Below are positions 1-56,714 of a DNA stretch of 56,714 bases, piece by piece. The first letter of the stretch is position 1. Every line of letters starts with the position of its first letter. The DNA lies in NCBI GenBank assembly GCA_052034405.1, contig JBPOIO010000016.1, positions 1-56,714 on the forward strand, given 5' to 3'. The translations under genes and the position numbers were made by a program. A model generated the notes under the pieces. That model made no database searches, had not been told where the DNA came from, and was given only the letters and a program-made list of their open reading frames with translations. The stretch comes from Candidatus Magasanikiibacteriota bacterium. GTDB taxonomy: Bacteria; Patescibacteriota; Patescibacteriia; Magasanikbacterales; UBA922.

Positions 1-80
1 GGTTTGGATTTTAATTCCAGTACTCCCGAGCCAAGAAATGTGCATATTTCAGACAAAAAATATAAATATGTGTAGCCTAA

Positions 81-125
81 ACGAGTAGACGACGTCCCGA
101 CTTATTCGGGATGTTGTTTACTCGT
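81..125 (+). other. 45-nt extended hairpin (about 20 bp stem, loop CTTAT), no T-run after it
   Basis: ACGAGTA-g-AC-g-AC-g-TCCCGA / TCGGGA-t-GT-t-GT-t-TACTCGT. The three g:t positions are G-U wobbles only if the + strand is transcribed. Confidence 0.4.
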
Positions 126-256
126 ACTTAGATTCTATTGCCCATAGTATACCTCAATGAAAGAAGCCTGACAAGTTTTTTGTACTATATATAGGAGCAA
201 GAAATGCTCTTTATTTGAAAGTGGATAAATAGCTTTGTAGAGGCAAAAAACCACCC

Positions 257-285
257 TTGCAAAAAAAAGATCTTTGTGTTATACT
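257..285 (+). promoter_or_regulatory. sigma70-type promoter for the S1 gene
   Basis: TTGCAA (257-262), 17-nt spacer, TATACT (280-285), about 70 nt upstream of the ATG at 356. Confidence 0.6.
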
Positions 286-355
286 CACTACCACTTTTTA
301 CTAATCCCAGAAATCTGGGGCTTGGGCATTTTAAACCCAGGTTAAGCTTTTTTTT

Positions 356-1513
356 ATGAAAGCAGAAGATAACAATTTTGGTGAGCTTTTGAAACAGTAT
401 TTTCAAAAGTTGCCAAAAGTAGGCGAAACAGTCAATGGAAAGGTAATTTCTCTTGATAACGGAGCAGTTCGAATCGATATTAATGGTGTGATCACTGGTG
501 TGATCCGTGGTAAAGAACTCTTTACCGAATCTGCAGAATTTTCAAACATAAAAATTGGTGAAGAAGTACAGGCAACTGTCCTTGAAGCAGAAAACGAAAA
601 CGGAGAAATGGAATTGTCTTTCCGTGCTGCTGGTCACCAACGTGTTTGGGACAAAATGGGTGAATACATGAAAACAGGTATCACTCTCAAAGCAAAAGTT
701 TTGGCTGCAAACAAAGGTGGTCTTATGATGCAGGTAGATGCACTTGGTGCTTTTATGCCTGTTTCTCAGCTCAACCCAGATCATTATCCTCGTGTTCCTG
801 GTGGAGACAAATCTCGCATCCTCGAGCATCTTCAACGCCTTATCGGCATTGATATGCAGGTAAAAGTGATCGATGTTGATCAAAAAGAAGAAAAATTGAT
901 TGTTTCTGAAAAAGCTGTTTGGGAAGATGACCAAAAAGCAGTTCTTGATTCATACAAAATTGGTGATGCTGTTGAGGGCGAAATTTCTGCTCTTACAAGT
1001 TTTGGAGCTTTCCTCAAATTTGGTGAAGGCCTCGAAGGTCTTATCCATATTTCAGAAATTGCATGGCAACGTATTGACCATCCAAAGGATGTGCTCAAAG
1101 TAGGTGATCGTGTAAAAGCTCAAATTATTGACTTGAACAAATCAAAAATCTATCTTTCTATCAAACGTCTCGTAGACGATCCATGGAAGAGTGTAAAAGA
1201 TAAATACACTATTGGACAGATCGTTGAAGGAGTCGTGCACAAAATCGAAGCTTTTGGTCTCATGGTAAAACTTGACGATCAAATCCACGGTTTGGCACAT
1301 CTTTCTGAAATTTCAGATGCCCCAATCGTTGATGTCAAAGATATCCGAGAGAAATTTACTCTTGGAGAAAAATATCGTTTTGAAATCGTTTCTATTGAAC
1401 CAGCAGAACACCGTCTTGGCCTCAAACTCGAAGGAGTGAAGGGAAAACCTCGCACTGCGAAAAAAGACGCTGCAAAAGCTGACAAAGAAGAAGAAACAAA
1501 AGACGAAGAATAA
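356..1513 (+). CDS. rpsA: S1 RNA-binding domain protein (short ribosomal protein S1 homologue with repeated S1/OB motifs)
   Basis: 385-aa ORF with four repeats of the G-x-x-V-x-G-x-V type (GETVNGKVISL, GEEVQATVLEA, GDAVEGEISAL, GQIVEGVVHKI) and a lysine/acidic tail. Confidence 0.8.
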   Translation: MKAEDNNFGELLKQYFQKLPKVGETVNGKVISLDNGAVRIDINGVITGVIRGKELFTESAEFSNIKIGEEVQATVLEAENENGEMELSFRAAGHQRVWDKMGEYMKTGITLKAKVLAANKGGLMMQVDALGAFMPVSQLNPDHYPRVPGGDKSRILEHLQRLIGIDMQVKVIDVDQKEEKLIVSEKAVWEDDQKAVLDSYKIGDAVEGEISALTSFGAFLKFGEGLEGLIHISEIAWQRIDHPKDVLKVGDRVKAQIIDLNKSKIYLSIKRLVDDPWKSVKDKYTIGQIVEGVVHKIEAFGLMVKLDDQIHGLAHLSEISDAPIVDVKDIREKFTLGEKYRFEIVSIEPAEHRLGLKLEGVKGKPRTAKKDAAKADKEEETKDEE

Positions 1514-1526
1514 TCATAAAAATAAA

Positions 1527-1557
1527 ATCCTCCAGCATTCGCTTGGGGGATTTTTTT
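1527..1557 (+). terminator. rho-independent terminator after the S1 gene
   Basis: 8-bp stem ATCCTCCA/TGGGGGAT (one G-U), 9-nt loop, then T7. Confidence 0.7.
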
Positions 1558-1587
1558 ATCTTTGCGAGGGAGCTTCTTTTTGGGCCG

Positions 1588-1616
1588 TTGACAAAAGTGC
1601 TTCTTTTTGAGATAAT
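1588..1616 (+). promoter_or_regulatory. sigma70-type promoter for ftsH
   Basis: TTGACA (1588-1593), 17-nt spacer, GATAAT (1611-1616). This places the transcription start after the GTG at 1619 and favours the ATG at 1664. Confidence 0.6.
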
Positions 1617-1663
1617 TCGTGAATAGAAAGAAAGAATTTCTTTACTTAATTGAGCATATTTTT

Positions 1664-3541
1664 ATGAATTCACTTGTCCGTAATTTTGTACTTGTTATTG
1701 TTTCGCTGCTTTTGATCGCTGGAATCATGAGTACTGTGGTAAATAAAGATGCCAAACCCCAACAAGTAGGGGTGAGTGTGCTTATTGAAGCCATGGAAAA
1801 AGACCAGATCAAGACTATCGATGTCATGGGGGACACGCTTTTGGCTTACCCAAAAGACGAAAAGGCAAAGACTCTTGAAGTAAAAAAAGAGTTTGGGCAA
1901 TCTTTTTCTGAGCTCATGAAGGATTATTCGGTAAATCCAGAAAAACTCAAAGGAGTGGACGTAAAAATTAAACAAGAAACTGGTTGGCGTGCGGTACTGG
2001 GTGCTCTTGCCCCATATATTATTCCACTTGTAATTGTGGGTGCTTTGATTTTCTTTTTGACTCGTCAGGTTCAGGGTGCAAATAACAAAGCCATGGGTTT
2101 TGGTCAAAGTAATGCCAAACAAGTAAAACCAGACGATCAGAATAAAAAAACATTTGCAGATGTTGCCGGTGCCAAAGAAGCAAAATCAGAACTTGAAGAA
2201 ATCGTAGACTTTTTGAAAAATCCAAAAAAATTCGCAGATATGGGAGCAAAGATTCCAAAGGGAGTTTTGCTCATGGGATCTCCTGGTACAGGAAAAACAC
2301 TGCTTGCCAAAGCAGTTGCGGGTGAAGCCAACGTTCCATTTTTTCATATTAGTGGATCTGAGTTTGTAGAAATGTTTGTGGGTGTTGGTGCTAGTCGTGT
2401 GCGTGATCTTTTTCAAAAGGCCAAAAAATCTGCACCTGCTATTATCTTTATTGACGAAATTGATGCGGTAGGACGAAAACGTGGTGCCGGACTTGGTGGA
2501 AGTCATGATGAACGTGAACAAACATTGAACCAAATTCTCGTCGAGATGGACGGATTTGATCCACATATTGGTGTGATTGTTATTGCGGCAACCAATCGTC
2601 CTGATGTGCTTGATCAGGCATTGCTTCGCCCAGGTCGTTTTGACCGACGTGTCGTGATTGATATGCCAGATATTGCGGATCGTGAAGAAATTCTCAAGGT
2701 TCATGCCGTAGGAAAACCATTATCAAGTGATGTAAATCTTCATACTCTTGCCGAACGTACTCCTGGATTCTCCGGAGCTGATCTTGGAAATCTTCTCAAC
2801 GAAGCAGCAATTTTGGCCGTTCGAAAAGGCAAAAAAGAAGTGAATGAGGTTGATGTTCGTGAAAGTATTGATAAAGTAATTTTGGGACCAGAAAAACGTT
2901 CTCGTGTGATGAGTGAACATGACAAAAAAATGACAGCCTACCACGAAGCTGGACATGCTATTGTTGGACATTTTCTCTCACACTGTGATCCTGTTCGCAA
3001 GATCTCTATTATTGGTCGTGGTATGGCGGGTGGTTACACACTGTCTATGCCAGTCTCGGATCAACATTATCAGACCATATTGCACTTCAAAGACGATATG
3101 GCTATGATGATGGGTGGTTATGTTGCAGAGCGTATGATCTATGGTGATGAAAACCTTTCTACAGGGCCATCAAGTGACCTCAAAAAAGCAACGCAGCTTG
3201 CAACAGCTATGGTGACTCGTTATGGTATGAGTGACAAGATGGGGCCTCGTGTCTTTGCACCAAACGAAGAAATGATTTTTCTTGCACAAGAAATTCATGA
3301 CAAGAAAAACTATAGTGAAAAAACAGCCCAAATGATTGACGAAGAGGTGAGTCGCTTGCTCGAAGAAGCAAAGGCTCTCGCTGTAAAGGTTTTGACAGAA
3401 AAACGCCCTATCATGGAAAAATTGGTTAGCTCTCTGATGGAAAAAGAAACTATTGAACAAGAAGAATTTGTGGCGATTGTTGGAGAAAAAGTAAAGAAGG
3501 TTGATGTAAGAAATCCAGAAGGTGTCGTAGTCGATGCCTAA
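1664..3541 (+). CDS. ftsH: ATP-dependent zinc metalloprotease FtsH
   Basis: N-terminal TM helices, Walker A GSPGTGKT, Walker B IIFIDEID, second region of homology, zinc motif HEAGHAI. The ORF-track start at 1619 lies inside the promoter, so the ATG at 1664 (MNSLVRNF) is preferred. Confidence 0.95.
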
Positions 3542-3555
3542 AAAAGAAATAAAAT

Positions 3556-3589
3556 AAAAATCCCTCGATATTCTGTCGGGGGATTTTTT
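3556..3589. terminator. bidirectional terminator between ftsH and the convergent gene
   Basis: 9-bp stem 3560-3568/3576-3584 flanked by an A-run and a T-run. Confidence 0.7.
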
Positions 3590-3600
3590 GTAGAGTATTT

Positions 3601-4470
3601 TTAAGCTGCGCGGCGTTCATTTTCTGCTTCAAGTCCCATTGTGTCAAGAACTGTTGCAAGATGAGTATCTGCGGTTCCAAGGTTCTCTGGATCTTGAAGA
3701 GCTGGTGGGCTCGATTCGTGAATTTTATATTTTTTCAGTTCTTCGTCTCGAATTTTTGCTATAACCTCTAGAGGAAGAGAAAATTCTGCCATGTATGTTT
3801 CATCTGCTACCCATTTTCCATTTTCTATTCGCATTTTTTGTAAAATTGTTGGAATCCATTCTGCATCTTTTGCTTTATATATAGGTTTTTCCTTTGTCCC
3901 GAGATTTTCCATGTAAGTTTCTCCCCAGAGATGTGTTTTGTTTTTGATCATGATGGCAAGATCCATGTATTCTCTTTCAAGGCGTAAATCATTTTCTGTG
4001 ATTGCGATTCCCTTTTTTCTATTTTCTGCTATGTCCTGTGCTCTTTGGGCAAAGCGCTGAGACATTTCTCTATATGATTTTTTTATCTCTTCTCCAATTT
4101 TTACAAGTTGTTCTTTTGTTTCTTTTGGTAGTGCTTGAATAGCATAAACATCAACACTTTTGAGGGTCCCTTCAATATCTTCTGCGACAATTTTTGAAGG
4201 TTCAGTAGAAAGAGCCTCTGGATCTGAAAAGAATTTTGCATATACAGATTCTTTTTTTGTAGTAGGATCTTCAAGCTTTGTGACCACAAACATATCTCCA
4301 GGAGCAAAACCACTTCCTTTTTGAAGAAGATCTTGAATCTTTTTTCCGTCTGTCAAAAGCCAACGATCTCGGGCGATCATTCTTTCGTGGTCATTTTGTG
4401 GAATTTCTTGATCTTTAAAATGTCTGAGATCCTCGAGTGTCATATTTTTATGATGCTTGTTCAAATCCAA
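3601..4470 (-). CDS. hypothetical protein (charged, probably cytosolic)
   Basis: 289-aa ORF with no motif I recognise. An alternative start at 4443 (MTLEDL) would remove the 23-nt overlap with the upstream gene. Confidence 0.5.
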   Translation of the reverse strand: MDLNKHHKNMTLEDLRHFKDQEIPQNDHERMIARDRWLLTDGKKIQDLLQKGSGFAPGDMFVVTKLEDPTTKKESVYAKFFSDPEALSTEPSKIVAEDIEGTLKSVDVYAIQALPKETKEQLVKIGEEIKKSYREMSQRFAQRAQDIAENRKKGIAITENDLRLEREYMDLAIMIKNKTHLWGETYMENLGTKEKPIYKAKDAEWIPTILQKMRIENGKWVADETYMAEFSLPLEVIAKIRDEELKKYKIHESSPPALQDPENLGTADTHLATVLDTMGLEAENERRAA

Positions 4471-4984
4471 GTATTTGTTCTCCGGTATTTTTTACACAAT
4501 TTGCAGTAGTTCGGGCTATAGACTCACTCAACTCTGGGCTTTCTTTACAAAGGGCCATTATATCATCTGTGACATTATTTTGTTTGAGTTCTTTTTGAAG
4601 CGTTTGAAGGTGTTGTTCTTTATCTTCGGGTTTCCAATTATAACCAAGCTCACGTAATCCATTAAGTGCAAGATCGATGATAGTATTTGGGTTTAGTCCT
4701 ATTTTGAGAGCTGCTTCGAAGCCCTTTGTGGGTTCATCAAGATTTCTTTCTATACTTTCTTTTGGTATTTCACTTGTTGGAAATTGTAAAACATTGCTTG
4801 ATTTGCTGTTATCAAGAAGGTTTGCAGCTTCCATGGCTGCTATTTCTGCAGGACTCATCCGTTCTGTTTTTGGTGGTAAATTTAAATTTTCTGAAGAAGT
4901 TGATTCTACTCTTGGTACTGCTCGTGGTGGTCCTTCTACAAAGTTTCTTGGTGGATCTCCTCGAAATTTTGAAAAATCATTCAT
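4448..4984 (-). CDS. hypothetical protein
   Basis: 178-aa ORF, co-directional with and abutting 3601-4470. No recognised motif. Confidence 0.45.
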   Translation of the reverse strand: MNDFSKFRGDPPRNFVEGPPRAVPRVESTSSENLNLPPKTERMSPAEIAAMEAANLLDNSKSSNVLQFPTSEIPKESIERNLDEPTKGFEAALKIGLNPNTIIDLALNGLRELGYNWKPEDKEQHLQTLQKELKQNNVTDDIMALCKESPELSESIARTTANCVKNTGEQILGFEQAS

Positions 4985-5005
4985 AAAATTTTTTTAAAAA
5001 TAAAT

Positions 5006-5695
5006 TTATTTTGTTTCATCAATAATTTTTTGGATGGCTATTTTGAATTCTTCAAGTGTGCGAAGTTGGGCTTCTTTGCCATTGAGGAAAAAAGTTGGGG
5101 TAGCATTCAGTCCTGCGTTGGCAGCACTTGTACTATCAAGACCAACTCGATCGATGGTATCGCTGGCAAGACCAACTCGATCGATGGTATCGCTGGCGCT
5201 GAGGTCATTTACAAATTGGTCTTTTTTGAGACCAAGATTCATTGCATATTCGGTAAAAATTGCATCGGTAGAAGTAGCATTTTCCCACTGACTCTGGCGA
5301 TCAAAGAGCATATCATGCATTTCCCAGAATTTTCCTTGTTTGCTGGCAGCTTCGGAGGCAAGTGCTGCAGGGTAGGCATTTGGATGAAGTTCTGTGAGAG
5401 GAAAATGGCGGTATACAATACGAAGGTCATTTGGGTATGAACTTGCCAGGTCTCGAAGAATAGGTTCGTATTGACCACAGGCTGGGCACTGGAAGTCACT
5501 GTATTCTACAAGGGTTACTTTGGCAGTATTTGGACCACGAATATGGTCAACATTTGTATTTACTTCACTTGTGAGTGTGTTGCTCGTATTTGCGCCAGAG
5601 CCACCACCCAAAATAGCCAGACCAATAAAAAGACCAACAATAGCTAAAATTACAAGAGACCAAATGGCAATTTGTTTTTTGTCAACACTGTTCAT
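5006..5695 (-). CDS. DsbA-family thiol:disulfide oxidoreductase, membrane-anchored or secreted
   Basis: N-terminal TM/signal helix, thioredoxin-fold active site FQCPACGQ, DsbA-like C-terminal part. Carries an internal 10-aa duplication. Confidence 0.8.
   Translation of the reverse strand: MNSVDKKQIAIWSLVILAIVGLFIGLAILGGGSGANTSNTLTSEVNTNVDHIRGPNTAKVTLVEYSDFQCPACGQYEPILRDLASSYPNDLRIVYRHFPLTELHPNAYPAALASEAASKQGKFWEMHDMLFDRQSQWENATSTDAIFTEYAMNLGLKKDQFVNDLSASDTIDRVGLASDTIDRVGLDSTSAANAGLNATPTFFLNGKEAQLRTLEEFKIAIQKIIDETK
5137..5196. repeat. perfect 30-bp tandem duplication (2 x 30 bp) inside the DsbA-like CDS
   Basis: caagaccaactcgatcgatggtatcgctgg at 5137-5166 is repeated exactly at 5167-5196. 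It is in frame and gives ASDTIDRVGL twice. Confidence 0.95.
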
Positions 5696-5724
5696 ATGCT
5701 GTGGATAAAAGTTATATGTGTATA

Positions 5725-6996
5725 TTACTCTAAAACGGCGAGGCCTTCAATATGTGGAGTTCTTGGAAAAAAGTTATAGAGTTGAAGGTAGGCGAGGGAG
5801 TATCCTTGGCCAAGCAGGCGCAAATCTCGGGCATGGGTAGCGATATCGCATGACATATAGATAATGCGTTTGGGGTGTTTTTGGAGGAGCATTTTGACAA
5901 CATCGGCATGAAGTCCTGCACGAGGTGGATCGAGAATCACCATGGATTCGGAGTTTATAAATTGTGTCAACTTTTCTGCTGGAGCACATTCGGCAATAAC
6001 ATTGTGGCGTTTATTGAAGCTAATGTTTTCAAGCGCATATTCAATCGCCTCGCTATTGTTGTCTACGAGGGTTGTGGCAGAGCGATTTTGTGAAAGTGGC
6101 AAACTAATAGCACCAACACCAGAATAGTAGTCTATAACAGGGATTTTGGGATCAAGAAATGCGGCGATATCTTTTAGGGCCATTTCAAAAATAGGCTGGT
6201 TGATTTGAAAAAAACTAAAAACTCCGTATTTGAGAGATGTCCCAAAAACGTCTGTAATCAGATAATTTTGACCAGCACTATAGAGAAGTTCTGTTGGTAC
6301 CGATGCTGGGCTCTTGTGTGTTGAATAGTAGAGTTGAAATCCTACAAGAGGGGATTTGAGCTCTGGATATTCACTGAAGCTGAGTTTGTCTTTGATAAAA
6401 AGACCGGCAAGAGTTTCGCCTTTTGGGTTGCTGCGAATAATGACTGCTTTGAGACTGCGAAGTGGAATTTTTACTGTATTAATCCAGTTGAGAAGTGTCG
6501 TGGCTGTAGTATTTATTTCTTTTGATGCAAGCTTTGAACCACTTACGGCTATTTTCATTCGCTGTCCGCGTTCAAAAAAAGCAAGTTGTATTTGTCCATC
6601 TACTTCTGTAAAACTAAATTCCATTTTGTTACGGTATCCGTATTCGATGCCATCACTTGCAATTTTGAGTGAATCTGGAGAGAGAATAAGATCTCCAATT
6701 TTGCTGTACTGTTCGGCAGCGATAGCACGTTTCCAATAATTTTCGCTTTCAAAATTCATCATCTGCCAAGGAGAGGTTGAGAGAAATTCTCGTTCTTCTG
6801 GGTTGATGCGTTCTTTTGCTGGATTTATAATATGGGTTGCAATTCCTTCAAGGTGCGTTTTTTTATCACTGAGGATTTCAACTTCAACATCTTCTCCAGC
6901 AAGTGCATTCCAAATAAAAGCAGCTTTGCCTTCGGGAGTTCGGCCAAGACCCTGGCCACCATTGACGAGTTTTTCGATGTGGAGTGTAGTTTTCAT
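5725..6996 (-). CDS. TrmA/RlmD-family RNA (uracil-5-)-methyltransferase
   Basis: 423 aa. TRAM-like N-terminus (IEKLVNGGQGLGR), SAM-binding VIDYYSGVGAISL, catalytic-Cys motif IIYMSCDIATHARD, C-terminal FPRTPHIE. Confidence 0.85.
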   Translation of the reverse strand: MKTTLHIEKLVNGGQGLGRTPEGKAAFIWNALAGEDVEVEILSDKKTHLEGIATHIINPAKERINPEEREFLSTSPWQMMNFESENYWKRAIAAEQYSKIGDLILSPDSLKIASDGIEYGYRNKMEFSFTEVDGQIQLAFFERGQRMKIAVSGSKLASKEINTTATTLLNWINTVKIPLRSLKAVIIRSNPKGETLAGLFIKDKLSFSEYPELKSPLVGFQLYYSTHKSPASVPTELLYSAGQNYLITDVFGTSLKYGVFSFFQINQPIFEMALKDIAAFLDPKIPVIDYYSGVGAISLPLSQNRSATTLVDNNSEAIEYALENISFNKRHNVIAECAPAEKLTQFINSESMVILDPPRAGLHADVVKMLLQKHPKRIIYMSCDIATHARDLRLLGQGYSLAYLQLYNFFPRTPHIEGLAVLE

Positions 6997-7089
6997 AGCG
7001 GAAACACTATAACATATACAGAAAAATTTTGCGAGAGGGGGGCATTTTGGTGTATACTAGAAACAAATTTATATTTTTAATTTTTTTAT

Positions 7090-8118
7090 ATGGAAACAAA
7101 AGTCAAAATACAGTCAGTAACCAATACGCAAATTGCTGTCGCTGTTGGAGTTGCGATTCTTGCTGGTGGTTTGGCTTTTGCTGCATCTCCTCGAAATAGA
7201 CAAAAAGCACCAGCTTGCACAGTGGAGAGTATTGAATGGGTAAATAGTTGTCCGAGAGCAGGTCAGTATCATACCGCGCGTTATGTTTGTAGTGATGGAT
7301 CAACTGGACAGGCTGCGGGAAATGGATGTCGTACAACAAGTAAATTGCAGCAGGTAGTAAATCGTGCATGTTCAAGAAAACAATGTTCTGCGGATGTTGT
7401 AGCCAATCGAGCTGCAGACGCAGTAGTTGCTGAAGTCCCTGCTCCTGTAGCGCCTGTTGCTCCAGTTGTTGATAGTCCAGCTCCAAATCCAGTAGCAGAT
7501 GCAAACCAATGTGGTTTACAAAATATTCAGTATGCAGATTCTTGTGGAAGAAATAAATATGAAAAAGTAGAATTTACTTGTACTGATGGATATTTTAGTA
7601 GTCATAATACGAATTGTTCTTCAATGAGTGATTTGCAAGAATCAGCTATTACAGCTTGTGCCTATCGTGACTGTCGTCCGGCTCAAGCAAAAGCTCAAGC
7701 TCCAGAGCAAGATACAAATACAGATACTACAAAAACTGCTCCAGAAGCTATGGGTAATAGAGACAGTATTTCTCAGGCATACAGTCCAATAGTATTTATT
7801 TCTGGAAATGAAATTAGTTTTCGTCCAGATGGAGAAAAAATATCTTTTGGTGTTCGTCTCTCCAATCGTGGATCTGGAGTTGCGGGAAGTGATGTCAAAT
7901 ATACTTTGAATTTTCTCGATGGGCAGAGCAATATTGTTCAAATGTTAGTTCTCAATTTGGCTTCAGAACTTGGGATTGGAGATGAAAAACTTTTTGAAAC
8001 AGCACTTCCAATTCCAGATGGAGCACTTTTTGTGAAGGTTGCTGTAGATCCAAATTTTTCTGACGGAAAAGACAACGAAGTAACTTCAATGATCCCTACC
8101 GTCCTTTTTGCTCAATAA
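7090..8118 (+). CDS. anchored/secreted protein with two 6-Cys modules, a Pro/Ala linker and a C-terminal beta-rich (CARDB-like?) domain
   Basis: N-terminal hydrophobic helix. Two internal repeats with the same Cys spacing (CTVESIEWVNSC...C.DG...C...AC....C and CGLQNIQYADSC...C.DG...C...AC....C). Confidence 0.55.
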   Translation: METKVKIQSVTNTQIAVAVGVAILAGGLAFAASPRNRQKAPACTVESIEWVNSCPRAGQYHTARYVCSDGSTGQAAGNGCRTTSKLQQVVNRACSRKQCSADVVANRAADAVVAEVPAPVAPVAPVVDSPAPNPVADANQCGLQNIQYADSCGRNKYEKVEFTCTDGYFSSHNTNCSSMSDLQESAITACAYRDCRPAQAKAQAPEQDTNTDTTKTAPEAMGNRDSISQAYSPIVFISGNEISFRPDGEKISFGVRLSNRGSGVAGSDVKYTLNFLDGQSNIVQMLVLNLASELGIGDEKLFETALPIPDGALFVKVAVDPNFSDGKDNEVTSMIPTVLFAQ

Positions 8119-8125
8119 TTTAATT

Positions 8126-9262
8126 ATGGAAATTTTTCAAACCCTACCTGGACAAATTTTGGCTATTGCTGTTATTGCGGTACTCATTTATTACGCTACA
8201 ATGAAAAAACAGCATGAAGGTTCTGGAGATTCTTCGGGTCCCTCAATGATCTCAAAGATGAAAGCTGGGCGTTCTGTTACTCCAACACTCAATTCTTATA
8301 CGGTAGATTTTACGGAGCTCGCAAAAATTGGTCGCATTGATCCTGTGGTCGGTCGACATGATGAAGTATTACGACTTGCTCAGGTACTTTCTCGTCGTGG
8401 AAAAAATAATGCCCTTCTTATTGGCCCTCCTGGAGTAGGAAAAACTGCCATTGTAGAGGCTTTGGCACAGCGTATTATTCAAAAAGATGTACCAGAGGTT
8501 TTGCTCGATAAACGTGTACTTGCTCTTGATGTGACGGCAATGTTATCTGGTACAAAATACCGTGGAGAATTTGAAGAGCGTGCAAAAAAATTGGTAAAAG
8601 AAATGGCAGATTCAAATCGCTCCATCATCCTTTTTATTGATGAAGTGCACTCGGTGATTCAATCACAGGGTACAGAAGGGGCAATCAACTTTTCGGATAT
8701 TTTGAAGCCGGCTCTTGCTCGTGGAGATCTCCAAATGATTGGTGCTACGACTATTGCCGAGTATGAAAAATATATCAAGACTGATCCTGCGCTCGAGCGT
8801 CGTTTTCAACTTGTAATGGTAGACGAACCAGACGAAGCGGCAACACTACAAATTTTACAAGGTGTAAAAGATAAATATCGTGAGTATCACAAAGTTGAAT
8901 TCACAGATGGTGCCCTCGAAGCTGCGGTAAAATTGTCCAATCAGTTGGTTCGTACTCGTACACAGCCTGACAAGGCTATTGATGCTATTGACGAAGCTGC
9001 TTCAATGGTAAAAGTATCTCATGTGCATGAATCTATTCCTACTATCTTGTACCAAGCTGCGGTAGTGGCTCACCCAGATTTGGCAGCAGTGTGGAAACAG
9101 ATCCAAGAGGTAGATGATAAAATCGCTGTTATTTTACCAGGAGATGCGAGTGCACTTTTGCAAAAACGTGAAGATTTGGAACAAAAACTTATTGATATTG
9201 GAGTGCTTGTGGTCGATGCCAGTGATGTCGAAGCAGTGGTCAAACAATGGGTCAAAGATTAA
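8126..9262 (+). CDS. membrane-anchored Clp/Hsp100-like AAA+ ATPase, D1 module only
   Basis: TM helix ([14 protein letters not shown]), then a ClpA/B/C D1 signature: [48 protein letters not shown], Walker [19 protein letters not shown]. No N-domain and no D2. The ORF-track start at 8108 is a TTG overlapping the upstream stop, so the ATG at 8126 is preferred. Confidence 0.75.
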
Positions 9263-9283
9263 TTTGAATTCAAATAGAAAAAT

Positions 9284-9315
9284 AAAAATCCTCGGAGAAT
9301 ATCCGAGGATTTTTT
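9284..9315. terminator. bidirectional terminator
   Basis: 8-bp stem ATCCTCGG/CCGAGGAT, 7-nt loop, A5 before and T6 after. Confidence 0.75.
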
Positions 9316-9327
9316 GTAAGATATATT

Positions 9328-10191
9328 TTATTTTGAAACTCTTGTGCAATTATTTGTATAATCACCGTTTGTAATGTAGCTTGGGCATGTATTGTTGATA
9401 TCATGCTTTGGGTAGCATATCGCTTCACCCTTGGCACTATAGAGGGTAGGAAACTCATCATGAACATAGAATGTCACGGTTCCACCATAAGTACATCTAT
9501 CTATGCGACTATCTTTTCCTGAGGTAGAAGCCAGAAGTGAGAGTGGAATTTCAACCCAGTTGTTATTTGGTGTAACTTTATTTTCGTTTGTTGTTATTTT
9601 TTCTATTGTATTTGAAATTTGGATGGTCTTGGTAGTTTCACTTATTTTTTTTGGGTTTGAAATATCAACAACAGGAGTATCGTTGATTGGATTTGCTTCT
9701 TCTATTGGTCGATCACAAGATCCTTGATGGTTAATTTTTACTCCCAAAAATTCTGCAACACAGCCATTGGTATAAGTATTGTTGTCAGTACCACAGACTG
9801 GATTGGCTACCGGGTCACAAAGACGCAGTGGAAATTTATCTCCAGGAATAGCTTCAAACATTTGAGAAATAGAATCTTCTGGGGTTGTGGTTACGATAGG
9901 ACATGTTCCTTGTAAAAATTCTATACTGTCACACTCTGTGTTCTTGTCGATGACGCAGTAGGCAATGTTTCTGTTTTGTGCTGCGACATAACGAATTTGG
10001 ATGTCATAGCCTTTTTGTGTACAAAAAAGATAGGCATCTTGCTGCGTTGTAGTATCAATGAGAACTTGCTCTGCTGTGGATGTATTCGTGGTTGTTGGAG
10101 CACTTGTTCCAAAGTTACAGCCAGCTCCAAGAAGAAGCATTGATGCGATAATCGAAGTCAAAAAATAATTTTTTTTCATAGGAGAAAACAA
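9328..10191 (-). CDS. lipoprotein with a Kazal-type protease-inhibitor-like domain
   Basis: Lipobox LLLGAGC. Kazal signature C-x7-C-G-T-D-x2-T-Y-x-N-x-C (LRLCDPVANPVCGTDNNTYTNGCVAEF...GSC). Confidence 0.65.
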   Translation of the reverse strand: MFSPMKKNYFLTSIIASMLLLGAGCNFGTSAPTTTNTSTAEQVLIDTTTQQDAYLFCTQKGYDIQIRYVAAQNRNIAYCVIDKNTECDSIEFLQGTCPIVTTTPEDSISQMFEAIPGDKFPLRLCDPVANPVCGTDNNTYTNGCVAEFLGVKINHQGSCDRPIEEANPINDTPVVDISNPKKISETTKTIQISNTIEKITTNENKVTPNNNWVEIPLSLLASTSGKDSRIDRCTYGGTVTFYVHDEFPTLYSAKGEAICYPKHDINNTCPSYITNGDYTNNCTRVSK

Positions 10192-10207
10192 TTCTTCTCT
10201 AGTATAT

Positions 10208-10237
10208 CAAAACTCGCCAGATTTGGCGAGTTTTTTT
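10208..10237. terminator. hairpin terminator downstream of rplK
   Basis: Stem CTCGCCA/TGGCGAG extended by A:T pairs, 4-nt loop, flanked by A- and T-runs. Confidence 0.6.
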
Positions 10238-10256
10238 GAAAATGGTGTGGATAATA

Positions 10257-10682
10257 TTATTCTGTAATCGTAACACCCATTTGACGAGCTGTTCCTGCAA
10301 TAATTTTCATTGCAGATTCAACGTCGTGTGCATTGAGGTCAGGCATTTTTGTAATTGCAATTTCTTTGAGTTGGGCTTTTGTAATTTTTCCAACTTTATC
10401 TTTCATTGGGTTTGCTGCGCCTTTTTCAATTTTTGCAGCTTTTTTGATGAGCTGACTTGCTGGAGCAACCTTCATGATGAAGTCAAATGATCGGTCATCG
10501 TAGATATTGATGATCACTGGCACAACATCACCTTTTTTGTCTTGTGTTTTGTCGTTGAATTCTTTACAAAATCCAGCGATATTGACTCCGTGTTGACCAA
10601 GAGCTGGTCCGATTGGAGGAGCTGGGTTTGCTGCTCCACCGATGATTTGGAGTTTCACCTGTGTTAAGATTTTTTTTGCCAT
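10257..10682 (-). CDS. rplK: 50S ribosomal protein L11
   Basis: 141 aa. [24 protein letters not shown] motif and the conserved secE-nusG-rplK order. Confidence 0.95.
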
Positions 10683-10824
10683 AGTATGGTGTAATATATA
10701 AATTTTTTTCGAGTGAGAAGCGCTCCAAAAGAGCCACTCGACTGATAAAAATGAAGCTATCAGTATTCAGGAATGAAGAGTTCATTCCTGGAACTAGTAA
10801 CTTGCGAAGAGAAGTATTTGAAAA

Positions 10825-11370
10825 TTATACTTTGCGTACCTGAAGGGCATCGAGTTCCACTGGAGTTTCGCGTCCAAACATGTTGACGAGAACTTTGACT
10901 TTTCCACGAGTGTCATCCACATTTGAAACTTTTCCTTCAAAGTTTTTGAATGGTCCATCAACGATTTGAACGGTATCGTCTGTTGCAAGATCAATTTTGT
11001 GAGTAGGTTCTGCCACTCCCATACGTTTTTGGAGAGCATCAACTTCTTTTTGGTCAATTGGAGTTGGAGTAGTTCCTGATCCAACGAATCCTGTTACATT
11101 TGGAGTATTGCGCACAACATACCATGAATCATCGGTCACAATCATTTCAATAAGTACGTATCCTGGAAAGATTTTTTCTTCAACCGTAGTACGTTTTCCA
11201 TTTTTGATTTTGATTTTTCTTTCTTTTGGAACAAGGACTCCAAAAATTTTGTCACCCATGTCAAAAGATTCAATACGTTGTTCAAGATTGCGTTTTACGT
11301 TTTCTTCGTAACCACTATAAGTATGAAGAACATACCAGCGGCGACCAAGATTCAAGGTTTGTTTTGCCAT
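10825..11370 (-). CDS. nusG: transcription termination/antitermination factor NusG
   Basis: 181 aa. NGN start WYVLHTYSGYE, C-terminal KOW GPFKNFEGKV. Confidence 0.95.
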   Translation of the reverse strand: MAKQTLNLGRRWYVLHTYSGYEENVKRNLEQRIESFDMGDKIFGVLVPKERKIKIKNGKRTTVEEKIFPGYVLIEMIVTDDSWYVVRNTPNVTGFVGSGTTPTPIDQKEVDALQKRMGVAEPTHKIDLATDDTVQIVDGPFKNFEGKVSNVDDTRGKVKVLVNMFGRETPVELDALQVRKV

Positions 11371-11395
11371 ATGTAAAAAAGGCTAAAGATCGAAA

Positions 11396-11587
11396 TTATT
11401 TGATGAGGAATTCAACTCCTTTACTAAAGATAAAGTCGAGAGCTCCAAGAGATACCATAAGGACAAGAGTCATGGCAATAACAAAAACACCATATTGGAT
11501 TGTTTGTTTTTTTGTTGGCCAGGTGACTTTTTTCATTTCGCCAATAGCGCCTTGAAAGTAGTCTTTGGTTCGGGTAATAACTGACAT
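11396..11587 (-). CDS. secE: preprotein translocase subunit SecE
   Basis: 63 aa, single C-terminal TM helix, KVTWPTKK motif, immediately upstream of nusG. Confidence 0.8.
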   Translation of the reverse strand: MSVITRTKDYFQGAIGEMKKVTWPTKKQTIQYGVFVIAMTLVLMVSLGALDFIFSKGVEFLIK

Positions 11588-11634
11588 ATATTTTACAAGT
11601 ATTTAAAAAAGGCCTTGGGCCAGTTCTAAAGAAA

Positions 11635-11663
11635 AGTATATACTATAAGGGTGCTTTTGTCAA
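11635..11663 (-). promoter_or_regulatory. sigma70-type promoter for secE-nusG-rplK
   Basis: On the minus strand: TTGACA (11663-11658), 17-nt spacer, TATACT (11640-11635). Confidence 0.6.
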
Positions 11664-11687
11664 GGTAGCTGTGGATAGATGCTCGGA

Positions 11688-11716
11688 TTGACAAAAATGC
11701 TAAAATAGAGTATATT
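11688..11716 (+). promoter_or_regulatory. divergent sigma70-type promoter facing the GC-rich region
   Basis: TTGACA (11688-11693), 17-nt spacer, TATATT (11711-11716). No credible CDS follows it. Confidence 0.55.
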
Positions 11717-11794
11717 TAACTGTTTTTGTACATTTAAAATATATCTTGTGGTATGCAGTGGACAAAAAGAAGTAAAATAAGCTTAATTTACTCT

Positions 11795-12187
11795 TTTTTG
11801 CCCCCTATATGCCGGACAGATCTGGCCTTTACCCTGTGGGGGGAGAGGGAAATATGTGGAAGTTGTTTGATAGGGTGCCCAATATTGTCTGGAATTTGCT
11901 TGCGGTGAGCAATATTGGGGTCTTTTTGTTGAGGGCTGTCTTTCAGAACTTTCACCACAATCTGTGGGGCCTCTGGTTCCACTGCTTCCTGGTCTTTGTC
12001 GGTATGGCAGTACTCTGCGTGGCAGATGCACGCAAGCCCAGCACCTTCTCGAACAATCGGGACGGATGACCGTTTTGGCCTACCAAAGGGTGCCCGTCCT
12101 CTTTGAGAGTTGGCACCCCCATGACGTTTGGAGGAACTTCGTGAGCTCTCATATCTCTTGGTCCCGCACACGCGACGAACGAGAGAC
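11795..12187. ncRNA. candidate structured non-coding RNA, family not identified
   Basis: Sharp local GC rise: I counted 35 G+C in 12001-12060 against 14 in 11701-11760. ORFs occur on both strands, none convincing. Clean stems at 11878-11887/11910-11919 (10 bp), 12016-12021/12029-12034 (6 bp) and 12088-12094/12112-12118 (7 bp). A promoter lies upstream and a terminator downstream on the + strand. Confidence 0.4.
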
Positions 12188-12224
12188 AAAAAAAATCCTT
12201 TGCTGTTATGCAGAGGATTTTTTT
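12188..12224. terminator. bidirectional terminator (gyrB on the minus strand, the GC-rich transcript on the plus strand)
   Basis: 9-bp stem 12195-12203/12210-12218 (one G-U), 6-nt loop, A8 before and T7 after. Confidence 0.75.
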
Positions 12225-12237
12225 ATATGTGTAATTT

Positions 12238-14418
<2,181 letters not shown>

Positions 14419-15435
14419 TTATTTTGTAAGAGTGATGGTTCGCATTTCTGAACTGTATCCAAGTCCAGTTTTTGCGTCCCAATAGATCACCCAGACTTTG
14501 ACGCTTTGGCCAACATGTCCTGTAAATGAACCAATGTTCATACTGCATGATCCTGTAGTTGGTTTATTAGCGAGGATACAACGATTGTGAAGTGCAACAT
14601 TGCTCCAAGATGGAAGGGCGCGAACTTCGACTCCCCATACACCGTTTGCATTTGTTGCTGTTCCACTCAAGTTGAATGTTTGGTTGACTCCAAGCGTTGC
14701 TGGAGTTGCTGCGAGCACAGGATTTAGGCCAACATGTGGAGTTACTTTGGCTACAACTTTTACAGGGATAATTTTGGATTTTACAATATGTCCTGCCTCG
14801 TCTGTAACAATTGCTTGGTAAAAATAGGTATTTCCAATTTCTGATGTTTTGAATGTTGGATATTCTCCAATTTTACAATCGCTTTTTTGGTTGAGACATT
14901 TTGTTGATGCATAGTAAGCATCACTGTCGAGTCTGGTAATTTTGAGGTTTGTGAGATTTACTCCATGTGCTTTTGCTTCAATGAAGACTCCTGCTGTGCC
15001 GACAGTATTGGCATAGGCACTACCAGTTTGTGTCAAAGTAACTGTTGGAACTTTTACTTCTGCTGTTACAACAGTGAAACTTTGTGTATAAGAACCATTG
15101 AGGTAGTAATAGTTGTTTGTACTATCTACTGCAAAGACAAACAAATTATGCTTTCCAATTTTTGGATTTACTACTGTTGCGGAACAGTTATTTGTAGCAG
15201 TACAAGTTTGTACGAGTGTGCTATCTGAGTAAAAATAAATATGTGCGATTTTGGCTGTTTCTGGGTAAACTTTTGCTGTAACAACAAGATTTTCACCTGC
15301 TGTAACATTCCAAGAACCGCTCTTACTCGAGAGGTCAATATATGGTCCGCCGCCAGCTTGTACTGAGGCTGAAAACGAGAAAATTGTGCCAACTACTGCC
15401 AAAGTTGAGGCAATAGCGAGAAATATTTTTTTCAT
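14419..15435 (-). CDS. secreted hypothetical protein, beta-rich with repeated Ig-like segments
   Basis: 338 aa, clear signal peptide (MKKIFLAIASTLAVVGTIFSFSASVQA), Thr/Val/Asn-rich. No catalytic motif recognised. Confidence 0.55.
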   Translation of the reverse strand: MKKIFLAIASTLAVVGTIFSFSASVQAGGGPYIDLSSKSGSWNVTAGENLVVTAKVYPETAKIAHIYFYSDSTLVQTCTATNNCSATVVNPKIGKHNLFVFAVDSTNNYYYLNGSYTQSFTVVTAEVKVPTVTLTQTGSAYANTVGTAGVFIEAKAHGVNLTNLKITRLDSDAYYASTKCLNQKSDCKIGEYPTFKTSEIGNTYFYQAIVTDEAGHIVKSKIIPVKVVAKVTPHVGLNPVLAATPATLGVNQTFNLSGTATNANGVWGVEVRALPSWSNVALHNRCILANKPTTGSCSMNIGSFTGHVGQSVKVWVIYWDAKTGLGYSSEMRTITLTK

Positions 15436-15607
15436 AGTGAATAAAATAAATAAATGAAGTACTTACTCTCTACTCTTACCCTAGGCTTTTTTGGGGTATT
15501 TGTCAATGGTATGTACATCTGTATAACGGTATTTTTTGGTGAATATTACAGTGTTTGGATTTTTGCTCATTTTGCTGTATAATAAAAGACATATTATTTG
15601 ATTTTTT

Positions 15608-16501
15608 ATGGTAGAAAAAGTTCCAACAAAACTCTCTCAGTATGTGGATCCTACGGGAGAATTTACCAACAAGGACTTGGCTCGTTCCACCTGGTTTGTG
15701 ACGCATCGTATTCTTTTGCGAAAAATTGTTATTGGAATTTTGCTCACATGGATTGTGGTTGCGGGGCTTTATTCTCTCGTAATTTTGGGAGCCTATTTGT
15801 TTTCGGGCTATTGGGCAGATCGAGATATTCGTATTCAAACAGCAAAGGAATTTCAAAATTATACCAATAGTGTGAGTAGTTATGCTGCGCAGCCGCTACA
15901 AATTTCTGGGATGAAAGTATTTCAAACAGGTGAAAATTATGATTTTTATTCTCTTGCTGTGAATCCAAATCTTCGTTTTATCGCAAGAATAAAATATAAT
16001 TATGTTTTTGAAGGTGGAGAAACTCCAAGTAAAGTAGTGACTGTTGATCCTGGTAAAAAAATTCCACTCACTGTATTTGGATTTCCGAGTGCCAGTTATC
16101 CTGCGGGGGCAAAATTACAAATTCAAGACACTCGTTGGCGTAAAATTGACCCGCATCTGATTCCAGATGTTAAGGGTTATAGCATGACACGAGACAATTT
16201 TCTTGTAGATAATGTAGTTATTGAACACAATTTGGCTGGTTCTGTCGTTCCTCCACGTATTACCTTTGACATTCAAAATAATACTGCGTATAGTTACTAC
16301 GAAGGTCGTTTTACGGTACTTTTGCTCTCTGGTGGGTCTGTTGAAGCAATTGTGCCTCTTTCTATTAAAGACTTTCGGGCTGGACAAAATTTTCCTCTGG
16401 ATATTCGACCTGTTTTTGATATCTCAAGTATCGACGACATTGAAGTAATTCCGCTTATGGATGTCTTTGATAATAGCGAATTTTTGCCGGCTCTGAAGTA
16501 G
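15608..16501 (+). CDS. membrane-anchored hypothetical protein
   Basis: 297 aa, hydrophobic segment near residues 40-65, then a soluble domain. Sits directly upstream of the SEDS gene. Confidence 0.5.
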   Translation: MVEKVPTKLSQYVDPTGEFTNKDLARSTWFVTHRILLRKIVIGILLTWIVVAGLYSLVILGAYLFSGYWADRDIRIQTAKEFQNYTNSVSSYAAQPLQISGMKVFQTGENYDFYSLAVNPNLRFIARIKYNYVFEGGETPSKVVTVDPGKKIPLTVFGFPSASYPAGAKLQIQDTRWRKIDPHLIPDVKGYSMTRDNFLVDNVVIEHNLAGSVVPPRITFDIQNNTAYSYYEGRFTVLLLSGGSVEAIVPLSIKDFRAGQNFPLDIRPVFDISSIDDIEVIPLMDVFDNSEFLPALK

Positions 16502-16514
16502 TGAATGTCGCACT

Positions 16515-17627
16515 ATGAATTTTTTTCTCTATATTTGGGGCGAGCTGAAACGCTTTGACTGGTTTTTGATTGGAATTTTGCTCGGAATTTTGGGTATTGG
16601 ACTTTCGGCTATTTATAGTATTGATCTTTCTCGCGGGGATACTTTGACCTTTTTTCCAACACAGGCTTTTGCACTTCTTTTGGGGCTTGGAGCTATTTTT
16701 GTTCTTGGAACTTTGCACGTCACTTTTTATCGATCATCTGCGCAGTTGTCGTATTATATTGCACTGCTTCTTTTGGTTTTGGTTCTTGTTTTTGGAATGA
16801 ATATTCGTGGTACCACTGGATGGTTTCGTTTTTTGGGATTTTCTTTTCAGCCAGCAGAATTTGCTAAAATTGCTTGTATATTGCTTTTGAGTTGGTGGAT
16901 TACCAAGCAGGGAAGACGATTTGACAGACTGGAGTTTGTAATTTCAAGTGGTATGGCAACCTTGCTTCTCTGTGGACTTATTTTGCTGCAGCCAGATTTG
17001 GGTTCTGCTGCGGTTATTGGGGCTATTTGGTTTGGGATGCTTGTTTTGTCAGGGGTAAAAAAACGTTATATTGGAGCCTTGCTTTTGGCTTTATTGCTTG
17101 GTGCGGTTCTGGCTTGGTTTTTTGTTTTTCAGCAGTATCAAAAAGATCGTGTATTGAACTTTTTGTATCCAGAAAAAGATCCACTTCGCTCGGGATACAA
17201 TGTTTCCCAGTCTATTATTGCTATTGGGGCCGGAAAATTTTCTGGACGGGGCTTGGGTTTTGGTTCACAAAGTCAATTGCACTTTTTGCCAGAAGCTCAA
17301 ACTGATTTTATTATTTCTGTGATTGGGGAAGAACTTGGTTTTGTGGGGATGAGTCTTGTTTTATTGCTGTATATAGCACTTTTATGGCGTTTGTTGTTTT
17401 TGTCAAAACGTACAGACAATGATTTTTCAGCATTTTTTCTTTTTGGGACAGCATTGTTGTTTTTTATTCAAATAGTTATCAATATTGGTGGGGCAACCGG
17501 AGTTTTGCCTGTGACGGGGGTAACTTTGCCATTTTTGAGCTATGGGGGCTCTTCGCTTATTATGAACTGTGCTCTTTTGGGGATAGTGCAGAGTGTGGTC
17601 CGTTCTTCTCGTAGAGTATCTTCGTGA
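16515..17627 (+). CDS. SEDS-family peptidoglycan polymerase (FtsW/RodA)
   Basis: 370 aa, polytopic. QPAEFAKI, PEAQTDFI and GVTLPFLSYGGSS motifs. Confidence 0.9.
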   Translation: MNFFLYIWGELKRFDWFLIGILLGILGIGLSAIYSIDLSRGDTLTFFPTQAFALLLGLGAIFVLGTLHVTFYRSSAQLSYYIALLLLVLVLVFGMNIRGTTGWFRFLGFSFQPAEFAKIACILLLSWWITKQGRRFDRLEFVISSGMATLLLCGLILLQPDLGSAAVIGAIWFGMLVLSGVKKRYIGALLLALLLGAVLAWFFVFQQYQKDRVLNFLYPEKDPLRSGYNVSQSIIAIGAGKFSGRGLGFGSQSQLHFLPEAQTDFIISVIGEELGFVGMSLVLLLYIALLWRLLFLSKRTDNDFSAFFLFGTALLFFIQIVINIGGATGVLPVTGVTLPFLSYGGSSLIMNCALLGIVQSVVRSSRRVSS

Positions 17628-17735
17628 TTTTTTTGCTTTATTGCCTTTTTTGAGGGGGGGTGCTATACTTTTTCTATATCTTTTCTCCCTCTTGACGAGA
17701 AGAAGATTTTTTGGTATTATCCTGACACTCCAAAT

Positions 17736-18089
17736 ATGGAGAAAAAAACCCATACTGACAAACAAAATGCTTTGTTTGATCAGCTCAAACTCATGAAAAA
17801 TTGTCCCATGTGCAAAAACGAGTATACTCGTGAAGCTGTGGAACTCGTTGAAGAGGGTGTTGGCAGTCACTTGGTTCATGTAACCTGTGGAATCTGCCAT
17901 AATGCTCTTTTGGCTTTGATTGTGGTCAGTCGTCTTGGTATGAGTTCCATTGGGATGCTTACGGATCTTGATGCACCGGATGCCAAAAGATTGTATCGCA
18001 AAACTGCGCTTGGTGAAGAATCCGTTTTGGGTTTTCATGATTATTTAAAAAAACATTCAAAGGAATTTATTCATTTATTAAAGTCTTAG
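17736..18089 (+). CDS. small zinc-ribbon-like hypothetical protein
   Basis: 117 aa. CPMC...CGIC pair followed by a hydrophobic stretch. TTGACG-17-TATTAT promoter-like sequence just upstream. Confidence 0.45.
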   Translation: MEKKTHTDKQNALFDQLKLMKNCPMCKNEYTREAVELVEEGVGSHLVHVTCGICHNALLALIVVSRLGMSSIGMLTDLDAPDAKRLYRKTALGEESVLGFHDYLKKHSKEFIHLLKS

Positions 18090-18094
18090 TTCTT

Positions 18095-18766
18095 ATGTCA
18101 TTTGCTATTGCTGGAAAAGCCCGTGTTGGCGATGCCGAAGCTGTTCGTGCTCTTGGTCTTGTCCCTGGTATTATGTATGGTGCTGGTATTACTCCAGTAC
18201 AATTTTCTGTTTCATCTGTGGAACTTGAAAAATTGTATCGAAATGTGAGTGAATCAACACTTGTAGACTTTACTGTTGAAAACATGGCTCCAGTAAAAGT
18301 TTTGCTTCAAGATTTTCAATTTGATGCAGTAAAAGGAAAAATCACTCATGTGGATTTCCGTCAGATTGATATGACAAAAGAACTTGAAGTTGATGTGGAA
18401 ATTAACTTTGTTGGTGCGGCTCCTGCGGTAAAAACTTTTGGTGGAACTTTGGTTCAACAACTCGATTCTGCTCAAGTTCGTTGTTTGCCAAAAGATTTGA
18501 TTAGTTCTGTTGAGGTAGATGTTTCTGTCTTGGCAACACTCGATGATGTTATTTCTATTTCTGATTTGAAATTTCCAGCTGGTGTAGAACCACTTGATGC
18601 TCCAGATACTGTTATTGCAAGAATTGATGCTCCTATGACAGAAGAAGAAATGAAAGCTATGGAAGAAGGAACAACAGTAGATCTTTCAAAGATTGAAGTT
18701 TCTGAAAAGAAAGGAAAGAAAGAAGAAGCTGAAGGTGAAGAGGCAAAGGATGAAGAGAAAAAATAA
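18095..18766 (+). CDS. rplY: 50S ribosomal protein L25 / general stress protein Ctc form
   Basis: 223 aa. L25 N-terminal domain (GKARVGDAEAVRALGLVPGIMYG), Ctc-type second domain, acidic/lysine tail. Confidence 0.85.
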   Translation: MSFAIAGKARVGDAEAVRALGLVPGIMYGAGITPVQFSVSSVELEKLYRNVSESTLVDFTVENMAPVKVLLQDFQFDAVKGKITHVDFRQIDMTKELEVDVEINFVGAAPAVKTFGGTLVQQLDSAQVRCLPKDLISSVEVDVSVLATLDDVISISDLKFPAGVEPLDAPDTVIARIDAPMTEEEMKAMEEGTTVDLSKIEVSEKKGKKEEAEGEEAKDEEKK

Positions 18767-18780
18767 GCTGACGATGAAAC

Positions 18781-18814
18781 AAAAAACTCCTCAAAGAAAT
18801 TTGAGGAGTTTTTT
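18781..18814. terminator. bidirectional terminator between rplY and mgtA
   Basis: 9-bp stem CTCCTCAAA/TTTGAGGAG, loop GAAA, A6 before and T6 after. Confidence 0.8.
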
Positions 18815-18826
18815 AATTTTTAAATT

Positions 18827-21343
18827 TTAGAATTGATATTTTTTGTAGTAGATACGTTTTGTTATTTCTATGACGCAGAGGTAGCAGAGTACAATTCCAA
18901 TGATGGAGAAGAGTATGTAGGGTGGGATTGGTGAAAAATGAAAGAGCTTTCCAAGGTGGGTAAATGGTATGATCCATCCGATTGCGGTAGCTACAAGGGT
19001 ACTGCCGAGAAGAAATTTGCTAGCACGGCTTTGGATGAATGGAAGGTGCCGTGTGCGTATTATATGGATAACCAGTGTCTGTGTGGCAAGTGATTCGAGA
19101 AACCATCCTGTTTGAAATTGTGAAGGAGTCAGGTGAAAGACAGAAAAGAGAAGTATGAATGTAAAAATATCAAAAAGAGAACTGATTGGTCCAAAAACAT
19201 ACATAAATTTTTTTACTGCGGTAAAATTCCATTTGTGGGGGTTACGGATCCAGTCTGCATCAACTTTATCTGATGGAATAGTTACTTGAGAAAAATCGTA
19301 AATAAAATTGTTTAAGAGTATTTGGATTGGAATCATTGGAAGAAAGGGAAGATAAAATATAGCAAACAGAACACTAAACATGTTTCCAAAGTTGGAACTG
19401 AGTCCCATCATAAGGTATTTCATGGTATTCCCAAAAGATCTGCGGCCTTCGGTAATTCCAGCAATAATTGGGCGAAGGTGTTTTTCGGTAAGAATTATGT
19501 CGGCCGCTTCTTTGGCAACGTCGACTGCATGTTCAACCGAAATACCCACATCTGCACTTTTGAGAGAGGGGGCATCATTGATCCCGTCACCCATATAACC
19601 AACCACATGACCTTGTTTTCGAAGTGCCAGAATAACTCGGTTTTTTTGTTCTGGAGAAAATCGTGCAAATATTGTTGTATTTTCTGCTCGAACAGCGAGT
19701 GCATCATCAGTAAGTTTTTCTATTTCATGACCAAGAACAATTCCTTTTATGGGAAGTCCAATATCATTACAAATTTTCTCTGTAACGAGTTCGTTGTCTC
19801 CGGTAATAACTTTGACTTCTACGCCATGAGATTCAAGAGATTTTAAAATTGTCCCAGCGTCTTTTTTGGCAGGATCAAGAAAGGCAACAAAGCCAAGCAG
19901 TGTGAGATTGTTTTCCGTTGCAGAATCTTTTTTGGATGTGATTTCTTTTTGTGCTACAGCGAGTACACGAAATCCTTCGCTACTGAGTTTTTGGTAGTAG
20001 CTATGAGTTTGGGTTTGGAGTGCTTTGCTGAGAGTGATTGTTTTATTATTTTTTTTGTAGTGAGTACATTTTTCGAGGATTGATTCTGGTGCACCTTTAC
20101 TAATAAAAATTTCCTGTGTTTTATTTTTTACAACCACACTCATCATCTTTCGTACAAAATCAAATGGGATTTCTCGAACTTTTTTGTATTCTTTTATATT
20201 TGCTTTTTTGTAGGAAAGAACGGCTTTGTCGAGTGGGTTTTTGACTCCTGTTTGGTGAAAACTACTGAGGTAGGTAGAGAGAAATACTTGTTCGTCTGGA
20301 GTACCATAAATATCTGTGTAGCTCACAAGTTCGATTTTGTCTTCGGTGAGGGTTCCTGTTTTGTCAGTACATAAAATATCCATGCTTCCAAAGTTTGGAA
20401 TCGAAGAGAGTTTTTTTACAATGACACCAGATTTGGCCATTTTTTGGGAACCTCTTGCCATGGTGATGGACATAATAACAGGGAGAAGTTCGGGAGTAAC
20501 TCCAACAGCAATGGCAATAGCAAATATAAATGATTCGAGAATGTTTCTGCCAATAAGGGCATTGCCAAAGAAAATAATAAGAATAAGGACAAGGATAATT
20601 TTTGTGATAAGAAATCCAAATTTGGTAATACCCATTTCAAATTCACTTTTTTCTTCTTTTTGAAGAATGCTTTTGCTAATTTTTCCAAATTCTGTATTTT
20701 TTCCAATTTGAAAAACAACAGCCAGGGCTGTTCCACTCACAACATTGGTTCCAAGAAAGACAATATTTCTTTGTTCGTGGAGTGTTGTAGTATCTTCTTT
20801 GTTGGATGTCTTCTCTTGTGGGTAGGATTCTCCGGTAAGGGCTGATTGGTTGACAAAAAGATCAGTTGATTCGATGATTCTTGCATCTGCGGGGATAAGA
20901 TCACCAGAGCTTAGAAATATAATATCTCCGACACAGATATCTGAAGAGTGAACTTCTTGTTTTTTGCCATTGCGAAGGACGGTGGCGGTAATACTTACTT
21001 TTTCTTTGAGTTTTTTGGCAGCATTATTGGCACTGTGTTCTTCAAAAAAATCGAGAATAACACTAGCAAGGACCATGATAAGGATTACGACAAAGTTTTT
21101 TATTTCTCCAAAATACGCAGAAATAGAGGCAGCACAAAGAAGCACAATAATGAGTGGATTGGCAAAATGAGAAAAAAATTCAAGGATAATTCCGACTTCT
21201 TTTTTTTCTGAGAGTATATTTTTTCCATAGATTTGAAGACGTTTTTGGGCTTCGTCTATGCTGAGGCCATTTTTGTCACTTTTGAGTTGTGTAAGAATTT
21301 CTTTGGCTGAGGCGGATGAAATATTGCTTGTATCGAGAGACAT
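18827..21343 (-). CDS. mgtA: P-type ATPase, Mg2+-importing MgtA type
   Basis: DKTGTLT phosphorylation site, TGES, TGDN, GDGINDAP, and the MgtA-like segment PIQILLNNFIYDFSQVTIPSDKVD. The ATG at 21343 (MSLDTS) is preferred over the longer ORF-track start at 21403. Confidence 0.88.
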   Translation of the reverse strand: MSLDTSNISSASAKEILTQLKSDKNGLSIDEAQKRLQIYGKNILSEKKEVGIILEFFSHFANPLIIVLLCAASISAYFGEIKNFVVILIMVLASVILDFFEEHSANNAAKKLKEKVSITATVLRNGKKQEVHSSDICVGDIIFLSSGDLIPADARIIESTDLFVNQSALTGESYPQEKTSNKEDTTTLHEQRNIVFLGTNVVSGTALAVVFQIGKNTEFGKISKSILQKEEKSEFEMGITKFGFLITKIILVLILIIFFGNALIGRNILESFIFAIAIAVGVTPELLPVIMSITMARGSQKMAKSGVIVKKLSSIPNFGSMDILCTDKTGTLTEDKIELVSYTDIYGTPDEQVFLSTYLSSFHQTGVKNPLDKAVLSYKKANIKEYKKVREIPFDFVRKMMSVVVKNKTQEIFISKGAPESILEKCTHYKKNNKTITLSKALQTQTHSYYQKLSSEGFRVLAVAQKEITSKKDSATENNLTLLGFVAFLDPAKKDAGTILKSLESHGVEVKVITGDNELVTEKICNDIGLPIKGIVLGHEIEKLTDDALAVRAENTTIFARFSPEQKNRVILALRKQGHVVGYMGDGINDAPSLKSADVGISVEHAVDVAKEAADIILTEKHLRPIIAGITEGRRSFGNTMKYLMMGLSSNFGNMFSVLFAIFYLPFLPMIPIQILLNNFIYDFSQVTIPSDKVDADWIRNPHKWNFTAVKKFMYVFGPISSLFDIFTFILLFSVFHLTPSQFQTGWFLESLATQTLVIHIIRTRHLPFIQSRASKFLLGSTLVATAIGWIIPFTHLGKLFHFSPIPPYILFSIIGIVLCYLCVIEITKRIYYKKYQF

Positions 21344-21448
21344 ATTTTTGGAGTATGCAATCAAGTTACATATTGTGTTAGTATAGCATTTTTTCCTTGA
21401 CAAGGCGAAAAGCCATGTTTATACTAGAGGAACTTTTAAATTTTTTGT

Positions 21449-22375
21449 ATGTGGGAATCGATTATTGTTATTTTGGGGTTGGTGGTATTTGAGGTTATTA
21501 GTAGTATTGATAATGCGATTGTCAATGCGCATGTGTTGAAAACACTGCCAGACAAATTTCGCAAGATATTTTTGGTATGGGGACTTCTTCTTGCTGTATT
21601 TGTAGTTCGTGGAGTCCTTCCTTTTTTGATTATTTGGATTGCCAATCCAAGTTTATCGCTTCCCGAGGTCTGGCAGGCTGCTTTTTCAAGTGGCTCTGAA
21701 ATTGAAAAATATTTGGCAGCATCAAAGCCCTTGCTACTTCTCGGTGGTGGTGTGTATTTATTTTTTGTTTTTTTGGCTTGGCTTTTTTTGGAAGAAAAAA
21801 AATATGCTTTTTTTGTAGAACATTTTATACACAAACAAGGTATTTGGTTTTATTTTGTATCATCTCTGTTTTTTACAGGTATTATTTACGTAGCGGTACA
21901 TAGCCATCCGATGCTCGCTCTATCGGCTGCGGTTGGTGCAACAGCATTCTTTTTGACAGATGGTTTCAAACAAAATGCAGAAAAAAAAGAAGAACAGCTT
22001 TTGCATGGATCAAACATTAGTGCTTGGAGCAAGATTTTGTATCTTGAGGTGCTTGATGCTTCTTTTTCAATTGATGGAGTGATTGGTGCCTTTGCTTTTA
22101 CTCTTTCTGTCCCACTTATTTTGATTGGAAATGGAATAGGGGCTTTGGTTGTTCGTGAGGTAACTATTCGTGGTGTAGATACAATCGCAAAATATGCCTA
22201 CCTCAAAAATGGTGCCATGTATTCTATTGGTATGCTTGGTGGAATTATGATTCTTGAAAGTTTTGGTCGTCATTTTCCATTTTGGTTAGCGCCTTTGAAT
22301 ACTGTTTTATTACTTTGTCTTTTTCTCTTTCTTTCCTTTCGAGAAATCAAGATGGCAGAAAAGAAAAAAGCTTAG
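21449..22375 (+). CDS. TerC/DUF475-like integral membrane protein
   Basis: 308 aa, polytopic, SIDNAIVNA motif near the N-terminus and a second half-repeat (DASFSIDGVIGAF). Confidence 0.6.
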   Translation: MWESIIVILGLVVFEVISSIDNAIVNAHVLKTLPDKFRKIFLVWGLLLAVFVVRGVLPFLIIWIANPSLSLPEVWQAAFSSGSEIEKYLAASKPLLLLGGGVYLFFVFLAWLFLEEKKYAFFVEHFIHKQGIWFYFVSSLFFTGIIYVAVHSHPMLALSAAVGATAFFLTDGFKQNAEKKEEQLLHGSNISAWSKILYLEVLDASFSIDGVIGAFAFTLSVPLILIGNGIGALVVREVTIRGVDTIAKYAYLKNGAMYSIGMLGGIMILESFGRHFPFWLAPLNTVLLLCLFLFLSFREIKMAEKKKA

Positions 22376-22380
22376 AAAAT

Positions 22381-22414
22381 AAAAAATATCCTGGAAATTC
22401 CAGGATATTTTTTT
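22381..22414. terminator. bidirectional terminator
   Basis: 9-bp stem ATATCCTGG/CCAGGATAT, 5-nt loop, A-run before and T7 after. Confidence 0.8.
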
Positions 22415-22422
22415 GGAAGCGC

Positions 22423-23052
22423 TTAGGATGTTTTTTGCAGTGTTTTTGTTATAGGACATTGGTCGTGGTTGTGCTTGGTCGCTGGGCCGTGCTCGCGGCC
22501 ATATGAAATAGCGCGCTTGGTAAAAAGAAACCATTCTTCTTGGGGAAGCAGTTTCATGAGGTCTTGTTCAATTTTTTGTGGATCGGTATGTTTCGTGAGG
22601 CGATGGTTTGTGGCAAGACGGATAACATGCGTGTCGACCGCAATTCCTTCTGCAATATTATGTACGTTGTTTAGTACTACGTTGGCAGTTTTTCGTCCGA
22701 CCCCCGGCAGAGCAACAAGTTCTGCAATTGTATTTGGAATTTTGTGTCCAAACTTTTCAATAAGCATTTTTGCGGCGGCAACAATAAATTTTGATTTATT
22801 TCGATAGTAGTTGATCTGTGAAATATACGCTGCTATATCTTCTGGTTTTGCCTTTGCATAATCGGCAAGAGTTTTATATTTTTTGAAAAGTTTTGGTGTG
22901 ACTTCGTTGACTTTTTTATCAGTGGTCTGTGCAGAAAGTATGACCGCAAAAAGAAATTCGTGGTCATTTGACGAGTCCAAAAATTTACCTACGGTGGGAT
23001 AGAGGAGTTTGAGGGTTGTGAGGACGATTTCGGCGCGTTGTTTTCTGGTCAT
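22423..23052 (-). CDS. nth: endonuclease III-family HhH-GPD DNA glycosylase lacking the Fe-S cysteine cluster
   Basis: 209 aa. HhH LVALPGVGRKTANVVL, catalytic Asp context AVDTHVIR. The C-terminus has one Cys instead of C-x6-C-x2-C-x5-C. Confidence 0.8.
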   Translation of the reverse strand: MTRKQRAEIVLTTLKLLYPTVGKFLDSSNDHEFLFAVILSAQTTDKKVNEVTPKLFKKYKTLADYAKAKPEDIAAYISQINYYRNKSKFIVAAAKMLIEKFGHKIPNTIAELVALPGVGRKTANVVLNNVHNIAEGIAVDTHVIRLATNHRLTKHTDPQKIEQDLMKLLPQEEWFLFTKRAISYGREHGPATKHNHDQCPITKTLQKTS

Positions 23053-23091
23053 AGCGGATTTATACTATCATAAAGTAAAATATTTTCCAAT

Positions 23092-23123
23092 AAAAAACCC
23101 GCCTGACAAAGGCGGGTTTTTTT
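23092..23123. terminator. bidirectional terminator downstream of the M23 gene
   Basis: Stem CCCGCC/GGCGGG, 7-nt loop, A6 before and T7 after. Confidence 0.75.
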
Positions 23124-23132
23124 GGAAGAGAG

Positions 23133-24791
23133 TTAATTTGGAGGGAGGTAAAAAAGAGGATTTACTGCAACATCGTTGACTCGAATTTCAAAATGGAGGT
23201 GAGGACCGGTAGAGTGACCAGTTGAGCCGAGCTTTGCGATTATTTGTCCTGCCGTGACTTTGTCTCCAATAGATACATTGAGTGTATCATTATTGGCATA
23301 GAGAGAAGTCACTCCTTGTCCATGGTCAAGGATAATATAGCAGCCGTAGCCACCGTTCCATCCACACTGTGAAACGCTTACCGTTCCTGCTGATGCTGCC
23401 AATATGTCCTCACCTTGTTTTCCCTCTAAATCCAATCCAGAATGGCGTTCACCAAAATATTGGTTTACGCTGTGAGATTTTGTCGGGTAGATGAATGAGT
23501 TGGAGATAGGAATTTTTGTATCTTCTCTTAATTTGGGTTGGTCGACAGATACTTCAGAATCTGTGAGTTCGGGTGCTGTTTCTATCGGAGCATAGAGTTC
23601 TCCTGGGGGAGTCTCTTTTTTCTCATAGGTTAATTCCCAAGTATTATTTTTTAGAGTATATATTTTACCATTGCTGTAAACCTTGAGAAAGGCTGATTCA
23701 TCTGGATAGTTGGACATCATTAATGGTTCTGAAATTTGAATCGAGTTTATCACTTGATTGAATCTTTTATCATATTCTTGCCAATGGTCATTTTGTGCTT
23801 CGTATTCAAAGGTATAGAGAAAACCATTTTTACTGAAGACAAAGGTTTTATGAACAGCATTTTGTTCGTCTGCCTCTTCGTGAAGATAGCCTTGTATATT
23901 TCCGAGTACGGTGACTGTGCTTAATTTTTTGTAATCATCAGCAATATTTTCTTCAGGAAAAGTAACGCTGGCAGCGATATATCCAGTGAATGGGTGTTGC
24001 TTTGAAAAGTGAGTTGTGGCTCGAAGCGCAATTCCAGCAAAACCACTTCCACCCCCACACATTTGAACTTCATCGACACCTTTTTCTCGGGGTACTTGAT
24101 ATTGAAGTCCCCAGTTTGGATTGCTGTAAATATACGCTGCTGTGCTCGTTGTGATGACCGCCTTTTCATATTCTATTTTTTCACAAATAGAGCTCATGAG
24201 GTCTATTTGTGAAGGCATATCAGTAGATTTGGGAATAACTCCACCAATGATGGGTTCGTTATTTTTGTCAAGAAGAACAATGTAGAGTTCGTTATCATAG
24301 TCACCTTCGCGCAGAAGAATATTTTTGACTGGGAGAGGACTCAGATCAATAAGTCTCTCAATATTTTTTTTGTTTTTTTGTACTCTATCTCTTGCTTCGC
24401 TATCAAGATTTTTTCCTTCGAGCAGGGAGCTGAAACTCATATAGGTTCCTGGAATATTTTTGTCTTTTTGAAAAATAAATTGAGACTCTTCAAAAAGAAG
24501 TTTTTTGCCTGCTTTGATTACTTGGCTGAGTTTTGCAGATACAACATTTGGTTGTGCTATAACAAGCACGAGGAGCGCTAGGGGGAGCATTAAAACAAGA
24601 AGTTTTTTCCAAGTAAAATAGTGGAACATAAAATTTTTATTTTTAGGTGGCTGTTTTTGCTCGAGAGCGAGAAATAGTTTTTGTTCGAGTTCATTTTCAA
24701 AATCTTTTCTTGGATACGCCGAAATACTTGAGAGGAGTTGTTCGGTCTTTTCAAGGTCTTGTCGATTTTCCTTTTTGAAATTCATTCTCAT
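23133..24791 (-). CDS. anti-sigma-like membrane protein fused to a C-terminal M23 (LytM) metallopeptidase
   Basis: 552 aa. Short cytoplasmic N-terminus, one TM (LLVLMLPLALLVLVIA), large extracytoplasmic region. M23 motifs HSGLDL and GSTGHSTGPHLHFEI. 4-nt ATGA overlap with the ECF sigma gene. Confidence 0.75.
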   Translation of the reverse strand: MRMNFKKENRQDLEKTEQLLSSISAYPRKDFENELEQKLFLALEQKQPPKNKNFMFHYFTWKKLLVLMLPLALLVLVIAQPNVVSAKLSQVIKAGKKLLFEESQFIFQKDKNIPGTYMSFSSLLEGKNLDSEARDRVQKNKKNIERLIDLSPLPVKNILLREGDYDNELYIVLLDKNNEPIIGGVIPKSTDMPSQIDLMSSICEKIEYEKAVITTSTAAYIYSNPNWGLQYQVPREKGVDEVQMCGGGSGFAGIALRATTHFSKQHPFTGYIAASVTFPEENIADDYKKLSTVTVLGNIQGYLHEEADEQNAVHKTFVFSKNGFLYTFEYEAQNDHWQEYDKRFNQVINSIQISEPLMMSNYPDESAFLKVYSNGKIYTLKNNTWELTYEKKETPPGELYAPIETAPELTDSEVSVDQPKLREDTKIPISNSFIYPTKSHSVNQYFGERHSGLDLEGKQGEDILAASAGTVSVSQCGWNGGYGCYIILDHGQGVTSLYANNDTLNVSIGDKVTAGQIIAKLGSTGHSTGPHLHFEIRVNDVAVNPLFYLPPN

Positions 24792-25309
24792 ATAAATGTA
24801 TTGATCTGTGAAGAAATTTTTTGCATAGCACGCATGTAGGTTGACGCAATTGTTTTTTCAGAAAGTGAAAGTGCCTCTGCGATTTCTTTGTTTTTGAGTT
24901 CTCCAAACAGGCGCATAGTGACGATTTCTCGTTGTTTTTTTGGAAGTGTCTCTATGATTTCTCGAGCTTTCATAAAAATCATTTTTCGATCAAGCATTGT
25001 GTCGGGAAGAATCATGGTGTCGACGAGTTCACCGATGTCTTCAATATTGAGTGTTTTTCTTTTGTGTTTTCGGTAGTAATCAATGAGTGTATTTTTCGCA
25101 ATTTTAAAAATCCAACTCGAAAAAGAAATATCAGGGCGTGCTTCGTAGGTATGGTATTTTTCAACGGCTTTGAGAAATATCTCAGATACTAGGTCTTCGC
25201 TTTCGCTGCGCTGGCCTATACGAAAGCTGACATAGCGGTATATGGCCGGAAAGTATTGGTGGTAGTACTCAAGGAATTTGTTTTGTGGGTTGTGGTGTAT
25301 GTCTGACAT
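24788..25309 (-). CDS. ECF-type (group IV) RNA polymerase sigma-70 factor
   Basis: 173 aa. Region 2 (SEDLVSEIFLKAVEKYHTY) and region 4 HTH (LPKKQREIVTMRLFGELKNKEIAEALSLSEKTIAS). Confidence 0.85.
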   Translation of the reverse strand: MSDIHHNPQNKFLEYYHQYFPAIYRYVSFRIGQRSESEDLVSEIFLKAVEKYHTYEARPDISFSSWIFKIAKNTLIDYYRKHKRKTLNIEDIGELVDTMILPDTMLDRKMIFMKAREIIETLPKKQREIVTMRLFGELKNKEIAEALSLSEKTIASTYMRAMQKISSQINTFI

Positions 25310-25406
25310 AGATGCTTATTATAACGTACTCGGGGGGATTTTACTGCTTTTTCGAGTATTTTTACTTGTATCAAGCTAAATTATATATTTGTCCCCAGCT
25401 CTACCC

Positions 25407-25439
25407 TTGACAAAATATACTATTTACCATATAGTATAT
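25407..25439 (+). promoter_or_regulatory. promoter of the PadR gene with an overlapping inverted repeat (candidate operator)
   Basis: TTGACA (25407-25412), 17-nt spacer, TATAGT (25430-25435). Inverted repeat ATATACTAT (25415-25423) N7 ATAGTATAT (25431-25439). Confidence 0.55.
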
Positions 25440-25463
25440 ATAAGAAAGTAAAAAAAGAACCAT

Positions 25464-25796
25464 ATGCAATTTAGTAAAGAGATTATGAAAGGGGCTGCGG
25501 AGATTATTGTACTCCAGGCGCTCAAAGATCAGGGGGAGCTCTATGGATATGAACTCCTCAAAACCATCTCTGATGCGAGTCAAGGAGTATTTGAGTTTCA
25601 AGAAGGGACATTGTACCCTCTTTTGTATCGCCTCGAGTTCAAAGGTTATGTGGTGAGTGAAAAGAAAACTGCCGCCAGTGGAAAAGAGCGTCGCTATTAC
25701 TCAATCACTCCCACTGGGGATGGAGTTCTCAAAGAAAAACGAAAAGAATTCGATGCCTTTGTGATTGGGCTGAAGCACGTGCTTCATTTGGCATAA
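25464..25796 (+). CDS. PadR-family transcriptional regulator
   Basis: 110 aa. Winged-helix motifs LYGYELLKTI and GTLYPLLYRLEFKGYV. Confidence 0.85.
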   Translation: MQFSKEIMKGAAEIIVLQALKDQGELYGYELLKTISDASQGVFEFQEGTLYPLLYRLEFKGYVVSEKKTAASGKERRYYSITPTGDGVLKEKRKEFDAFVIGLKHVLHLA

Positions 25797-25921
25797 GTTT
25801 TTCCTTGCCGAAATTTACTAAACAATGCTCTTCGCATTTGGTTTGGTACTTTTCGGCATGAAAAAACAATCTAGAAGTTTCTTTCTGCAATCGCAAGAAG
25901 CGGCCGCTTTTTGAAAATACT

Positions 25922-27601
25922 ATGCCCATTACGATTGAACAATATATTGCTCAGTTTGAAGAGCTCGATGAATATGGCGAATATGCCACTCGGCTCAAAG
26001 AAGAACTGACAGATCATTTTGAAGACAGTGTTCACACTGCGATGGTTTTTGGCACCAAAGAATTGGAGGCCAAAGAAAAAGCGCTTCAGAAACTCGGTGA
26101 ATCACAGCGCATTATTCACGAATTTAAAACTATTATGAAATTTAATAACAAATGGGCCTTGTGGCTTGAAAGTTGGTTTATTGGAATTCTATCGATACCA
26201 TTTTTTCACTTTATGTTTTTGATGTTTGGATTTGGTGTTGACACTGCATCCACTGAATCGATTGCCTGGAAGAGTGTACTTGTTCTCTTTGCTCTCTACC
26301 TTATCTCTTCTGTCTTTCTTGCGCTCTTTTATTATTGCACTATTGGAAGATTACTGCGTTTTGTGGAGAAAAAGAAACAGGTATATCTTTTTGCTGTTGG
26401 TTTATTTATTCCTCCAATTGTATTTGCTTTTTTGTATTCAGAATTTACAACATATAGTTATAATGACTTTTTTTCATACCTGAGCTTTGCGATTGTACCG
26501 GGGATGGTGGATTTTTATTGCTATGTGAGATCTGCTTTCAAAAAGAAAAGAGATATGGTTATGAACCCGGATAAAAAACAGGAAAAAGTTTTAGGAAAAA
26601 CTGAAAGATTTTTGAAATGGGTTCCTTTAATTTTTTCTCTCGTCTGTATTCCACTTATTTTCTTCACCAATTATACTTTTATTCCACTTGATTCGAGTTA
26701 TAATAGAAATATCTCGGATTCTCTCACTTTCATTCGTTCTCTCCTTGAGAGTATTAATCTTCCTATTCTGGACTTTCATATCGATGGAATGTTTGGTGGG
26801 TATGAAGGGTTTTATATTCTTGCAAGTATCTATATCTTTTTGGCTATTATTTCTCTCTATCACATTATTCAGTTTTTTCTTGAAAAAAGCGCTGTGAAAA
26901 GATTGCTAGATTTTCCTTGGCTCCGATTGACTCTTCTTGTTTATATATTTTCACTTTTCTTTTTGGTAACGCCACCTCAGAACTCTAAAATTGAGTGGAA
27001 AGTACCTGTACGAAATATTTCTACAGAAATAAAACAAGATCAACTCGGTTTTACCTATAAAATGGTCAGTCATTTAGATCATCGATCCCTTGGAAGACAA
27101 AAGTCACTTTTTTTGTATGAGATAATTCCTGGCGGAAACTACTTTACAATTCGTGTTCCTGATAACGAAGGCGCCCCCCATACCTATTATCTTACTTTCA
27201 AAAATAACGATTCTATTTTTGACCTGGGTTCAGAATCAAAGTTGAATAGGTTAAATTCTATTGAAGACCTAGAAATTTCAAAAATTTCTGGTCAGGAGCC
27301 GATCAATGGATTTTTTGGAGGTTCCAAAAATCTACCAGCCACGGTTGACTGTATACAAGAAAAAGATCAGCCCATTGCGTATACTGTCATTCAAACTTTT
27401 GAAGGTGATGGCTTTGAGATACTTGAGCAAAAATATTGTCACAAACTTTTGTATCAGGGTAAAATAGTTTATACCCAAGAGCGAGCTAATCATTTGTACC
27501 AATTTGAAGTGATGCCAGAGAATCCACGTTTCGCTATCGTAAAGCTGGAAACGGGAGAGTATGGACCACAGGAAGTGTATTTGGTAGATCTTGGTTTTTA
27601 A
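25922..27601 (+). CDS. polytopic membrane protein with a PadR-partner-type N-terminal helical segment and a C-terminal soluble domain
   Basis: 559 aa. N-terminus IEQYIAQFEELDEYGEYATRLKEELTDHFEDS resembles the DUF1700/HAAS-type modules that follow PadR genes. Several TM helices. Confidence 0.45.
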   Translation: MPITIEQYIAQFEELDEYGEYATRLKEELTDHFEDSVHTAMVFGTKELEAKEKALQKLGESQRIIHEFKTIMKFNNKWALWLESWFIGILSIPFFHFMFLMFGFGVDTASTESIAWKSVLVLFALYLISSVFLALFYYCTIGRLLRFVEKKKQVYLFAVGLFIPPIVFAFLYSEFTTYSYNDFFSYLSFAIVPGMVDFYCYVRSAFKKKRDMVMNPDKKQEKVLGKTERFLKWVPLIFSLVCIPLIFFTNYTFIPLDSSYNRNISDSLTFIRSLLESINLPILDFHIDGMFGGYEGFYILASIYIFLAIISLYHIIQFFLEKSAVKRLLDFPWLRLTLLVYIFSLFFLVTPPQNSKIEWKVPVRNISTEIKQDQLGFTYKMVSHLDHRSLGRQKSLFLYEIIPGGNYFTIRVPDNEGAPHTYYLTFKNNDSIFDLGSESKLNRLNSIEDLEISKISGQEPINGFFGGSKNLPATVDCIQEKDQPIAYTVIQTFEGDGFEILEQKYCHKLLYQGKIVYTQERANHLYQFEVMPENPRFAIVKLETGEYGPQEVYLVDLGF

Positions 27602-28485
27602 ACTTTTCCCATTAGTTGATTCCACACAGACTCTGTACTTACAGAGTTTTTGTTTGGACGGATTTTTCGTCCATGATTTTTGGCATGTATTTTGGTAGCA
27701 ACCGCACCGATAAAAATCGCTTGGGAAGAATAATAAACAAAGAGCAGAAAAATAACGATGGTACTGGCAGCGCCATAGCTACTAAGTGTGGCGTTGTGTG
27801 AAAGAAGAAGTACAGAAATATATTTTCCAAGGGTAAAGAGAGCAGTTGTGATACTTGCTCCAAAGAGTGCTTCTTTCCATTCGATATATGCCTGGGTGAG
27901 AAATTTATAGAGAAAAGTAAATACCATCATCATGAGAAAAATTCCGAGGGCAAAACCCATGAAGGGAAGAAATTTTTGGAGGATATATATCTGGGAAAAA
28001 AGATTTGAAAGTTGTGAAAAGAAAATTTCTGTTATGGCCGATGCCATAAAAAGAGCTCCACAAGAAGTCATTGTGCCAAGAAGAAAGAGTTGATTTTTGA
28101 GATATCCTTTGAAGCCTAATTTTTTTTTGAGGCGAATACCCCAAAATGTATGAAAGGCGGTTTGGAGTTGTTCAAAAAAGCCAAGTCCTCCAAATAGAAA
28201 TGCACAGAAGGTGATAAGAGAAACAAATTTGAGTTCACGAAGTGGTGGAAGGTTTTGAAATATTTGGGAAAGCAAGTCTCGTGCATCTTTTCCAAAAAAA
28301 TTTTCGATTTGTGAATATATCTGTGGAGAGAGAGAATTTTGAGAGGCTGAAATAGCGGATAAAAATACGAGTAAAATAACAAAAGAGGGGAATGCAATGA
28401 GAGAATAAAAAGAAAGTGCTGCAGCGAGTGAAAAGGGGTTGTGAGAAAAATATTCTTTGAGTGTTTGAAGAAAAAGTTTTTTCAT
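27598..28485 (-). CDS. YihY/BrkB-family membrane protein
   Basis: 295 aa. LAAALSFYSLIAFPSFVILLVF start and six hydrophobic segments. Its stop codon overlaps the convergent gene's stop. Confidence 0.7.
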   Translation of the reverse strand: MKKLFLQTLKEYFSHNPFSLAAALSFYSLIAFPSFVILLVFLSAISASQNSLSPQIYSQIENFFGKDARDLLSQIFQNLPPLRELKFVSLITFCAFLFGGLGFFEQLQTAFHTFWGIRLKKKLGFKGYLKNQLFLLGTMTSCGALFMASAITEIFFSQLSNLFSQIYILQKFLPFMGFALGIFLMMMVFTFLYKFLTQAYIEWKEALFGASITTALFTLGKYISVLLLSHNATLSSYGAASTIVIFLLFVYYSSQAIFIGAVATKIHAKNHGRKIRPNKNSVSTESVWNQLMGKV

Positions 28486-28580
28486 AGGCTTTTATTATAT
28501 CATAAATGTTCAGCAATTTTAAGCACTTGCATATTTTTTTATCTACGAGTAGAATGGCACAAAGTTGCATGATAAAATAT

Positions 28581-29228
28581 ATGGGACATAAACGTATAAA
28601 ACTTCTTCGATTTGCCCAGCTTCCTGACTTTGATTTTGTATTTGATGAAAAAAGAAATTTTTCGGCAGATTTGATACAAGAAAAAGCTGCGGGACGACCA
28701 ATTATTTTTGAACTTGGTTGTGGAAAAGGGGATTATACCCTTGGACTTTCTGCCCTTTTTGCGGAAAAGTTTTTTGTTGGTATGGATGTAAAAGGTGAAC
28801 GTATTTGGGTAGGCGCTTCAAAAGTTCAAGAACGGCAACAAAAAAATGTGGCTTTTGTACGTGGACGTATTGAACGAGTTGTAGAATCTTTTCCAGAAAA
28901 TTTTGTGGATGAAATTTGGATTACATTTCCAGATCCTTTTCCTCGAGATAAACAGGCAAAACATCGATTAACATCTCCTCTTTTTTTGGAACGCTATAAA
29001 AAAATAATAAAAAGTAGAGGAATGGTGCATCTCAAGACAGATGATCAAGCACTCTTTGAATATACACTTGATACCATTGAAAAATGCGGTGGAAAAGTGT
29101 TCAAAGCTCTCGCAAATATTTATCAGGAACAAAATCTTGATCCTGTTTTGCAAATTCAAACAGATTTTGAGCGAAAACATCTTCAGAAAGGGCGAAAAAT
29201 ATATTATGTGTCATTTTCTTTGAATTAA
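28581..29228 (+). CDS. trmB: tRNA (guanine-N7)-methyltransferase
   Basis: SAM motif FELGCGKGDY and WITFPDPFPRDKQAKHR. The start is uncertain: the ORF track opens at 28506, and I prefer 28581 (MGHKRIK). Confidence 0.8.
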   Translation: MGHKRIKLLRFAQLPDFDFVFDEKRNFSADLIQEKAAGRPIIFELGCGKGDYTLGLSALFAEKFFVGMDVKGERIWVGASKVQERQQKNVAFVRGRIERVVESFPENFVDEIWITFPDPFPRDKQAKHRLTSPLFLERYKKIIKSRGMVHLKTDDQALFEYTLDTIEKCGGKVFKALANIYQEQNLDPVLQIQTDFERKHLQKGRKIYYVSFSLN

Positions 29229-29235
29229 AAATATA

Positions 29236-29264
29236 TTGACATGATCTGGATACAGAAGTAAAAT
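29236..29264 (+). promoter_or_regulatory. sigma70-type promoter for the antiporter gene
   Basis: TTGACA (29236-29241), 17-nt spacer, TAAAAT (29259-29264). It overlaps a CAGAAGTA/TACTTCTG hairpin plus T-run that can terminate trmB. Confidence 0.5.
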
Positions 29265-29290
29265 ATATACTTCTGTTTTTTATTTTTTGT

Positions 29291-31057
29291 ATGTTGAAGA
29301 AAATGTTGCCATATTTTGGAATTTTTGGAGGCTTGATTGTGACGAGTGTTCTGGCCCATTTTGGGGGTCGTTTGTTCGATTTTTTTCATATGAGTGGAGA
29401 CGCAAGTCTGGTGATTTCTTTTTTTGTGATCTCCATTATTTTTTCTTTAAGTTTTTTTATTTTTCACCTTTCTGTTAAGACGGTAATTCCTTCTTTTGTT
29501 ATTGCTATATTTTTTGGTATTGCTGCGCATCCTTTTTTAAAACCAGTTGTCGAAGAAGGGGAAACACTTTCTACGGTGGTCGCCCTTGGTGCAACACTTA
29601 TATTATTTAGTGGTGGACTTGAAACTCCTTTTGAAAATTTTAAAAAATTGTTTTGGAAAATAACAGCCCTCTCTTTTCCTGGGCTTGTACTGACGAGCTT
29701 CTTATTCTCGGGGGGGCTTTTTTTCCTGGGACATATATTTGGAGTAGAGCTTTCTTTAGTCAGCTGTATTTTACTTGGTGCAGTGCTTGCCTCTACGGAT
29801 CCTGCAGCAATTATTCCTGTGCTCAAAGTCTTGCGTTTTAAAAATCGTTCTACGAAAGATGTGATTGTTTCTGAAAGTGCAATGACGGATGTAACAGGAA
29901 CACTACTTACGATTGTTTTTTTGACTCTTATTACAGGAGGATTTGTATTTTCAAGTATTACACAGGGTTATTCAGCATTATTTAGCAAAGAAGCTGGGAT
30001 GCTTTTGTTGCGTCAGGGAATTTTTGGGGTCATATTTGGTTTTATTGGGTATTTCCTCTTGAGTAAACTAACCAAGTTCAAACAAAGTCATGATGAGGAA
30101 TATGAGGCAGATGCAGCATTTTTTCTTTTTGTTCCTGTTATTATATTTAGTTTTGCACTCTCTCTTGGGGGAAGTGGTTATCTTGCCGCTTTTGTTGCTG
30201 GATTGTTATTTACACTCACAAAACATTTGCATCGTACAGAAGGATTTTTTAATCACATGATCGAAGGATTTTTTAAACCTACGATTTTTATGTTGCTTGG
30301 GGCTTTGGTGGAAATACAGGGACTTTTGGATTATGCGCTTATTGGTATTGTTTCGGCTTTATTATTTATGTTTGTTATTCGTCCTATTTCGGTGTTTGTG
30401 ACACTTGGACCTTTTTCATTTTTTGGGGCGGATCGATTTTCTTGGAAAGAACTTTTATTTATTTCTTTTGTTCGAGAAACAGGAGCAATACCGGCAGTTC
30501 TGTTGGTAACTGTGGTGAGTAGTGGTATTACTGGTCTTGAGGGTTTGGTTCCTATTGGTATGTGGGTTATTCTTTTGACTTTGGTGGTGGAACCCCCACT
30601 TACACCTTGGTTTGCAAAAAAATTGTCTGTTGCGGAAGTTATGAGTGATGATAAAAAAATTCAGCTTAGTAGTGAAATTCCTTTTGTTGTTTTGGTTTCT
30701 CGTGGATATTCTTTTTTGGACCGTCTTTCTTTTGTGGTTGATTGGGCAGATAAACATAAAATTTCTCGAGTCGTTTTATTGCATTGTTTGGAGGATAATT
30801 ATAGTAAAGATCGTGTGACAAAAGTGGAAGAAATATCTGCAGCTGAATTTCAAAAAATAAGTCAGGCTCGGCAAGCTGTAGGTCTTCAAGATATTAAATT
30901 TTCTCTGGTGAGTCGTAAGGGGCTTCTTCACAAAAATATTAAAAGTCTGGCAGAGGAGCAGGATGGGGTTATTGCTATTTTTGTAGGAAGAAAGGTTTTG
31001 GACTTTCGTCTCGAAGAAATCAAGCACTTGAACGTACCACTTTTCTTTATAGATTAA
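29291..31057 (+). CDS. monovalent cation:proton antiporter (CPA1/NhaP-like) with a C-terminal cytoplasmic domain
   Basis: 588 aa, about 11-12 TM helices, LGAVLASTDPAAIIPVL motif typical of Na+/H+ exchangers, soluble tail of about 150 aa. Confidence 0.75.
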   Translation: MLKKMLPYFGIFGGLIVTSVLAHFGGRLFDFFHMSGDASLVISFFVISIIFSLSFFIFHLSVKTVIPSFVIAIFFGIAAHPFLKPVVEEGETLSTVVALGATLILFSGGLETPFENFKKLFWKITALSFPGLVLTSFLFSGGLFFLGHIFGVELSLVSCILLGAVLASTDPAAIIPVLKVLRFKNRSTKDVIVSESAMTDVTGTLLTIVFLTLITGGFVFSSITQGYSALFSKEAGMLLLRQGIFGVIFGFIGYFLLSKLTKFKQSHDEEYEADAAFFLFVPVIIFSFALSLGGSGYLAAFVAGLLFTLTKHLHRTEGFFNHMIEGFFKPTIFMLLGALVEIQGLLDYALIGIVSALLFMFVIRPISVFVTLGPFSFFGADRFSWKELLFISFVRETGAIPAVLLVTVVSSGITGLEGLVPIGMWVILLTLVVEPPLTPWFAKKLSVAEVMSDDKKIQLSSEIPFVVLVSRGYSFLDRLSFVVDWADKHKISRVVLLHCLEDNYSKDRVTKVEEISAAEFQKISQARQAVGLQDIKFSLVSRKGLLHKNIKSLAEEQDGVIAIFVGRKVLDFRLEEIKHLNVPLFFID

Positions 31058-31082
31058 AAATTTGGCTATACATGGCTAAGAC

Positions 31083-31111
31083 TTGACAAAGTCCTGAAAA
31101 TACTGTATAAA
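31083..31111 (+). promoter_or_regulatory. sigma70-type promoter for rplA
   Basis: TTGACA (31083-31088), 17-nt spacer, TATAAA (31106-31111), leaving a leader of about 60 nt. Confidence 0.55.
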
Positions 31112-31177
31112 TAGGCCATTAATTCCGTGGGACTTTCTGACATCCTCAGAGGGGTTTGAACCACTAACCATACATAT

Positions 31178-31858
31178 ATGGGAAAACGTATGAATGCTCT
31201 TGTTGCAAAAATCGACAAGACAAAGACCTACTCACTTGACGAGGCTATCAAGCTGGTCAAAGATACGAGTAACACCAAATTCGACTCATCTGTTGAGGTG
31301 CACATCCGTCTTGGGATTGACCCAAGTAAGAGTGACCAACAAATCCGCGCTACTGTGAGTCTTCCTCATGGAAATGGAAAAACAAAATCAGTCGGAGCTT
31401 TTGTAGGACCAAATGATGAAAAAGCTGCAAAAGAAGCTGGTGCTGACTTTATCTACGGTGAAGAAGAAATCAAAAAATTGAAAGATACTGGTAAAATTGA
31501 ATTTGATATTGCTGTTGCAACTCCAGAAATGATGCCTAAATTGGCAATTGTTGCAAAAATCCTTGGTCCAAAAGGACTCATGCCAAATCCAAAAACAGAT
31601 ACTGTAAGTAGTGATGTAAAGAAAATGATTGGAGAGCTCAAAAAAGGAAAAATTGCTTTCAAAAATGACGATGGAGCAAACATCCATACTTCAATTGGTA
31701 AAGCAAGTTTCTCAGAAGTGCAACTCAAAGAAAATATCTTGGCTTTTGTAGATACTATCAAAAAAATCAAACCAAGTGGTTCAAAAGGAACTTATCTCAA
31801 AGCACTGTACTTGACTTCAAGTATGGGTCCAAGTGTAAAAACTGATATCCCAGTATAA
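31178..31858 (+). CDS. rplA: 50S ribosomal protein L1
   Basis: 226 aa. Typical L1 sequence (FDSSVEVHIRLGIDPSKSDQQIRATVSLPHG, KILGPKGLMPNPK). Confidence 0.95.
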   Translation: MGKRMNALVAKIDKTKTYSLDEAIKLVKDTSNTKFDSSVEVHIRLGIDPSKSDQQIRATVSLPHGNGKTKSVGAFVGPNDEKAAKEAGADFIYGEEEIKKLKDTGKIEFDIAVATPEMMPKLAIVAKILGPKGLMPNPKTDTVSSDVKKMIGELKKGKIAFKNDDGANIHTSIGKASFSEVQLKENILAFVDTIKKIKPSGSKGTYLKALYLTSSMGPSVKTDIPV

Positions 31859-31875
31859 TACCATTATAATTTCGA

Positions 31876-31907
31876 AAACACTGCCATAAAAAGGCGGTGT
31901 TTTTTTC
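31876..31907 (+). terminator. rho-independent terminator after rplA
   Basis: Stem AACACTGCC/GGCGGTGTT (one G-U), 7-nt loop, T7. Confidence 0.7.
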
Positions 31908-31973
31908 TTTATTTGACGCTTCGGACTGCTATTTGATACACTTCCTAGGAACTAAAAAATTAAGCTATTTTTT

Positions 31974-32462
31974 ATGCCAGAAACATACATTCGACCTTCT
32001 TGGGATGAGTATTTTATGGAGATTTCACGAACAGTAGCCAAACGGGCTACCTGTGATCGTGGAAGATCTGGCTGCGTGATTGTTCGGGATAAACAAATTT
32101 TGGTGACTGGCTATGTGGGTTCCCCAAGTGGTTTGCCTCACTGTGACGAAATAGGGCATCAGATGAAGACTATGACCCATGAAGATGGGCATCAGACCAA
32201 TCACTGTGTTCGTACTACTCATGCCGAGCAAAATGCTATTGTGCAGGCTGCCCGTAATGGTGTTTCTATAAATAACTCGACATTATATTGTAAAATGACT
32301 CCTTGTTCTGTTTGTGCTCGTCTTATTATTAGCTCGGGGGTAAAAAGAATAGTCTGTGAAAAACGCTATCATGCAGGAAGTGAAAGTGAAGAGATGTTTT
32401 GTCAAGTAGGAATGGAACTAGAATATTTTGATGAATCTATAGAACAGTATTCAAATCAGTAA
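31974..32462 (+). CDS. deoxycytidylate (dCMP) deaminase
   Basis: 162 aa. Zinc motifs HAEQNA and PCSVCA, and dCMP-deaminase-type length and spacing. Confidence 0.85.
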   Translation: MPETYIRPSWDEYFMEISRTVAKRATCDRGRSGCVIVRDKQILVTGYVGSPSGLPHCDEIGHQMKTMTHEDGHQTNHCVRTTHAEQNAIVQAARNGVSINNSTLYCKMTPCSVCARLIISSGVKRIVCEKRYHAGSESEEMFCQVGMELEYFDESIEQYSNQ

Positions 32463-32486
32463 TTTTTAAATTTTTTGTGGTATTTT

Positions 32487-33041
32487 ATGTCAAAAGTTAT
32501 ATTTGGTTTTACTGGACTTATAGCGAGTGGAAAGGGAACTGCCGCAAAATATGTAGAAGAAAAATATGGTGCTGATACCCATCGTTTTTCTACTATGCTT
32601 CGTCATCTTTTGGACCGTATTTATGTACCACAAACACGAGATAATATTATCAAAATTTCAGAAGCAATACGTTCGCTTTTTGGTGAAGATATTATGGCAA
32701 AAACTATTGCTCATGATGTAGAAAATGATACGAATGATATTGTTGTAGTAGAAGGGATTCGTAGACCCGCAGACATTGCCTATCTTCGTGAACTTCCACA
32801 TTTTGTACTTGTTGAAATTTTTGGTGATCCAAAAATTCGCTATGAAAGACTGGTTCAACGAGGAGAAAATGCAGATGATACCAGTAAAACCTACGAACAA
32901 TTTTTGGCAGACCATGAACGTTCTACTGAAAAAAGTATTTTGGAAGTAGTACCTCTTGCAAAAGAAAGAATTGACAACAATGGTGATCAAGAAAATCTCC
33001 ATAAACAACTGGATGCTTTGGTAGAAAAATATACACGATAA
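32487..33041 (+). CDS. P-loop nucleotide kinase (dNMP-kinase / dephospho-CoA-kinase-like fold)
   Basis: P-loop GFTGLIASGKGT at the N-terminus, about 185 aa, embedded in the dTTP operon. The substrate cannot be read from the sequence. Confidence 0.5.
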   Translation: MSKVIFGFTGLIASGKGTAAKYVEEKYGADTHRFSTMLRHLLDRIYVPQTRDNIIKISEAIRSLFGEDIMAKTIAHDVENDTNDIVVVEGIRRPADIAYLRELPHFVLVEIFGDPKIRYERLVQRGENADDTSKTYEQFLADHERSTEKSILEVVPLAKERIDNNGDQENLHKQLDALVEKYTR

Positions 33042-33043
33042 CT

Positions 33044-33475
33044 ATGCAAGTAAAAATAAAACGAATTGACAAAACTTTGCCATTACCAGAATATCAAACA
33101 TCTGGCGCTGTTGCCTTTGATATTTATAGTCGTATTGATTTGAAAATTGCTCCAAAAACTGTTGCTCGAATTCCAACAAATTTGGTTATTGCTATTCCAA
33201 AAGGGTACATGCTTTCGGTAGTCACTCGTTCGAGTACTCCGGTAAAAAAAGGTTTGCTTATCCCACATGGCATGGGTGTGATTGACCAAGACTATTGTGG
33301 GGATACAGACGAACTATTGTATCAAGTGTATAATTTTACAGAAGAAGAAGTGAATGTTGATCGGGGTGAGCGTATTGGTCAGGCAATGTTTTTGCGTGTG
33401 GATCAAATGACCTGGGAAGAAGTTGAGAGTATGGATGCAAAAGATCGGGGTGGATTTGGAACGACGGGGTCTTAA
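33044..33475 (+). CDS. dut: dUTP diphosphatase (trimeric dUTPase)
   Basis: 143 aa. GVIDQDYCGD motif 3 and the C-terminal RGGFGTTG motif 5. Confidence 0.85.
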   Translation: MQVKIKRIDKTLPLPEYQTSGAVAFDIYSRIDLKIAPKTVARIPTNLVIAIPKGYMLSVVTRSSTPVKKGLLIPHGMGVIDQDYCGDTDELLYQVYNFTEEEVNVDRGERIGQAMFLRVDQMTWEEVESMDAKDRGGFGTTGS

Positions 33476-33486
33476 TTTCATTTTTT

Positions 33487-34359
33487 ATGAAAGCATATTT
33501 GGACATTGTTCAAAAAATTTTAGATAAAGGAGAGCTCAAAAATAATCGTACTGGTGTTGATGCTATTTCCATTGCTGGAGCCATGTTTGAGCATGATATG
33601 AGCCTGGGTTTTCCAATGCTTACGACCAAAAAAGTTCCTTTTAAAGCAGTCGCTTCGGAACTGGAATTTTTTGTGAAAGGAATTACGGATAAAGCCTGGC
33701 TTCAAGAGAGAAATAATCATATTTGGGATGAATGGGCAAATCCTCAAAAAGCACCCTATGGTCACGATGAAATTTCAAAGAAAAAAATGTTTGAGCAGCG
33801 TGATCTTGGTGCTGTTTATGGCTTTCAATGGCGACATTTTAATGGAAAATACGATAATTTTGATACAGATTATACAGGTGTTGGTGTAGACCAGCTCAAA
33901 AAGCTTGTTGATACTTTGAAGTCAAATCCAAATGATCGTCGTATGATTGTTTGTGCCTGGAACCCAGCTATGATGGACCAAATGGGATTGCCTCCCTGTC
34001 ATTATGCCTTCCAAGTAACGGTGATTCATGGAAAACTTAATTTGCTCTGGAATCAAAGATCGGTTGATACAATGCTTGGACTCCCTTTTAATATCGCAAG
34101 TTATGCATTGCTTTTGCATTTATTGGCAAAAGAAGCAGGGCTCCAAGAAGGAAAATTGGTAGGCTTTTTGGCAGATACGCATATTTATGTAAATCATATT
34201 GAAGGAGCTCGTGAGCAGTTGACTCGGGATCCAAATAAATATCCACTTCCAAAAATTGAAACAGAAAACTTCACTTCAATTTTTGATTGGAAATATACAG
34301 ATTCCAAAATTGTTGGCTATGAAAGTTATCCAAAAATTGAGTTTCCTATTGCTGTATGA
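33487..34359 (+). CDS. thyA: thymidylate synthase (ThyA type)
   Basis: 290 aa. RTGVD, LPPCHYAFQ catalytic Cys, DTHIYVNH. Confidence 0.95.
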   Translation: MKAYLDIVQKILDKGELKNNRTGVDAISIAGAMFEHDMSLGFPMLTTKKVPFKAVASELEFFVKGITDKAWLQERNNHIWDEWANPQKAPYGHDEISKKKMFEQRDLGAVYGFQWRHFNGKYDNFDTDYTGVGVDQLKKLVDTLKSNPNDRRMIVCAWNPAMMDQMGLPPCHYAFQVTVIHGKLNLLWNQRSVDTMLGLPFNIASYALLLHLLAKEAGLQEGKLVGFLADTHIYVNHIEGAREQLTRDPNKYPLPKIETENFTSIFDWKYTDSKIVGYESYPKIEFPIAV

Positions 34360-34826
34360 TTACTCTGATTGCGGCCTTGGCCGAAAACAATTGTATTGGT
34401 AAAAATGGAACATTACCCTGGCATATTCCAGAAGATTTAGCTCATTTTAAAGAATTAACAAATGGGAAAATCGTTTTGATGGGTCGAAAAACTTGGGAGT
34501 CACTTCCAGAAAAGTTTCGACCACTTCCAAATAGAAAAAATATTGTAATTAGTCGACAAAAAGGATATGAGCTTCCTGCTGATGTTGAAATTTTTGATGA
34601 GATCACAGATGCTTTCAAAAAATACCAGAAGGATGAAATTTTTGTTATTGGTGGAGCAGAAATATATCGTCAAAGTATTGAAGCTGCGGATATTTTGGAA
34701 ATTACGAGAGTGCATCAGGTTGTTGATGGTGATGCGTTTTTTCCTGAAATAAAAAAAGATATTTGGGAAGAAGTAGGTCGTATTGATTTTGAAAAATTTT
34801 CTTTTTTAAGATATAAAAAGATATAA
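34356..34826 (+). CDS. folA: dihydrofolate reductase
   Basis: 156 aa. IGKNGTLPW, LMGRKTWESLP, VIGGAEIY. ATGA overlap with thyA. Confidence 0.85.
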   Translation: MITLIAALAENNCIGKNGTLPWHIPEDLAHFKELTNGKIVLMGRKTWESLPEKFRPLPNRKNIVISRQKGYELPADVEIFDEITDAFKKYQKDEIFVIGGAEIYRQSIEAADILEITRVHQVVDGDAFFPEIKKDIWEEVGRIDFEKFSFLRYKKI

Positions 34827-34836
34827 TTTATCTTGT

Positions 34837-35520
34837 ATGCAAGGACATTTTATTGTGATTGAAGGAACCGATGGATCAGGAAAGGGAACACAAACGGATC
34901 TTTTGGTGCAACGTTTGAAACAAGAAGGACGTGAAGTTGAAGTAATGTCTTTTCCTCGCTATGGTGAACCAAGTTGTGCGCTTGTTGAATATTATCTCAA
35001 TGGCAAATTGGGAAGTTTGCAAGATATTAATCCTTACAAAGGTTCGATTTTTTATGCTGTTGATCGTTATGTTGCAAGTTTCAAAATCCGTAGCTGGATA
35101 CTCGAGAATAAAATTGTGATTTGTAATCGCTATGTTGGTTCAAATATGGGACATCAGGGTGGAAAAATAAAAGACAGCGATGAACGTCAAAAATATTTTG
35201 ATTGGAATTATGATCTTGAATACAATATTTTTGGTATACCAAAACCAGATATCAATATTGTACTTCATGTGACGCCAGAAATTTCTCAGACTTTGGTGGA
35301 TAAAAAGGCAAGTCGTGAGTACCTCAATGGGAAGAAACGTGATATTCATGAAGATGATCTCAATCATTTGCGCAATGCTGAATCAAGCTATCTTCAAATG
35401 GCCAAAAGTTTTGCGGAGTTTCGTTTGCTTGACTGTGTAGAGAATGGCAGTCTTCTTTCTGTAGAAGCAATTCACTCAAAAATTTATACACTTTTGAAAG
35501 AAGAACTTAAGCTGGCATAG
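34837..35520 (+). CDS. tmk: thymidylate kinase
   Basis: 227 aa. P-loop IEGTDGSGKGTQ and the DRY-type motif (AVDRYV). Confidence 0.85.
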   Translation: MQGHFIVIEGTDGSGKGTQTDLLVQRLKQEGREVEVMSFPRYGEPSCALVEYYLNGKLGSLQDINPYKGSIFYAVDRYVASFKIRSWILENKIVICNRYVGSNMGHQGGKIKDSDERQKYFDWNYDLEYNIFGIPKPDINIVLHVTPEISQTLVDKKASREYLNGKKRDIHEDDLNHLRNAESSYLQMAKSFAEFRLLDCVENGSLLSVEAIHSKIYTLLKEELKLA

Positions 35521-35567
35521 CGAGAAAAAAAGTGCTATAATTAATCTAGATATTCGTTTTTTATTTT

Positions 35568-36428
35568 TTGTATATGTTTATTAGTGCTGGGGGAGTGGTC
35601 AAACGCTCTATTGAGGTGTATCGCGCAAATTTTGCAAGCCTTATGCGCTATGTAGGGCTTGTATTTGGTCTTGGTTTGCTGGCTGTCGTGGTGCTCGTTG
35701 TTGGTTTATTCGCTCTTGTAGGTCTTCAGGCTCCGAGTGCGGGTGATTTGATGGGTATTTTTTCTATGCTTTCTGGATCACTTCTTGTCTTTTTGATTAT
35801 TTGGGCCATTGTATTTTTTTTCTTGAGTTTGTGGGTTGAAATTGCCTTTATGCGAACAGTATCGCGTGCAGTTCTTGGGCAGCCAAAACTATCTATTGCT
35901 GAAGAATGGAAACAGAGTCGTCCTTTGATTGCTCGAACACTTGGTACTTCAATTGTAATAGGTTTTATTGTTACGCTACCTTTTCTCTTGGGTATTTTTG
36001 GTTGGATGTATACTCGTTTGGCTCCTTCACTTGGTGCTCAAAGTGGAGCATTGGGGCTTGTTTTCACTCTTTTGTCTATCTATGGATTTTTCCATATGAT
36101 ATATTTCTCTGTTCGTTTTTGTTTTAGTACTCTTGGGGTTGTTGTTGATGGATATGGTATAAAAGAATCTCTCCAAAAAAGTTCTGCTTTGGTAAAAGGA
36201 CGTTGGTGGGGAATTTTGTGGAGAATGTTTGTTGTGATGTTGGCACTGATTGTCCCATATTATATTTTATTATTCCTTGGAGGGATAAAAGGTTTTGTAG
36301 GAATATTTTTTAGTCTTGCTACCTTTGCCTATTATATCTTGTGTCTTATTCCACTCGCTATGATACCTTCTCAGGTTATCTATACGAGTGCCAAAGAGTC
36401 TTCTCCTGAGAAAACTCCAGCACAGTAA
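35568..36428 (+). CDS. polytopic membrane protein (paralogue 1)
   Basis: 286 aa, 5-6 TM. Shares the YGFFHMIYFSVRF, VVVDGYG and ILWR motifs with the next gene. Confidence 0.55.
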   Translation: MYMFISAGGVVKRSIEVYRANFASLMRYVGLVFGLGLLAVVVLVVGLFALVGLQAPSAGDLMGIFSMLSGSLLVFLIIWAIVFFFLSLWVEIAFMRTVSRAVLGQPKLSIAEEWKQSRPLIARTLGTSIVIGFIVTLPFLLGIFGWMYTRLAPSLGAQSGALGLVFTLLSIYGFFHMIYFSVRFCFSTLGVVVDGYGIKESLQKSSALVKGRWWGILWRMFVVMLALIVPYYILLFLGGIKGFVGIFFSLATFAYYILCLIPLAMIPSQVIYTSAKESSPEKTPAQ

Positions 36429-36438
36429 AATTTTTTGT

Positions 36439-37293
36439 ATGCTTATTTCAGCCAAAGAAATTATCAATAAAACACTTGAGCTCTTTAAAAGAGATATTCG
36501 AGTTTGGCTTTTTTATATTGGCGTAAATTTTGCCACAGCTCTTTTGGGATCTTTTTTGATCTTTAATGCAAAAATATTATTGTTTTTTGCAACTCTGGGT
36601 ATCTCTTCTACGGTGATGTTGTTTTTGAACATGCTTTTTGTCCTTCTTGTAACTCTTATAAATATATGGGTTCAATTGGCACTTATTCGAACTATTCATT
36701 ATCGACTTTTTAATCAAGAAGTGAAAAGTATAAAAAACCAGTTTATTCAAAGTAAACATCTTTTGCCACGGGCTATTGCTGTTTCTCTGTTGGTGACGAT
36801 AATTGCGTCTCTCCCTTTTGTTTTGGGTGTTGTTGGACTTGGGTTAACAGGTTTTGAATCTTTGATCCATGGAAATATCAAAGCAGGGGGGCTTCTGTAT
36901 TTGTTTTTTGGTTTGTTACTAGTATATGGTATATTTCATAGTATTTATTTTTCTTTGAAATATGTTTTGAGTTATTATGTTGTTGCTATTGATGAAACAA
37001 GTGTAACTCAAAGTTTGCACCTTGGAAGTAAAATGGTAACAGGAAGAATGCCAAGTATTTTGTGGCGCTTAATGATTCCTTTGATTTTATTTTTACTTGT
37101 ATATATCTTTGGAAATTATATTTTTGTCGCTTTTGCTGCTTGGCTTGATAATAGGTTTGTAACTTCATTTGCTGGATTATTATCTTTATTTGTAAGTGCC
37201 CTTGTTGCTCTTTGGACTATTATTGCTACGGTAATTTTATTTGAAGATGCCAAAGCAAAACCTGTTGTAGATCTTGAAGTAAAAAAGGCTTAG
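36439..37293 (+). CDS. polytopic membrane protein (paralogue 2)
   Basis: Start moved to the ATG at 36439 (MLISAKE), downstream of the previous stop. Motifs YGIFHSIYFSLKY, VVAIDETS and ILWR are colinear with paralogue 1. Confidence 0.55.
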   Translation: MLISAKEIINKTLELFKRDIRVWLFYIGVNFATALLGSFLIFNAKILLFFATLGISSTVMLFLNMLFVLLVTLINIWVQLALIRTIHYRLFNQEVKSIKNQFIQSKHLLPRAIAVSLLVTIIASLPFVLGVVGLGLTGFESLIHGNIKAGGLLYLFFGLLLVYGIFHSIYFSLKYVLSYYVVAIDETSVTQSLHLGSKMVTGRMPSILWRLMIPLILFLLVYIFGNYIFVAFAAWLDNRFVTSFAGLLSLFVSALVALWTIIATVILFEDAKAKPVVDLEVKKA

Positions 37294-37294
37294 T

Positions 37295-38815
37295 ATGTCA
37301 AAATATATACCGGTGATTGGAATGGAAGTGCATGTTGAACTGAATACTAAAAGTAAAATGTTTTGTTCTTGTTCACTTGCAGTTGATGAACGCGAAGCAA
37401 ATACAAATATTTGTGAAATTTGTCTTGCTCATCCTGGGACATTGCCTGTTCCAAATTCTGCTGCCATTGTATCGACTGTTTTGATTGGTCGAGCCCTTGG
37501 CTGTAGCATTCGAGAACTTTCCAAATTTGATCGAAAACATTATTTTTATCCTGATCTTCCAAAGGGATATCAGATTTCACAGTACGATGAACCTATTGCT
37601 GAGCATGGGTTTTTGGATTTACATTTCGTATTGGAGGAAAACATCCGTCAAGAAGCTCGTATTGGTATTACAAGAGCTCATCTTGAGGAAGATACTGCCA
37701 AACTTTATCATGATGCCGAGGGGACAACTCTGGCAGATTTTAATCGATCGGGAACACCACTTGTAGAGATTGTGACAGATCCTGATTTGCACAGTGCGCT
37801 TGAGGCTCGTGTGTATTGTCAGGAGTTGCAGCTTATCTTACGCACTCTTGGGGTGTCTGATGCTGATATGGAACATGGACATATGCGCTGTGAAGCAAAT
37901 ATTTCTGTGCAGGAAGAAGGAAAATTTGAGATTGTAGATGGCTTGGTTCGTCCACTCAATGGTGCAAAACTCAACAATAAAGTAGAACTCAAAAATTTGA
38001 ACTCTTTCCGTGCTGTAGAGCGTGGTATTGCGTATGAAATCGTACGTCAGTCAGCACTTCTTGATGAGGGTGAGTCTTGGCCACAGGAGACGCGTGGTTG
38101 GAACGAAGAGAGTGAAGAAACCTATTCGCAGCGTATAAAAGAAAGTGCCAAGGATTATCGTTATTTTCCTGAACCAGATATTCCACCTTTTTCACCACTG
38201 CTTATTGCGGGTGATATACATATTCCAGAATTACCAATCCAAAAACGTAAGCGTTTTTATGATGAATATGGTTTTTCTTATGCAGATGCAAAATTTTTGA
38301 CAGATGATAATTCTTGGGCAAATTTTGCAGAAGAGGTTATGAGTGAGCTTTCTGAATGGCTCGAAGATTTATCTTCTGAAAATAAAAATAAAATGGCACG
38401 TTTGGCTTCTTCTTGGATGATCAACAAACTGAAGGCAATTTTGAATGAACGAAATTTGGATATTGAAGATTTACGAGTAAGTCCTGAAAATTTTGCTGAG
38501 TTTATTGCTCTTGTCTCTGCTGGTCGGATAAATTCTACGAATGCACAGAAACTTCTTCTCGATATGATTGATTCTGGAGTTGATATTGATCCAACGCATA
38601 TTATGGAGGAGAAAGGCTATGGTCAAGTGTCTGATGAAGCAATGCTTGTTTCTGTTGTAGAGGATGTTATAAAAAATAATCCTGTGCAGGTAGAACAATT
38701 TAAGAGTGGAAAAGATCCTGTCATAAAATTTTTGATCGGTATGTGTATGAAAGCAACCGAGGGGAGTGCGGATCCAGCGATAATTGAAAAGCTTTTGCGG
38801 GAAAAACTTGTATAA
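37295..38815 (+). CDS. gatB: Asp/Glu-tRNA(Asn/Gln) amidotransferase subunit B
   Basis: 506 aa. VIGMEVHVELNTKSKMFC, FDRKHYFYPDLPKGYQISQ, C-terminal YqeY-like tail. Confidence 0.95.
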   Translation: MSKYIPVIGMEVHVELNTKSKMFCSCSLAVDEREANTNICEICLAHPGTLPVPNSAAIVSTVLIGRALGCSIRELSKFDRKHYFYPDLPKGYQISQYDEPIAEHGFLDLHFVLEENIRQEARIGITRAHLEEDTAKLYHDAEGTTLADFNRSGTPLVEIVTDPDLHSALEARVYCQELQLILRTLGVSDADMEHGHMRCEANISVQEEGKFEIVDGLVRPLNGAKLNNKVELKNLNSFRAVERGIAYEIVRQSALLDEGESWPQETRGWNEESEETYSQRIKESAKDYRYFPEPDIPPFSPLLIAGDIHIPELPIQKRKRFYDEYGFSYADAKFLTDDNSWANFAEEVMSELSEWLEDLSSENKNKMARLASSWMINKLKAILNERNLDIEDLRVSPENFAEFIALVSAGRINSTNAQKLLLDMIDSGVDIDPTHIMEEKGYGQVSDEAMLVSVVEDVIKNNPVQVEQFKSGKDPVIKFLIGMCMKATEGSADPAIIEKLLREKLV

Positions 38816-38816
38816 A

Positions 38817-38850
38817 ATAAAAAATACTCTCTTATCGAGAGTATTTTTGT
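38817..38850. terminator. bidirectional terminator
   Basis: 8-bp stem ATACTCTC/GAGAGTAT, 5-nt loop, A-run before and T5 after. Confidence 0.75.
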
Positions 38851-38851
38851 T

Positions 38852-39274
38852 TTAAGATTGTCCTGCTGCTTTTTTTCGGAGAAGTTCGGCCTCTTTTGCT
38901 TTTCTGGCTCGGATAAGTCTTTGTACATGATTATATCGCTTATCATCAGATCCTGAATATTCAGCATTTTGATCGTAGGCAACAGTATCACTAACAGATG
39001 TTTTGATATTTGTTTGGTAGCGGGCACTTGATGTATGGGCAATATTTCCCATAGAACCCACGCGGTTGATAGAAGTTGTCTTTTCACCTCGTGCTTCGGC
39101 TTTTGCGCTGAGTACTTGGTTCATGGACACACGAGCATTTTGTCGGTCTACTTTTTGGTTGAGCATGGAAGTATGGGTACTTTGTGCTCGTCCGATGTTT
39201 TGTGGAACTCCAATTTTGCCAATGTTTCGAGGGATTCCCAATCCCGATGGTCGTGATGGAATAGAAAGTGGCAT
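38852..39274 (-). CDS. hypothetical low-complexity basic protein
   Basis: 140-aa ORF, Ser/Arg/Lys/Asn-rich, directly downstream of miaA. No motif recognised. Confidence 0.4.
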   Translation of the reverse strand: MPLSIPSRPSGLGIPRNIGKIGVPQNIGRAQSTHTSMLNQKVDRQNARVSMNQVLSAKAEARGEKTTSINRVGSMGNIAHTSSARYQTNIKTSVSDTVAYDQNAEYSGSDDKRYNHVQRLIRARKAKEAELLRKKAAGQS

Positions 39275-39276
39275 AT

Positions 39277-40224
39277 TTATTTTTTTAAAAATTCTTCAAC
39301 GAGTGCTTCGGCTTCTTCGTATGTTTTACACCAGTGAATAGTTTTGTCTCTTTTGAACCATGTGAGCTGTCTTCGTGCAAAATGTCGGGTATCGCGTTTG
39401 AGGTCCTCGGTGGTTTGTTCGAGTGTTTTCTTTCCTTCGAGATATTCTTTGAATTGTCTGTACCCGACACCACTCATGCTGGGAAGTTCCCAGGAATATT
39501 TTTGTTTTATGAGTGCTTCAACTTCTTTTATGAGGCCTTTTTCAATCATGCTATCAACTCTTGTGTCGATTCTTTCGTAGAGGAGTTCTCGTGAAATTTC
39601 TGGCGCAATTTGTAAAAACTGAAACATGGGTTCGCCTTTTTTTTGTTGTTCAGAAAATGGTTTTCCACTTAAAATACAAACTTCGAGGGCTCGGATGAGA
39701 CGTCGTTTATTATAGGGATCAATCTTTTCTGCACTGACGGGATCAAAATTTTTGAGAAGTTGAAGAAGTTCTGCTGGAGTTTTTTCTTCTAGTCCTATGC
39801 GGAGTTTTTTGTTTGGAAGTACTCTTGGAATATGAAGGTTGTCAACAAGAGCACTAATATAGAGTCCTGTACCTCCAACAATAATAGGATTGTGTTCATT
39901 TTTTACTGTGAGTTTGATGTATTTGATAGCTCTATCACGAAATTCCGCCGCAGTAAATTGTTTTCCTGGATCAAGAAAATCAATAAGGTGGTGTGGAATA
40001 TCTTCACAGTAGTAGGTACGTCGTAAACCATTCCATCCTGCATGCCAACGCCATTCACCGAGTGCCTTGGCAGTACCTATATCCATTTTTTTGTAAACTT
40101 GGCGTGAGTCTGCCGATATAATTTCTCCGGTATATTTTTGGGCGAGCCGAAGAGACCAGTCTGTTTTACCCGAAGCTGTTGGACCAACCAGTGCTATAAC
40201 TTTTGGAAGAGAGGCGTCATTCAC
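39277..40224 (-). CDS. miaA: tRNA dimethylallyltransferase
   Basis: 315 aa. P-loop GPTASGKT, SADSRQVYK, HHLID. Confidence 0.9.
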   Translation of the reverse strand: MNDASLPKVIALVGPTASGKTDWSLRLAQKYTGEIISADSRQVYKKMDIGTAKALGEWRWHAGWNGLRRTYYCEDIPHHLIDFLDPGKQFTAAEFRDRAIKYIKLTVKNEHNPIIVGGTGLYISALVDNLHIPRVLPNKKLRIGLEEKTPAELLQLLKNFDPVSAEKIDPYNKRRLIRALEVCILSGKPFSEQQKKGEPMFQFLQIAPEISRELLYERIDTRVDSMIEKGLIKEVEALIKQKYSWELPSMSGVGYRQFKEYLEGKKTLEQTTEDLKRDTRHFARRQLTWFKRDKTIHWCKTYEEAEALVEEFLKK

Positions 40225-40284
40225 AAGAAGGGATCAAAATATAGCGCTAGTATAGCATTTTAGAGAGATGCTGGTCAATCTTAT

Positions 40285-41550
40285 TTACCAGCGTCGTTTT
40301 GCTGGTCGATCAGAATGTCGTTGGCCTGTTGGACGATTTTTTTGAAAACCACGTTGACGATAATTTCCGCCATTTTGTGATGGTGGGAGTGTTCGCATTG
40401 TTTCTGCTGCGGGTCCTGGAGGTAAATCGTGAGGTACTTTTGAAACGGGAAGTGTTTTTTTGATGAGTCGTTCGATACTTTGAATATCTCCTTTTTGATC
40501 GGGTGTTGCAAATGAAATTGCTTTTCCAGAACTTCCATTGCGTCCTGTTCGTCCAATACGATGAACATAATCTTCACTATTGTCTGGAAGATCAAAGTTG
40601 ATAACAAGTTCAATATTTTTTACGTCAATTCCACGAGCTGCAATATCTGTAGCCACAAGAACACGAAATTTTCCTGTTTTGAAGCCATCGAGTGCTTTGA
40701 TACGTTGCGCAAGAGATTTGTTGGAGTGCAGTTCTGCTGCTGTATGACCAAATTTTTGGATTTGTTGCATGATGCGTTTTGCTCCATGTTTGGTACGAGA
40801 AAAAATGAGGACAGTTCCTTTGTAATCTGTAAGAATTTTTTGAAGAAGACGAATCTTGTCGTTTTTGTAGAGGATAAAAATTTCTTGTTCAACATTCGCT
40901 GCAGAAGTTCCTTGTGGGGCTACTTCGATGCGCACTGGCATTGCCATATGAGTTGAGGCAATTTTGGCAATTTCTGGTGGCATGGTTGCAGAAAAAAGAA
41001 GTGTCTGACGTTCTTTTGGAATGAGCTTCATGATAATAGCGATCTGTGGTGCAAAACCCATATCAAACATACGGTCAGCTTCGTCGAGTACGAGGACCTT
41101 TATATTGTTCAGTTTGAGAGTACCTTGTTTGAGGTGGTCGTTTAGTCGGCCTGGAGTTGCCACAATAATATGTGGATGAGCATTGAGGAGTTTGGTCTGT
41201 CGGCCCATGGATTCACCACCAATAACTACGACGGTGCGAAGTCCAAGTGGAGTACCGATTTTATTGAGTGTATCATTGACTTGCAGTGCAAGTTCACGTG
41301 TTGGGAGTAAAATCAAACCTTGGCCTTTATTGGCAGCCAGGCGTTGAATCATAGGAATACCAAAAGCCAGGGTTTTCCCTGTTCCTGTTTGGGCAATACC
41401 GATGAGGTCCTTTCCTTCGATAGCTGTTGGAATCGATTGCTGTTGAATCGGTGTTGGGGTAGTAAAATTGGCTGCAGTGAGTACTGCAAGGAAGTTTGGA
41501 CTAATACCAAGTCCTTGGAAGCTTTGGGCTCCTTGTGTAGGTTGTGTCAT
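40285..41550 (-). CDS. DEAD-box ATP-dependent RNA helicase with a basic C-terminal tail
   Basis: Q motif, AQTGTGKT, DEAD, SAT, HRIGRTGR. The ATG at 41550 (MTQPTQ) is preferred, because the longer ORF-track start lies inside a 5' UTR hairpin. Confidence 0.9.
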   Translation of the reverse strand: MTQPTQGAQSFQGLGISPNFLAVLTAANFTTPTPIQQQSIPTAIEGKDLIGIAQTGTGKTLAFGIPMIQRLAANKGQGLILLPTRELALQVNDTLNKIGTPLGLRTVVVIGGESMGRQTKLLNAHPHIIVATPGRLNDHLKQGTLKLNNIKVLVLDEADRMFDMGFAPQIAIIMKLIPKERQTLLFSATMPPEIAKIASTHMAMPVRIEVAPQGTSAANVEQEIFILYKNDKIRLLQKILTDYKGTVLIFSRTKHGAKRIMQQIQKFGHTAAELHSNKSLAQRIKALDGFKTGKFRVLVATDIAARGIDVKNIELVINFDLPDNSEDYVHRIGRTGRNGSSGKAISFATPDQKGDIQSIERLIKKTLPVSKVPHDLPPGPAAETMRTLPPSQNGGNYRQRGFQKNRPTGQRHSDRPAKRRW

Positions 41551-41651
41551 ATATAAAAAATGTGACCCGATATCTATCAAGGGTCACATGTCTGACACAG
41601 AGAAGTTCGAGTCTATCTACGAAAAAACGTAGATAAAAATTAATTTATCTT

Positions 41652-41680
41652 AGTATAGCAGAAAAACATGCTTTTGTCAA
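41652..41680 (-). promoter_or_regulatory. sigma70-type promoter for the DEAD-box helicase gene
   Basis: Minus strand: TTGACA (41680-41675), 17-nt spacer, TATACT (41657-41652). Confidence 0.6.
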
Positions 41681-41707
41681 GCATGTTTATTCTTTGAGAG
41701 GGGTATT

Positions 41708-42664
41708 TTATTGGATAAATTTGAAGGATTCTAGTCTTTCTGTAAAGATTTTTTTTGCATCTGGGAAGGAGTCTTTGTTGTAGGCCATGCGAAAAACATA
41801 GCTATTTCCCTTGTATTCAATGCGTGCATCAAGGATTTCACCTTGTTTTGTTGTGTCTTCAATAATTGTATATACTTTTGTTTTTATTCCTGCAATCGTA
41901 ATATCGCTCGTTTCGAGTATTTTCCCTTTTAATTTTTCTTTGTAACTGAGGAGTCCTTTTTCGGCAAGGATATCAAGTTTTGCTCCGGATTCAAAATATG
42001 TTCCGGGGCTTGAGGTGCTTGTGCTTGCTGTATCAGTATGCATTTTAAAATCTTTTGTCCAAGCAAGAAGTTCGCTTAGGCGTGTCCCTTTTGCATCATT
42101 GAAATCTGTTTGCCAATTTTGTGGAAGTTTTATGGAAAAATATTTTCCAGCCACAGTAATATTTCGAATTACATTGAGATTTGGGTTTGTACTTTCAAGT
42201 TTGAAATATCCGAGTGCAAATGGACTTCCTGGAATGATTCGATAACTCATTTTTCCAAGGTATTGGCCAGGAGCAACTTCTACGATTTCGTCGAGGAGAG
42301 GGGACAGCCACCAAGAATTTTTGCCATTGTCATAATCAATTTTGAATGTTTCAAGGCTTGGGTCTTGGCTTCCTTTTTCAGAGTAAGTTTTGAAGGAATA
42401 TTTTTCTGTGTTTGTTGAGGCGCTTCCAAAAACGTTGCTTCCCGTACCACTATTTGCTTGAAAAGTTTTTCCCTGCCAATCTGATGTATAAAAATCTGCA
42501 GAGCCTTTGTGAAAGCCATCTGGGAAAGGTGATGGTGCATGACCAGCAAGGAATTGCTCTTGATATTTGCTATGTTGTACACGGTATGTTTGTATGAAAC
42601 CGACTGCGATCAAGAGGACTGCAAGACCGACGATCGTGCCGAGGATTTTGAGGAGTGTTTTCAT
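41708..42664 (-). CDS. membrane-anchored hypothetical protein
   Basis: 318 aa, N-terminal TM (ILGTIVGLAVLLIAVGFI), then a soluble domain. No motif recognised. Confidence 0.5.
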   Translation of the reverse strand: MKTLLKILGTIVGLAVLLIAVGFIQTYRVQHSKYQEQFLAGHAPSPFPDGFHKGSADFYTSDWQGKTFQANSGTGSNVFGSASTNTEKYSFKTYSEKGSQDPSLETFKIDYDNGKNSWWLSPLLDEIVEVAPGQYLGKMSYRIIPGSPFALGYFKLESTNPNLNVIRNITVAGKYFSIKLPQNWQTDFNDAKGTRLSELLAWTKDFKMHTDTASTSTSSPGTYFESGAKLDILAEKGLLSYKEKLKGKILETSDITIAGIKTKVYTIIEDTTKQGEILDARIEYKGNSYVFRMAYNKDSFPDAKKIFTERLESFKFIQ

Positions 42665-42789
42665 ATGTTTGAAATTATGGTGAAAATTATTTTTTCGAGG
42701 TCTCGCTACTCATTTTTTACTTGTCCGTACCTGCGGGTAATACAAGTAAAAAATGATACGCTGTGACGCTCTCCAAAAATAATTTTCCA

Positions 42790-43182
42790 TTATTCTTTTT
42801 TTAAAAGTAAACATGCTGAATTGATGCAGTATCTGTTGCCAGTTTTTGTGGGACCATCTGGAAACACATGTCCGAGGTGCGAACCACATTTTCGGCAGAG
42901 GACTTCTGTACGTTGCATTCCAAATTCATTGTCTTCACGTAGTTCTATATTTTCAAGATTTTTTGCTTCATCAAAACTCGGCCAGCCTGTGCCAGAATCA
43001 AATTTGGAATCGCTTGAGAAAAGCTCGTTGCCGCAGGCTTTACAAGTAAATGTTCCTTTGTCGTGGTTATCGATATATTCACCAGTAAAAGGGTGTTCTG
43101 TTCCTTTGCCTCGGAGAATTTCGTATTCTTCTGGAGTGAGCTCGGCTTTCCATTCTTCCTCGCTTTTCTGGATTTTATTCAT
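42790..43182 (-). CDS. msrB: peptide-methionine (R)-S-oxide reductase
   Basis: 130 aa. Zinc CxxC pairs ([18 protein letters not shown]) and RYCINS. Confidence 0.9.
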
Positions 43183-43188
43183 AATGCT

Positions 43189-43617
43189 TTAGATAATCTC
43201 GACAAGTTCAATATCGAAGATAAGGTCTTTGCCTGCAAGTTCATGGTTGGCGTCAAGGGTGACACTGTGATCATTGAGATCAGCCACTGTGAGGACTGAG
43301 ATTCGGCCAAATTCGTCTGGGACTTGGTATTTGTCACCAATGTTTGGTGAAAGATGTGCTGGAAATTGGTCGCGAGGAATTACCATGAGCATTTCTTCAC
43401 GGCGTGGTCCGTATCCTCGTTCTGGTGGAATCGTGACGGTTCGGCTTTCACCAATTTCTAAGTCTGTTGCCCCTTCGTCAAATCCAGCAATAACCATACC
43501 TCCACCGATTACGAATTCAAGTGGGTCTCGCTCACGAGAAGAGTCAAATATTGTTCCATCTGTGAGTTTTCCTGTGTAGTGTACACGAACTTTGTCTCCT
43601 ACTTTGGCTTTTGGCAT
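43189..43617 (-). CDS. FKBP-type peptidyl-prolyl cis-trans isomerase (SlyD-like, with IF insertion)
   Basis: 142 aa. VRVHYTGKLTDGTIFDSS, and GGGMVIAGFDEGA followed by a flap insertion. Confidence 0.85.
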   Translation of the reverse strand: MPKAKVGDKVRVHYTGKLTDGTIFDSSRERDPLEFVIGGGMVIAGFDEGATDLEIGESRTVTIPPERGYGPRREEMLMVIPRDQFPAHLSPNIGDKYQVPDEFGRISVLTVADLNDHSVTLDANHELAGKDLIFDIELVEII

Positions 43618-43623
43618 AAAATT

Positions 43624-44925
43624 CTATGAGTTACAAGTTTGTCTGAATGCATCGAGGTTTCGATGTTTTAAAATAGCGCTGTACCTGAGGTCTTCGGCAT
43701 CTGAGCAGGCTTGGTCAAAACTTACTCCCGTATCTGTATATTCTGCTTGAAAAACTGCTTTGTTATTGAGACTAAATACAGAGACATTTTCACACCATTC
43801 ACCATCTGCACAGTCTTCGGTGAGTGCCCAGTCAAAGAAGGGAAAGAGTTCTTTTGCCTGGTCTGGATCATTTTTGAGTCCAATAGAAAGTCCACGTTTG
43901 TGTGCCTCCTCGGCGAGCCATTTGTTGAAGCTTAGCTGATTATTTGGGCTAATGTCAAATCCGGTTTCGTTTTGGTAGCCATCCATATTATCTGGCTCGA
44001 GCCCATCAAATCCTTTTTCTGCGCAATCATCAAAGCGTTTTTGAAGCAGAGGATAGAGTGTCTCGGTAGCGCGAATATCAAGCCATTTTTCGCCTTCCCA
44101 GCCGTCATAGTTGTTTCCAAGTAGTGTTGCTGGAAAATCCTGTGCATCACTGCGCCAGTCTTCCCAAGCACCGACATTGACATAGCAGATTACTTTTTTG
44201 CCAGCATCGTGAAGTTTTTGGACATCTGCCGCTGTTGCTTCGAAAAGATCAATATCATATACTGCCGCATCGACAAAATTATCTTGTGGTACAGAATCAA
44301 GCTGCCATTGCCATGTTGTACCAGGAAGAGGTTTCCAGAGGCTTGTATGGGCTTGTGGAGGCATTGGCGTGGTATTTGTTGGGGTATTGACGGTACTGGT
44401 AGTGATAGATATTGGGAGAATCTCAGGAAGCGTATTTCCTTCAAAGGGGCTGCCAATAGGGAAGAGGGAGAGAATAAAATCTGGCATGTCATGAATTTGT
44501 TTGGCCCAAGTGTCTCCATAGAGCGCACGAGCTGTGGCTTCGTCTTTTATTTTGTGTCTGGTCCCATTGTCGTCAAATGCATAGACAGATGGGGATGCTG
44601 GTGTTTTTACAAGACCGCAGCCTGATTTTGGTGGCACCACTCCGAGGACGGCACTGGGTGCGAGGTTGTCAAGGTTCGTGTTTTTTGGGAGGGAAATAAC
44701 ATGGCTATAGTCAGCTTGGTAGCATTTGAAAATCCAAGAAGAAAGAAAATATTGGCGTTGGTGATTTGCATTTATAAAATAGATTGCAGGGCTTTCCTGC
44801 ACTTGCACATAGTCACCAGGGAAGACAGAACTATTATCAATCATGATTGCTTTGGAGCTATTTGGATTTGAAAGTAAAAGGCTTAAAAAAAGAAGACCTA
44901 TAACTTTTGGGAGTCTTTGTTTCAT
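43624..44925 (-). CDS. secreted GH114-like glycoside hydrolase (endo-alpha-1,4-polygalactosaminidase family) with an N-terminal extra domain
   Basis: Signal peptide. C-terminal TIM-barrel-like motifs WQWQL, VYDIDLFE, VICYVNVGAWEDWRSD, GWEGEKWLDIR, GFDGLEPDNMDGY, GLKN. Confidence 0.6.
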   Translation of the reverse strand: MKQRLPKVIGLLFLSLLLSNPNSSKAIMIDNSSVFPGDYVQVQESPAIYFINANHQRQYFLSSWIFKCYQADYSHVISLPKNTNLDNLAPSAVLGVVPPKSGCGLVKTPASPSVYAFDDNGTRHKIKDEATARALYGDTWAKQIHDMPDFILSLFPIGSPFEGNTLPEILPISITTSTVNTPTNTTPMPPQAHTSLWKPLPGTTWQWQLDSVPQDNFVDAAVYDIDLFEATAADVQKLHDAGKKVICYVNVGAWEDWRSDAQDFPATLLGNNYDGWEGEKWLDIRATETLYPLLQKRFDDCAEKGFDGLEPDNMDGYQNETGFDISPNNQLSFNKWLAEEAHKRGLSIGLKNDPDQAKELFPFFDWALTEDCADGEWCENVSVFSLNNKAVFQAEYTDTGVSFDQACSDAEDLRYSAILKHRNLDAFRQTCNS

Positions 44926-44991
44926 AGAAAAAAATTATTTTTATATTGCTATGGTATCGTAATTATGACTTATTTGCAATAAATTTTATTT

Positions 44992-45672
44992 CTATCTTTT
45001 AAATTGTTGGTCTTTTTTTATTTCACCATCTTTGAGACTAATGATGCGGCCAGCTCTTTTGGCATATTCTTCTTCGTGTGTCACCATGACAATAGTTTGT
45101 CCTTCTTTGTGAAGTTCGAGAAATGATTCCATAACAAGGGCAGAACTTGCAGAGTCAAGGTTAGCTGTTGGTTCGTCGGCAAAAAGAATTTGTGGGTCGT
45201 GAGCAATGGCGCGGGCAATAGAAACACGTTGTTGTTGTCCACCAGAGAGTTGACTTGGAAGGTTGTATATTTTATTGTCGAGTCCTATTCGTGCGAGGGC
45301 TTTTTGTGCTTTTTCATAGGCTTCTTTTTTGCTCATACCTTGCATAATCATAGGAACTGCCACGTTTTCAATGGCTGTAAGATCGGGCAAAAGAGCATAG
45401 TCTTGAAAAACATAGCCAAGTTTATTGAGGCGCAGTGCTGTTTTTTCAGCTTCACCGAGATCTGAGGTCCGAACTCCATCAATATTAATTTCACCACTTG
45501 TTGGTTTATCAAGCAGAGATATCTGATAGAGGAGTGTGGATTTTCCGGCACCAGATGGACCGACAATCGCAACAAATTCACCACTTTGGATTTCAAGGTC
45601 AATATTTTTGAGGACGGTCAGTTCGAGTTCACCTTCACCATATTTTTTTGTAAGATTTTTTGCAGTAATCAT
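44992..45672 (-). CDS. ABC transporter ATP-binding protein (MacB/LolD/FtsE-like)
   Basis: Walker A GPSGAGKST, signature LSGGQQQR, Walker B ILFADEPT. Confidence 0.9.
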   Translation of the reverse strand: MITAKNLTKKYGEGELELTVLKNIDLEIQSGEFVAIVGPSGAGKSTLLYQISLLDKPTSGEINIDGVRTSDLGEAEKTALRLNKLGYVFQDYALLPDLTAIENVAVPMIMQGMSKKEAYEKAQKALARIGLDNKIYNLPSQLSGGQQQRVSIARAIAHDPQILFADEPTANLDSASSALVMESFLELHKEGQTIVMVTHEEEYAKRAGRIISLKDGEIKKDQQFKR

Positions 45673-45674
45673 AA

Positions 45675-46976
45675 TTAACGTCCAAGAATAGAATCGAGTG
45701 TGTTTTTGCGTACAATAAGTTTGGCAGGAAGATAACCTGCAAACATCGTAACCGCAAACAAAATGACAACACGAATAGCAGCGCCACTTGCTGTGACTAC
45801 CAATATTCCGTCAGAAAATGGAAAGTCAATTGGATTGCTATCAAAGTATGGTTTGAGAATACCAAAGGTAAGAAAAACGCCAACAGCAGAACCAATCGCT
45901 GCATAGAAAAATGCTTGGAACATGTAGGAAAAAATAATTGATTGTGGCGCAATTCCAATTCCTTTCATGATACCGATAAATTTTCTTCGTGTGACGGCAT
46001 TGATAAAAATAACGATAAATATAGTAATAGATGCGACGACGACGGCAACAGAAGAGAGGGCATTCCCTAGAATAGTAAAGGTCTGTTCCATTTGGCGTAA
46101 AAACGAGGGGATTGCTTCGTCTGTCGTTTGGATTCGGGCTTCGTAGGATCCCATAAAATCTTTGATTTCAGAAACAAGTGTGCCAGCTTTGGCATAGTCT
46201 GTTTTGATAGCAATTTCTTGGACCTGTTCTTGGTTGACAGAGAGTAAACGTTTAAATTCGGTATTTGAAATAAATAGACGTGCCGAAATTTCATCGACTT
46301 TACTTTTGACAATTCCTTTTATAATAAAATCTTTTTGTACCAGTGTTCCATCTTCTCTGCTAAAAGAGACACGAATTTTGCTTCCAACATCGACATTATC
46401 AAGTAAATCAAGTCCAGGAATATTGGCATCGGCAAAAGAAGAGAATTTTTTTATAAGATTTGAACCAATCAAAATGTAGCCTTCTTCACCTTTTTCAAGA
46501 TTTTTTCCATATTTTATAAAGCGTGAAAAATCTGTTACTTCATCTTCTTTTTCTATATCGATACCAACAAGACGTGCTCCCATTTTGTTGGGGCGTTCGT
46601 CTTTGAGAGGGAGTCTGTTCAATGTTCCCAAAACCTGGACGCCTTTTCCATAGCGTGCACTGTAGGCTTCTACTTTTTTGTTTTGCTCAATATAAGAAAT
46701 AAGGGCAGGGGAATTTTCGATAAAGTTTTTTCCAGGATTGGCAGTAATAATAACTTCTCCAGAATAATTTTCACGGAATTGTTTGAAGGAACCAGAAATA
46801 AGACCAACGAGCAGTCCCGAAACTACAACGAGGTTCAGAAAGGTGAGGACCATGATAAATAAAATGAGTCCCGTAGTCCATTTGGAGGAACGTCGAATTT
46901 GACGGGTTGCCAAGAAAAAACCAACACGACTGGATTCAAAAATATTTTTGAAAAATTGTATAATTTTTTGGAACAT
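45675..46976 (-). CDS. ABC transporter permease, FtsX/MacB-like
   Basis: 433 aa. TM1, a large extracytoplasmic domain, then three C-terminal TMs. Sits 2 nt upstream of the ATPase gene. Confidence 0.8.
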   Translation of the reverse strand: MFQKIIQFFKNIFESSRVGFFLATRQIRRSSKWTTGLILFIMVLTFLNLVVVSGLLVGLISGSFKQFRENYSGEVIITANPGKNFIENSPALISYIEQNKKVEAYSARYGKGVQVLGTLNRLPLKDERPNKMGARLVGIDIEKEDEVTDFSRFIKYGKNLEKGEEGYILIGSNLIKKFSSFADANIPGLDLLDNVDVGSKIRVSFSREDGTLVQKDFIIKGIVKSKVDEISARLFISNTEFKRLLSVNQEQVQEIAIKTDYAKAGTLVSEIKDFMGSYEARIQTTDEAIPSFLRQMEQTFTILGNALSSVAVVVASITIFIVIFINAVTRRKFIGIMKGIGIAPQSIIFSYMFQAFFYAAIGSAVGVFLTFGILKPYFDSNPIDFPFSDGILVVTASGAAIRVVILFAVTMFAGYLPAKLIVRKNTLDSILGR

Positions 46977-47000
46977 GGAGTTTTTTATTAAAAAATATAT

Positions 47001-47441
47001 TTAGGAAAGTTCTTTGGAACTTTGGGATTCTCTTGGGTATTGTTCTTGAAACATTTTTTCGTCTCCAAATTCAGTAAATTCATTTTTTATATGATCTTCA
47101 CGTTTTTTGAATCCAGGTTTTTTTTCATGCATGATTCCACACCAATATTTTTCGGTTTGTCCTGCAATTTCTTTTACATAAAGGAGAAGTCCATTGGCAT
47201 ATCCACAGTACATACATCCAAGTTTTTCGAGTGGATCAAGGTATTGAAGTTTTGCTCTATCAAATACTTGTATATAGTCGGATCGTTTGACTTTTTCGAG
47301 TTGGTAGAGTGGAAAGCAAATTTGCTGGTATATCTCGACAATAATATCAAGCATGAGAAAAAATGGCAGCGGTGCCCAAATAAAAGGGGTTGAAATAAGG
47401 TGTGGAATAAATCGAGAGAGGTAGTTTCGGCGGTAGTCCAT
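47001..47441 (-). CDS. hypothetical membrane protein
   Basis: 146 aa, one or two N-terminal hydrophobic segments, CMYCGYANG motif. Not recognised. Confidence 0.45.
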   Translation of the reverse strand: MDYRRNYLSRFIPHLISTPFIWAPLPFFLMLDIIVEIYQQICFPLYQLEKVKRSDYIQVFDRAKLQYLDPLEKLGCMYCGYANGLLLYVKEIAGQTEKYWCGIMHEKKPGFKKREDHIKNEFTEFGDEKMFQEQYPRESQSSKELS

Positions 47442-47506
47442 AGTATCTTTTAATAGTCTAAGAGAATGAGAGTATAATATACAAAAATGACAGAGACTTC
47501 CAGTCT

Positions 47507-48079
47507 TTATTTGAGAAGCATGGCAGCGAGATCTCCAACTCCAATTTTCTTTTCTGCGGAGCAGGGCATGACAATATGATTTCCAACTCTTTGTTTGAAG
47601 TCTTCAATTTTTTTGTCGTATTCTGATTTTTTTATTTTGTCGATTTTATTGGCAACAATGATGATATTTTTTTGACCAGCTTCAAGTCGGTAGAGCATAT
47701 CCATATCGAGATCTGTTGGGCCAATGTTTGCATCGATAATGAGTACGACAAATTTTTGCTTGTATTCTGATCGAAAAAAATACCAGTCAATCATTTTTTG
47801 AAGTTTTTCACGAATATTTGGTGAAATACGTACGAATCCATATCCAGGAAGATCGACGAAGTAGACTGCCTTGTTGATCAAAAATATGTTCATTTCTTGC
47901 GTACGTCCTGGGTAAGAACTGGTAATAGCCAAGCCTTTTTGGTTTGTGAGTGCATTAATAATACTGGATTTTCCAGCATTGGAGCGTCCAATAAAAGCAA
48001 CCTGAGGAATACCATTTTCTAAGGTGGAATCATTGCCTACGGCGCCTTTGACAAATTGTGCGGATCGAACGTTTGACAT
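47507..48079 (-). CDS. engB: ribosome-biogenesis GTPase EngB/YsxC
   Basis: G1 GRSNAGKSS, G3 DLPGYG, G4 NKID. Confidence 0.85.
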   Translation of the reverse strand: MSNVRSAQFVKGAVGNDSTLENGIPQVAFIGRSNAGKSSIINALTNQKGLAITSSYPGRTQEMNIFLINKAVYFVDLPGYGFVRISPNIREKLQKMIDWYFFRSEYKQKFVVLIIDANIGPTDLDMDMLYRLEAGQKNIIIVANKIDKIKKSEYDKKIEDFKQRVGNHIVMPCSAEKKIGVGDLAAMLLK

Positions 48080-48277
48080 ATGTCAGTCATAGTGCCACAA
48101 ATTCGAGAAAAAGTCAAGAATTTTGGCTTATTTTCAATAAAAAGAACCCCATTGTAGGGGTCTTCGCGGTTAGTTATTTTGCACTCTTTTTTGGTTTTTT
48201 CTTATTTTTATTTTTTGCTGCAGCATGGATTCCTTTTGCCATAGAGATATATATTTAATGATAACATATAAAGTATA

Positions 48278-48544
48278 TCATATTTTTGTTTTTGACTCTA
48301 ATGAGGCAATAAGAAGGAGTTTTTGTTCACGCGTGAGTTTTTTGATTTTGGCTTCTCGTTTGAGGGCAAGGGATTTGCTTGTATAGGTTTCGGAGTATTG
48401 GAGTGTTACAGGTCTTCGAGAAGCAGTGTATTTGGCACCTTGTTTTGAGTTGTTATGTGCCAGAATTCTTTTTTCGAGATTATTTGTAATGCCTGTATAG
48501 AGGGTTTCGTCTGCGCATTTGAGGATATAGACAAAATAGGGCAT
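48278..48544 (-). CDS. GIY-YIG domain protein (UPF0213-like)
   Basis: 88 aa. YFVYILKC...LYTGITNNLEKRILAHN. Confidence 0.8.
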   Translation of the reverse strand: MPYFVYILKCADETLYTGITNNLEKRILAHNNSKQGAKYTASRRPVTLQYSETYTSKSLALKREAKIKKLTREQKLLLIASLESKTKI

Positions 48545-48553
48545 GAAAGATGA

Positions 48554-48973
48554 TTATTGCATTATTTGCAATACAGCTGCTGCTACCATGTAACAAATTA
48601 ATGAACCACCAATCATAATTGCAATTTTCTTTAGCATCCACTTTGGTTCAGTTCCACCAAATACAACCGCACTCACTTGTGCTGGCATCACAAAACCGAG
48701 CCAAAAGAATCCAGCCATACCAAAGGCATGCCATTCAGATGGAAGAGCTGTCAAAAAGAGTGCTAAAACAAATGAAGTGATCAAAGTCATTGCCAATTGC
48801 AATGCCAGATAGAGTCCCATTTTTTTCATCATTTTTTGTTGTTCTTCTTTGGAGTGTTTATCAAATCCATGCATTTTGCCCCAAACTTTTCCAAATATTG
48901 GAGTGTACCAAATGGCAGCGACGACAAATTGAGCTAGGGTTGCAAAAATAATGGCGAGGTAGTTGAGTTGCAT
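48554..48973 (-). CDS. DUF1761-like small membrane protein
   Basis: Start set at the ATG at 48973 (MQLNYLAIIFATLAQFVVAAIWYTPIFGKVW). The ORF-track extension to 49162 runs through tRNA-Ser. Confidence 0.6.
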   Translation of the reverse strand: MQLNYLAIIFATLAQFVVAAIWYTPIFGKVWGKMHGFDKHSKEEQQKMMKKMGLYLALQLAMTLITSFVLALFLTALPSEWHAFGMAGFFWLGFVMPAQVSAVVFGGTEPKWMLKKIAIMIGGSLICYMVAAAVLQIMQ

Positions 48974-49035
48974 ATGTGTGTTTGAATAAATAAAAATTGT
49001 TGAGTTGCATATGTGTGTTTGAATAAATAAAAATT
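48962..49035. repeat. perfect 37-bp tandem duplication (2 x 37 bp) covering the DUF1761 start codon and abutting the tRNA-Ser 3' end
   Basis: gttgagttgcatatgtgtgtttgaataaataaaaatt at 48962-48998 is repeated exactly at 48999-49035. Confidence 0.95.
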
Positions 49036-49036
49036 G

Positions 49037-49124
49037 CGGAGAGGGGGAGATTCGAACTCCCGGAGGACTTTCATCCTCACCGTTTTTCGAGAACGGTACC
49101 TTAAACCACTCGAGACACCTCTCC
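49037..49124 (-). tRNA. tRNA-Ser (anticodon CGA), class II with a long variable arm, CCA not encoded
   Basis: Reverse complement reads GGAGAGG-UG-...-CCGUU CUCGAAA AACGG-UGAGGAUGAAAGUCCUCC-GGGAG UUCGAAU CUCCC-CCUCUCC-G. Acceptor, anticodon, variable and T arms all pair. Confidence 0.9.
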
Positions 49125-49162
49125 ATACCCCAATAGACTAGCACATTGAAAAGAAAAATCAA

Positions 49163-49855
49163 TTAGCCGAGAAATGTTGTCTCAAAAGTTTCTGCTGCTT
49201 TTTTGTAAGAAGCATTGCTTTCATCTTCGGGAGTCGTAAATTGCCAATTCCAACAAAGTTTTGGAATAACATTGAATCCATAAAATTTGAGGACGTCTTT
49301 TTGTATTTTGATCACGTTTTTTCCATTCCAGTTGTGTCCGGTGGCAATAATTCCAGCGTCAATTTTTGCGAGTACATTTTTTTCTCCAAGAGTGCTGTGG
49401 CGATTTTCTACCCAGCTCAGGCGTTCGATAAGTTTTTGATAAAAAGAATTCATTTGACCCCAGCGAACAGATCCAAAAAATACAACACAGTCATTTTCAA
49501 AGAGTGCTTTGCTGATTTTCCAGAGTTCGTCTTTTGGGTTGTTGATACTGGCCCAGCAGCGGTGAAGGCCTGAAGGGTTTTTTTTGTCGTCTTTGAGCAG
49601 TGATGCTTTGATTCCACAGATATTGCCATCTTTTGTAGAGATGTTGCCTTCGCAAGGGAAAATGAGAAGTTGTGGAACATCTATAATGTGTACTTTTTCT
49701 TTTCCCAAAATGTTTTGAAGAAATTCAGCGAGTTCGCTACTTTTGGCTTTTTCAGCAATGCCGTTTTTGGGAGTCCAGCGATTGGATGTTGTCAAAAAGA
49801 GTATTTTATTTTTTGTTTTGAGGTGTTGTATCGTTTTTTGAATATGAATATTCAT
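49163..49855 (-). CDS. hypothetical protein, possibly flavodoxin-like fold
   Basis: 230 aa. ILFLTTSNR near the N-terminus and VVFFGSVRWGQMNSFYQKLIERL resemble NAD(P)H-dependent FMN-reductase-type proteins. Weak call. Confidence 0.35.
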   Translation of the reverse strand: MNIHIQKTIQHLKTKNKILFLTTSNRWTPKNGIAEKAKSSELAEFLQNILGKEKVHIIDVPQLLIFPCEGNISTKDGNICGIKASLLKDDKKNPSGLHRCWASINNPKDELWKISKALFENDCVVFFGSVRWGQMNSFYQKLIERLSWVENRHSTLGEKNVLAKIDAGIIATGHNWNGKNVIKIQKDVLKFYGFNVIPKLCWNWQFTTPEDESNASYKKAAETFETTFLG

Positions 49856-49858
49856 ATA

Positions 49859-50467
49859 TTATTTTTTGGAAGATTTTCTTTTGGCAAAAAAATAAATAAT
49901 AAATCCAAAAATTCCAAGTACGACTATTATATCCATAACTTTGGTATATCGTTCGAGGTGATCCCAATTGTTTTTTAAAAGAAATCCGACGTAGGCGAGA
50001 AAACCATTCCAAAGAGCTGCTCCAATAGTAGTGTAGAGCAGAAATGAAGATATTTTCATGTTTGCCATGCCTGCAGGAATAGAGATGAAATGTCGGACAA
50101 CAGGGATGAGACGCCCTATAAAAACAGCTCGACCGCCGTATTTTCCAAAAAATTCTTCGGTTTTCATCAGATGTTCTTCGTTGAGAAGGACGTATTTCCC
50201 ATAGCGCTTGAGCAGCGGATTACCACCATATTTTCCAATATAATAAGAGAGAAGTGATCCCAAAATACTTCCAATAGTACTAAAAAGGAGTACCAATGGA
50301 AAGGTCATTTTTCCTTCGGAAATCAAAAAACCAGCAAAGGGCATGACCGCTTCGGAAGGGAGTGGCAGTATCATACTTTCCATTGCCATCAGGACTATGA
50401 GGCTGGGATATCCTCCAAAAGAAATAAAGGCCACGACTTTTTCGATGATAAGTGATGTAATAGACAT
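49859..50467 (-). CDS. DedA-family membrane protein
   Basis: 202 aa. MESMILPLPSEAVMPFAGF and GRLIPVVRHFISIPAG motifs. Confidence 0.85.
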   Translation of the reverse strand: MSITSLIIEKVVAFISFGGYPSLIVLMAMESMILPLPSEAVMPFAGFLISEGKMTFPLVLLFSTIGSILGSLLSYYIGKYGGNPLLKRYGKYVLLNEEHLMKTEEFFGKYGGRAVFIGRLIPVVRHFISIPAGMANMKISSFLLYTTIGAALWNGFLAYVGFLLKNNWDHLERYTKVMDIIVVLGIFGFIIYFFAKRKSSKK

Positions 50468-50540
50468 AGTCCCCCTATTGTAGAGGAATTTTTTATTTTA
50501 AACAATACTTGTGTTATAGTAATGGAGGATTTGCATATTA

Positions 50541-50867
50541 ATGATATATTGTATGGCTGTAAAAAATTTGAGTGCAGAAGAATTTAAAAAATGGAGAGAA
50601 GAAAAACGAGATTATCTCTATCTTGACGTGCGCAATAAAAATGAATGGGACGAGGGGCATTTTGAAGAATCTATGAATCTTCCACTGCACCTTTTGCCAC
50701 TTTTTATTGAAGAAAAAATTCCTGAGAAAGATATGTGTATCGTGATAGGCTGTGCTCTTGGTGGGCGTTCGGCACTGGGGGCCCAAAAGTTGCTGGCGCT
50801 TGGATATACAAATGTGAATAATTTGGAAGGTGGATATTTGGGTTATTTGGAGTCAATAAATAATTAA
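50541..50867 (+). CDS. single-domain rhodanese-like sulfurtransferase
   Basis: 108 aa. YLDVRNKNEWDEGH and the active-site loop CALGGRS. The start may be 50553. Confidence 0.8.
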   Translation: MIYCMAVKNLSAEEFKKWREEKRDYLYLDVRNKNEWDEGHFEESMNLPLHLLPLFIEEKIPEKDMCIVIGCALGGRSALGAQKLLALGYTNVNNLEGGYLGYLESINN

Positions 50868-50875
50868 ATTTTTTT

Positions 50876-51412
50876 ATGCAAAGAGTCGCTTTTGCTGGAG
50901 GGTGTTTTTGGTGTATAGAAGCTATTTTCAAAAGATTGCGGGGTGTTGTTTCTATTGAATCTGGGTATGCTGGTGGACATACCGATACACCAAGTTATTA
51001 TGATGTGGTAGATGGTGAAACAGGACATGTTGAGGCGGTAGAGTTGGTTTTTGATACAGAATTCATATCTTTTGATATTTTACTTTCTGTATTTTTTGCA
51101 TTTCACGACCCGACAACACTTGATCGACAGGGGAATGATGTAGGCACACAGTATAATTCTGTAATTTTTTATACGAGAGAAGAACAAAAAATTGAAGCTG
51201 AAAATTTTATAAAAAAATTAGAAGAAGAAAAAGTATTTGTTCATAAAATTCTTACAAAAATAAAACCTTTGGAAAAATTTTTTAAGGCCGAGGATTATCA
51301 CCAAAATTATTATGATACCAATCCAAATCAGCCTTATTGTCAGCTCACGATTGATCCAAAAATTGCAAAGTTGCGTTCGAAGTTTTCGCATTTACTCAAA
51401 GAAGAAAAATAA
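50876..51412 (+). CDS. msrA: peptide-methionine (S)-S-oxide reductase
   Basis: 178 aa. GGCFWC active site, GHVEAV, YHQNY. Confidence 0.9.
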   Translation: MQRVAFAGGCFWCIEAIFKRLRGVVSIESGYAGGHTDTPSYYDVVDGETGHVEAVELVFDTEFISFDILLSVFFAFHDPTTLDRQGNDVGTQYNSVIFYTREEQKIEAENFIKKLEEEKVFVHKILTKIKPLEKFFKAEDYHQNYYDTNPNQPYCQLTIDPKIAKLRSKFSHLLKEEK

Positions 51413-51415
51413 TAT

Positions 51416-52060
51416 ATGGATGCTGCTTTACATAAAAAAATATATTTAGCTTTGCTTGGGAATGTGGTTCCATTTGTTGGAGTTGTATTTTTTCATTGGT
51501 CTGTAGTTGCTATTTTGCTTTCATATTGGCTCGAAAATGTGGTGATTGGTTTGTATCAAATTTTGAAAATAAAAAAAGCCAAATTGAATTACCCAGTAAA
51601 TGAACAAAATAAGTTTGTGATTGGACCGCTTCGGCCTGTGAAATCGAGTGAACAAATTTTTTATTCCATTTTTTTCTCTGTACATTATGGAATATTTTTG
51701 TTTGGACACCTCGCAGTTTTGAGCTTGTTTGCAGAAATTCTTAGTGAATCCATAAAATTTACTTGGGCAATTGTAATGACTTCGCTGCCATTTTTTCTCA
51801 CGCATGGAAAGTCGTATGTGGAGGAATATATTGGAGAAAAACAATATGAAAAAATACCACTTATCAAATTTTTTGTGGGACCGTATCGCCGTATTTTTGT
51901 GATGCACATTACTCTTATCTTGGGAGCTATTCCACTTTTGTTTGTGGCAAAAATATTTCCGCAGATTTCTTTCGTTGTAATTGTTTTAAAAATATTTTTG
52001 GATGTTTTTTTAAAAGAAAAAGAATTTGCATTTTGGAAAAAATTTGAAGAAGTAAAATAG
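51416..52060 (+). CDS. polytopic hypothetical membrane protein
   Basis: 214 aa, 5-6 hydrophobic segments, starts 3 nt after msrA. Confidence 0.5.
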   Translation: MDAALHKKIYLALLGNVVPFVGVVFFHWSVVAILLSYWLENVVIGLYQILKIKKAKLNYPVNEQNKFVIGPLRPVKSSEQIFYSIFFSVHYGIFLFGHLAVLSLFAEILSESIKFTWAIVMTSLPFFLTHGKSYVEEYIGEKQYEKIPLIKFFVGPYRRIFVMHITLILGAIPLLFVAKIFPQISFVVIVLKIFLDVFLKEKEFAFWKKFEEVK

Positions 52061-52078
52061 AGTATATTTTTAATTGAT

Positions 52079-52588
52079 ATGGTTATGGTGATTCAAACTT
52101 GGCATTTATTGTTGATTCTTTTCTTTTTTGTTGTGGGCATTTTTATTTTGTTTCTTTTTTTGACAAAATTTAAATTTAAAAAAGCAGAAGCGTTGGCTAC
52201 AGAAATTGGATTTTCTTTTTTCGTTCAAAAAAATATTCCGCAAGAACATTTTGAAGTTTCAAAATATCTACGATATTTTTGGGGTTTTGAATTTTTGTCA
52301 GTTGGAGATATCTCTGATCAAAGAGTATATTTTACACAGTATTTACAAAAGATACCTTCCCAATTGCCTTACTCTTATGTAGTTTTTTCTCTTTTTGAAA
52401 AACCATATATTTTTGCTTCGGATGAAGAAAGAAAAAAATTGCAAACACGAGTAGAAAGTGTTATTCCTGGTGGACTTCTTACGCAAGACGGTATTTTTTA
52501 TTATCATCCAATACCTTGGGTTCTGAAAAAAGAAAATATTTTGGAGATATCCAAAGGAATTGTTTTGGCTGTTCAATCATTGAAATAA
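52079..52588 (+). CDS. hypothetical protein with an N-terminal TM helix
   Basis: 169-aa ORF. No motif recognised. Confidence 0.45.
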   Translation: MVMVIQTWHLLLILFFFVVGIFILFLFLTKFKFKKAEALATEIGFSFFVQKNIPQEHFEVSKYLRYFWGFEFLSVGDISDQRVYFTQYLQKIPSQLPYSYVVFSLFEKPYIFASDEERKKLQTRVESVIPGGLLTQDGIFYYHPIPWVLKKENILEISKGIVLAVQSLK

Positions 52589-52594
52589 AATTGT

Positions 52595-52873
52595 ATGTCC
52601 GATCAAAAATTTGTGGTGCAGGTCACTGACCATGCGCATTATATGGAAGAAGAAGGGGAGTATACTCGTGGAGAGTTTGCTGTTCGCGAAGAAGCAGAAG
52701 TCAAATGTAAAGAAATAATTGATCGATCTCTCGGAGAATTGTTTTCTCTAGGGATCTCAGCAGAAGATTTGTTCAAACAGTTTATGCTCTATGGTGAAGA
52801 AGCCTCTTGTGAAGGTTTTGACAGTATGGAATATATACGATTGCGCTGTGAGGAATTGTCAAATAAAAAATAG
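52595..52873 (+). CDS. small acidic hypothetical protein
   Basis: 92-aa ORF tightly following the previous gene. Confidence 0.4.
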   Translation: MSDQKFVVQVTDHAHYMEEEGEYTRGEFAVREEAEVKCKEIIDRSLGELFSLGISAEDLFKQFMLYGEEASCEGFDSMEYIRLRCEELSNKK

Positions 52874-52881
52874 CCAAAAGG

Positions 52882-54111
52882 CTATTTTTTTTCTGAAGAT
52901 GTTTGTGAAAAGAGAAGTGCAGGGAGAAGCCAGAAGAGAATTGCCAAATCGTTTTTTATGTAGGGTGAATCCACAAGGCCCATAGTGAGAATTACGCACA
53001 TACTCGCAAGTACAAATTTTGTTTGCGAGTTATTTTTTATGGCTGTAGTAAAAAACCACACGAGGATGATAACAAATCCGATAAGACCCAGTAGTCCAGT
53101 ATTTATCCAAATGGTCAAAAAAATATTGTGTGGGTGGTGAAATACTTCGATCCAGTGGTCGCCGCGGTAGTGGACAATGCGTTCTTCGTATGATGCAATA
53201 CCAGCTCCAGTGATTGGGAGATCTTTGAGGAGTGCAAATGTTTCACTCCATATATCTCGTCGGAGTTGTCCAGAATAGTTTGTAGCAAAGAGTTCTTGTT
53301 TTATAGAATGCGTTGGAGGCAAAAGAATAATCCCAACAGATGCAATGATCCCAAATACAATTGCTGGTATGCGTGTTTTTTTGTAGCAGAGCAAGAGTAT
53401 GCCGACTCCTCCTGCGACTCCGATCAGTGGACCAGAGCCTTTGGCAAAAAGGATAGCAAGGAGACTGGTGAAAATAGTTGTTATTGCCAGCCACGCGATT
53501 TTTTTATTTTTCGTCCACTGTTCATGAATCAGGTACATTGCGAGTGGAATAATCGGTGCCAGAAATAGTCCTACAGCATTGGGGAAGCCATACCAACCTG
53601 TCACGCGGTAGGTTTCGCGGTTGGCCCAAAATGCGTAGGGGACGAGATAGCCCGTGAAATGTTGGTAGATGCAGAGGATGCTGGTAGCGAGAGCCGAGAG
53701 GATGAGTGGAAGGAGAATGTAGTTTTGAATGTTTTTGCTTTGAGTTTTTTCGTCAAGGTTTTTTAAATATATACTGAGTACAAAAAATATAAGGATTGGT
53801 TCAATATAAAATGCACGCCATTCACCCGCTGCCGCACGGATATTTACTGAGGTAAAAATAGAAATGGTTGAAGCAAGAAGAAATAGGGTTATACCGCTAG
53901 CGAGGAGTTTATTTTTTTTCACGGCCATTATGAGTGAATTGAGACGAAATCGAGGAATATTTTTTAATACAAAAATACCAATAGTAGAAAGCACAATCAC
54001 TTCAAGTATCGTCGAAGGTATTGGTCCAACATGAAAGCGTAGCAAGTAGGTCGGCAAGAACAAAAATAGCGCAAAAATCCAGTATTCAATTTTGAAAATA
54101 TTTTTTATCAT
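52882..54111 (-). CDS. O-antigen ligase/polymerase-like (Wzy_C-type) polytopic membrane protein
   Basis: 409 aa, at least 10 TM helices with a central loop (FAKGSGPLIGVAGG...). Architecture typical of the O-antigen ligase family. Confidence 0.55.
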   Translation of the reverse strand: MIKNIFKIEYWIFALFLFLPTYLLRFHVGPIPSTILEVIVLSTIGIFVLKNIPRFRLNSLIMAVKKNKLLASGITLFLLASTISIFTSVNIRAAAGEWRAFYIEPILIFFVLSIYLKNLDEKTQSKNIQNYILLPLILSALATSILCIYQHFTGYLVPYAFWANRETYRVTGWYGFPNAVGLFLAPIIPLAMYLIHEQWTKNKKIAWLAITTIFTSLLAILFAKGSGPLIGVAGGVGILLLCYKKTRIPAIVFGIIASVGIILLPPTHSIKQELFATNYSGQLRRDIWSETFALLKDLPITGAGIASYEERIVHYRGDHWIEVFHHPHNIFLTIWINTGLLGLIGFVIILVWFFTTAIKNNSQTKFVLASMCVILTMGLVDSPYIKNDLAILFWLLPALLFSQTSSEKK

Positions 54112-54120
54112 ACGAGCAAA

Positions 54121-54969
54121 CTATAGCACAGCATCGAGTGGGCTGACAATACTGGTATTTTTGATCGTCACATGGGTATAGAGAAGGGTGGTTTCGATTT
54201 TGGTATGTCCCAAGAGCTCCTGTATATAGCGGATATCAGTGCCATTTTCGAGCAGGTGCGTGGCAAAAGAATGGCGCAGGGTATGCGGGTGAACATGTTT
54301 GTGAATATTTGCTTTGTACGCAGCATGACTTACTATTTTTTGAATCGTATGCGTCGTAAGAGCTTTGCTCGTTCCTTCTCGCGTGAAGATAAAATCACTT
54401 GGTTGTTTCAAAAGGCTTTGTTTTTGAAAAATTGATTTGAGTGTGACGGGAAAAAGTGTGTAGCGATCTTTTTTGCCTTTTCCTTTGACAATATGTATAA
54501 GCCCGCGGGCAATATCTATATCACGCATTTTGAGATTGACGAGTTCACTCACACGTAAACCTGCACCATAGAGAAGCGAAATAATAGTGTGGTGCTTGGG
54601 ATTGGTTGTAGCGCTGATGAGTCGTTTGACTTCGTCTTTGGAAAGGACTGTGGGGAGCGTTTTTTCTCTTTTTGACCTCGGGATATGAACAAAAAATTTG
54701 CGCCGGAGAATTTTTTGAAAGTAAAATTTGAGGGCGCTATAAGCAGTATTGATGGTTGAGGCTGAACGATTTTTTGCTTGGAGAGTGGAAAGGTAATCTC
54801 GGATATGTACTTCAAGGATAGACGTTGGAGTGACACTTGCCAGTTTGAGACATTCCTGGATATAATAGGTATAGCTATCAATGGTGTGAGGACTAAAGTT
54901 TTTGAGCGTCATTTCTTGACGCAAAAGCAACATTGGGTCGCGACTGGGGCGATAGTGAGGTGAATCCAT
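54121..54969 (-). CDS. tyrosine site-specific recombinase (Xer/IntI-like, short form)
   Basis: 282 aa. N-terminal SAM-like domain (LKNFSPHTIDSYTYYIQ), catalytic R (GAGLRVSE), KGKGKKDR, HTLRHSFATHLL, LLGHTKIETTLLYTHV, and a C-terminal SPLDA as in integron integrases. Confidence 0.9.
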   Translation of the reverse strand: MDSPHYRPSRDPMLLLRQEMTLKNFSPHTIDSYTYYIQECLKLASVTPTSILEVHIRDYLSTLQAKNRSASTINTAYSALKFYFQKILRRKFFVHIPRSKREKTLPTVLSKDEVKRLISATTNPKHHTIISLLYGAGLRVSELVNLKMRDIDIARGLIHIVKGKGKKDRYTLFPVTLKSIFQKQSLLKQPSDFIFTREGTSKALTTHTIQKIVSHAAYKANIHKHVHPHTLRHSFATHLLENGTDIRYIQELLGHTKIETTLLYTHVTIKNTSIVSPLDAVL

Positions 54970-55062
54970 AGGATAGGGTGGTTACACATTAAGTACTTCT
55001 ATAGTAACAAAAACTTCCTCAAATAAAGCTAAAGAAATAATAAAGTTTTTCTAAAGTCGCAT

Positions 55063-55079
55063 ATAAGGAGTTATCGGAA
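55063..55079 (+). other. candidate attI-like junction (recombinase-proximal boundary of unit 1)
   Basis: ataagga|GTTATCGGAA. GTTATCGGAA (55070-55079) is the exact reverse complement of TTCCGATAAC (55428-55437) at the other end of unit 1. Confidence 0.35.
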
Positions 55080-55100
55080 ATATTTTTTATAAAATAAATT

Positions 55101-55436
55101 ATGGCTACGACATCATTATCAGGTTTGGTAGCAACTCAACCAGGATGGTCACATCAACTGCATGTAGATATAATTGCAATCGGTATAATCGCAGGTGCTT
55201 TTTGTATATTATTACTGATTAAAAAGAAAAAAATAATATCAAAAGTAATTTGGAAATTTCTTTTTTGGTTTTGTTTATTTATTTTTTTATTTTATTCTAT
55301 AAATATATCTGATTCTCCTGGTTCAAAACAATGTCCATTCTTCAATGGAGTATGTTTTGACGTAAAGTTACTGCCTGACAGCATTTTACCCCCTATTTTA
55401 TTTTTACCTTCTGGAGTTTTAAATTACTTCCGATAA
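55101..55436 (+). CDS. cassette-like unit 1 ORF: small membrane protein
   Basis: 111 aa with two hydrophobic segments. Its stop codon lies inside the terminal ...TTCCGATAAC. Confidence 0.45.
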   Translation: MATTSLSGLVATQPGWSHQLHVDIIAIGIIAGAFCILLLIKKKKIISKVIWKFLFWFCLFIFLFYSINISDSPGSKQCPFFNGVCFDVKLLPDSILPPILFLPSGVLNYFR

Positions 55437-55502
55437 CACTGCTTATCCAAAATGCTTTTTCGCTTAGCTCAAAGCACTTCGGATCAAGCAGAAACGTTGT
55501 GC
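55431..55502 (+). other. attC-like folded junction site 1 (72 nt)
   Basis: cgATAAC-ac-TGCTTATCC...GGAT(c)AAGCA-gaaac-GTTGTgc. The 9-bp stem has one bulged C. An inner stem GCTTT/AAAGC (55454-55458/55471-55475) is capped by ttCGCTTAGCTc. Confidence 0.5.
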
Positions 55503-55566
55503 GAAATAATGAAAAGTTTTATAATTTCTTTCAGAAATTAATTTGGGGCTATTTTTTAAATTTTTA
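55496..55566. repeat. left composite inverted repeat of unit 2
   Basis: Outer arm 55496-55521 (gttgtgcgaaataatgaaaagtttta), local palindrome 55522-55540, inner arm 55541-55566 (atttggggctattttttaaattttta). Confidence 0.9.
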
Positions 55567-55577
55567 ATTCTAAAATT

Positions 55578-56504
55578 ATGTTTCAAGGTGTAAAAAACGG
55601 GTGGCAATTAATAAAAGAGTCAGTCAGAGTATTTAATCGTCATCCAAAATTCATCATTCCGCTATTGGTTACTTGGCTTGTTTATGCGCCGATTATCTTA
55701 TATTTGAAATACTGGTTTAATTGGGATGCATATACTGACTCTCAAGTTTTTCTAATTGTATTCGGAATAATTTTTGTTTTTGCCTTTTTGCTTTCATTTT
55801 CTTGCTCTATGTTGCTGGAATTAATCCAACAATTAGAGTCTGGAAAACAAATGAATATCGCAAGTGCGTTCGGACACACATTATCGCACAATACGATAAA
55901 AATATTACCAGTGGTCTTTGTCTGGACAATTATTTGGTTTATCTTGCTTGTGATTCAAGCTCTTTTATCTAAAGATAAAAAAAGAGAAAAAGAGTCATTT
56001 AGTGCTGAAAATGCGGCAAAAACATTAGCTGGTTATCAAAATTTTTCATTATCAAAAGCCTTTTTTAAAGCATTAGAAAAAGGCGTACGCATGGTTGTTT
56101 TCCTAATTCTTCCTGCAATAGCTTGGGAAAATTTGAGTTTTTGGAAATCTGTAAAAAAGGGCATTGCTGTTTTCAAATCTAATCTTTCTGCATTTGTGAC
56201 AGGTTTTGTTCTTACTGGATTGGCAACAGCAATTATCTTTTTACCGCCTGCACTTTTATTTTATATTTCCGATGAAATGGAAATCATATTCCCCGAGTGG
56301 GTGTGGGTGATTACGATAATTTATATTGCATTTGGCTGGAGTTATTCGATTTACCTTGAACAAATGTTTACGGCTGAGTTGTATCTATGGAATCATAAAT
56401 GGGAAAAAGAAGTTACAAAAGCACAGGCGGAAAATAGACCGATTCCAACACTGAATGATATTCCAAGACCATCAGTTCTTGATGAGGTAAATGATCTTTT
56501 ATAA
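55578..56504 (+). CDS. cassette-like unit 2 ORF: polytopic membrane protein
   Basis: 308 aa, about 6 TM helices, with a charged loop KDKKREKESFSAENAAK. Confidence 0.55.
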   Translation: MFQGVKNGWQLIKESVRVFNRHPKFIIPLLVTWLVYAPIILYLKYWFNWDAYTDSQVFLIVFGIIFVFAFLLSFSCSMLLELIQQLESGKQMNIASAFGHTLSHNTIKILPVVFVWTIIWFILLVIQALLSKDKKREKESFSAENAAKTLAGYQNFSLSKAFFKALEKGVRMVVFLILPAIAWENLSFWKSVKKGIAVFKSNLSAFVTGFVLTGLATAIIFLPPALLFYISDEMEIIFPEWVWVITIIYIAFGWSYSIYLEQMFTAELYLWNHKWEKEVTKAQAENRPIPTLNDIPRPSVLDEVNDLL

Positions 56505-56513
56505 AAATAAGGA

Positions 56514-56583
56514 TAAAAATTTAAAAAATAGCCCCAAATATTTTGCTATCGCAAAATTAAAACTTTTCATTACATCGCACAAC
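56514..56583. repeat. right composite inverted repeat of unit 2
   Basis: Inner arm 56514-56539 is the perfect reverse complement of 55541-55566 (26/26). A local palindrome lies at 56540-56557. The outer arm 56558-56583 matches the reverse complement of 55496-55521 except for 2 substitutions. Confidence 0.9.
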
Positions 56584-56678
56584 ACGGCATATCTGGTTAC
56601 GGCTTTTATACAAAAGCCTCCACCCATATTTGCCTCCGCTACGCTACGGCAAACATCAGATATGCCGAAACGTTGGTC
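56577..56678 (+). other. attC-like folded junction site 2 (102 nt)
   Basis: gcACAAC-ac-GGCATATCTG...CAGATATGCC-gaaac-GTTGGtc with a perfect 10-bp stem. Inner hairpins GGCTTTT/AAAAGCC (56601-56618) and TTGCC/GGCAA (56630-56652), the latter capped by tcCGCTACGCTac. Confidence 0.5.
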
Positions 56679-56708
56679 AAAATGTCGCTACGCTCCATTT
56701 TGACCAAC
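56672..56708. repeat. ORF-less unit 3: 37-bp palindrome
   Basis: GTTGGTCAAAATG (56672-56684), tCGCTACGCTc (56685-56695), CATTTTGACCAAC (56696-56708). It is followed by gt-GGCG as the window ends. Confidence 0.85.
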
Positions 56709-56714
56709 GTGGCG

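Follow-up and report, generated by a model that had tools for sequence, protein, structure and literature searches.

A probable integron-like gene-capture platform with a XerA-type recombinase in Candidatus Magasanikiibacteriota

Does a short Xer-like tyrosine recombinase of a Candidatus Magasanikiibacteriota bacterium serve an integron-like array of gene cassettes? The question is raised by the end of a 56,714-nucleotide stretch of DNA, called here the window. An initial annotation had noticed that the array runs off the window end, and the window is indeed a complete contig (longest contig 56714 nt) with the array at its extremity. Named homologs from Magasanikbacteria, Uhrbacteria and the Patescibacteria group agree with the reduced-genome, CPR-like host that had been proposed. 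The features lie at the coordinates first assigned to them, with corrections in two respects, the flanks of the junctions and the third unit:

54121..54969, minus strand: Xer/XerA-type tyrosine recombinase of 282 aa, putative cassette integrase (ORF and family profiles)
54970..55072, plus strand: attI-like region, 100-bp conserved spacer and crossover triplet (conservation among loci)
55070..55495, plus strand: cassette 1, a 111-aa membrane ORF (55101-55436) with its own hairpin site (55438-55495)
55426..55507, plus strand: attC-like site 1 (covariance model R1, 66.1 bits, E = 1.2e-11; fold)
55496..56671, plus strand: cassette 2, a 308-aa membrane ORF (55578-56504) with its own long three-way hairpin site
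56572..56683, plus strand: attC-like site 2, long type with two inner hairpins (R1, 38.8 bits, E = 1.5e-5)
56672..56714, plus strand: P element, an ORF-less 37-bp palindrome (inverted repeat 15/15), then GTGGCG and the contig end

The locus is read, with a probability of about 85%, as a chromosomal integron-like gene-capture platform that combines a XerA-type recombinase, a divergent attI-like site and an array whose cassettes mostly carry one ORF. The integron-type logic suggested initially is supported, and every prediction that could be tested here held. Judged from its sequence, the platform is integron-like in function, yet no canonical integron. No description of a system of this type was found in the searchable literature.

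The ORF at 54121-54969 is the sole tyrosine recombinase homolog of the window. It matches Pfam Phage_integrase (1.2e-40) plus SAM-like N-terminal domains and passes the XerA-family model NF040815 (XerA_Arch) of NCBIfam (225.8 for a cutoff of 220). The integron integrase model TIGR02249 matches in two stretches and remains below its cutoff (212.8 versus 265). Similarity to VchIntIA and to XerA is about equal (146.8 and 147.6 bits), XerA (5hxy) being the best PDB match (5.5e-42). Alignment to VchIntIA (2a3v) confirms that the IntI-specific insertion is absent, as had been noted, since query residues 176-205 (30 aa) stand opposite residues 172-243 of IntI4 (72 aa), with ~42 residues missing. The carboxyl-terminal tail can be aligned with that of VchIntIA as far as IntI4 residue 318 of 320, with an SPL motif common to both. 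Eight array-linked recombinases were tested, that of the window and seven others. All have 270-287 aa, score under the TIGR02249 cutoff of 265 and exceed the NF040815 cutoff, the other seven reaching 193-235 and 223-249 in the two models, respectively. The insertion is necessary for IntI activity according to the account of Messier and Roy (2001) given in PMC9668308.

With 7819 homologs at E <= 1e-20, the recombinase family is highly represented in candidate phyla, and it probably corresponds to the 'Cand' subgroup of simple tyrosine recombinases, Xer-related proteins from candidate phyla whose Xer role is presumed and for which no associated element was described (Smyshlyaev et al. 2021, PMC8138268). 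Because of this abundance and of the assumed housekeeping Xer function of the family (PMC8138268), the main role of the recombinase could be chromosome dimer resolution. Dimer resolution by Xer/XerA uses one duplex dif site at the replication terminus, with two inverted arms of ~11 bp around a 6-8 bp centre. The GC skew has no switch inside the window.

The recombinase ATG and the first GTT (55070) are exactly 100 bp apart, in agreement with the spacer initially described. The 3' end of this attI-like region features a box GTCGCATAT (55056-55064), AAGGA and then the crossover triplet GTT (55070-55072). The region is conserved in the related loci L001, L004, L005, L014 and L016, where conservation ends directly after GTT(A) and different first cassettes follow. 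The window, L001, L004 and L005 are common up to ...GCATATARGGA/GTT and continue into four different first cassettes, while L050 and L051, which encode an identical recombinase, diverge directly after GTT. The attI-like box GTCGSATAT corresponds to the 3' arm of the hairpin sites, TCGGAT(C)AT, minus the bulged C, and is present three times in L005. In all fetched loci with enough upstream sequence the array begins directly at the recombinase upstream region, with an attI-like site. The comparisons window/L001/L004/L005, L014/L021 and L050/L051 identify the region as a functional equivalent of the attI-type insertion site of integrons, and they bear out the variable unit content at one platform that the initial annotation had expected among related genomes. 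The region has no sequence similarity to known attI sites. In integrons, promoterless cassettes are driven by a Pc promoter located in or near intI/attI. A consensus promoter scan of 54900-56714 yielded no promoter above chance and no match inside the attI-like region.

The two cassettes have complementary ends. In cassette 1, positions 55070-55086 pair with 55421-55437 (17 nt, 88%), including the ten perfect first pairs reported at the outset. The ORF had no family match in profile searches and its body is unmatched in all fetched loci; matches elsewhere are confined to the attI-like region and the hairpin site. In cassette 2 the pairing joins 55496-55564 to 56515-56583 (69 nt, 71%); it contains a perfect 26-nt block and encompasses the match of 24 in 26 positions first seen at the very ends. 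Its ORF gives a weak, sub-cutoff match to the BPSS1780 family. The third unit was rightly described as an ORF-less palindrome (GTTGGTCAAAATG, loop TCGCTACGCTC, CATTTTGACCAAC) with complementary ends (56670-56684 with 56696-56710, 15/15). It is not an ordinary cassette but a recurrent ORF-less palindromic element. The GTGGCG that follows it is the beginning of a GC-rich element that also recurs. Homologous units made of P plus GTGGCGCGG are found in L014 and L004, in both at the first place after the attI-like region, and in L048 and L001. In L052 the homolog of cassette 2 is followed by the start of a similar unit, with GTT and the loop motif, and then by the contig end. In the assemblies, contigs break at hairpin repeats.

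Both window junctions have the organization AAC-AC-(stem...stem)-GAAAC-GTT. Site 1 is composed of R'' (..CCGATAAC), the spacer AC, a stem TGCTT-ATCC...GGAT-C-AAGCA with a bulged C, the spacer GAAAC and R' (GTTGTGCGA). Site 2 has R'' (ACATCGCACAAC), the spacer AC, the stem GGCATATCTG...CAGATATGCC, the spacer GAAAC and R' (GTTGGTCAA); it was outside the R1 training set and was still scored by this model. L016 has a site of this long-type architecture at 8039-8147. The flanks AAC-ac and gaaac-GTT, thought to be constant, are so in the window, but the wider set reduces them to a consensus of A-N (5' side) and N-R-A-A-C (3' side). Twenty sites of five loci align as ACATNNNNTAAC-AN-NNNNNATCC...GGAT(C)ANNNNN-NRAAC-GTTANNNNNAAT, the bulged base being missing in some lineages.

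Folding of the two strands, a check proposed together with the original reading, gave a result far beyond shuffled sequences for junction 2 with unit 3 (z = -7.6 for the top strand and -7.9 for the bottom strand) and a modest one for junction 1 (z = -1.4 and -2.9, respectively). Covariation supplies further evidence of structure. In the L stem five pairs are changed on both sides, and the observed score was reached by 0/500 shuffles. Of the cells in a set of 56 sites 95% are paired, and double changes occupy 77 cells versus 26.6 expected. Stem sequences as distinct as TGCAT/ATGCA, CCGAT/ATCGG and CGTGT/ACACG lie side by side in one array with one recombinase, showing that pairing, and not sequence, is conserved. 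In integrons the recombination substrate is the folded bottom strand; covariation within one array and the asymmetry of the sites are indirect indications of a single-stranded substrate here. Mismatch cells on the top strand comprise 21 A·C and 13 G·T, numbers that are not decisive as to strand. No dif-like duplex core (11-6-11) is evident at the junctions, and a terminator scan detected no terminators there.

The sites are specific to the arrays. In the window, GAAACGTT and CGCTWMGCT occur only at 55.4-56.7 kb. R1 has 30 matches in the window and five related loci, all of them on the array strand and upstream of the recombinase. The remaining ~55 kb of the window, the related loci on the far side of the recombinase and unrelated Xer loci yielded no site. 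The initial annotation would have given up the link to the recombinase if the hairpins were spread through the genome as generic REP or terminator elements; they are confined to the array strand of arrays that lie upstream of the recombinase and run divergently from it. A metagenome pattern scan for sites, blind to the recombinase, retrieved 29 loci with 68 sites, on a single strand per locus. A recombinase homolog (32-63% identical) is encoded in 9 of the 29 loci. Seven of these nine homologs directly adjoin the sites and are divergent from them; that of L034 is divergent but ~7 kb off, and that of L025 lies on the same strand as the sites.

Natural variants delimit the cassette as a unit with its own 3' hairpin, as had been supposed. 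Cassette 2 and its downstream hairpin (~1.18 kb) recur at 87-89% DNA identity in two other contexts, L052 (9512-10700, 89%) and L054 (1332-2436, 87%). Homology begins at the GTT at 55496 and stops after the GTT at 56672. The L052 recombinase is just 42% identical to that of the window and the flanking genes differ. These alignments show cassette 2 to have moved between distant platforms as a discrete unit that includes the hairpin. The strains of L014 and L021, 97-99% identical, have attI up to GTTA and a distal block in common and differ in their attI-proximal cassettes. L014 exceeds L021 by exactly one cassette plus hairpin (496 bp), located between two ...CGGTGAAC-GTTA junctions. This single event could also stem from homology, because 17 identical bases flank the cassette. 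The attI boundaries are not attributable to homology, since only GTTA is common to them and the hairpin sites. All natural boundaries fall at GTT(A), the exact phosphodiester bond being below the resolution of the comparison.

Across 54 cassettes from many loci, the two ends of the same cassette are complementary at a median of 22/30 positions, compared with 13/30 for ends of different cassettes. Together with the boundaries at GTT(A), this substantiates the proposal of a crossover at GTT with first bases complementary to the cassette's own R'', and also that of an end complementarity far longer than 7 bp. The R stem has 9 bp, a conserved 2-nt mismatch and then 10-60 more cassette-specific pairs, so that end pairing extends over 20-70 nt across loci. 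Such long cassette-specific stems are beyond what the classical integron model requires. All 54 cassettes keep one end polarity, with [AC]A at positions 10-11 of the start and CA/CG at those of the end; no flipped copy was seen, and there is thus no sign of inversion. The median cassette length is 659 bp and the longest ORF is co-oriented with the array in 50/53 cassettes. Gene content includes Fic, NUDIX, MazG, DUF4440, cupin, small membrane proteins and toxin-like reversed units, nearly all of it different between relatives.

A mechanism can be proposed from this anatomy. Each cassette starts at the conserved GTT and closes with its own imperfect hairpin site, ordered as R'' (..TAAC), 2-nt spacer, L stem, variable tip, other L arm, 5-nt spacer (NRAAC) and G/TT. 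The attI-like site would be the entry point of cassettes, and recombination between successive hairpin sites would release them. Crossover would occur at or beside G/TT, which would explain why the first bases of a cassette complement those preceding its own hairpin. The site would function when folded, as a hairpin or cruciform, and in an excised circle the two cassette ends could zip into a long stem (9 bp, 2-nt mismatch and 10-60 bp) with the hairpin at its tip. Catalysis would presumably be carried out by the adjacent recombinase on a single-stranded substrate formed by one of the two strands, and a promoter close to the attI-like site would drive the cassettes. Natural competence may supply the incoming DNA.

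Could the locus simply be a canonical integron that has diverged, its recombinase a genuine IntI-family integrase and its hairpins genuine attC sites, new only in its taxonomic range? The overall logic of divergent recombinase, attI-like site, cassettes bounded by GTT and AAC and 3' hairpin site is the same; TIGR02249 is the second-best NCBIfam match (193-235 bits) and the carboxyl-terminal tail is alignable almost to the VchIntIA end. This explanation is nevertheless improbable in view of the 30 residues that replace the 72 of IntI4 and of the profile scores, on the XerA_Arch side in 8/8 array-linked recombinases. Spacers are about 5 and 6 nt in canonical attC sites (aadA7/VCR) and 2 and 5 nt here, where the bulge is on the 3' arm or absent, the L box TATCC/GGAT is conserved and end pairing attains 20-70 nt. 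Canonical attC sites have 7-bp R boxes and extrahelical bases on the '' arm, and are conserved in structure only. Very improbable is the opposite assignment, a housekeeping Xer only, next to an island built by duplex Xer/dif-type recombination (pdif/IMEX-like) or by an unlinked enzyme. Passage of the XerA equivalog model, the ubiquity of the family in candidate phyla and the Xer role assumed for the 'Cand' subgroup (PMC8138268) are in its favor, as is the resemblance of units with inverted ends to pdif modules. The junctions have no 11-6-11 dif-like core, however, and their asymmetric crossover flanks (2 versus 5 nt, bulge) are incompatible with identical duplex central regions. Covariation of stems within one array, the start of arrays right at the recombinase upstream region and the adjoining divergent recombinases in loci found by site alone also argue against it. 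Acinetobacter pdif modules, too, are discrete gene units between inverted recombinase sites.

Two further explanations dispense with site-specific capture. If the hairpins were REP-like repeats or terminators and cassette differences arose from ordinary homologous recombination or deletion, the repeated intergenic hairpins, the indel between 17 identical bases and the contig breaks at hairpin repeats would be accounted for. This is extremely improbable given that neither the remainder of the window nor the non-array flanks contain such sites, that the orientation of the sites is strict, and that attI boundaries with just GTTA in common with the hairpin sites are precise in three independent comparisons. 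Cassette-specific end complementarity is likewise unexpected for terminators, which the scan did not find at junctions. The chance of a shufflon- or inverton-like phase variation system, in which inverted unit ends would be inversion sites that flip genes relative to a promoter, is practically negligible: each unit is flanked by inverted repeats beside a tyrosine recombinase, but end polarity is constant in 54/54 cassettes, ORFs follow the array direction in 50/53, and variation between strains consists of presence/absence and replacement, not of inversion.

The integron-like platform favored here might have a wider meaning, which is put forward tentatively and at slightly less than even odds: a second, phylum-wide integron lineage of CPR/Patescibacteria, in which a XerA/Xer-type recombinase devoid of the IntI-specific domain captures and excises cassettes via folded sites with long cassette-specific stems. 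Classical integrons may have it as their ancestral state or as a sister branch, it may provide the 'missing integrase' of IntI-less arrays in other ultrasmall lineages, and its enzyme may double as the sole Xer of the cell. Integron integrases are defined by their extra domain, held necessary for recombining folded attC sites. If the proposal is true, this domain is no prerequisite for integron-type gene capture, and the system offers a natural comparison for the recognition of folded sites. Integron integrases are thought to descend from Xer-like recombinases, an origin that would become directly testable. Screens that demand an IntI-specific profile would miss such platforms as complete integrons. 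CPR bacteria have tiny genomes, and the array found here is hypervariable, with Fic, NUDIX, membrane and toxin-like genes. Its exchange between hosts with recombinases of just 42% identity suggests that a major part of bacterial diversity has a route dedicated to horizontal gene acquisition. The array would also explain recurrent assembly breaks at the locus in metagenome-assembled genomes.

Compared to known systems, the platform most resembles integrons, especially sedentary chromosomal ones such as the Vibrio superintegron. A recombinase gene divergent from an adjoining insertion site, a one-directional array of mostly single short ORFs, attI-proximal turnover beside distal cassettes held in common and a typical cassette gene content are shared. 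So are cassettes that end in an imperfect palindrome, which has 5'-AAC and GTT-3' as its boxes, an asymmetric spacer inside and a tip that varies, the maintenance of site structure by covariation, and a G/TT crossover with a cassette start complementary to its own R'' box. In contrast to integrons, the recombinase lacks the IntI-specific insertion and falls under the integron integrase HMM cutoff, the spacers have 2 and 5 nt, the bulged base is on the GTT-side arm and lost in some lineages, the L box has a conserved sequence (TATCC/GGAT), the R stem has 9 bp, a 2-nt mismatch and 10-60 cassette-specific pairs versus 7 bp, and the hosts are CPR/Patescibacteria. The archaeal integrons described by Ghaly et al. 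(2022, PMC9668308) are likewise cassette arrays of ultrasmall or uncultivated lineages found by metagenomics. Their definition demands the IntI-specific domain and canonical attC models, and most of the arrays are without detectable IntI (6 IntIs for 75 genomes; PMC9668308), whereas the recombinase adjoining the arrays studied here is XerA-type without that domain. The recombinase family is common to XerA/dif, IMEX and Acinetobacter pdif systems (NF040815 passed, XerA 5hxy as best PDB match). Instead of their duplex 28-bp dif-type core, the present platform has asymmetric sites that fold into hairpins and whose stems covary, an attI-like entry point beside the recombinase gene and a directional array. 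Unlike the 'Cand' subgroup as described (PMC8138268), its recombinases sit at cassette arrays.

The 282-aa tyrosine recombinase that the initial annotation had placed on the minus strand at 54121-54969 is the only one encoded in the window. It matches Pfam Phage_integrase (1.2e-40) and two SAM-like amino-terminal domains. A series of units on the plus strand was said to start 100 bases upstream of the recombinase ATG, and three units are found there:

55070-55437, plus strand, unit 1, with a 111-aa ORF
55496-56583, plus strand, unit 2, with a 308-aa ORF
56672-56708, plus strand, unit 3, a 37-bp palindrome

All three have the GTT start, the AAC end and the inverted-repeat ends ascribed to them. 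The terminal inverted repeat covers 17 nt at 88% in unit 1, 69 nt at 71% with a perfect 26-mer included in unit 2, and 15/15 positions in unit 3. The two junctions have the flanks described for them, both reading AAC-AC-hairpin-GAAAC-GTT. Compared to shuffled sequences, junction 2 together with unit 3 folds with a z of about -7.6 to -7.9, and junction 1 displays only a modest excess. No copies of the junction motifs were detected outside the junction area in the whole 56.7-kb window. As the window is the entire contig, the array is truncated by the assembly. The array region gave no promoter or terminator signal beyond chance, and Rfam at gathering thresholds had no match on the window or on the related loci L001 and L005. 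An inverted repeat GTTAC...GTAAC immediately upstream of the recombinase start codon (54981-55008), conserved at both L001 and L004, may serve as operator or as an additional recombinase-binding site.

The window recombinase is equally close to XerA (5hxy, 147.6 bits) and to the Vibrio integron integrase (2a3v, 146.8 bits). Its alignment to 2a3v is split and ~42 residues within IntI4 172-243 lack a counterpart, in agreement with the proposed absence of the IntI-specific insertion. The protein and seven other array-linked recombinases (270-287 aa) all score above the cutoff of NF040815, an NCBIfam model named 'site-specific tyrosine recombinase/integron integrase', and all eight are under the cutoff of the integron integrase model TIGR02249. 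There are 7819 homologs at E <= 1e-20, the named ones coming from Magasanikbacteria, Uhrbacteria and the Patescibacteria group, as expected for the CPR-like host that had been suggested. An exact-sequence look-up of the protein returned no record.

Contigs were fetched for recombinase homologs that are 56-85% identical. Where the upstream sequence is long enough (L001, L005, L014, L016, L018, L049 and L051), a nearly one-stranded run of small genes invariably adjoins the recombinase and diverges from it. The contigs of L003, L004, L017, L019, L021 and L050 end at or just upstream of the attI-like region, the ~100-bp spacer between the recombinase ATG and the first GTT proposed as cassette entry point, or within the first 1-2 cassettes (units with their own downstream hairpin). 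Gene content is almost wholly dissimilar from array to array and includes Fic, NUDIX, MazG-like, DUF4440, cupin, SET, CDPS and ankyrin proteins together with many products that have no family match. Cassettes are hardly ever shared among the fetched arrays; for the one OmdA-type ORF common to L005 and L016, the similarity is confined to the ORF and is thus uninformative on cassette boundaries. GC skew, used to relate array orientation to replication, has mixed signs across loci and is confounded by gene strand. The arrays of L001 and L005 have the recurrent junction ACATNNNNTAAC-AN-[NNNNN-ATCC...GGAT-(C)-ANNNNN]-NRAAC-GTTANNNNNAAT.

In 20 cleanly aligned sites the 9-bp L stem with its bulge and the 4-bp GTTA/TAAC pairing are 94.6% paired. 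Five positions have changes on both sides, the observed score is reached by 0/500 shuffles, and pairing falls to 20-37% when the partner column is shifted by 1-3. The covariance model underlain by this alignment gave 30 matches over 214 kb, every one on the array strand upstream of a recombinase. It detected no site in the remainder of the window or in flanking sequence past the recombinase, and none in eight Xer loci unrelated to these (L006-L013), the negative controls, which were the sole return of a single-protein contig scan. The second window site, which was outside the training set, was still detected at 38.8 bits. A recombinase-blind metagenome scan with the site pattern yielded 29 loci, in which the model found 68 sites, on one strand per locus throughout. 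Nine of these loci encode a recombinase homolog (32-63% identical) that adjoins the sites directly and in divergent orientation in 7/9 cases, the exceptions being L034 (divergent, ~7 kb off) and L025 (same strand as the sites). Viral contigs provided one pattern match that the model did not confirm, and hence no phage link.

Pairing attains 95.2% over 56 sites, with 77 double-change cells versus 26.6 expected, in an alignment that is model-fitted and therefore biased toward structure. The stems TGCAT/ATGCA, CCGAT/ATCGG and CGTGT/ACACG coexist in arrays served by one recombinase, showing that complementarity and not sequence is maintained. Such conservation points to intrastrand pairing rather than to a duplex dimer-binding site. 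Comparison of wobble pairs revealed no clear preference for either strand.

Read along the array, R'' (..CA-TNNNNTAAC) is separated by 2 nt (AC, AA or AG) from the L'' arm; a variable tip links this arm to L', and a spacer of 5 nt (NRAAC) lies between L' and G/TT. In the lineage of the window the 3' arm has a bulged C or T. The bulge is absent from sites at L018 6517-6625, L049 6246-6342 and L051 930-996, whose recombinases are 56-60% identical to that of the window, and is thus not universal in the system; the 2/5-nt spacer asymmetry is retained in these lineages. A similar 11-nt loop (TCGCTACGCTC, TTCGCTTAGCTC, TCACTGCGTTC, CGCTTCGCT) tops many hairpins with unrelated stems (window 55459-55470, 56635-56647 and 56685-56695, and hairpins of L001, L005, L018 and L049), which suggests a binding site for another factor.

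Complementarity of the cassette ends extends far beyond 7 bp, as had been noted. The first 9 bases of a cassette pair with the 9 bases preceding its own hairpin, followed by a 2-nt mismatch and by 10-60 cassette-specific pairs. The mismatch, at positions 10-11 of the end duplex, opposes [AC]A at the start to CA/CG at the end (window 55079-55080 with the 56573-56574 region) and is kept in sequence in all arrays, e.g. L001 and L005, although the neighbouring pairs are cassette-specific. Long end stems require the two cassette ends to meet, be it in a circle after excision or in single-stranded DNA that loops, and would be an indirect sign of a folded circular intermediate. The attI-like site terminates in GTCGSATAT-N5-6-GTT, where the box GTCGSATAT corresponds to the hairpin's TCGGAT(C)AT minus the bulge. 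In L005 the box is repeated directly before GTT, three times in all (9925-9880, minus orientation; GTCGCATAT, GTCGCATAT, GTCGGATAT), and the copies may act as accessory recombinase-binding repeats, reminiscent of attI1, which has direct repeats.

Five independent observations support the view, drawn from sequence comparison, that the units are mobile and have their boundaries at GTT. The window, L001, L004 and L005 share ...AAAGTTTTTCTAAAGTCGCATATARGGA, followed straight after GTT(A) by four different first cassettes, and equivalent ...RGKA/GTTA junctions are found across the family. L050 and L051, with an identical recombinase protein, are the same up to CAGTAGTT and different beyond. The attI-like regions of L014 and L021, strains 97-99% identical, agree up to GTTA, after which unrelated cassettes (~1.6 kb in L014 versus ~10 kb in L021) precede a distal block common to both. 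L014 has exactly one extra unit, a 496-bp DUF4440 ORF with its own hairpin, sitting between two ...ATCATCGGTGAAC-GTTA junctions. This pattern is expected if attI is the entry point of new cassettes and excision removes them one at a time. Cassette 2 of the window is 89% identical over 1189 bp to a segment of L052 and 87% to one of L054. The homology starts at GTT 55496 and ends just past GTT 56672, including the downstream three-way hairpin, while the upstream hairpins are unrelated in the three loci. The adjacent recombinase of L052 is only 42% identical to that of the window, its first cassette is different, and its chromosomal flank encodes MurB versus a Wzy_C ligase in the window. Over 54 cassettes the end polarity is constant and the median complementarity is 22/30 between own ends versus 13/30 between non-own ends; the longest ORF runs in the direction of the array in 50/53 cassettes.

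An alternative would assign the hairpin to the ORF that comes after it, with crossover at AA/C of R''. This is rejected because the attI-like region runs straight into GTT and a cassette with no hairpin between, because cassette 2 moves with its downstream and not its upstream hairpin, and because repeated cassette families have similar downstream and different upstream hairpins.

The L054 homolog of cassette 2 lies between two sites (1201-2509) and the fetched 12 kb has no recombinase; either the contig start truncates the array or the cluster lacks an integrase. The cassette 2 membrane protein (55578-56504) has hundreds of homologs, with ~52% identity at lowest among the best 120 listed, often on contigs of ~1.0-1.1 kb, near the cassette size. 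Named sources include, besides several CPR groups, Omnitrophota, Elusimicrobia and Anaerolineae MAGs, non-CPR occurrences that suggest wide horizontal spread or binning noise.

Two element types recur across arrays. The ORF-less P mini-palindrome (GTT-N10, loop TCGCTNCGCTC, N10-AAC), with arm sequences that differ, is found at:

window, 56672-56714
L014, 9890-9700, minus
L004, 1-30
L048, 950-1077
L001, 7075-7010, minus
L052, 10690-10717

In L014 and L004 it directly follows the attI-like region. In the window, L014, L048 and L001, where sequence is available beyond the palindrome, GTGGCGCGG comes next and opens a GC-rich element; the opposite end of that element, CCGCGCCAC-GTT, is able to pair with GTGGCGCGG. 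In L052 the same cassette 2 is followed by no more than the beginning of a similar unit (GTT and the loop motif), and the contigs of the window, L004 and L052 all terminate at or just past a P-type element. A cassette family whose ends are conserved over ~100 bp (GTTATGTAACATACATTTTTTTCTTCTTTTTTG... and ...TGTACATTACATAAC) and whose interior has two hairpins, likewise conserved, occurs at:

L001, 9425-8870, 7010-6140 and 5500-4530, minus orientation
L005, 8200-6300
L048, 126-894

In the L001 and L005 copies, which were read directly, the enclosed GC-rich ORFs are reversed. In the first L001 copy a hydrophobic peptide of 35 aa is encoded downstream of a promoter of its own, TTGACA-17-TATACT; this copy looks toxin-like and recalls the reversed toxin-antitoxin cassettes of sedentary integrons. 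High GC against an AT-rich genomic background suggests that the family is of foreign origin.

Xer-related recombinases of candidate phyla were grouped as 'Cand' with an assumed Xer role by Smyshlyaev et al. (PMC8138268). In their study of archaeal integrons, Ghaly et al. made the IntI domain a requirement and reported only 6 IntIs among 75 array-bearing genomes (PMC9668308). Full-text literature searches provided no account of a Xer-type recombinase serving cassette arrays in CPR bacteria; most subscription journals were outside these searches and an earlier description is possible.

The integron logic put forward in the initial annotation is supported by features common to integrons: an entry site beside the recombinase, directional cassettes, folded sites at their 3' end, a G/TT crossover and attI-proximal turnover. 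The putative catalyst is the window recombinase and the putative substrate folded single-stranded DNA. Functionally integron-like, the system is nevertheless no integron as defined: its recombinase was tested for the IntI-specific domain and found to lack it, and its site geometry differs from canonical attC. Nor is it a dif-type system, since it has no duplex core and its folded sites are asymmetric. The comparison supports an integron-like system that departs from known integrons in recombinase subtype and in site architecture.

Follow-up and report, generated by a model that had tools for sequence, protein, structure and literature searches.

The two hairpin sites near the end of the 56,714-nt stretch analyzed here (the whole of which we call the window) are the first two recombination sites of a cassette array. 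We put at about 80% the probability that they are attC-like and serve a chromosomal, integron-like platform for gene capture, carried by an uncultivated, ultra-small CPR bacterium of Magasanikbacteria type. The reading follows from the arrangement of the locus, in which hairpin sites end small single-gene cassettes that are stacked beside a recombinase gene. This gene lies on the minus strand; with it come an outward-directed promoter-like element, a dif-like double-stranded attI, and co-oriented single-ORF cassettes, each ended by a hairpin (Table 1). The attC-like character of the sites, as originally predicted, is borne out by covariation, array context, cassette boundaries, and an attI-like junction. 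The platform is still not a canonical integron in the strict sense, as it departs from the definition in two respects, the IntI-specific domain and the arm that carries the extrahelical bases.

Table 1. Coordinates of the recombinase gene, the attI-like site, and the cassette array within the window
Feature	Position	Strand	Description
Tyrosine recombinase	54121–54969	−	282 aa; IntI/XerA-like, "Cand" type of candidate phyla; without IntI-specific insertion
Pc-like promoter candidate	54837–54866	+	TTGCCA-18-TATAAT; inside the 5′ end of the recombinase gene, towards the cassettes
attI-like primary site	55054–55081	+	AAGTCGCATAT-AAGGAG-TTATCGGAAAT (11-6-11, dif-like); putative crossover G55070/T55071
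Cassette 1	55071–55496	+	426 bp; ORF 55101–55436 (111 aa, membrane-like) and site 1
Site 1	55430–55503	+	attC-like, short class; unpaired C at 55485
Cassette 2	55497–56672	+	1176 bp; ORF 55578–56504 (308-aa membrane protein) and site 2
Site 2	56576–56680	+	attC-like, long class, bulge-free; variable terminal structure of ∼60 nt
Cassette 3	56673–56714	+	ORF-less mini-cassette TTGGTCAAAATG-TCGCTACGCTC-CATTTTGACCAAC (56673–56708)

Structure of the two sites

Site 1 is built from CCGATAAC (55430–55437), AC, and TGCTTATCC (55440–55448) on one side and from GGAT[C]AAGCA (55481–55490), GAAAC (55491–55495), and GTTGTGCG (55496–55503) on the other. The corresponding parts of site 2 are CGCACAAC (56576–56583), AC, and GGCATATCTG (56586–56595), followed by CAGATATGCC (56657–56666), GAAAC (56667–56671), and GTTGGTCA (56672–56679). 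The exact 9-mer GAAACGTTG occurs twice in the 56.7-kb window, at these sites only, and the framed pattern AACAC-N40–70-GAAACGTT is expected by chance 0.09 times per window. The motif CGCTACGCT showed no overall enrichment in the window. An Rfam search of the window matched no family; Rfam has no attC family.

Folded as single-stranded DNA, site 1 gave z-scores of −3.0 (bottom strand) and −1.6 (top strand), and site 2 gave −5.6 and −5.3, respectively. The junction at site 2 in a reconstructed circle of cassette 2 folds with −40.6 kcal/mol (z = −9.5). A covariance model trained without any sequence of the window's site 2 (R1) matched nothing in the window but these two sites, site 1 with 61.1 bits (E = 5e-11) and site 2 with a much lower 20.4 bits (E = 0.1). 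A second model whose training set included site 2 (R2) returned 57 bits for site 1 and 33.2 bits for site 2. Stronger support for site 2 than its R1 score comes from base-for-base conservation in a second genome (L028).

The extrahelical C predicted for site 1 is confirmed. Most short-class sites have such an unpaired C or T, placed in L′ of the top strand and so belonging to the L′–R′ arm. Long-class sites, site 2 among them, have no unpaired base. The internal loop is strongly asymmetric (2 nt versus 5 nt) and is kept in all sites, including a divergent site in L028. The published length range of attC sites is 57–142 nt. The 36 detected sites of the family span 48–129 nt, including 5-nt flanks, and overlap that range.

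The recombinase, its attI-like site, and the Xer/dif alternative

The recombinase contains Pfam domains PF00589 and PF13495, and an exact-protein look-up found no identical protein on record. Its catalytic residues (R139, K164, H229, R232, H255, and Y264) are invariant across 37 homologs and line up, as R-K-H-R-H-Y, with those of XerD, XerA, and IntI4. When the family profile was compared with the PDB, VchIntIA (2a3v) scored 233 bits, ahead of XerA (216 and 210) and XerD (150), and 2a3v was also the top Foldseek match (TM 0.72). By profile and by fold, the closest solved relative of the recombinase is the integron integrase VchIntIA, with which the family shares a C-terminal SPLD tail. The IntI-specific insertion of ∼43 residues is absent. 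Thirty residues of the recombinase stand opposite 72 in VchIntIA, the nine positions 190–198 of the family profile align opposite IntI residues 186–237, and the predicted structure has only a short β-hairpin at 188–205. This insertion is held in the literature to be necessary for integron recombination (Messier and Roy, 2001, as cited in PMC9668308; PMC8138268).

Some 100 bp upstream of the recombinase gene is the attI-like site (GTCGCATAT-AAGGAG-TTA...), where the cassette array begins; the array runs away from the gene. In an alignment of eight loci, conservation extends through ...AGGGAG|TTA and then gives way to cassette-specific sequence; the same G|TT junction is present in L004, L014, L015, L016, L017, L026, L027, and L028. 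The promoter candidate agrees with the consensus at 11 of 12 positions and is the top-ranking match of the region. Its TATAAT is invariant in all eight aligned loci, including those with recombinases 57%–60% identical, and TTGC is kept in seven, a conservation that suggests the element may serve as a promoter.

The layout of this site, with its position directly upstream of the gene, recalls the single-recombinase Xer/dif systems (archaeal XerA; XerS/difSL and XerH/difH). We take its arms, TTAxxxxAMAT and ATATCYAAMAT, to resemble those of XerD and XerA. The recombinase aligns end to end with XerA, with 225.8 bits against NCBIfam NF040815 (recomb_XerA_Arch, cutoff 220), and there is no second tyrosine recombinase within the window. 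Such proteins have been grouped as Xer-related "Cand" recombinases (Smyshlyaev, 2021). All of this could be accommodated if the recombinase were the sole XerA-like chromosome-dimer resolvase, the "attI" were a dif lying by its gene (as for XerS and XerH), and the array consisted of IMEX/pdif-like modules recombining as duplex DNA at dif-like half-sites. We consider that reading unlikely. The SPLD tail and the best profile and fold matches point to IntI, not Xer. Moreover, the two flanks agree in the sign of GC skew at the related loci L001 (0.18 and 0.08), L016 (0.12 and 0.12), and L017 (0.04 and 0.21), which places the locus away from a skew switch or terminus, although the flanks are short and the evidence is moderate. 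The mobile cassette arrays with structured sites are also unlike Xer/dif.

Cassettes and the site family in related arrays

Cassette 1 starts with GTTATCGG (55070–55077), the reverse complement of the box that opens site 1, and the ends of cassette 2 form a 69-nt imperfect inverted repeat (55496–55564 and 56515–56583). Cassette 2 recurs as an exact 1176-bp unit in L028 (7920–9095), beside a recombinase that is 42% identical, and is also found in L029. Between the window and L028, its noncoding ends are identical at 80 of 81 and 167 of 168 positions and the ORF is 86.6% identical, whereas the outside flanks are unrelated (14/60 and 12/27 positions matching). The shared boundaries fall exactly at G|TT, and site 2 is identical in L028. 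The sole noncoding changes in the cassette, 55501 G>A and 56578 C>T, affect pairing partners and are compensatory (R′/R″). As in integrons, an ORF with its own 3′ site is thus a discrete, mobile unit found in different arrays.

The mini-cassette forms a 15-bp perfect hairpin. A third, palindromic-type site begins after it with AAC-GT-GGCG... and is cut by the contig end within the array. The same element directly adjoins attI in L004 and L014 and stands sixth in L001, where GT-GGCGCGGATACCTCCGCGCC-AC-GTT follows. L004 has a recombinase 85% identical to that of the window and the same flank synteny; the mini-cassette is first there and third in the window, which is the expected outcome of cassette insertion at attI. 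The arrays of relatives carry Fic, NUDIX, and MazG proteins, a type III restriction-modification system, and a caspase-HamB-like helicase, a cargo typical of chromosomal integrons. No sites were detectable around a Nealsonbacteria homolog of the cassette-2 protein (L030), and no recombinase lies near it, so this protein family is not always cassette-borne.

In the relatives, all of them metagenomic contigs and several ending within arrays, arrays occupy the same position, upstream of and divergent from recombinases 57%–77% identical to that of the window. They hold from 2 to 12 or more model-detected sites each (L001, L005, L014–L017, L022, and L027). The original prediction would have been undermined had its sequence frame occurred nowhere else. 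In fact, the covariance-model search yielded 36 matches in eight sources, every one of them in one orientation inside such an array beside a homologous recombinase. There was no match elsewhere in the 169.6 kb, and none in eight unrelated loci used as negative controls (distant recombinases of 27%–43% identity, taken from a single-protein search of genome contigs). A loose regular-expression finder (AAC-N2-stem...stem-N4–5-GTT) had returned mostly false positives in coding DNA, and curated seeds with covariance models were used in its place. When metagenome contigs were scanned with a strict DNA pattern, eight stretches emerged, one of them an array with four sites; the pattern is too narrow to indicate prevalence.

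Across the sites the frame AAC...AACGTT is invariant, and 92.9% of the cells of the alignment are base paired. Two-sided changes number 49 cells, compared with 18.1 ± 3.4 in shuffles (0 of 500 reached 49) and at most 14 in slid controls. Base pairing in the sites is under selection. The covarying positions are confined to the outer four stem pairs and the innermost pair. The original description of the stems of sites 1 and 2 as unrelated in sequence is overstated: the stems have the core TATC in common, and (A)TATC is near-invariant throughout the family. Covariation of the outer L-stem pairs speaks against duplex recombination of the Xer/dif kind.

A second set of pairings spans each cassette. 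The R′ box after site n is complementary to the R″ box before site n+1, typically in a perfect 9-nt run, compared with ∼4 nt on average in non-cognate pairs; 10.7 of 14 positions match in cognate pairs and 7.6 of 14 in non-cognate ones (n = 967). Within a cassette, the first 8–9 nt are complementary to the opening box of the site at its downstream end, which is the pairing seen when an integron cassette is excised as a circle, and the R″/R′ pairing reaches at least 9 nt, as it does in integrons. The R boxes vary among cassettes yet are complementary within each, the compensatory change in cassette 2 included, which fits pairing and not the fixed protein-binding arm that a Xer/dif system would call for.

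The geometry of the sites likewise disfavors Xer/dif recombination. As a duplex, the L′–R′ half-site has a central region of ∼10 nt, 4 bp longer than that of attI, and the R″–L″ half has only ∼3 nt between its arms, so that neither half provides a proper 6–8 bp core. Nor are there 28-bp duplex XerC/D sites in alternating orientation, as in pdif modules and IMEX. GGATAT and GTTA are 11 nt apart both in attI and on the R″–L″ arm, but the L′–R′ arm separates them by 15 nt; only the folded site reproduces the geometry of attI. The bottom (nontranscribed) strand is the more stable fold in 34 of 36 sites (p = 6e-7), with z-scores of −3.1 for the bottom strand versus −2.1 for the top (lower in 31/36), a strand bias at odds with a double-stranded substrate. 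Finally, the units are promoterless single genes, neither phages nor plasmids.

That the hairpins are terminators or generic REP- or MITE-like palindromic repeats with no role in recombination, near a recombinase by coincidence, is very improbable. As such elements would, the hairpins are stable, occur between co-oriented genes, and repeat part of their loop sequence (TCGCTACGCT). They are, however, not followed by a T tract and were not picked by a terminator scan, the better-folding strand is the one opposite the mRNA, and the invariant AAC...AACGTT frame occurs only in single-orientation arrays beside this recombinase family. Cross-cassette pairing and the exact G|TT ends of the shared cassette would also be left unexplained.

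Two variants of recombination at these sites were rejected. Crossover at R″ with use of the top strand, a reading that the placement of the bulge might invite, would need the opposite orientation of the sites relative to attI and would leave the first ORF with no hairpin; moreover, in both the shared cassette and the mini-cassette it is the downstream hairpin that is retained, not an upstream one. Invertible, shufflon-like segments were rejected because the ORFs are nearly all co-oriented and the R boxes differ between cassettes.

Relation to known systems, proposed mechanism, and significance

In many respects the platform resembles canonical integrons, above all the sedentary chromosomal ones, of which the Vibrio superintegron and its VCRs are an example. 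The recombinase gene is divergent from co-oriented, mostly single-ORF cassettes, attI lies beside it with a G|TT crossover, and a promoter-like element is located within the integrase gene. The sites are imperfect palindromes of variable length with AAC/GTT inverse cores, a covarying L stem, and a variable terminal structure; like VCRs, they are fairly alike inside one lineage. Toxin and defense cargo is a further likeness. The differences are the missing insertion (the I2 region), a 2/5-nt internal loop in place of the roughly symmetric unpaired central spacer of attC, a sequence-conserved, dif-like site core, and a CPR (Patescibacteria) host. The unpaired base, too, is on the L′–R′ arm or absent, in contrast to two to three extrahelical bases on the R″–L″ arm. 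In canonical attC sites the latter, with a G in L″ of the bottom strand, direct strand choice (Bouvier, 2009; PMC2727003).

An ordinary canonical integron with a truncated or mis-called integrase gene, as might be suggested by the NCBI name of relatives ("site-specific tyrosine recombinase/integron integrase") and by IntI4 as top PDB match, is hardly credible given an intact gene with all catalytic residues, a length (267–308 aa) and lack of insertion that are constant among the 120 homologs listed and the 37 aligned, a TIGR02249 (integron integrase) score of 212.8 bits in two stretches that is below the cutoff of 265, and site asymmetry unlike that of canonical attC. Elsewhere, the attP(+) of CTX phage offers a parallel for a folded single strand that mimics a duplex Xer-type site and undergoes one-strand exchange, as we infer here, and the pdif modules of Acinetobacter are likewise small gene modules with Xer-type sites at their ends. 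Unlike both, each cassette described here consists of one promoterless gene and one hairpin site, and the cassettes share an orientation and are stacked at one attI with a dedicated adjacent recombinase.

We propose that a cassette would leave the array as an excised circle, in which its first bases (TTRxxxx) would pair with the xxxxYAAC box before its own hairpin. This pairing would complete an R-box duplex of at least 9 bp beside the L stem. The folded bottom strand could then mimic attI, its 3′ arm GGATAT-N5-GTTA lying in the register of the attI top strand. The 282-aa recombinase, the presumptive catalyst at these sites, would swap a single strand at AA^C, which corresponds to G|TT of the top strand; replication would resolve the junction, as in integrons. 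Recombination through folded single-stranded DNA, and through the bottom strand in particular, is what the fold asymmetry and the register of the arms suggest. The unpaired base is on the L′–R′ arm, which would be the cleaved arm if the bottom strand is used, and long-class sites have none, so the known mechanism of strand choice is not simply transferable. Since the site core (ATATC / GAT[C]AT) is conserved and resembles Xer/dif arms, recognition may also be partly sequence-specific or double-stranded.

A literature search returned no description of such cassette arrays in CPR bacteria and no report of integrons in the CPR (Patescibacteria) lineage. Integrons are defined and searched for via an integrase with an extra domain held to be essential for recognition of folded attC sites; IntegronFinder requires this IntI-specific domain, located near patch III. 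In the present locus, the full architecture of an integron accompanies a recombinase that is closest to IntI by profile and fold yet lacks the domain, and the asymmetry of the sites is on the other arm. The origin of integrons from Xer-like recombinases and the basis of strand choice thereby become directly testable questions. We would give even odds to a broader proposal: that a large candidate-phyla clade of Xer-sized recombinases, filed as housekeeping "Xer-related" enzymes, may run integron chemistry without the IntI domain, recombining folded single-stranded sites with a duplex attI and exchanging cassettes even where the recombinases of two arrays are only 42% identical. In that event, integron function either arose before the IntI domain was acquired or evolved twice. 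CPR bacteria would then hold a large cassette pool, invisible to current integron finders, that includes defense systems; among the cargo of relatives' arrays are genes for restriction-modification, for a Hachimoji-like (HamB-type) helicase protein, and for Fic toxins. The arrays would account for the frequent contig breaks at this locus in related organisms. One cassette is common to distant arrays, and the arrays would also uncover a way for genome-reduced CPR symbionts to gain genes.

Putative attachment sites and their pairing

Direct reading of the sequence confirmed both framed sites of the original prediction (table). The framed pattern has a chance expectation of 0.09 in the window, where exact GAAACGTTG occurs in sites 1 and 2 only. 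Folding of the bottom strands as single-stranded DNA gave z = -3.0 for site 1 and -5.6 for site 2. A covariance model built on 14 curated sites (13 from relatives plus site 1) made 32 matches in 169.6 kb, both strands included. All 32 lie within arrays, in one orientation relative to the recombinase gene; in the window the model found sites 1 and 2 and nothing else. The original prediction had proposed such a scan of relatives. A second-round model recovered 36 array sites and made no match in eight unrelated loci, so the frame is not peculiar to the window. Further co-oriented sites were identified by model in contigs L022 and L027. A weak match (19.5 bits, E = 0.011) at 2046-2170 (-) of contig L028 lies outside the array, ~4.5 kb past the recombinase gene on its opposite side, and may be either an isolated site or spurious.

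Coordinates of the features in the window (forward strand)
Feature	Positions	Sequence or structure	Basis
Recombinase gene	54121-54969 (-)	282 aa	
Promoter-like element	54837-54866 (+)	TTGCCA-18-TATAAT	
Palindrome	54981-55008	GTTAC...GTAAC	
Site 1	55430-55503	CCGATAAC-AC-TGCTTATCC...GGAT[C]AAGCA-GAAAC-GTTGTGCG	sequence reading
Site 2	56576-56679	CGCACAAC-AC-GGCATATCTG...CAGATATGCC-GAAAC-GTTGGTCA	sequence reading
Inverted repeat arms bracketing cassette-2 ORF	55496-55564 and 56515-56583	69 nt imperfect, 26-nt perfect core	
Cassette-2 membrane protein	55578-56504	308 aa	

In the pair counts, 92.9% of cells were paired. Both sides had changed in 49 cells, compared with 18.1 ± 3.4 in shuffles (0 of 500 reached 49); slid controls never exceeded 14. 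The covarying pairs are mainly the four outermost and the innermost of the L stem. The claim that the two stems are unrelated in sequence does not wholly hold, since the core TATC is common to both. In short sites, a C or T in L' is left unpaired; the long class, which includes site 2, has no unpaired base and bears terminal structures of 56-85 nt.

The outer boxes pair between sites. R' after one site is typically perfectly complementary to R'' before the next over 9 nt, and a mean of 10.7 of 14 positions match, versus 7.5 of 14 for a site's own R boxes and 7.6 of 14 for all other pairs (n = 967); exceptions occur where a variant site is interposed. In the window, site 2 opens with 8 nt (CGCACAAC) whose exact reverse complement, GTTGTGCG, comes after site 1, and this pairing grows into the imperfect inverted repeat around the 308-aa ORF. 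Similarly, GTTATCGG at 55070 pairs with CCGATAAC ahead of site 1. Integron cassettes follow this rule: the opening bases of each come, in its circular form, from the R' box belonging to its own site.

Downstream of site 2 lie an ORF-less hairpin (TTGGTCAAAATG...CATTTTGACCAAC), AAC-GT-GGCG and the contig end. A motif, (T)CGCTACGCT, is found in the apical part of site 2 (56637-56645) and in the loop of this mini-cassette (56686-56694), beside which may be set CGCTTAGCT in site 1; the mini-cassettes of contigs L014 (~9910-9900) and L004 (~15-5) have the same loop. A second, symmetric site type, AAC-GT-GGCGCGGATACCTCCGCGCC-AC-GTT, always follows the mini-cassette (window 56706-56714, first 9 nt only; L001 ~7035-7006; L014 9890-9762, where an ordinary site seems to have inserted into it and split it).

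The attI-like site, probable strand choice and alternatives

Across eight aligned loci, the sequence next to the recombinase gene is conserved through ...AAGTCG(C/G)ATAT-AGGGAG and diverges immediately past G|TTA. The layout of this attI-like primary site (attI) is 11-6-11 and dif-like. GC skew does not switch at the locus, which speaks against a plain dif site. The spacing from GGATAT to GTTA is 11 nt in attI, as in the R''-L'' arm of cassette sites; the L'-R' arm adds 4 nt to this, namely three loop nucleotides and the unpaired base. The geometry of attI is therefore reproduced by the folded site only, with the extra bases on the crossover arm. In L004 (recombinase 85% identical, same far-side synteny) the mini-cassette directly follows attI, versus third place in the window, as expected had two cassettes been inserted at attI. 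A palindrome between the recombinase start codon and attI, kept in an alignment of close relatives, could be an operator of the recombinase gene.

Predicted stability favors the bottom strand over the top in 34 of 36 sites (mean -11.5 versus -9.0 kcal/mol, p = 6e-7), and composition-controlled folding agrees (z = -3.1 versus -2.1, lower in 31 of 36). An RNA role is disfavored, since mRNA carries the top-strand sequence while the bottom strand folds better. That the hairpins act solely as terminators is very unlikely: no T tract follows the sites, and a terminator scan picks none of them. Top-strand crossover at R'', at which the bulge position might hint, would reverse site orientation relative to attI and is contradicted by the common cassette 2, which keeps its downstream hairpin.

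A cassette common to different arrays

Homologs of the 308-aa cassette-2 protein, 55-92% identical, occur in many Patescibacteria lineages. L028 and L029 carry the 92% identical copy second in an array whose adjoining recombinase is only 42% identical and flanked by murB. Identity between the window and L028 starts at G|TTGT and stops at GAAACG|TTG, and the cassette measures exactly 1176 bp in each; beyond it, the flanks match at 14/60 and 12/27 positions and are unrelated. The ORF is 86.6% identical between the two, and the non-coding ends match at 80/81 and 167/168 positions. Just two non-coding positions differ, 55501 G>A and 56578 C>T, and these pair with each other in the R'/R'' stem. That the ends (~99% identical) have diverged less than the ORF (87%) suggests that an extended stem or regulatory element is under strong constraint. 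The reconstructed circle junction is predicted to fold as one long hairpin (-40.6 kcal/mol, z = -9.5). The L028 site ahead of its copy, GCCTAAC-AA-AGACTATGCG...CGCATAGTTT-TAGAC-GTT, retains the 2/5 frame and has another core. The membrane protein belongs to no Pfam family and has only weak similarity to the NCBIfam BPSS1780 family. Its homologs span several CPR groups and MAGs labelled Omnitrophota, Elusimicrobia and Anaerolineae; at a Nealsonbacteria homolog (L030) no adjoining sites were detectable.

Seven loci (L001, L005, L014, L015, L016, L017 and L027), with recombinases 57-77% identical, share one layout: small, mostly unannotated, co-oriented genes, divergent from and directly upstream of the recombinase gene. 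L001 holds at least 12 sites on the array strand, of the form xxxxTAAC-NN-NNNATATCY-AAMAT...GAT[C/T]ATNNN-(G/T)RAAC-GTTAxxxx, and every cassette start is complementary to the box preceding the next site. L001 and L005 have array-flanking genes in common and different cassettes.

Arrays of relatives also carry defense or toxin cargo (L027 4943-9747, L016 6752-9772), with a complete type III restriction-modification pair and a 1006-aa caspase plus HamB-like helicase protein; Fic-domain proteins occur in three (L005, L014, L016). Paralogous cassettes at L001 ~9420-8880, ~7000-6150 and ~5500-4530 (minus strand) and L005 ~8200-6300 share end modules of ~100 nt and long terminal inverted repeats, with interiors GC-rich within a 39% GC genome, small hydrophobic reverse-strand ORFs and hairpin-plus-T-run elements of their own. 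Toxin-type stabilizing cassettes or cross-phylum imports are possible identities. Contig ends fall within arrays or at their margins time and again (window, L004, L026, L028 and L029), a pattern consistent with repeat-driven or strain-variation-driven assembly breaks; array sizes are therefore underestimated.

The recombinase and comparison with integrons

The recombinase contains domains PF00589 and PF13495. Its score on the NCBIfam XerA/integron-integrase model, 225.8 bits, is above the cutoff of 220, and that on the curated integron-integrase model, which it matches in two pieces, is below the cutoff (212.8 versus 265 bits). Of the PDB sequences, XerA aligns over the full length, and the integron integrase VchIntIA aligns at recombinase residues 13-175 and 206-279 only, 30 residues facing 72 in IntI. 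A 37-member family profile scored VchIntIA (233 bits) above XerA (216 and 210) and XerD (150), skipping IntI residues 186-237 and aligning the conserved C-terminal SPLD tail. VchIntIA was also the top Foldseek match (TM 0.72) of an AlphaFold model (pLDDT 85) that has only a short β-hairpin at the position of the IntI insertion. The catalytic residues are all invariant among the 37 members. Homologs in Candidatus Magasanikbacteria and other Patescibacteria bear the database name "site-specific tyrosine recombinase/integron integrase". Proteins of this sort have been filed as the "Cand" subgroup of Xer-related recombinases, in a study stating that the IntI insertion is essential to integron function (Smyshlyaev et al., 2021). 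A promoter-like element within the 5' end of the gene is directed into the cassettes, a placement analogous to the integron Pc promoter; its TATAAT does not change among 8 loci, including those in which the codons around it do.

Canonical attC sites measure 57-142 nt, and their recombination takes place in R' of the bottom strand; they have R''/R' pairing reaching 9-11 nt and carry extrahelical bases on the R''-L'' arm (Bouvier et al., 2009; PMC2727003). The sites described here are alike in length, R''/R' extent and, putatively, bottom-strand R' recombination, but differ in the arm bearing the extrahelical base. IntI is defined by its specific domain, which archaeal integron integrases retain (Ghaly et al., 2022; IntegronFinder paper). 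We found no description of such arrays in CPR in the literature searched, coverage of which was incomplete; an earlier description is possible.

The analysis establishes the arrays and the orientation of their sites, the covariation, the attI junction, the precise limits of cassettes and the occurrence of one cassette in different arrays. The two sites are real, and the attC-like interpretation is supported. From sequence, we infer catalysis by this recombinase, a folded bottom-strand substrate and an outward promoter. The system appears to work like an integron, but because it lacks the IntI domain and differs in the arm bearing the extrahelical base, two defining features of canonical integrons, we rate it as a variant of the integron type rather than a canonical one.
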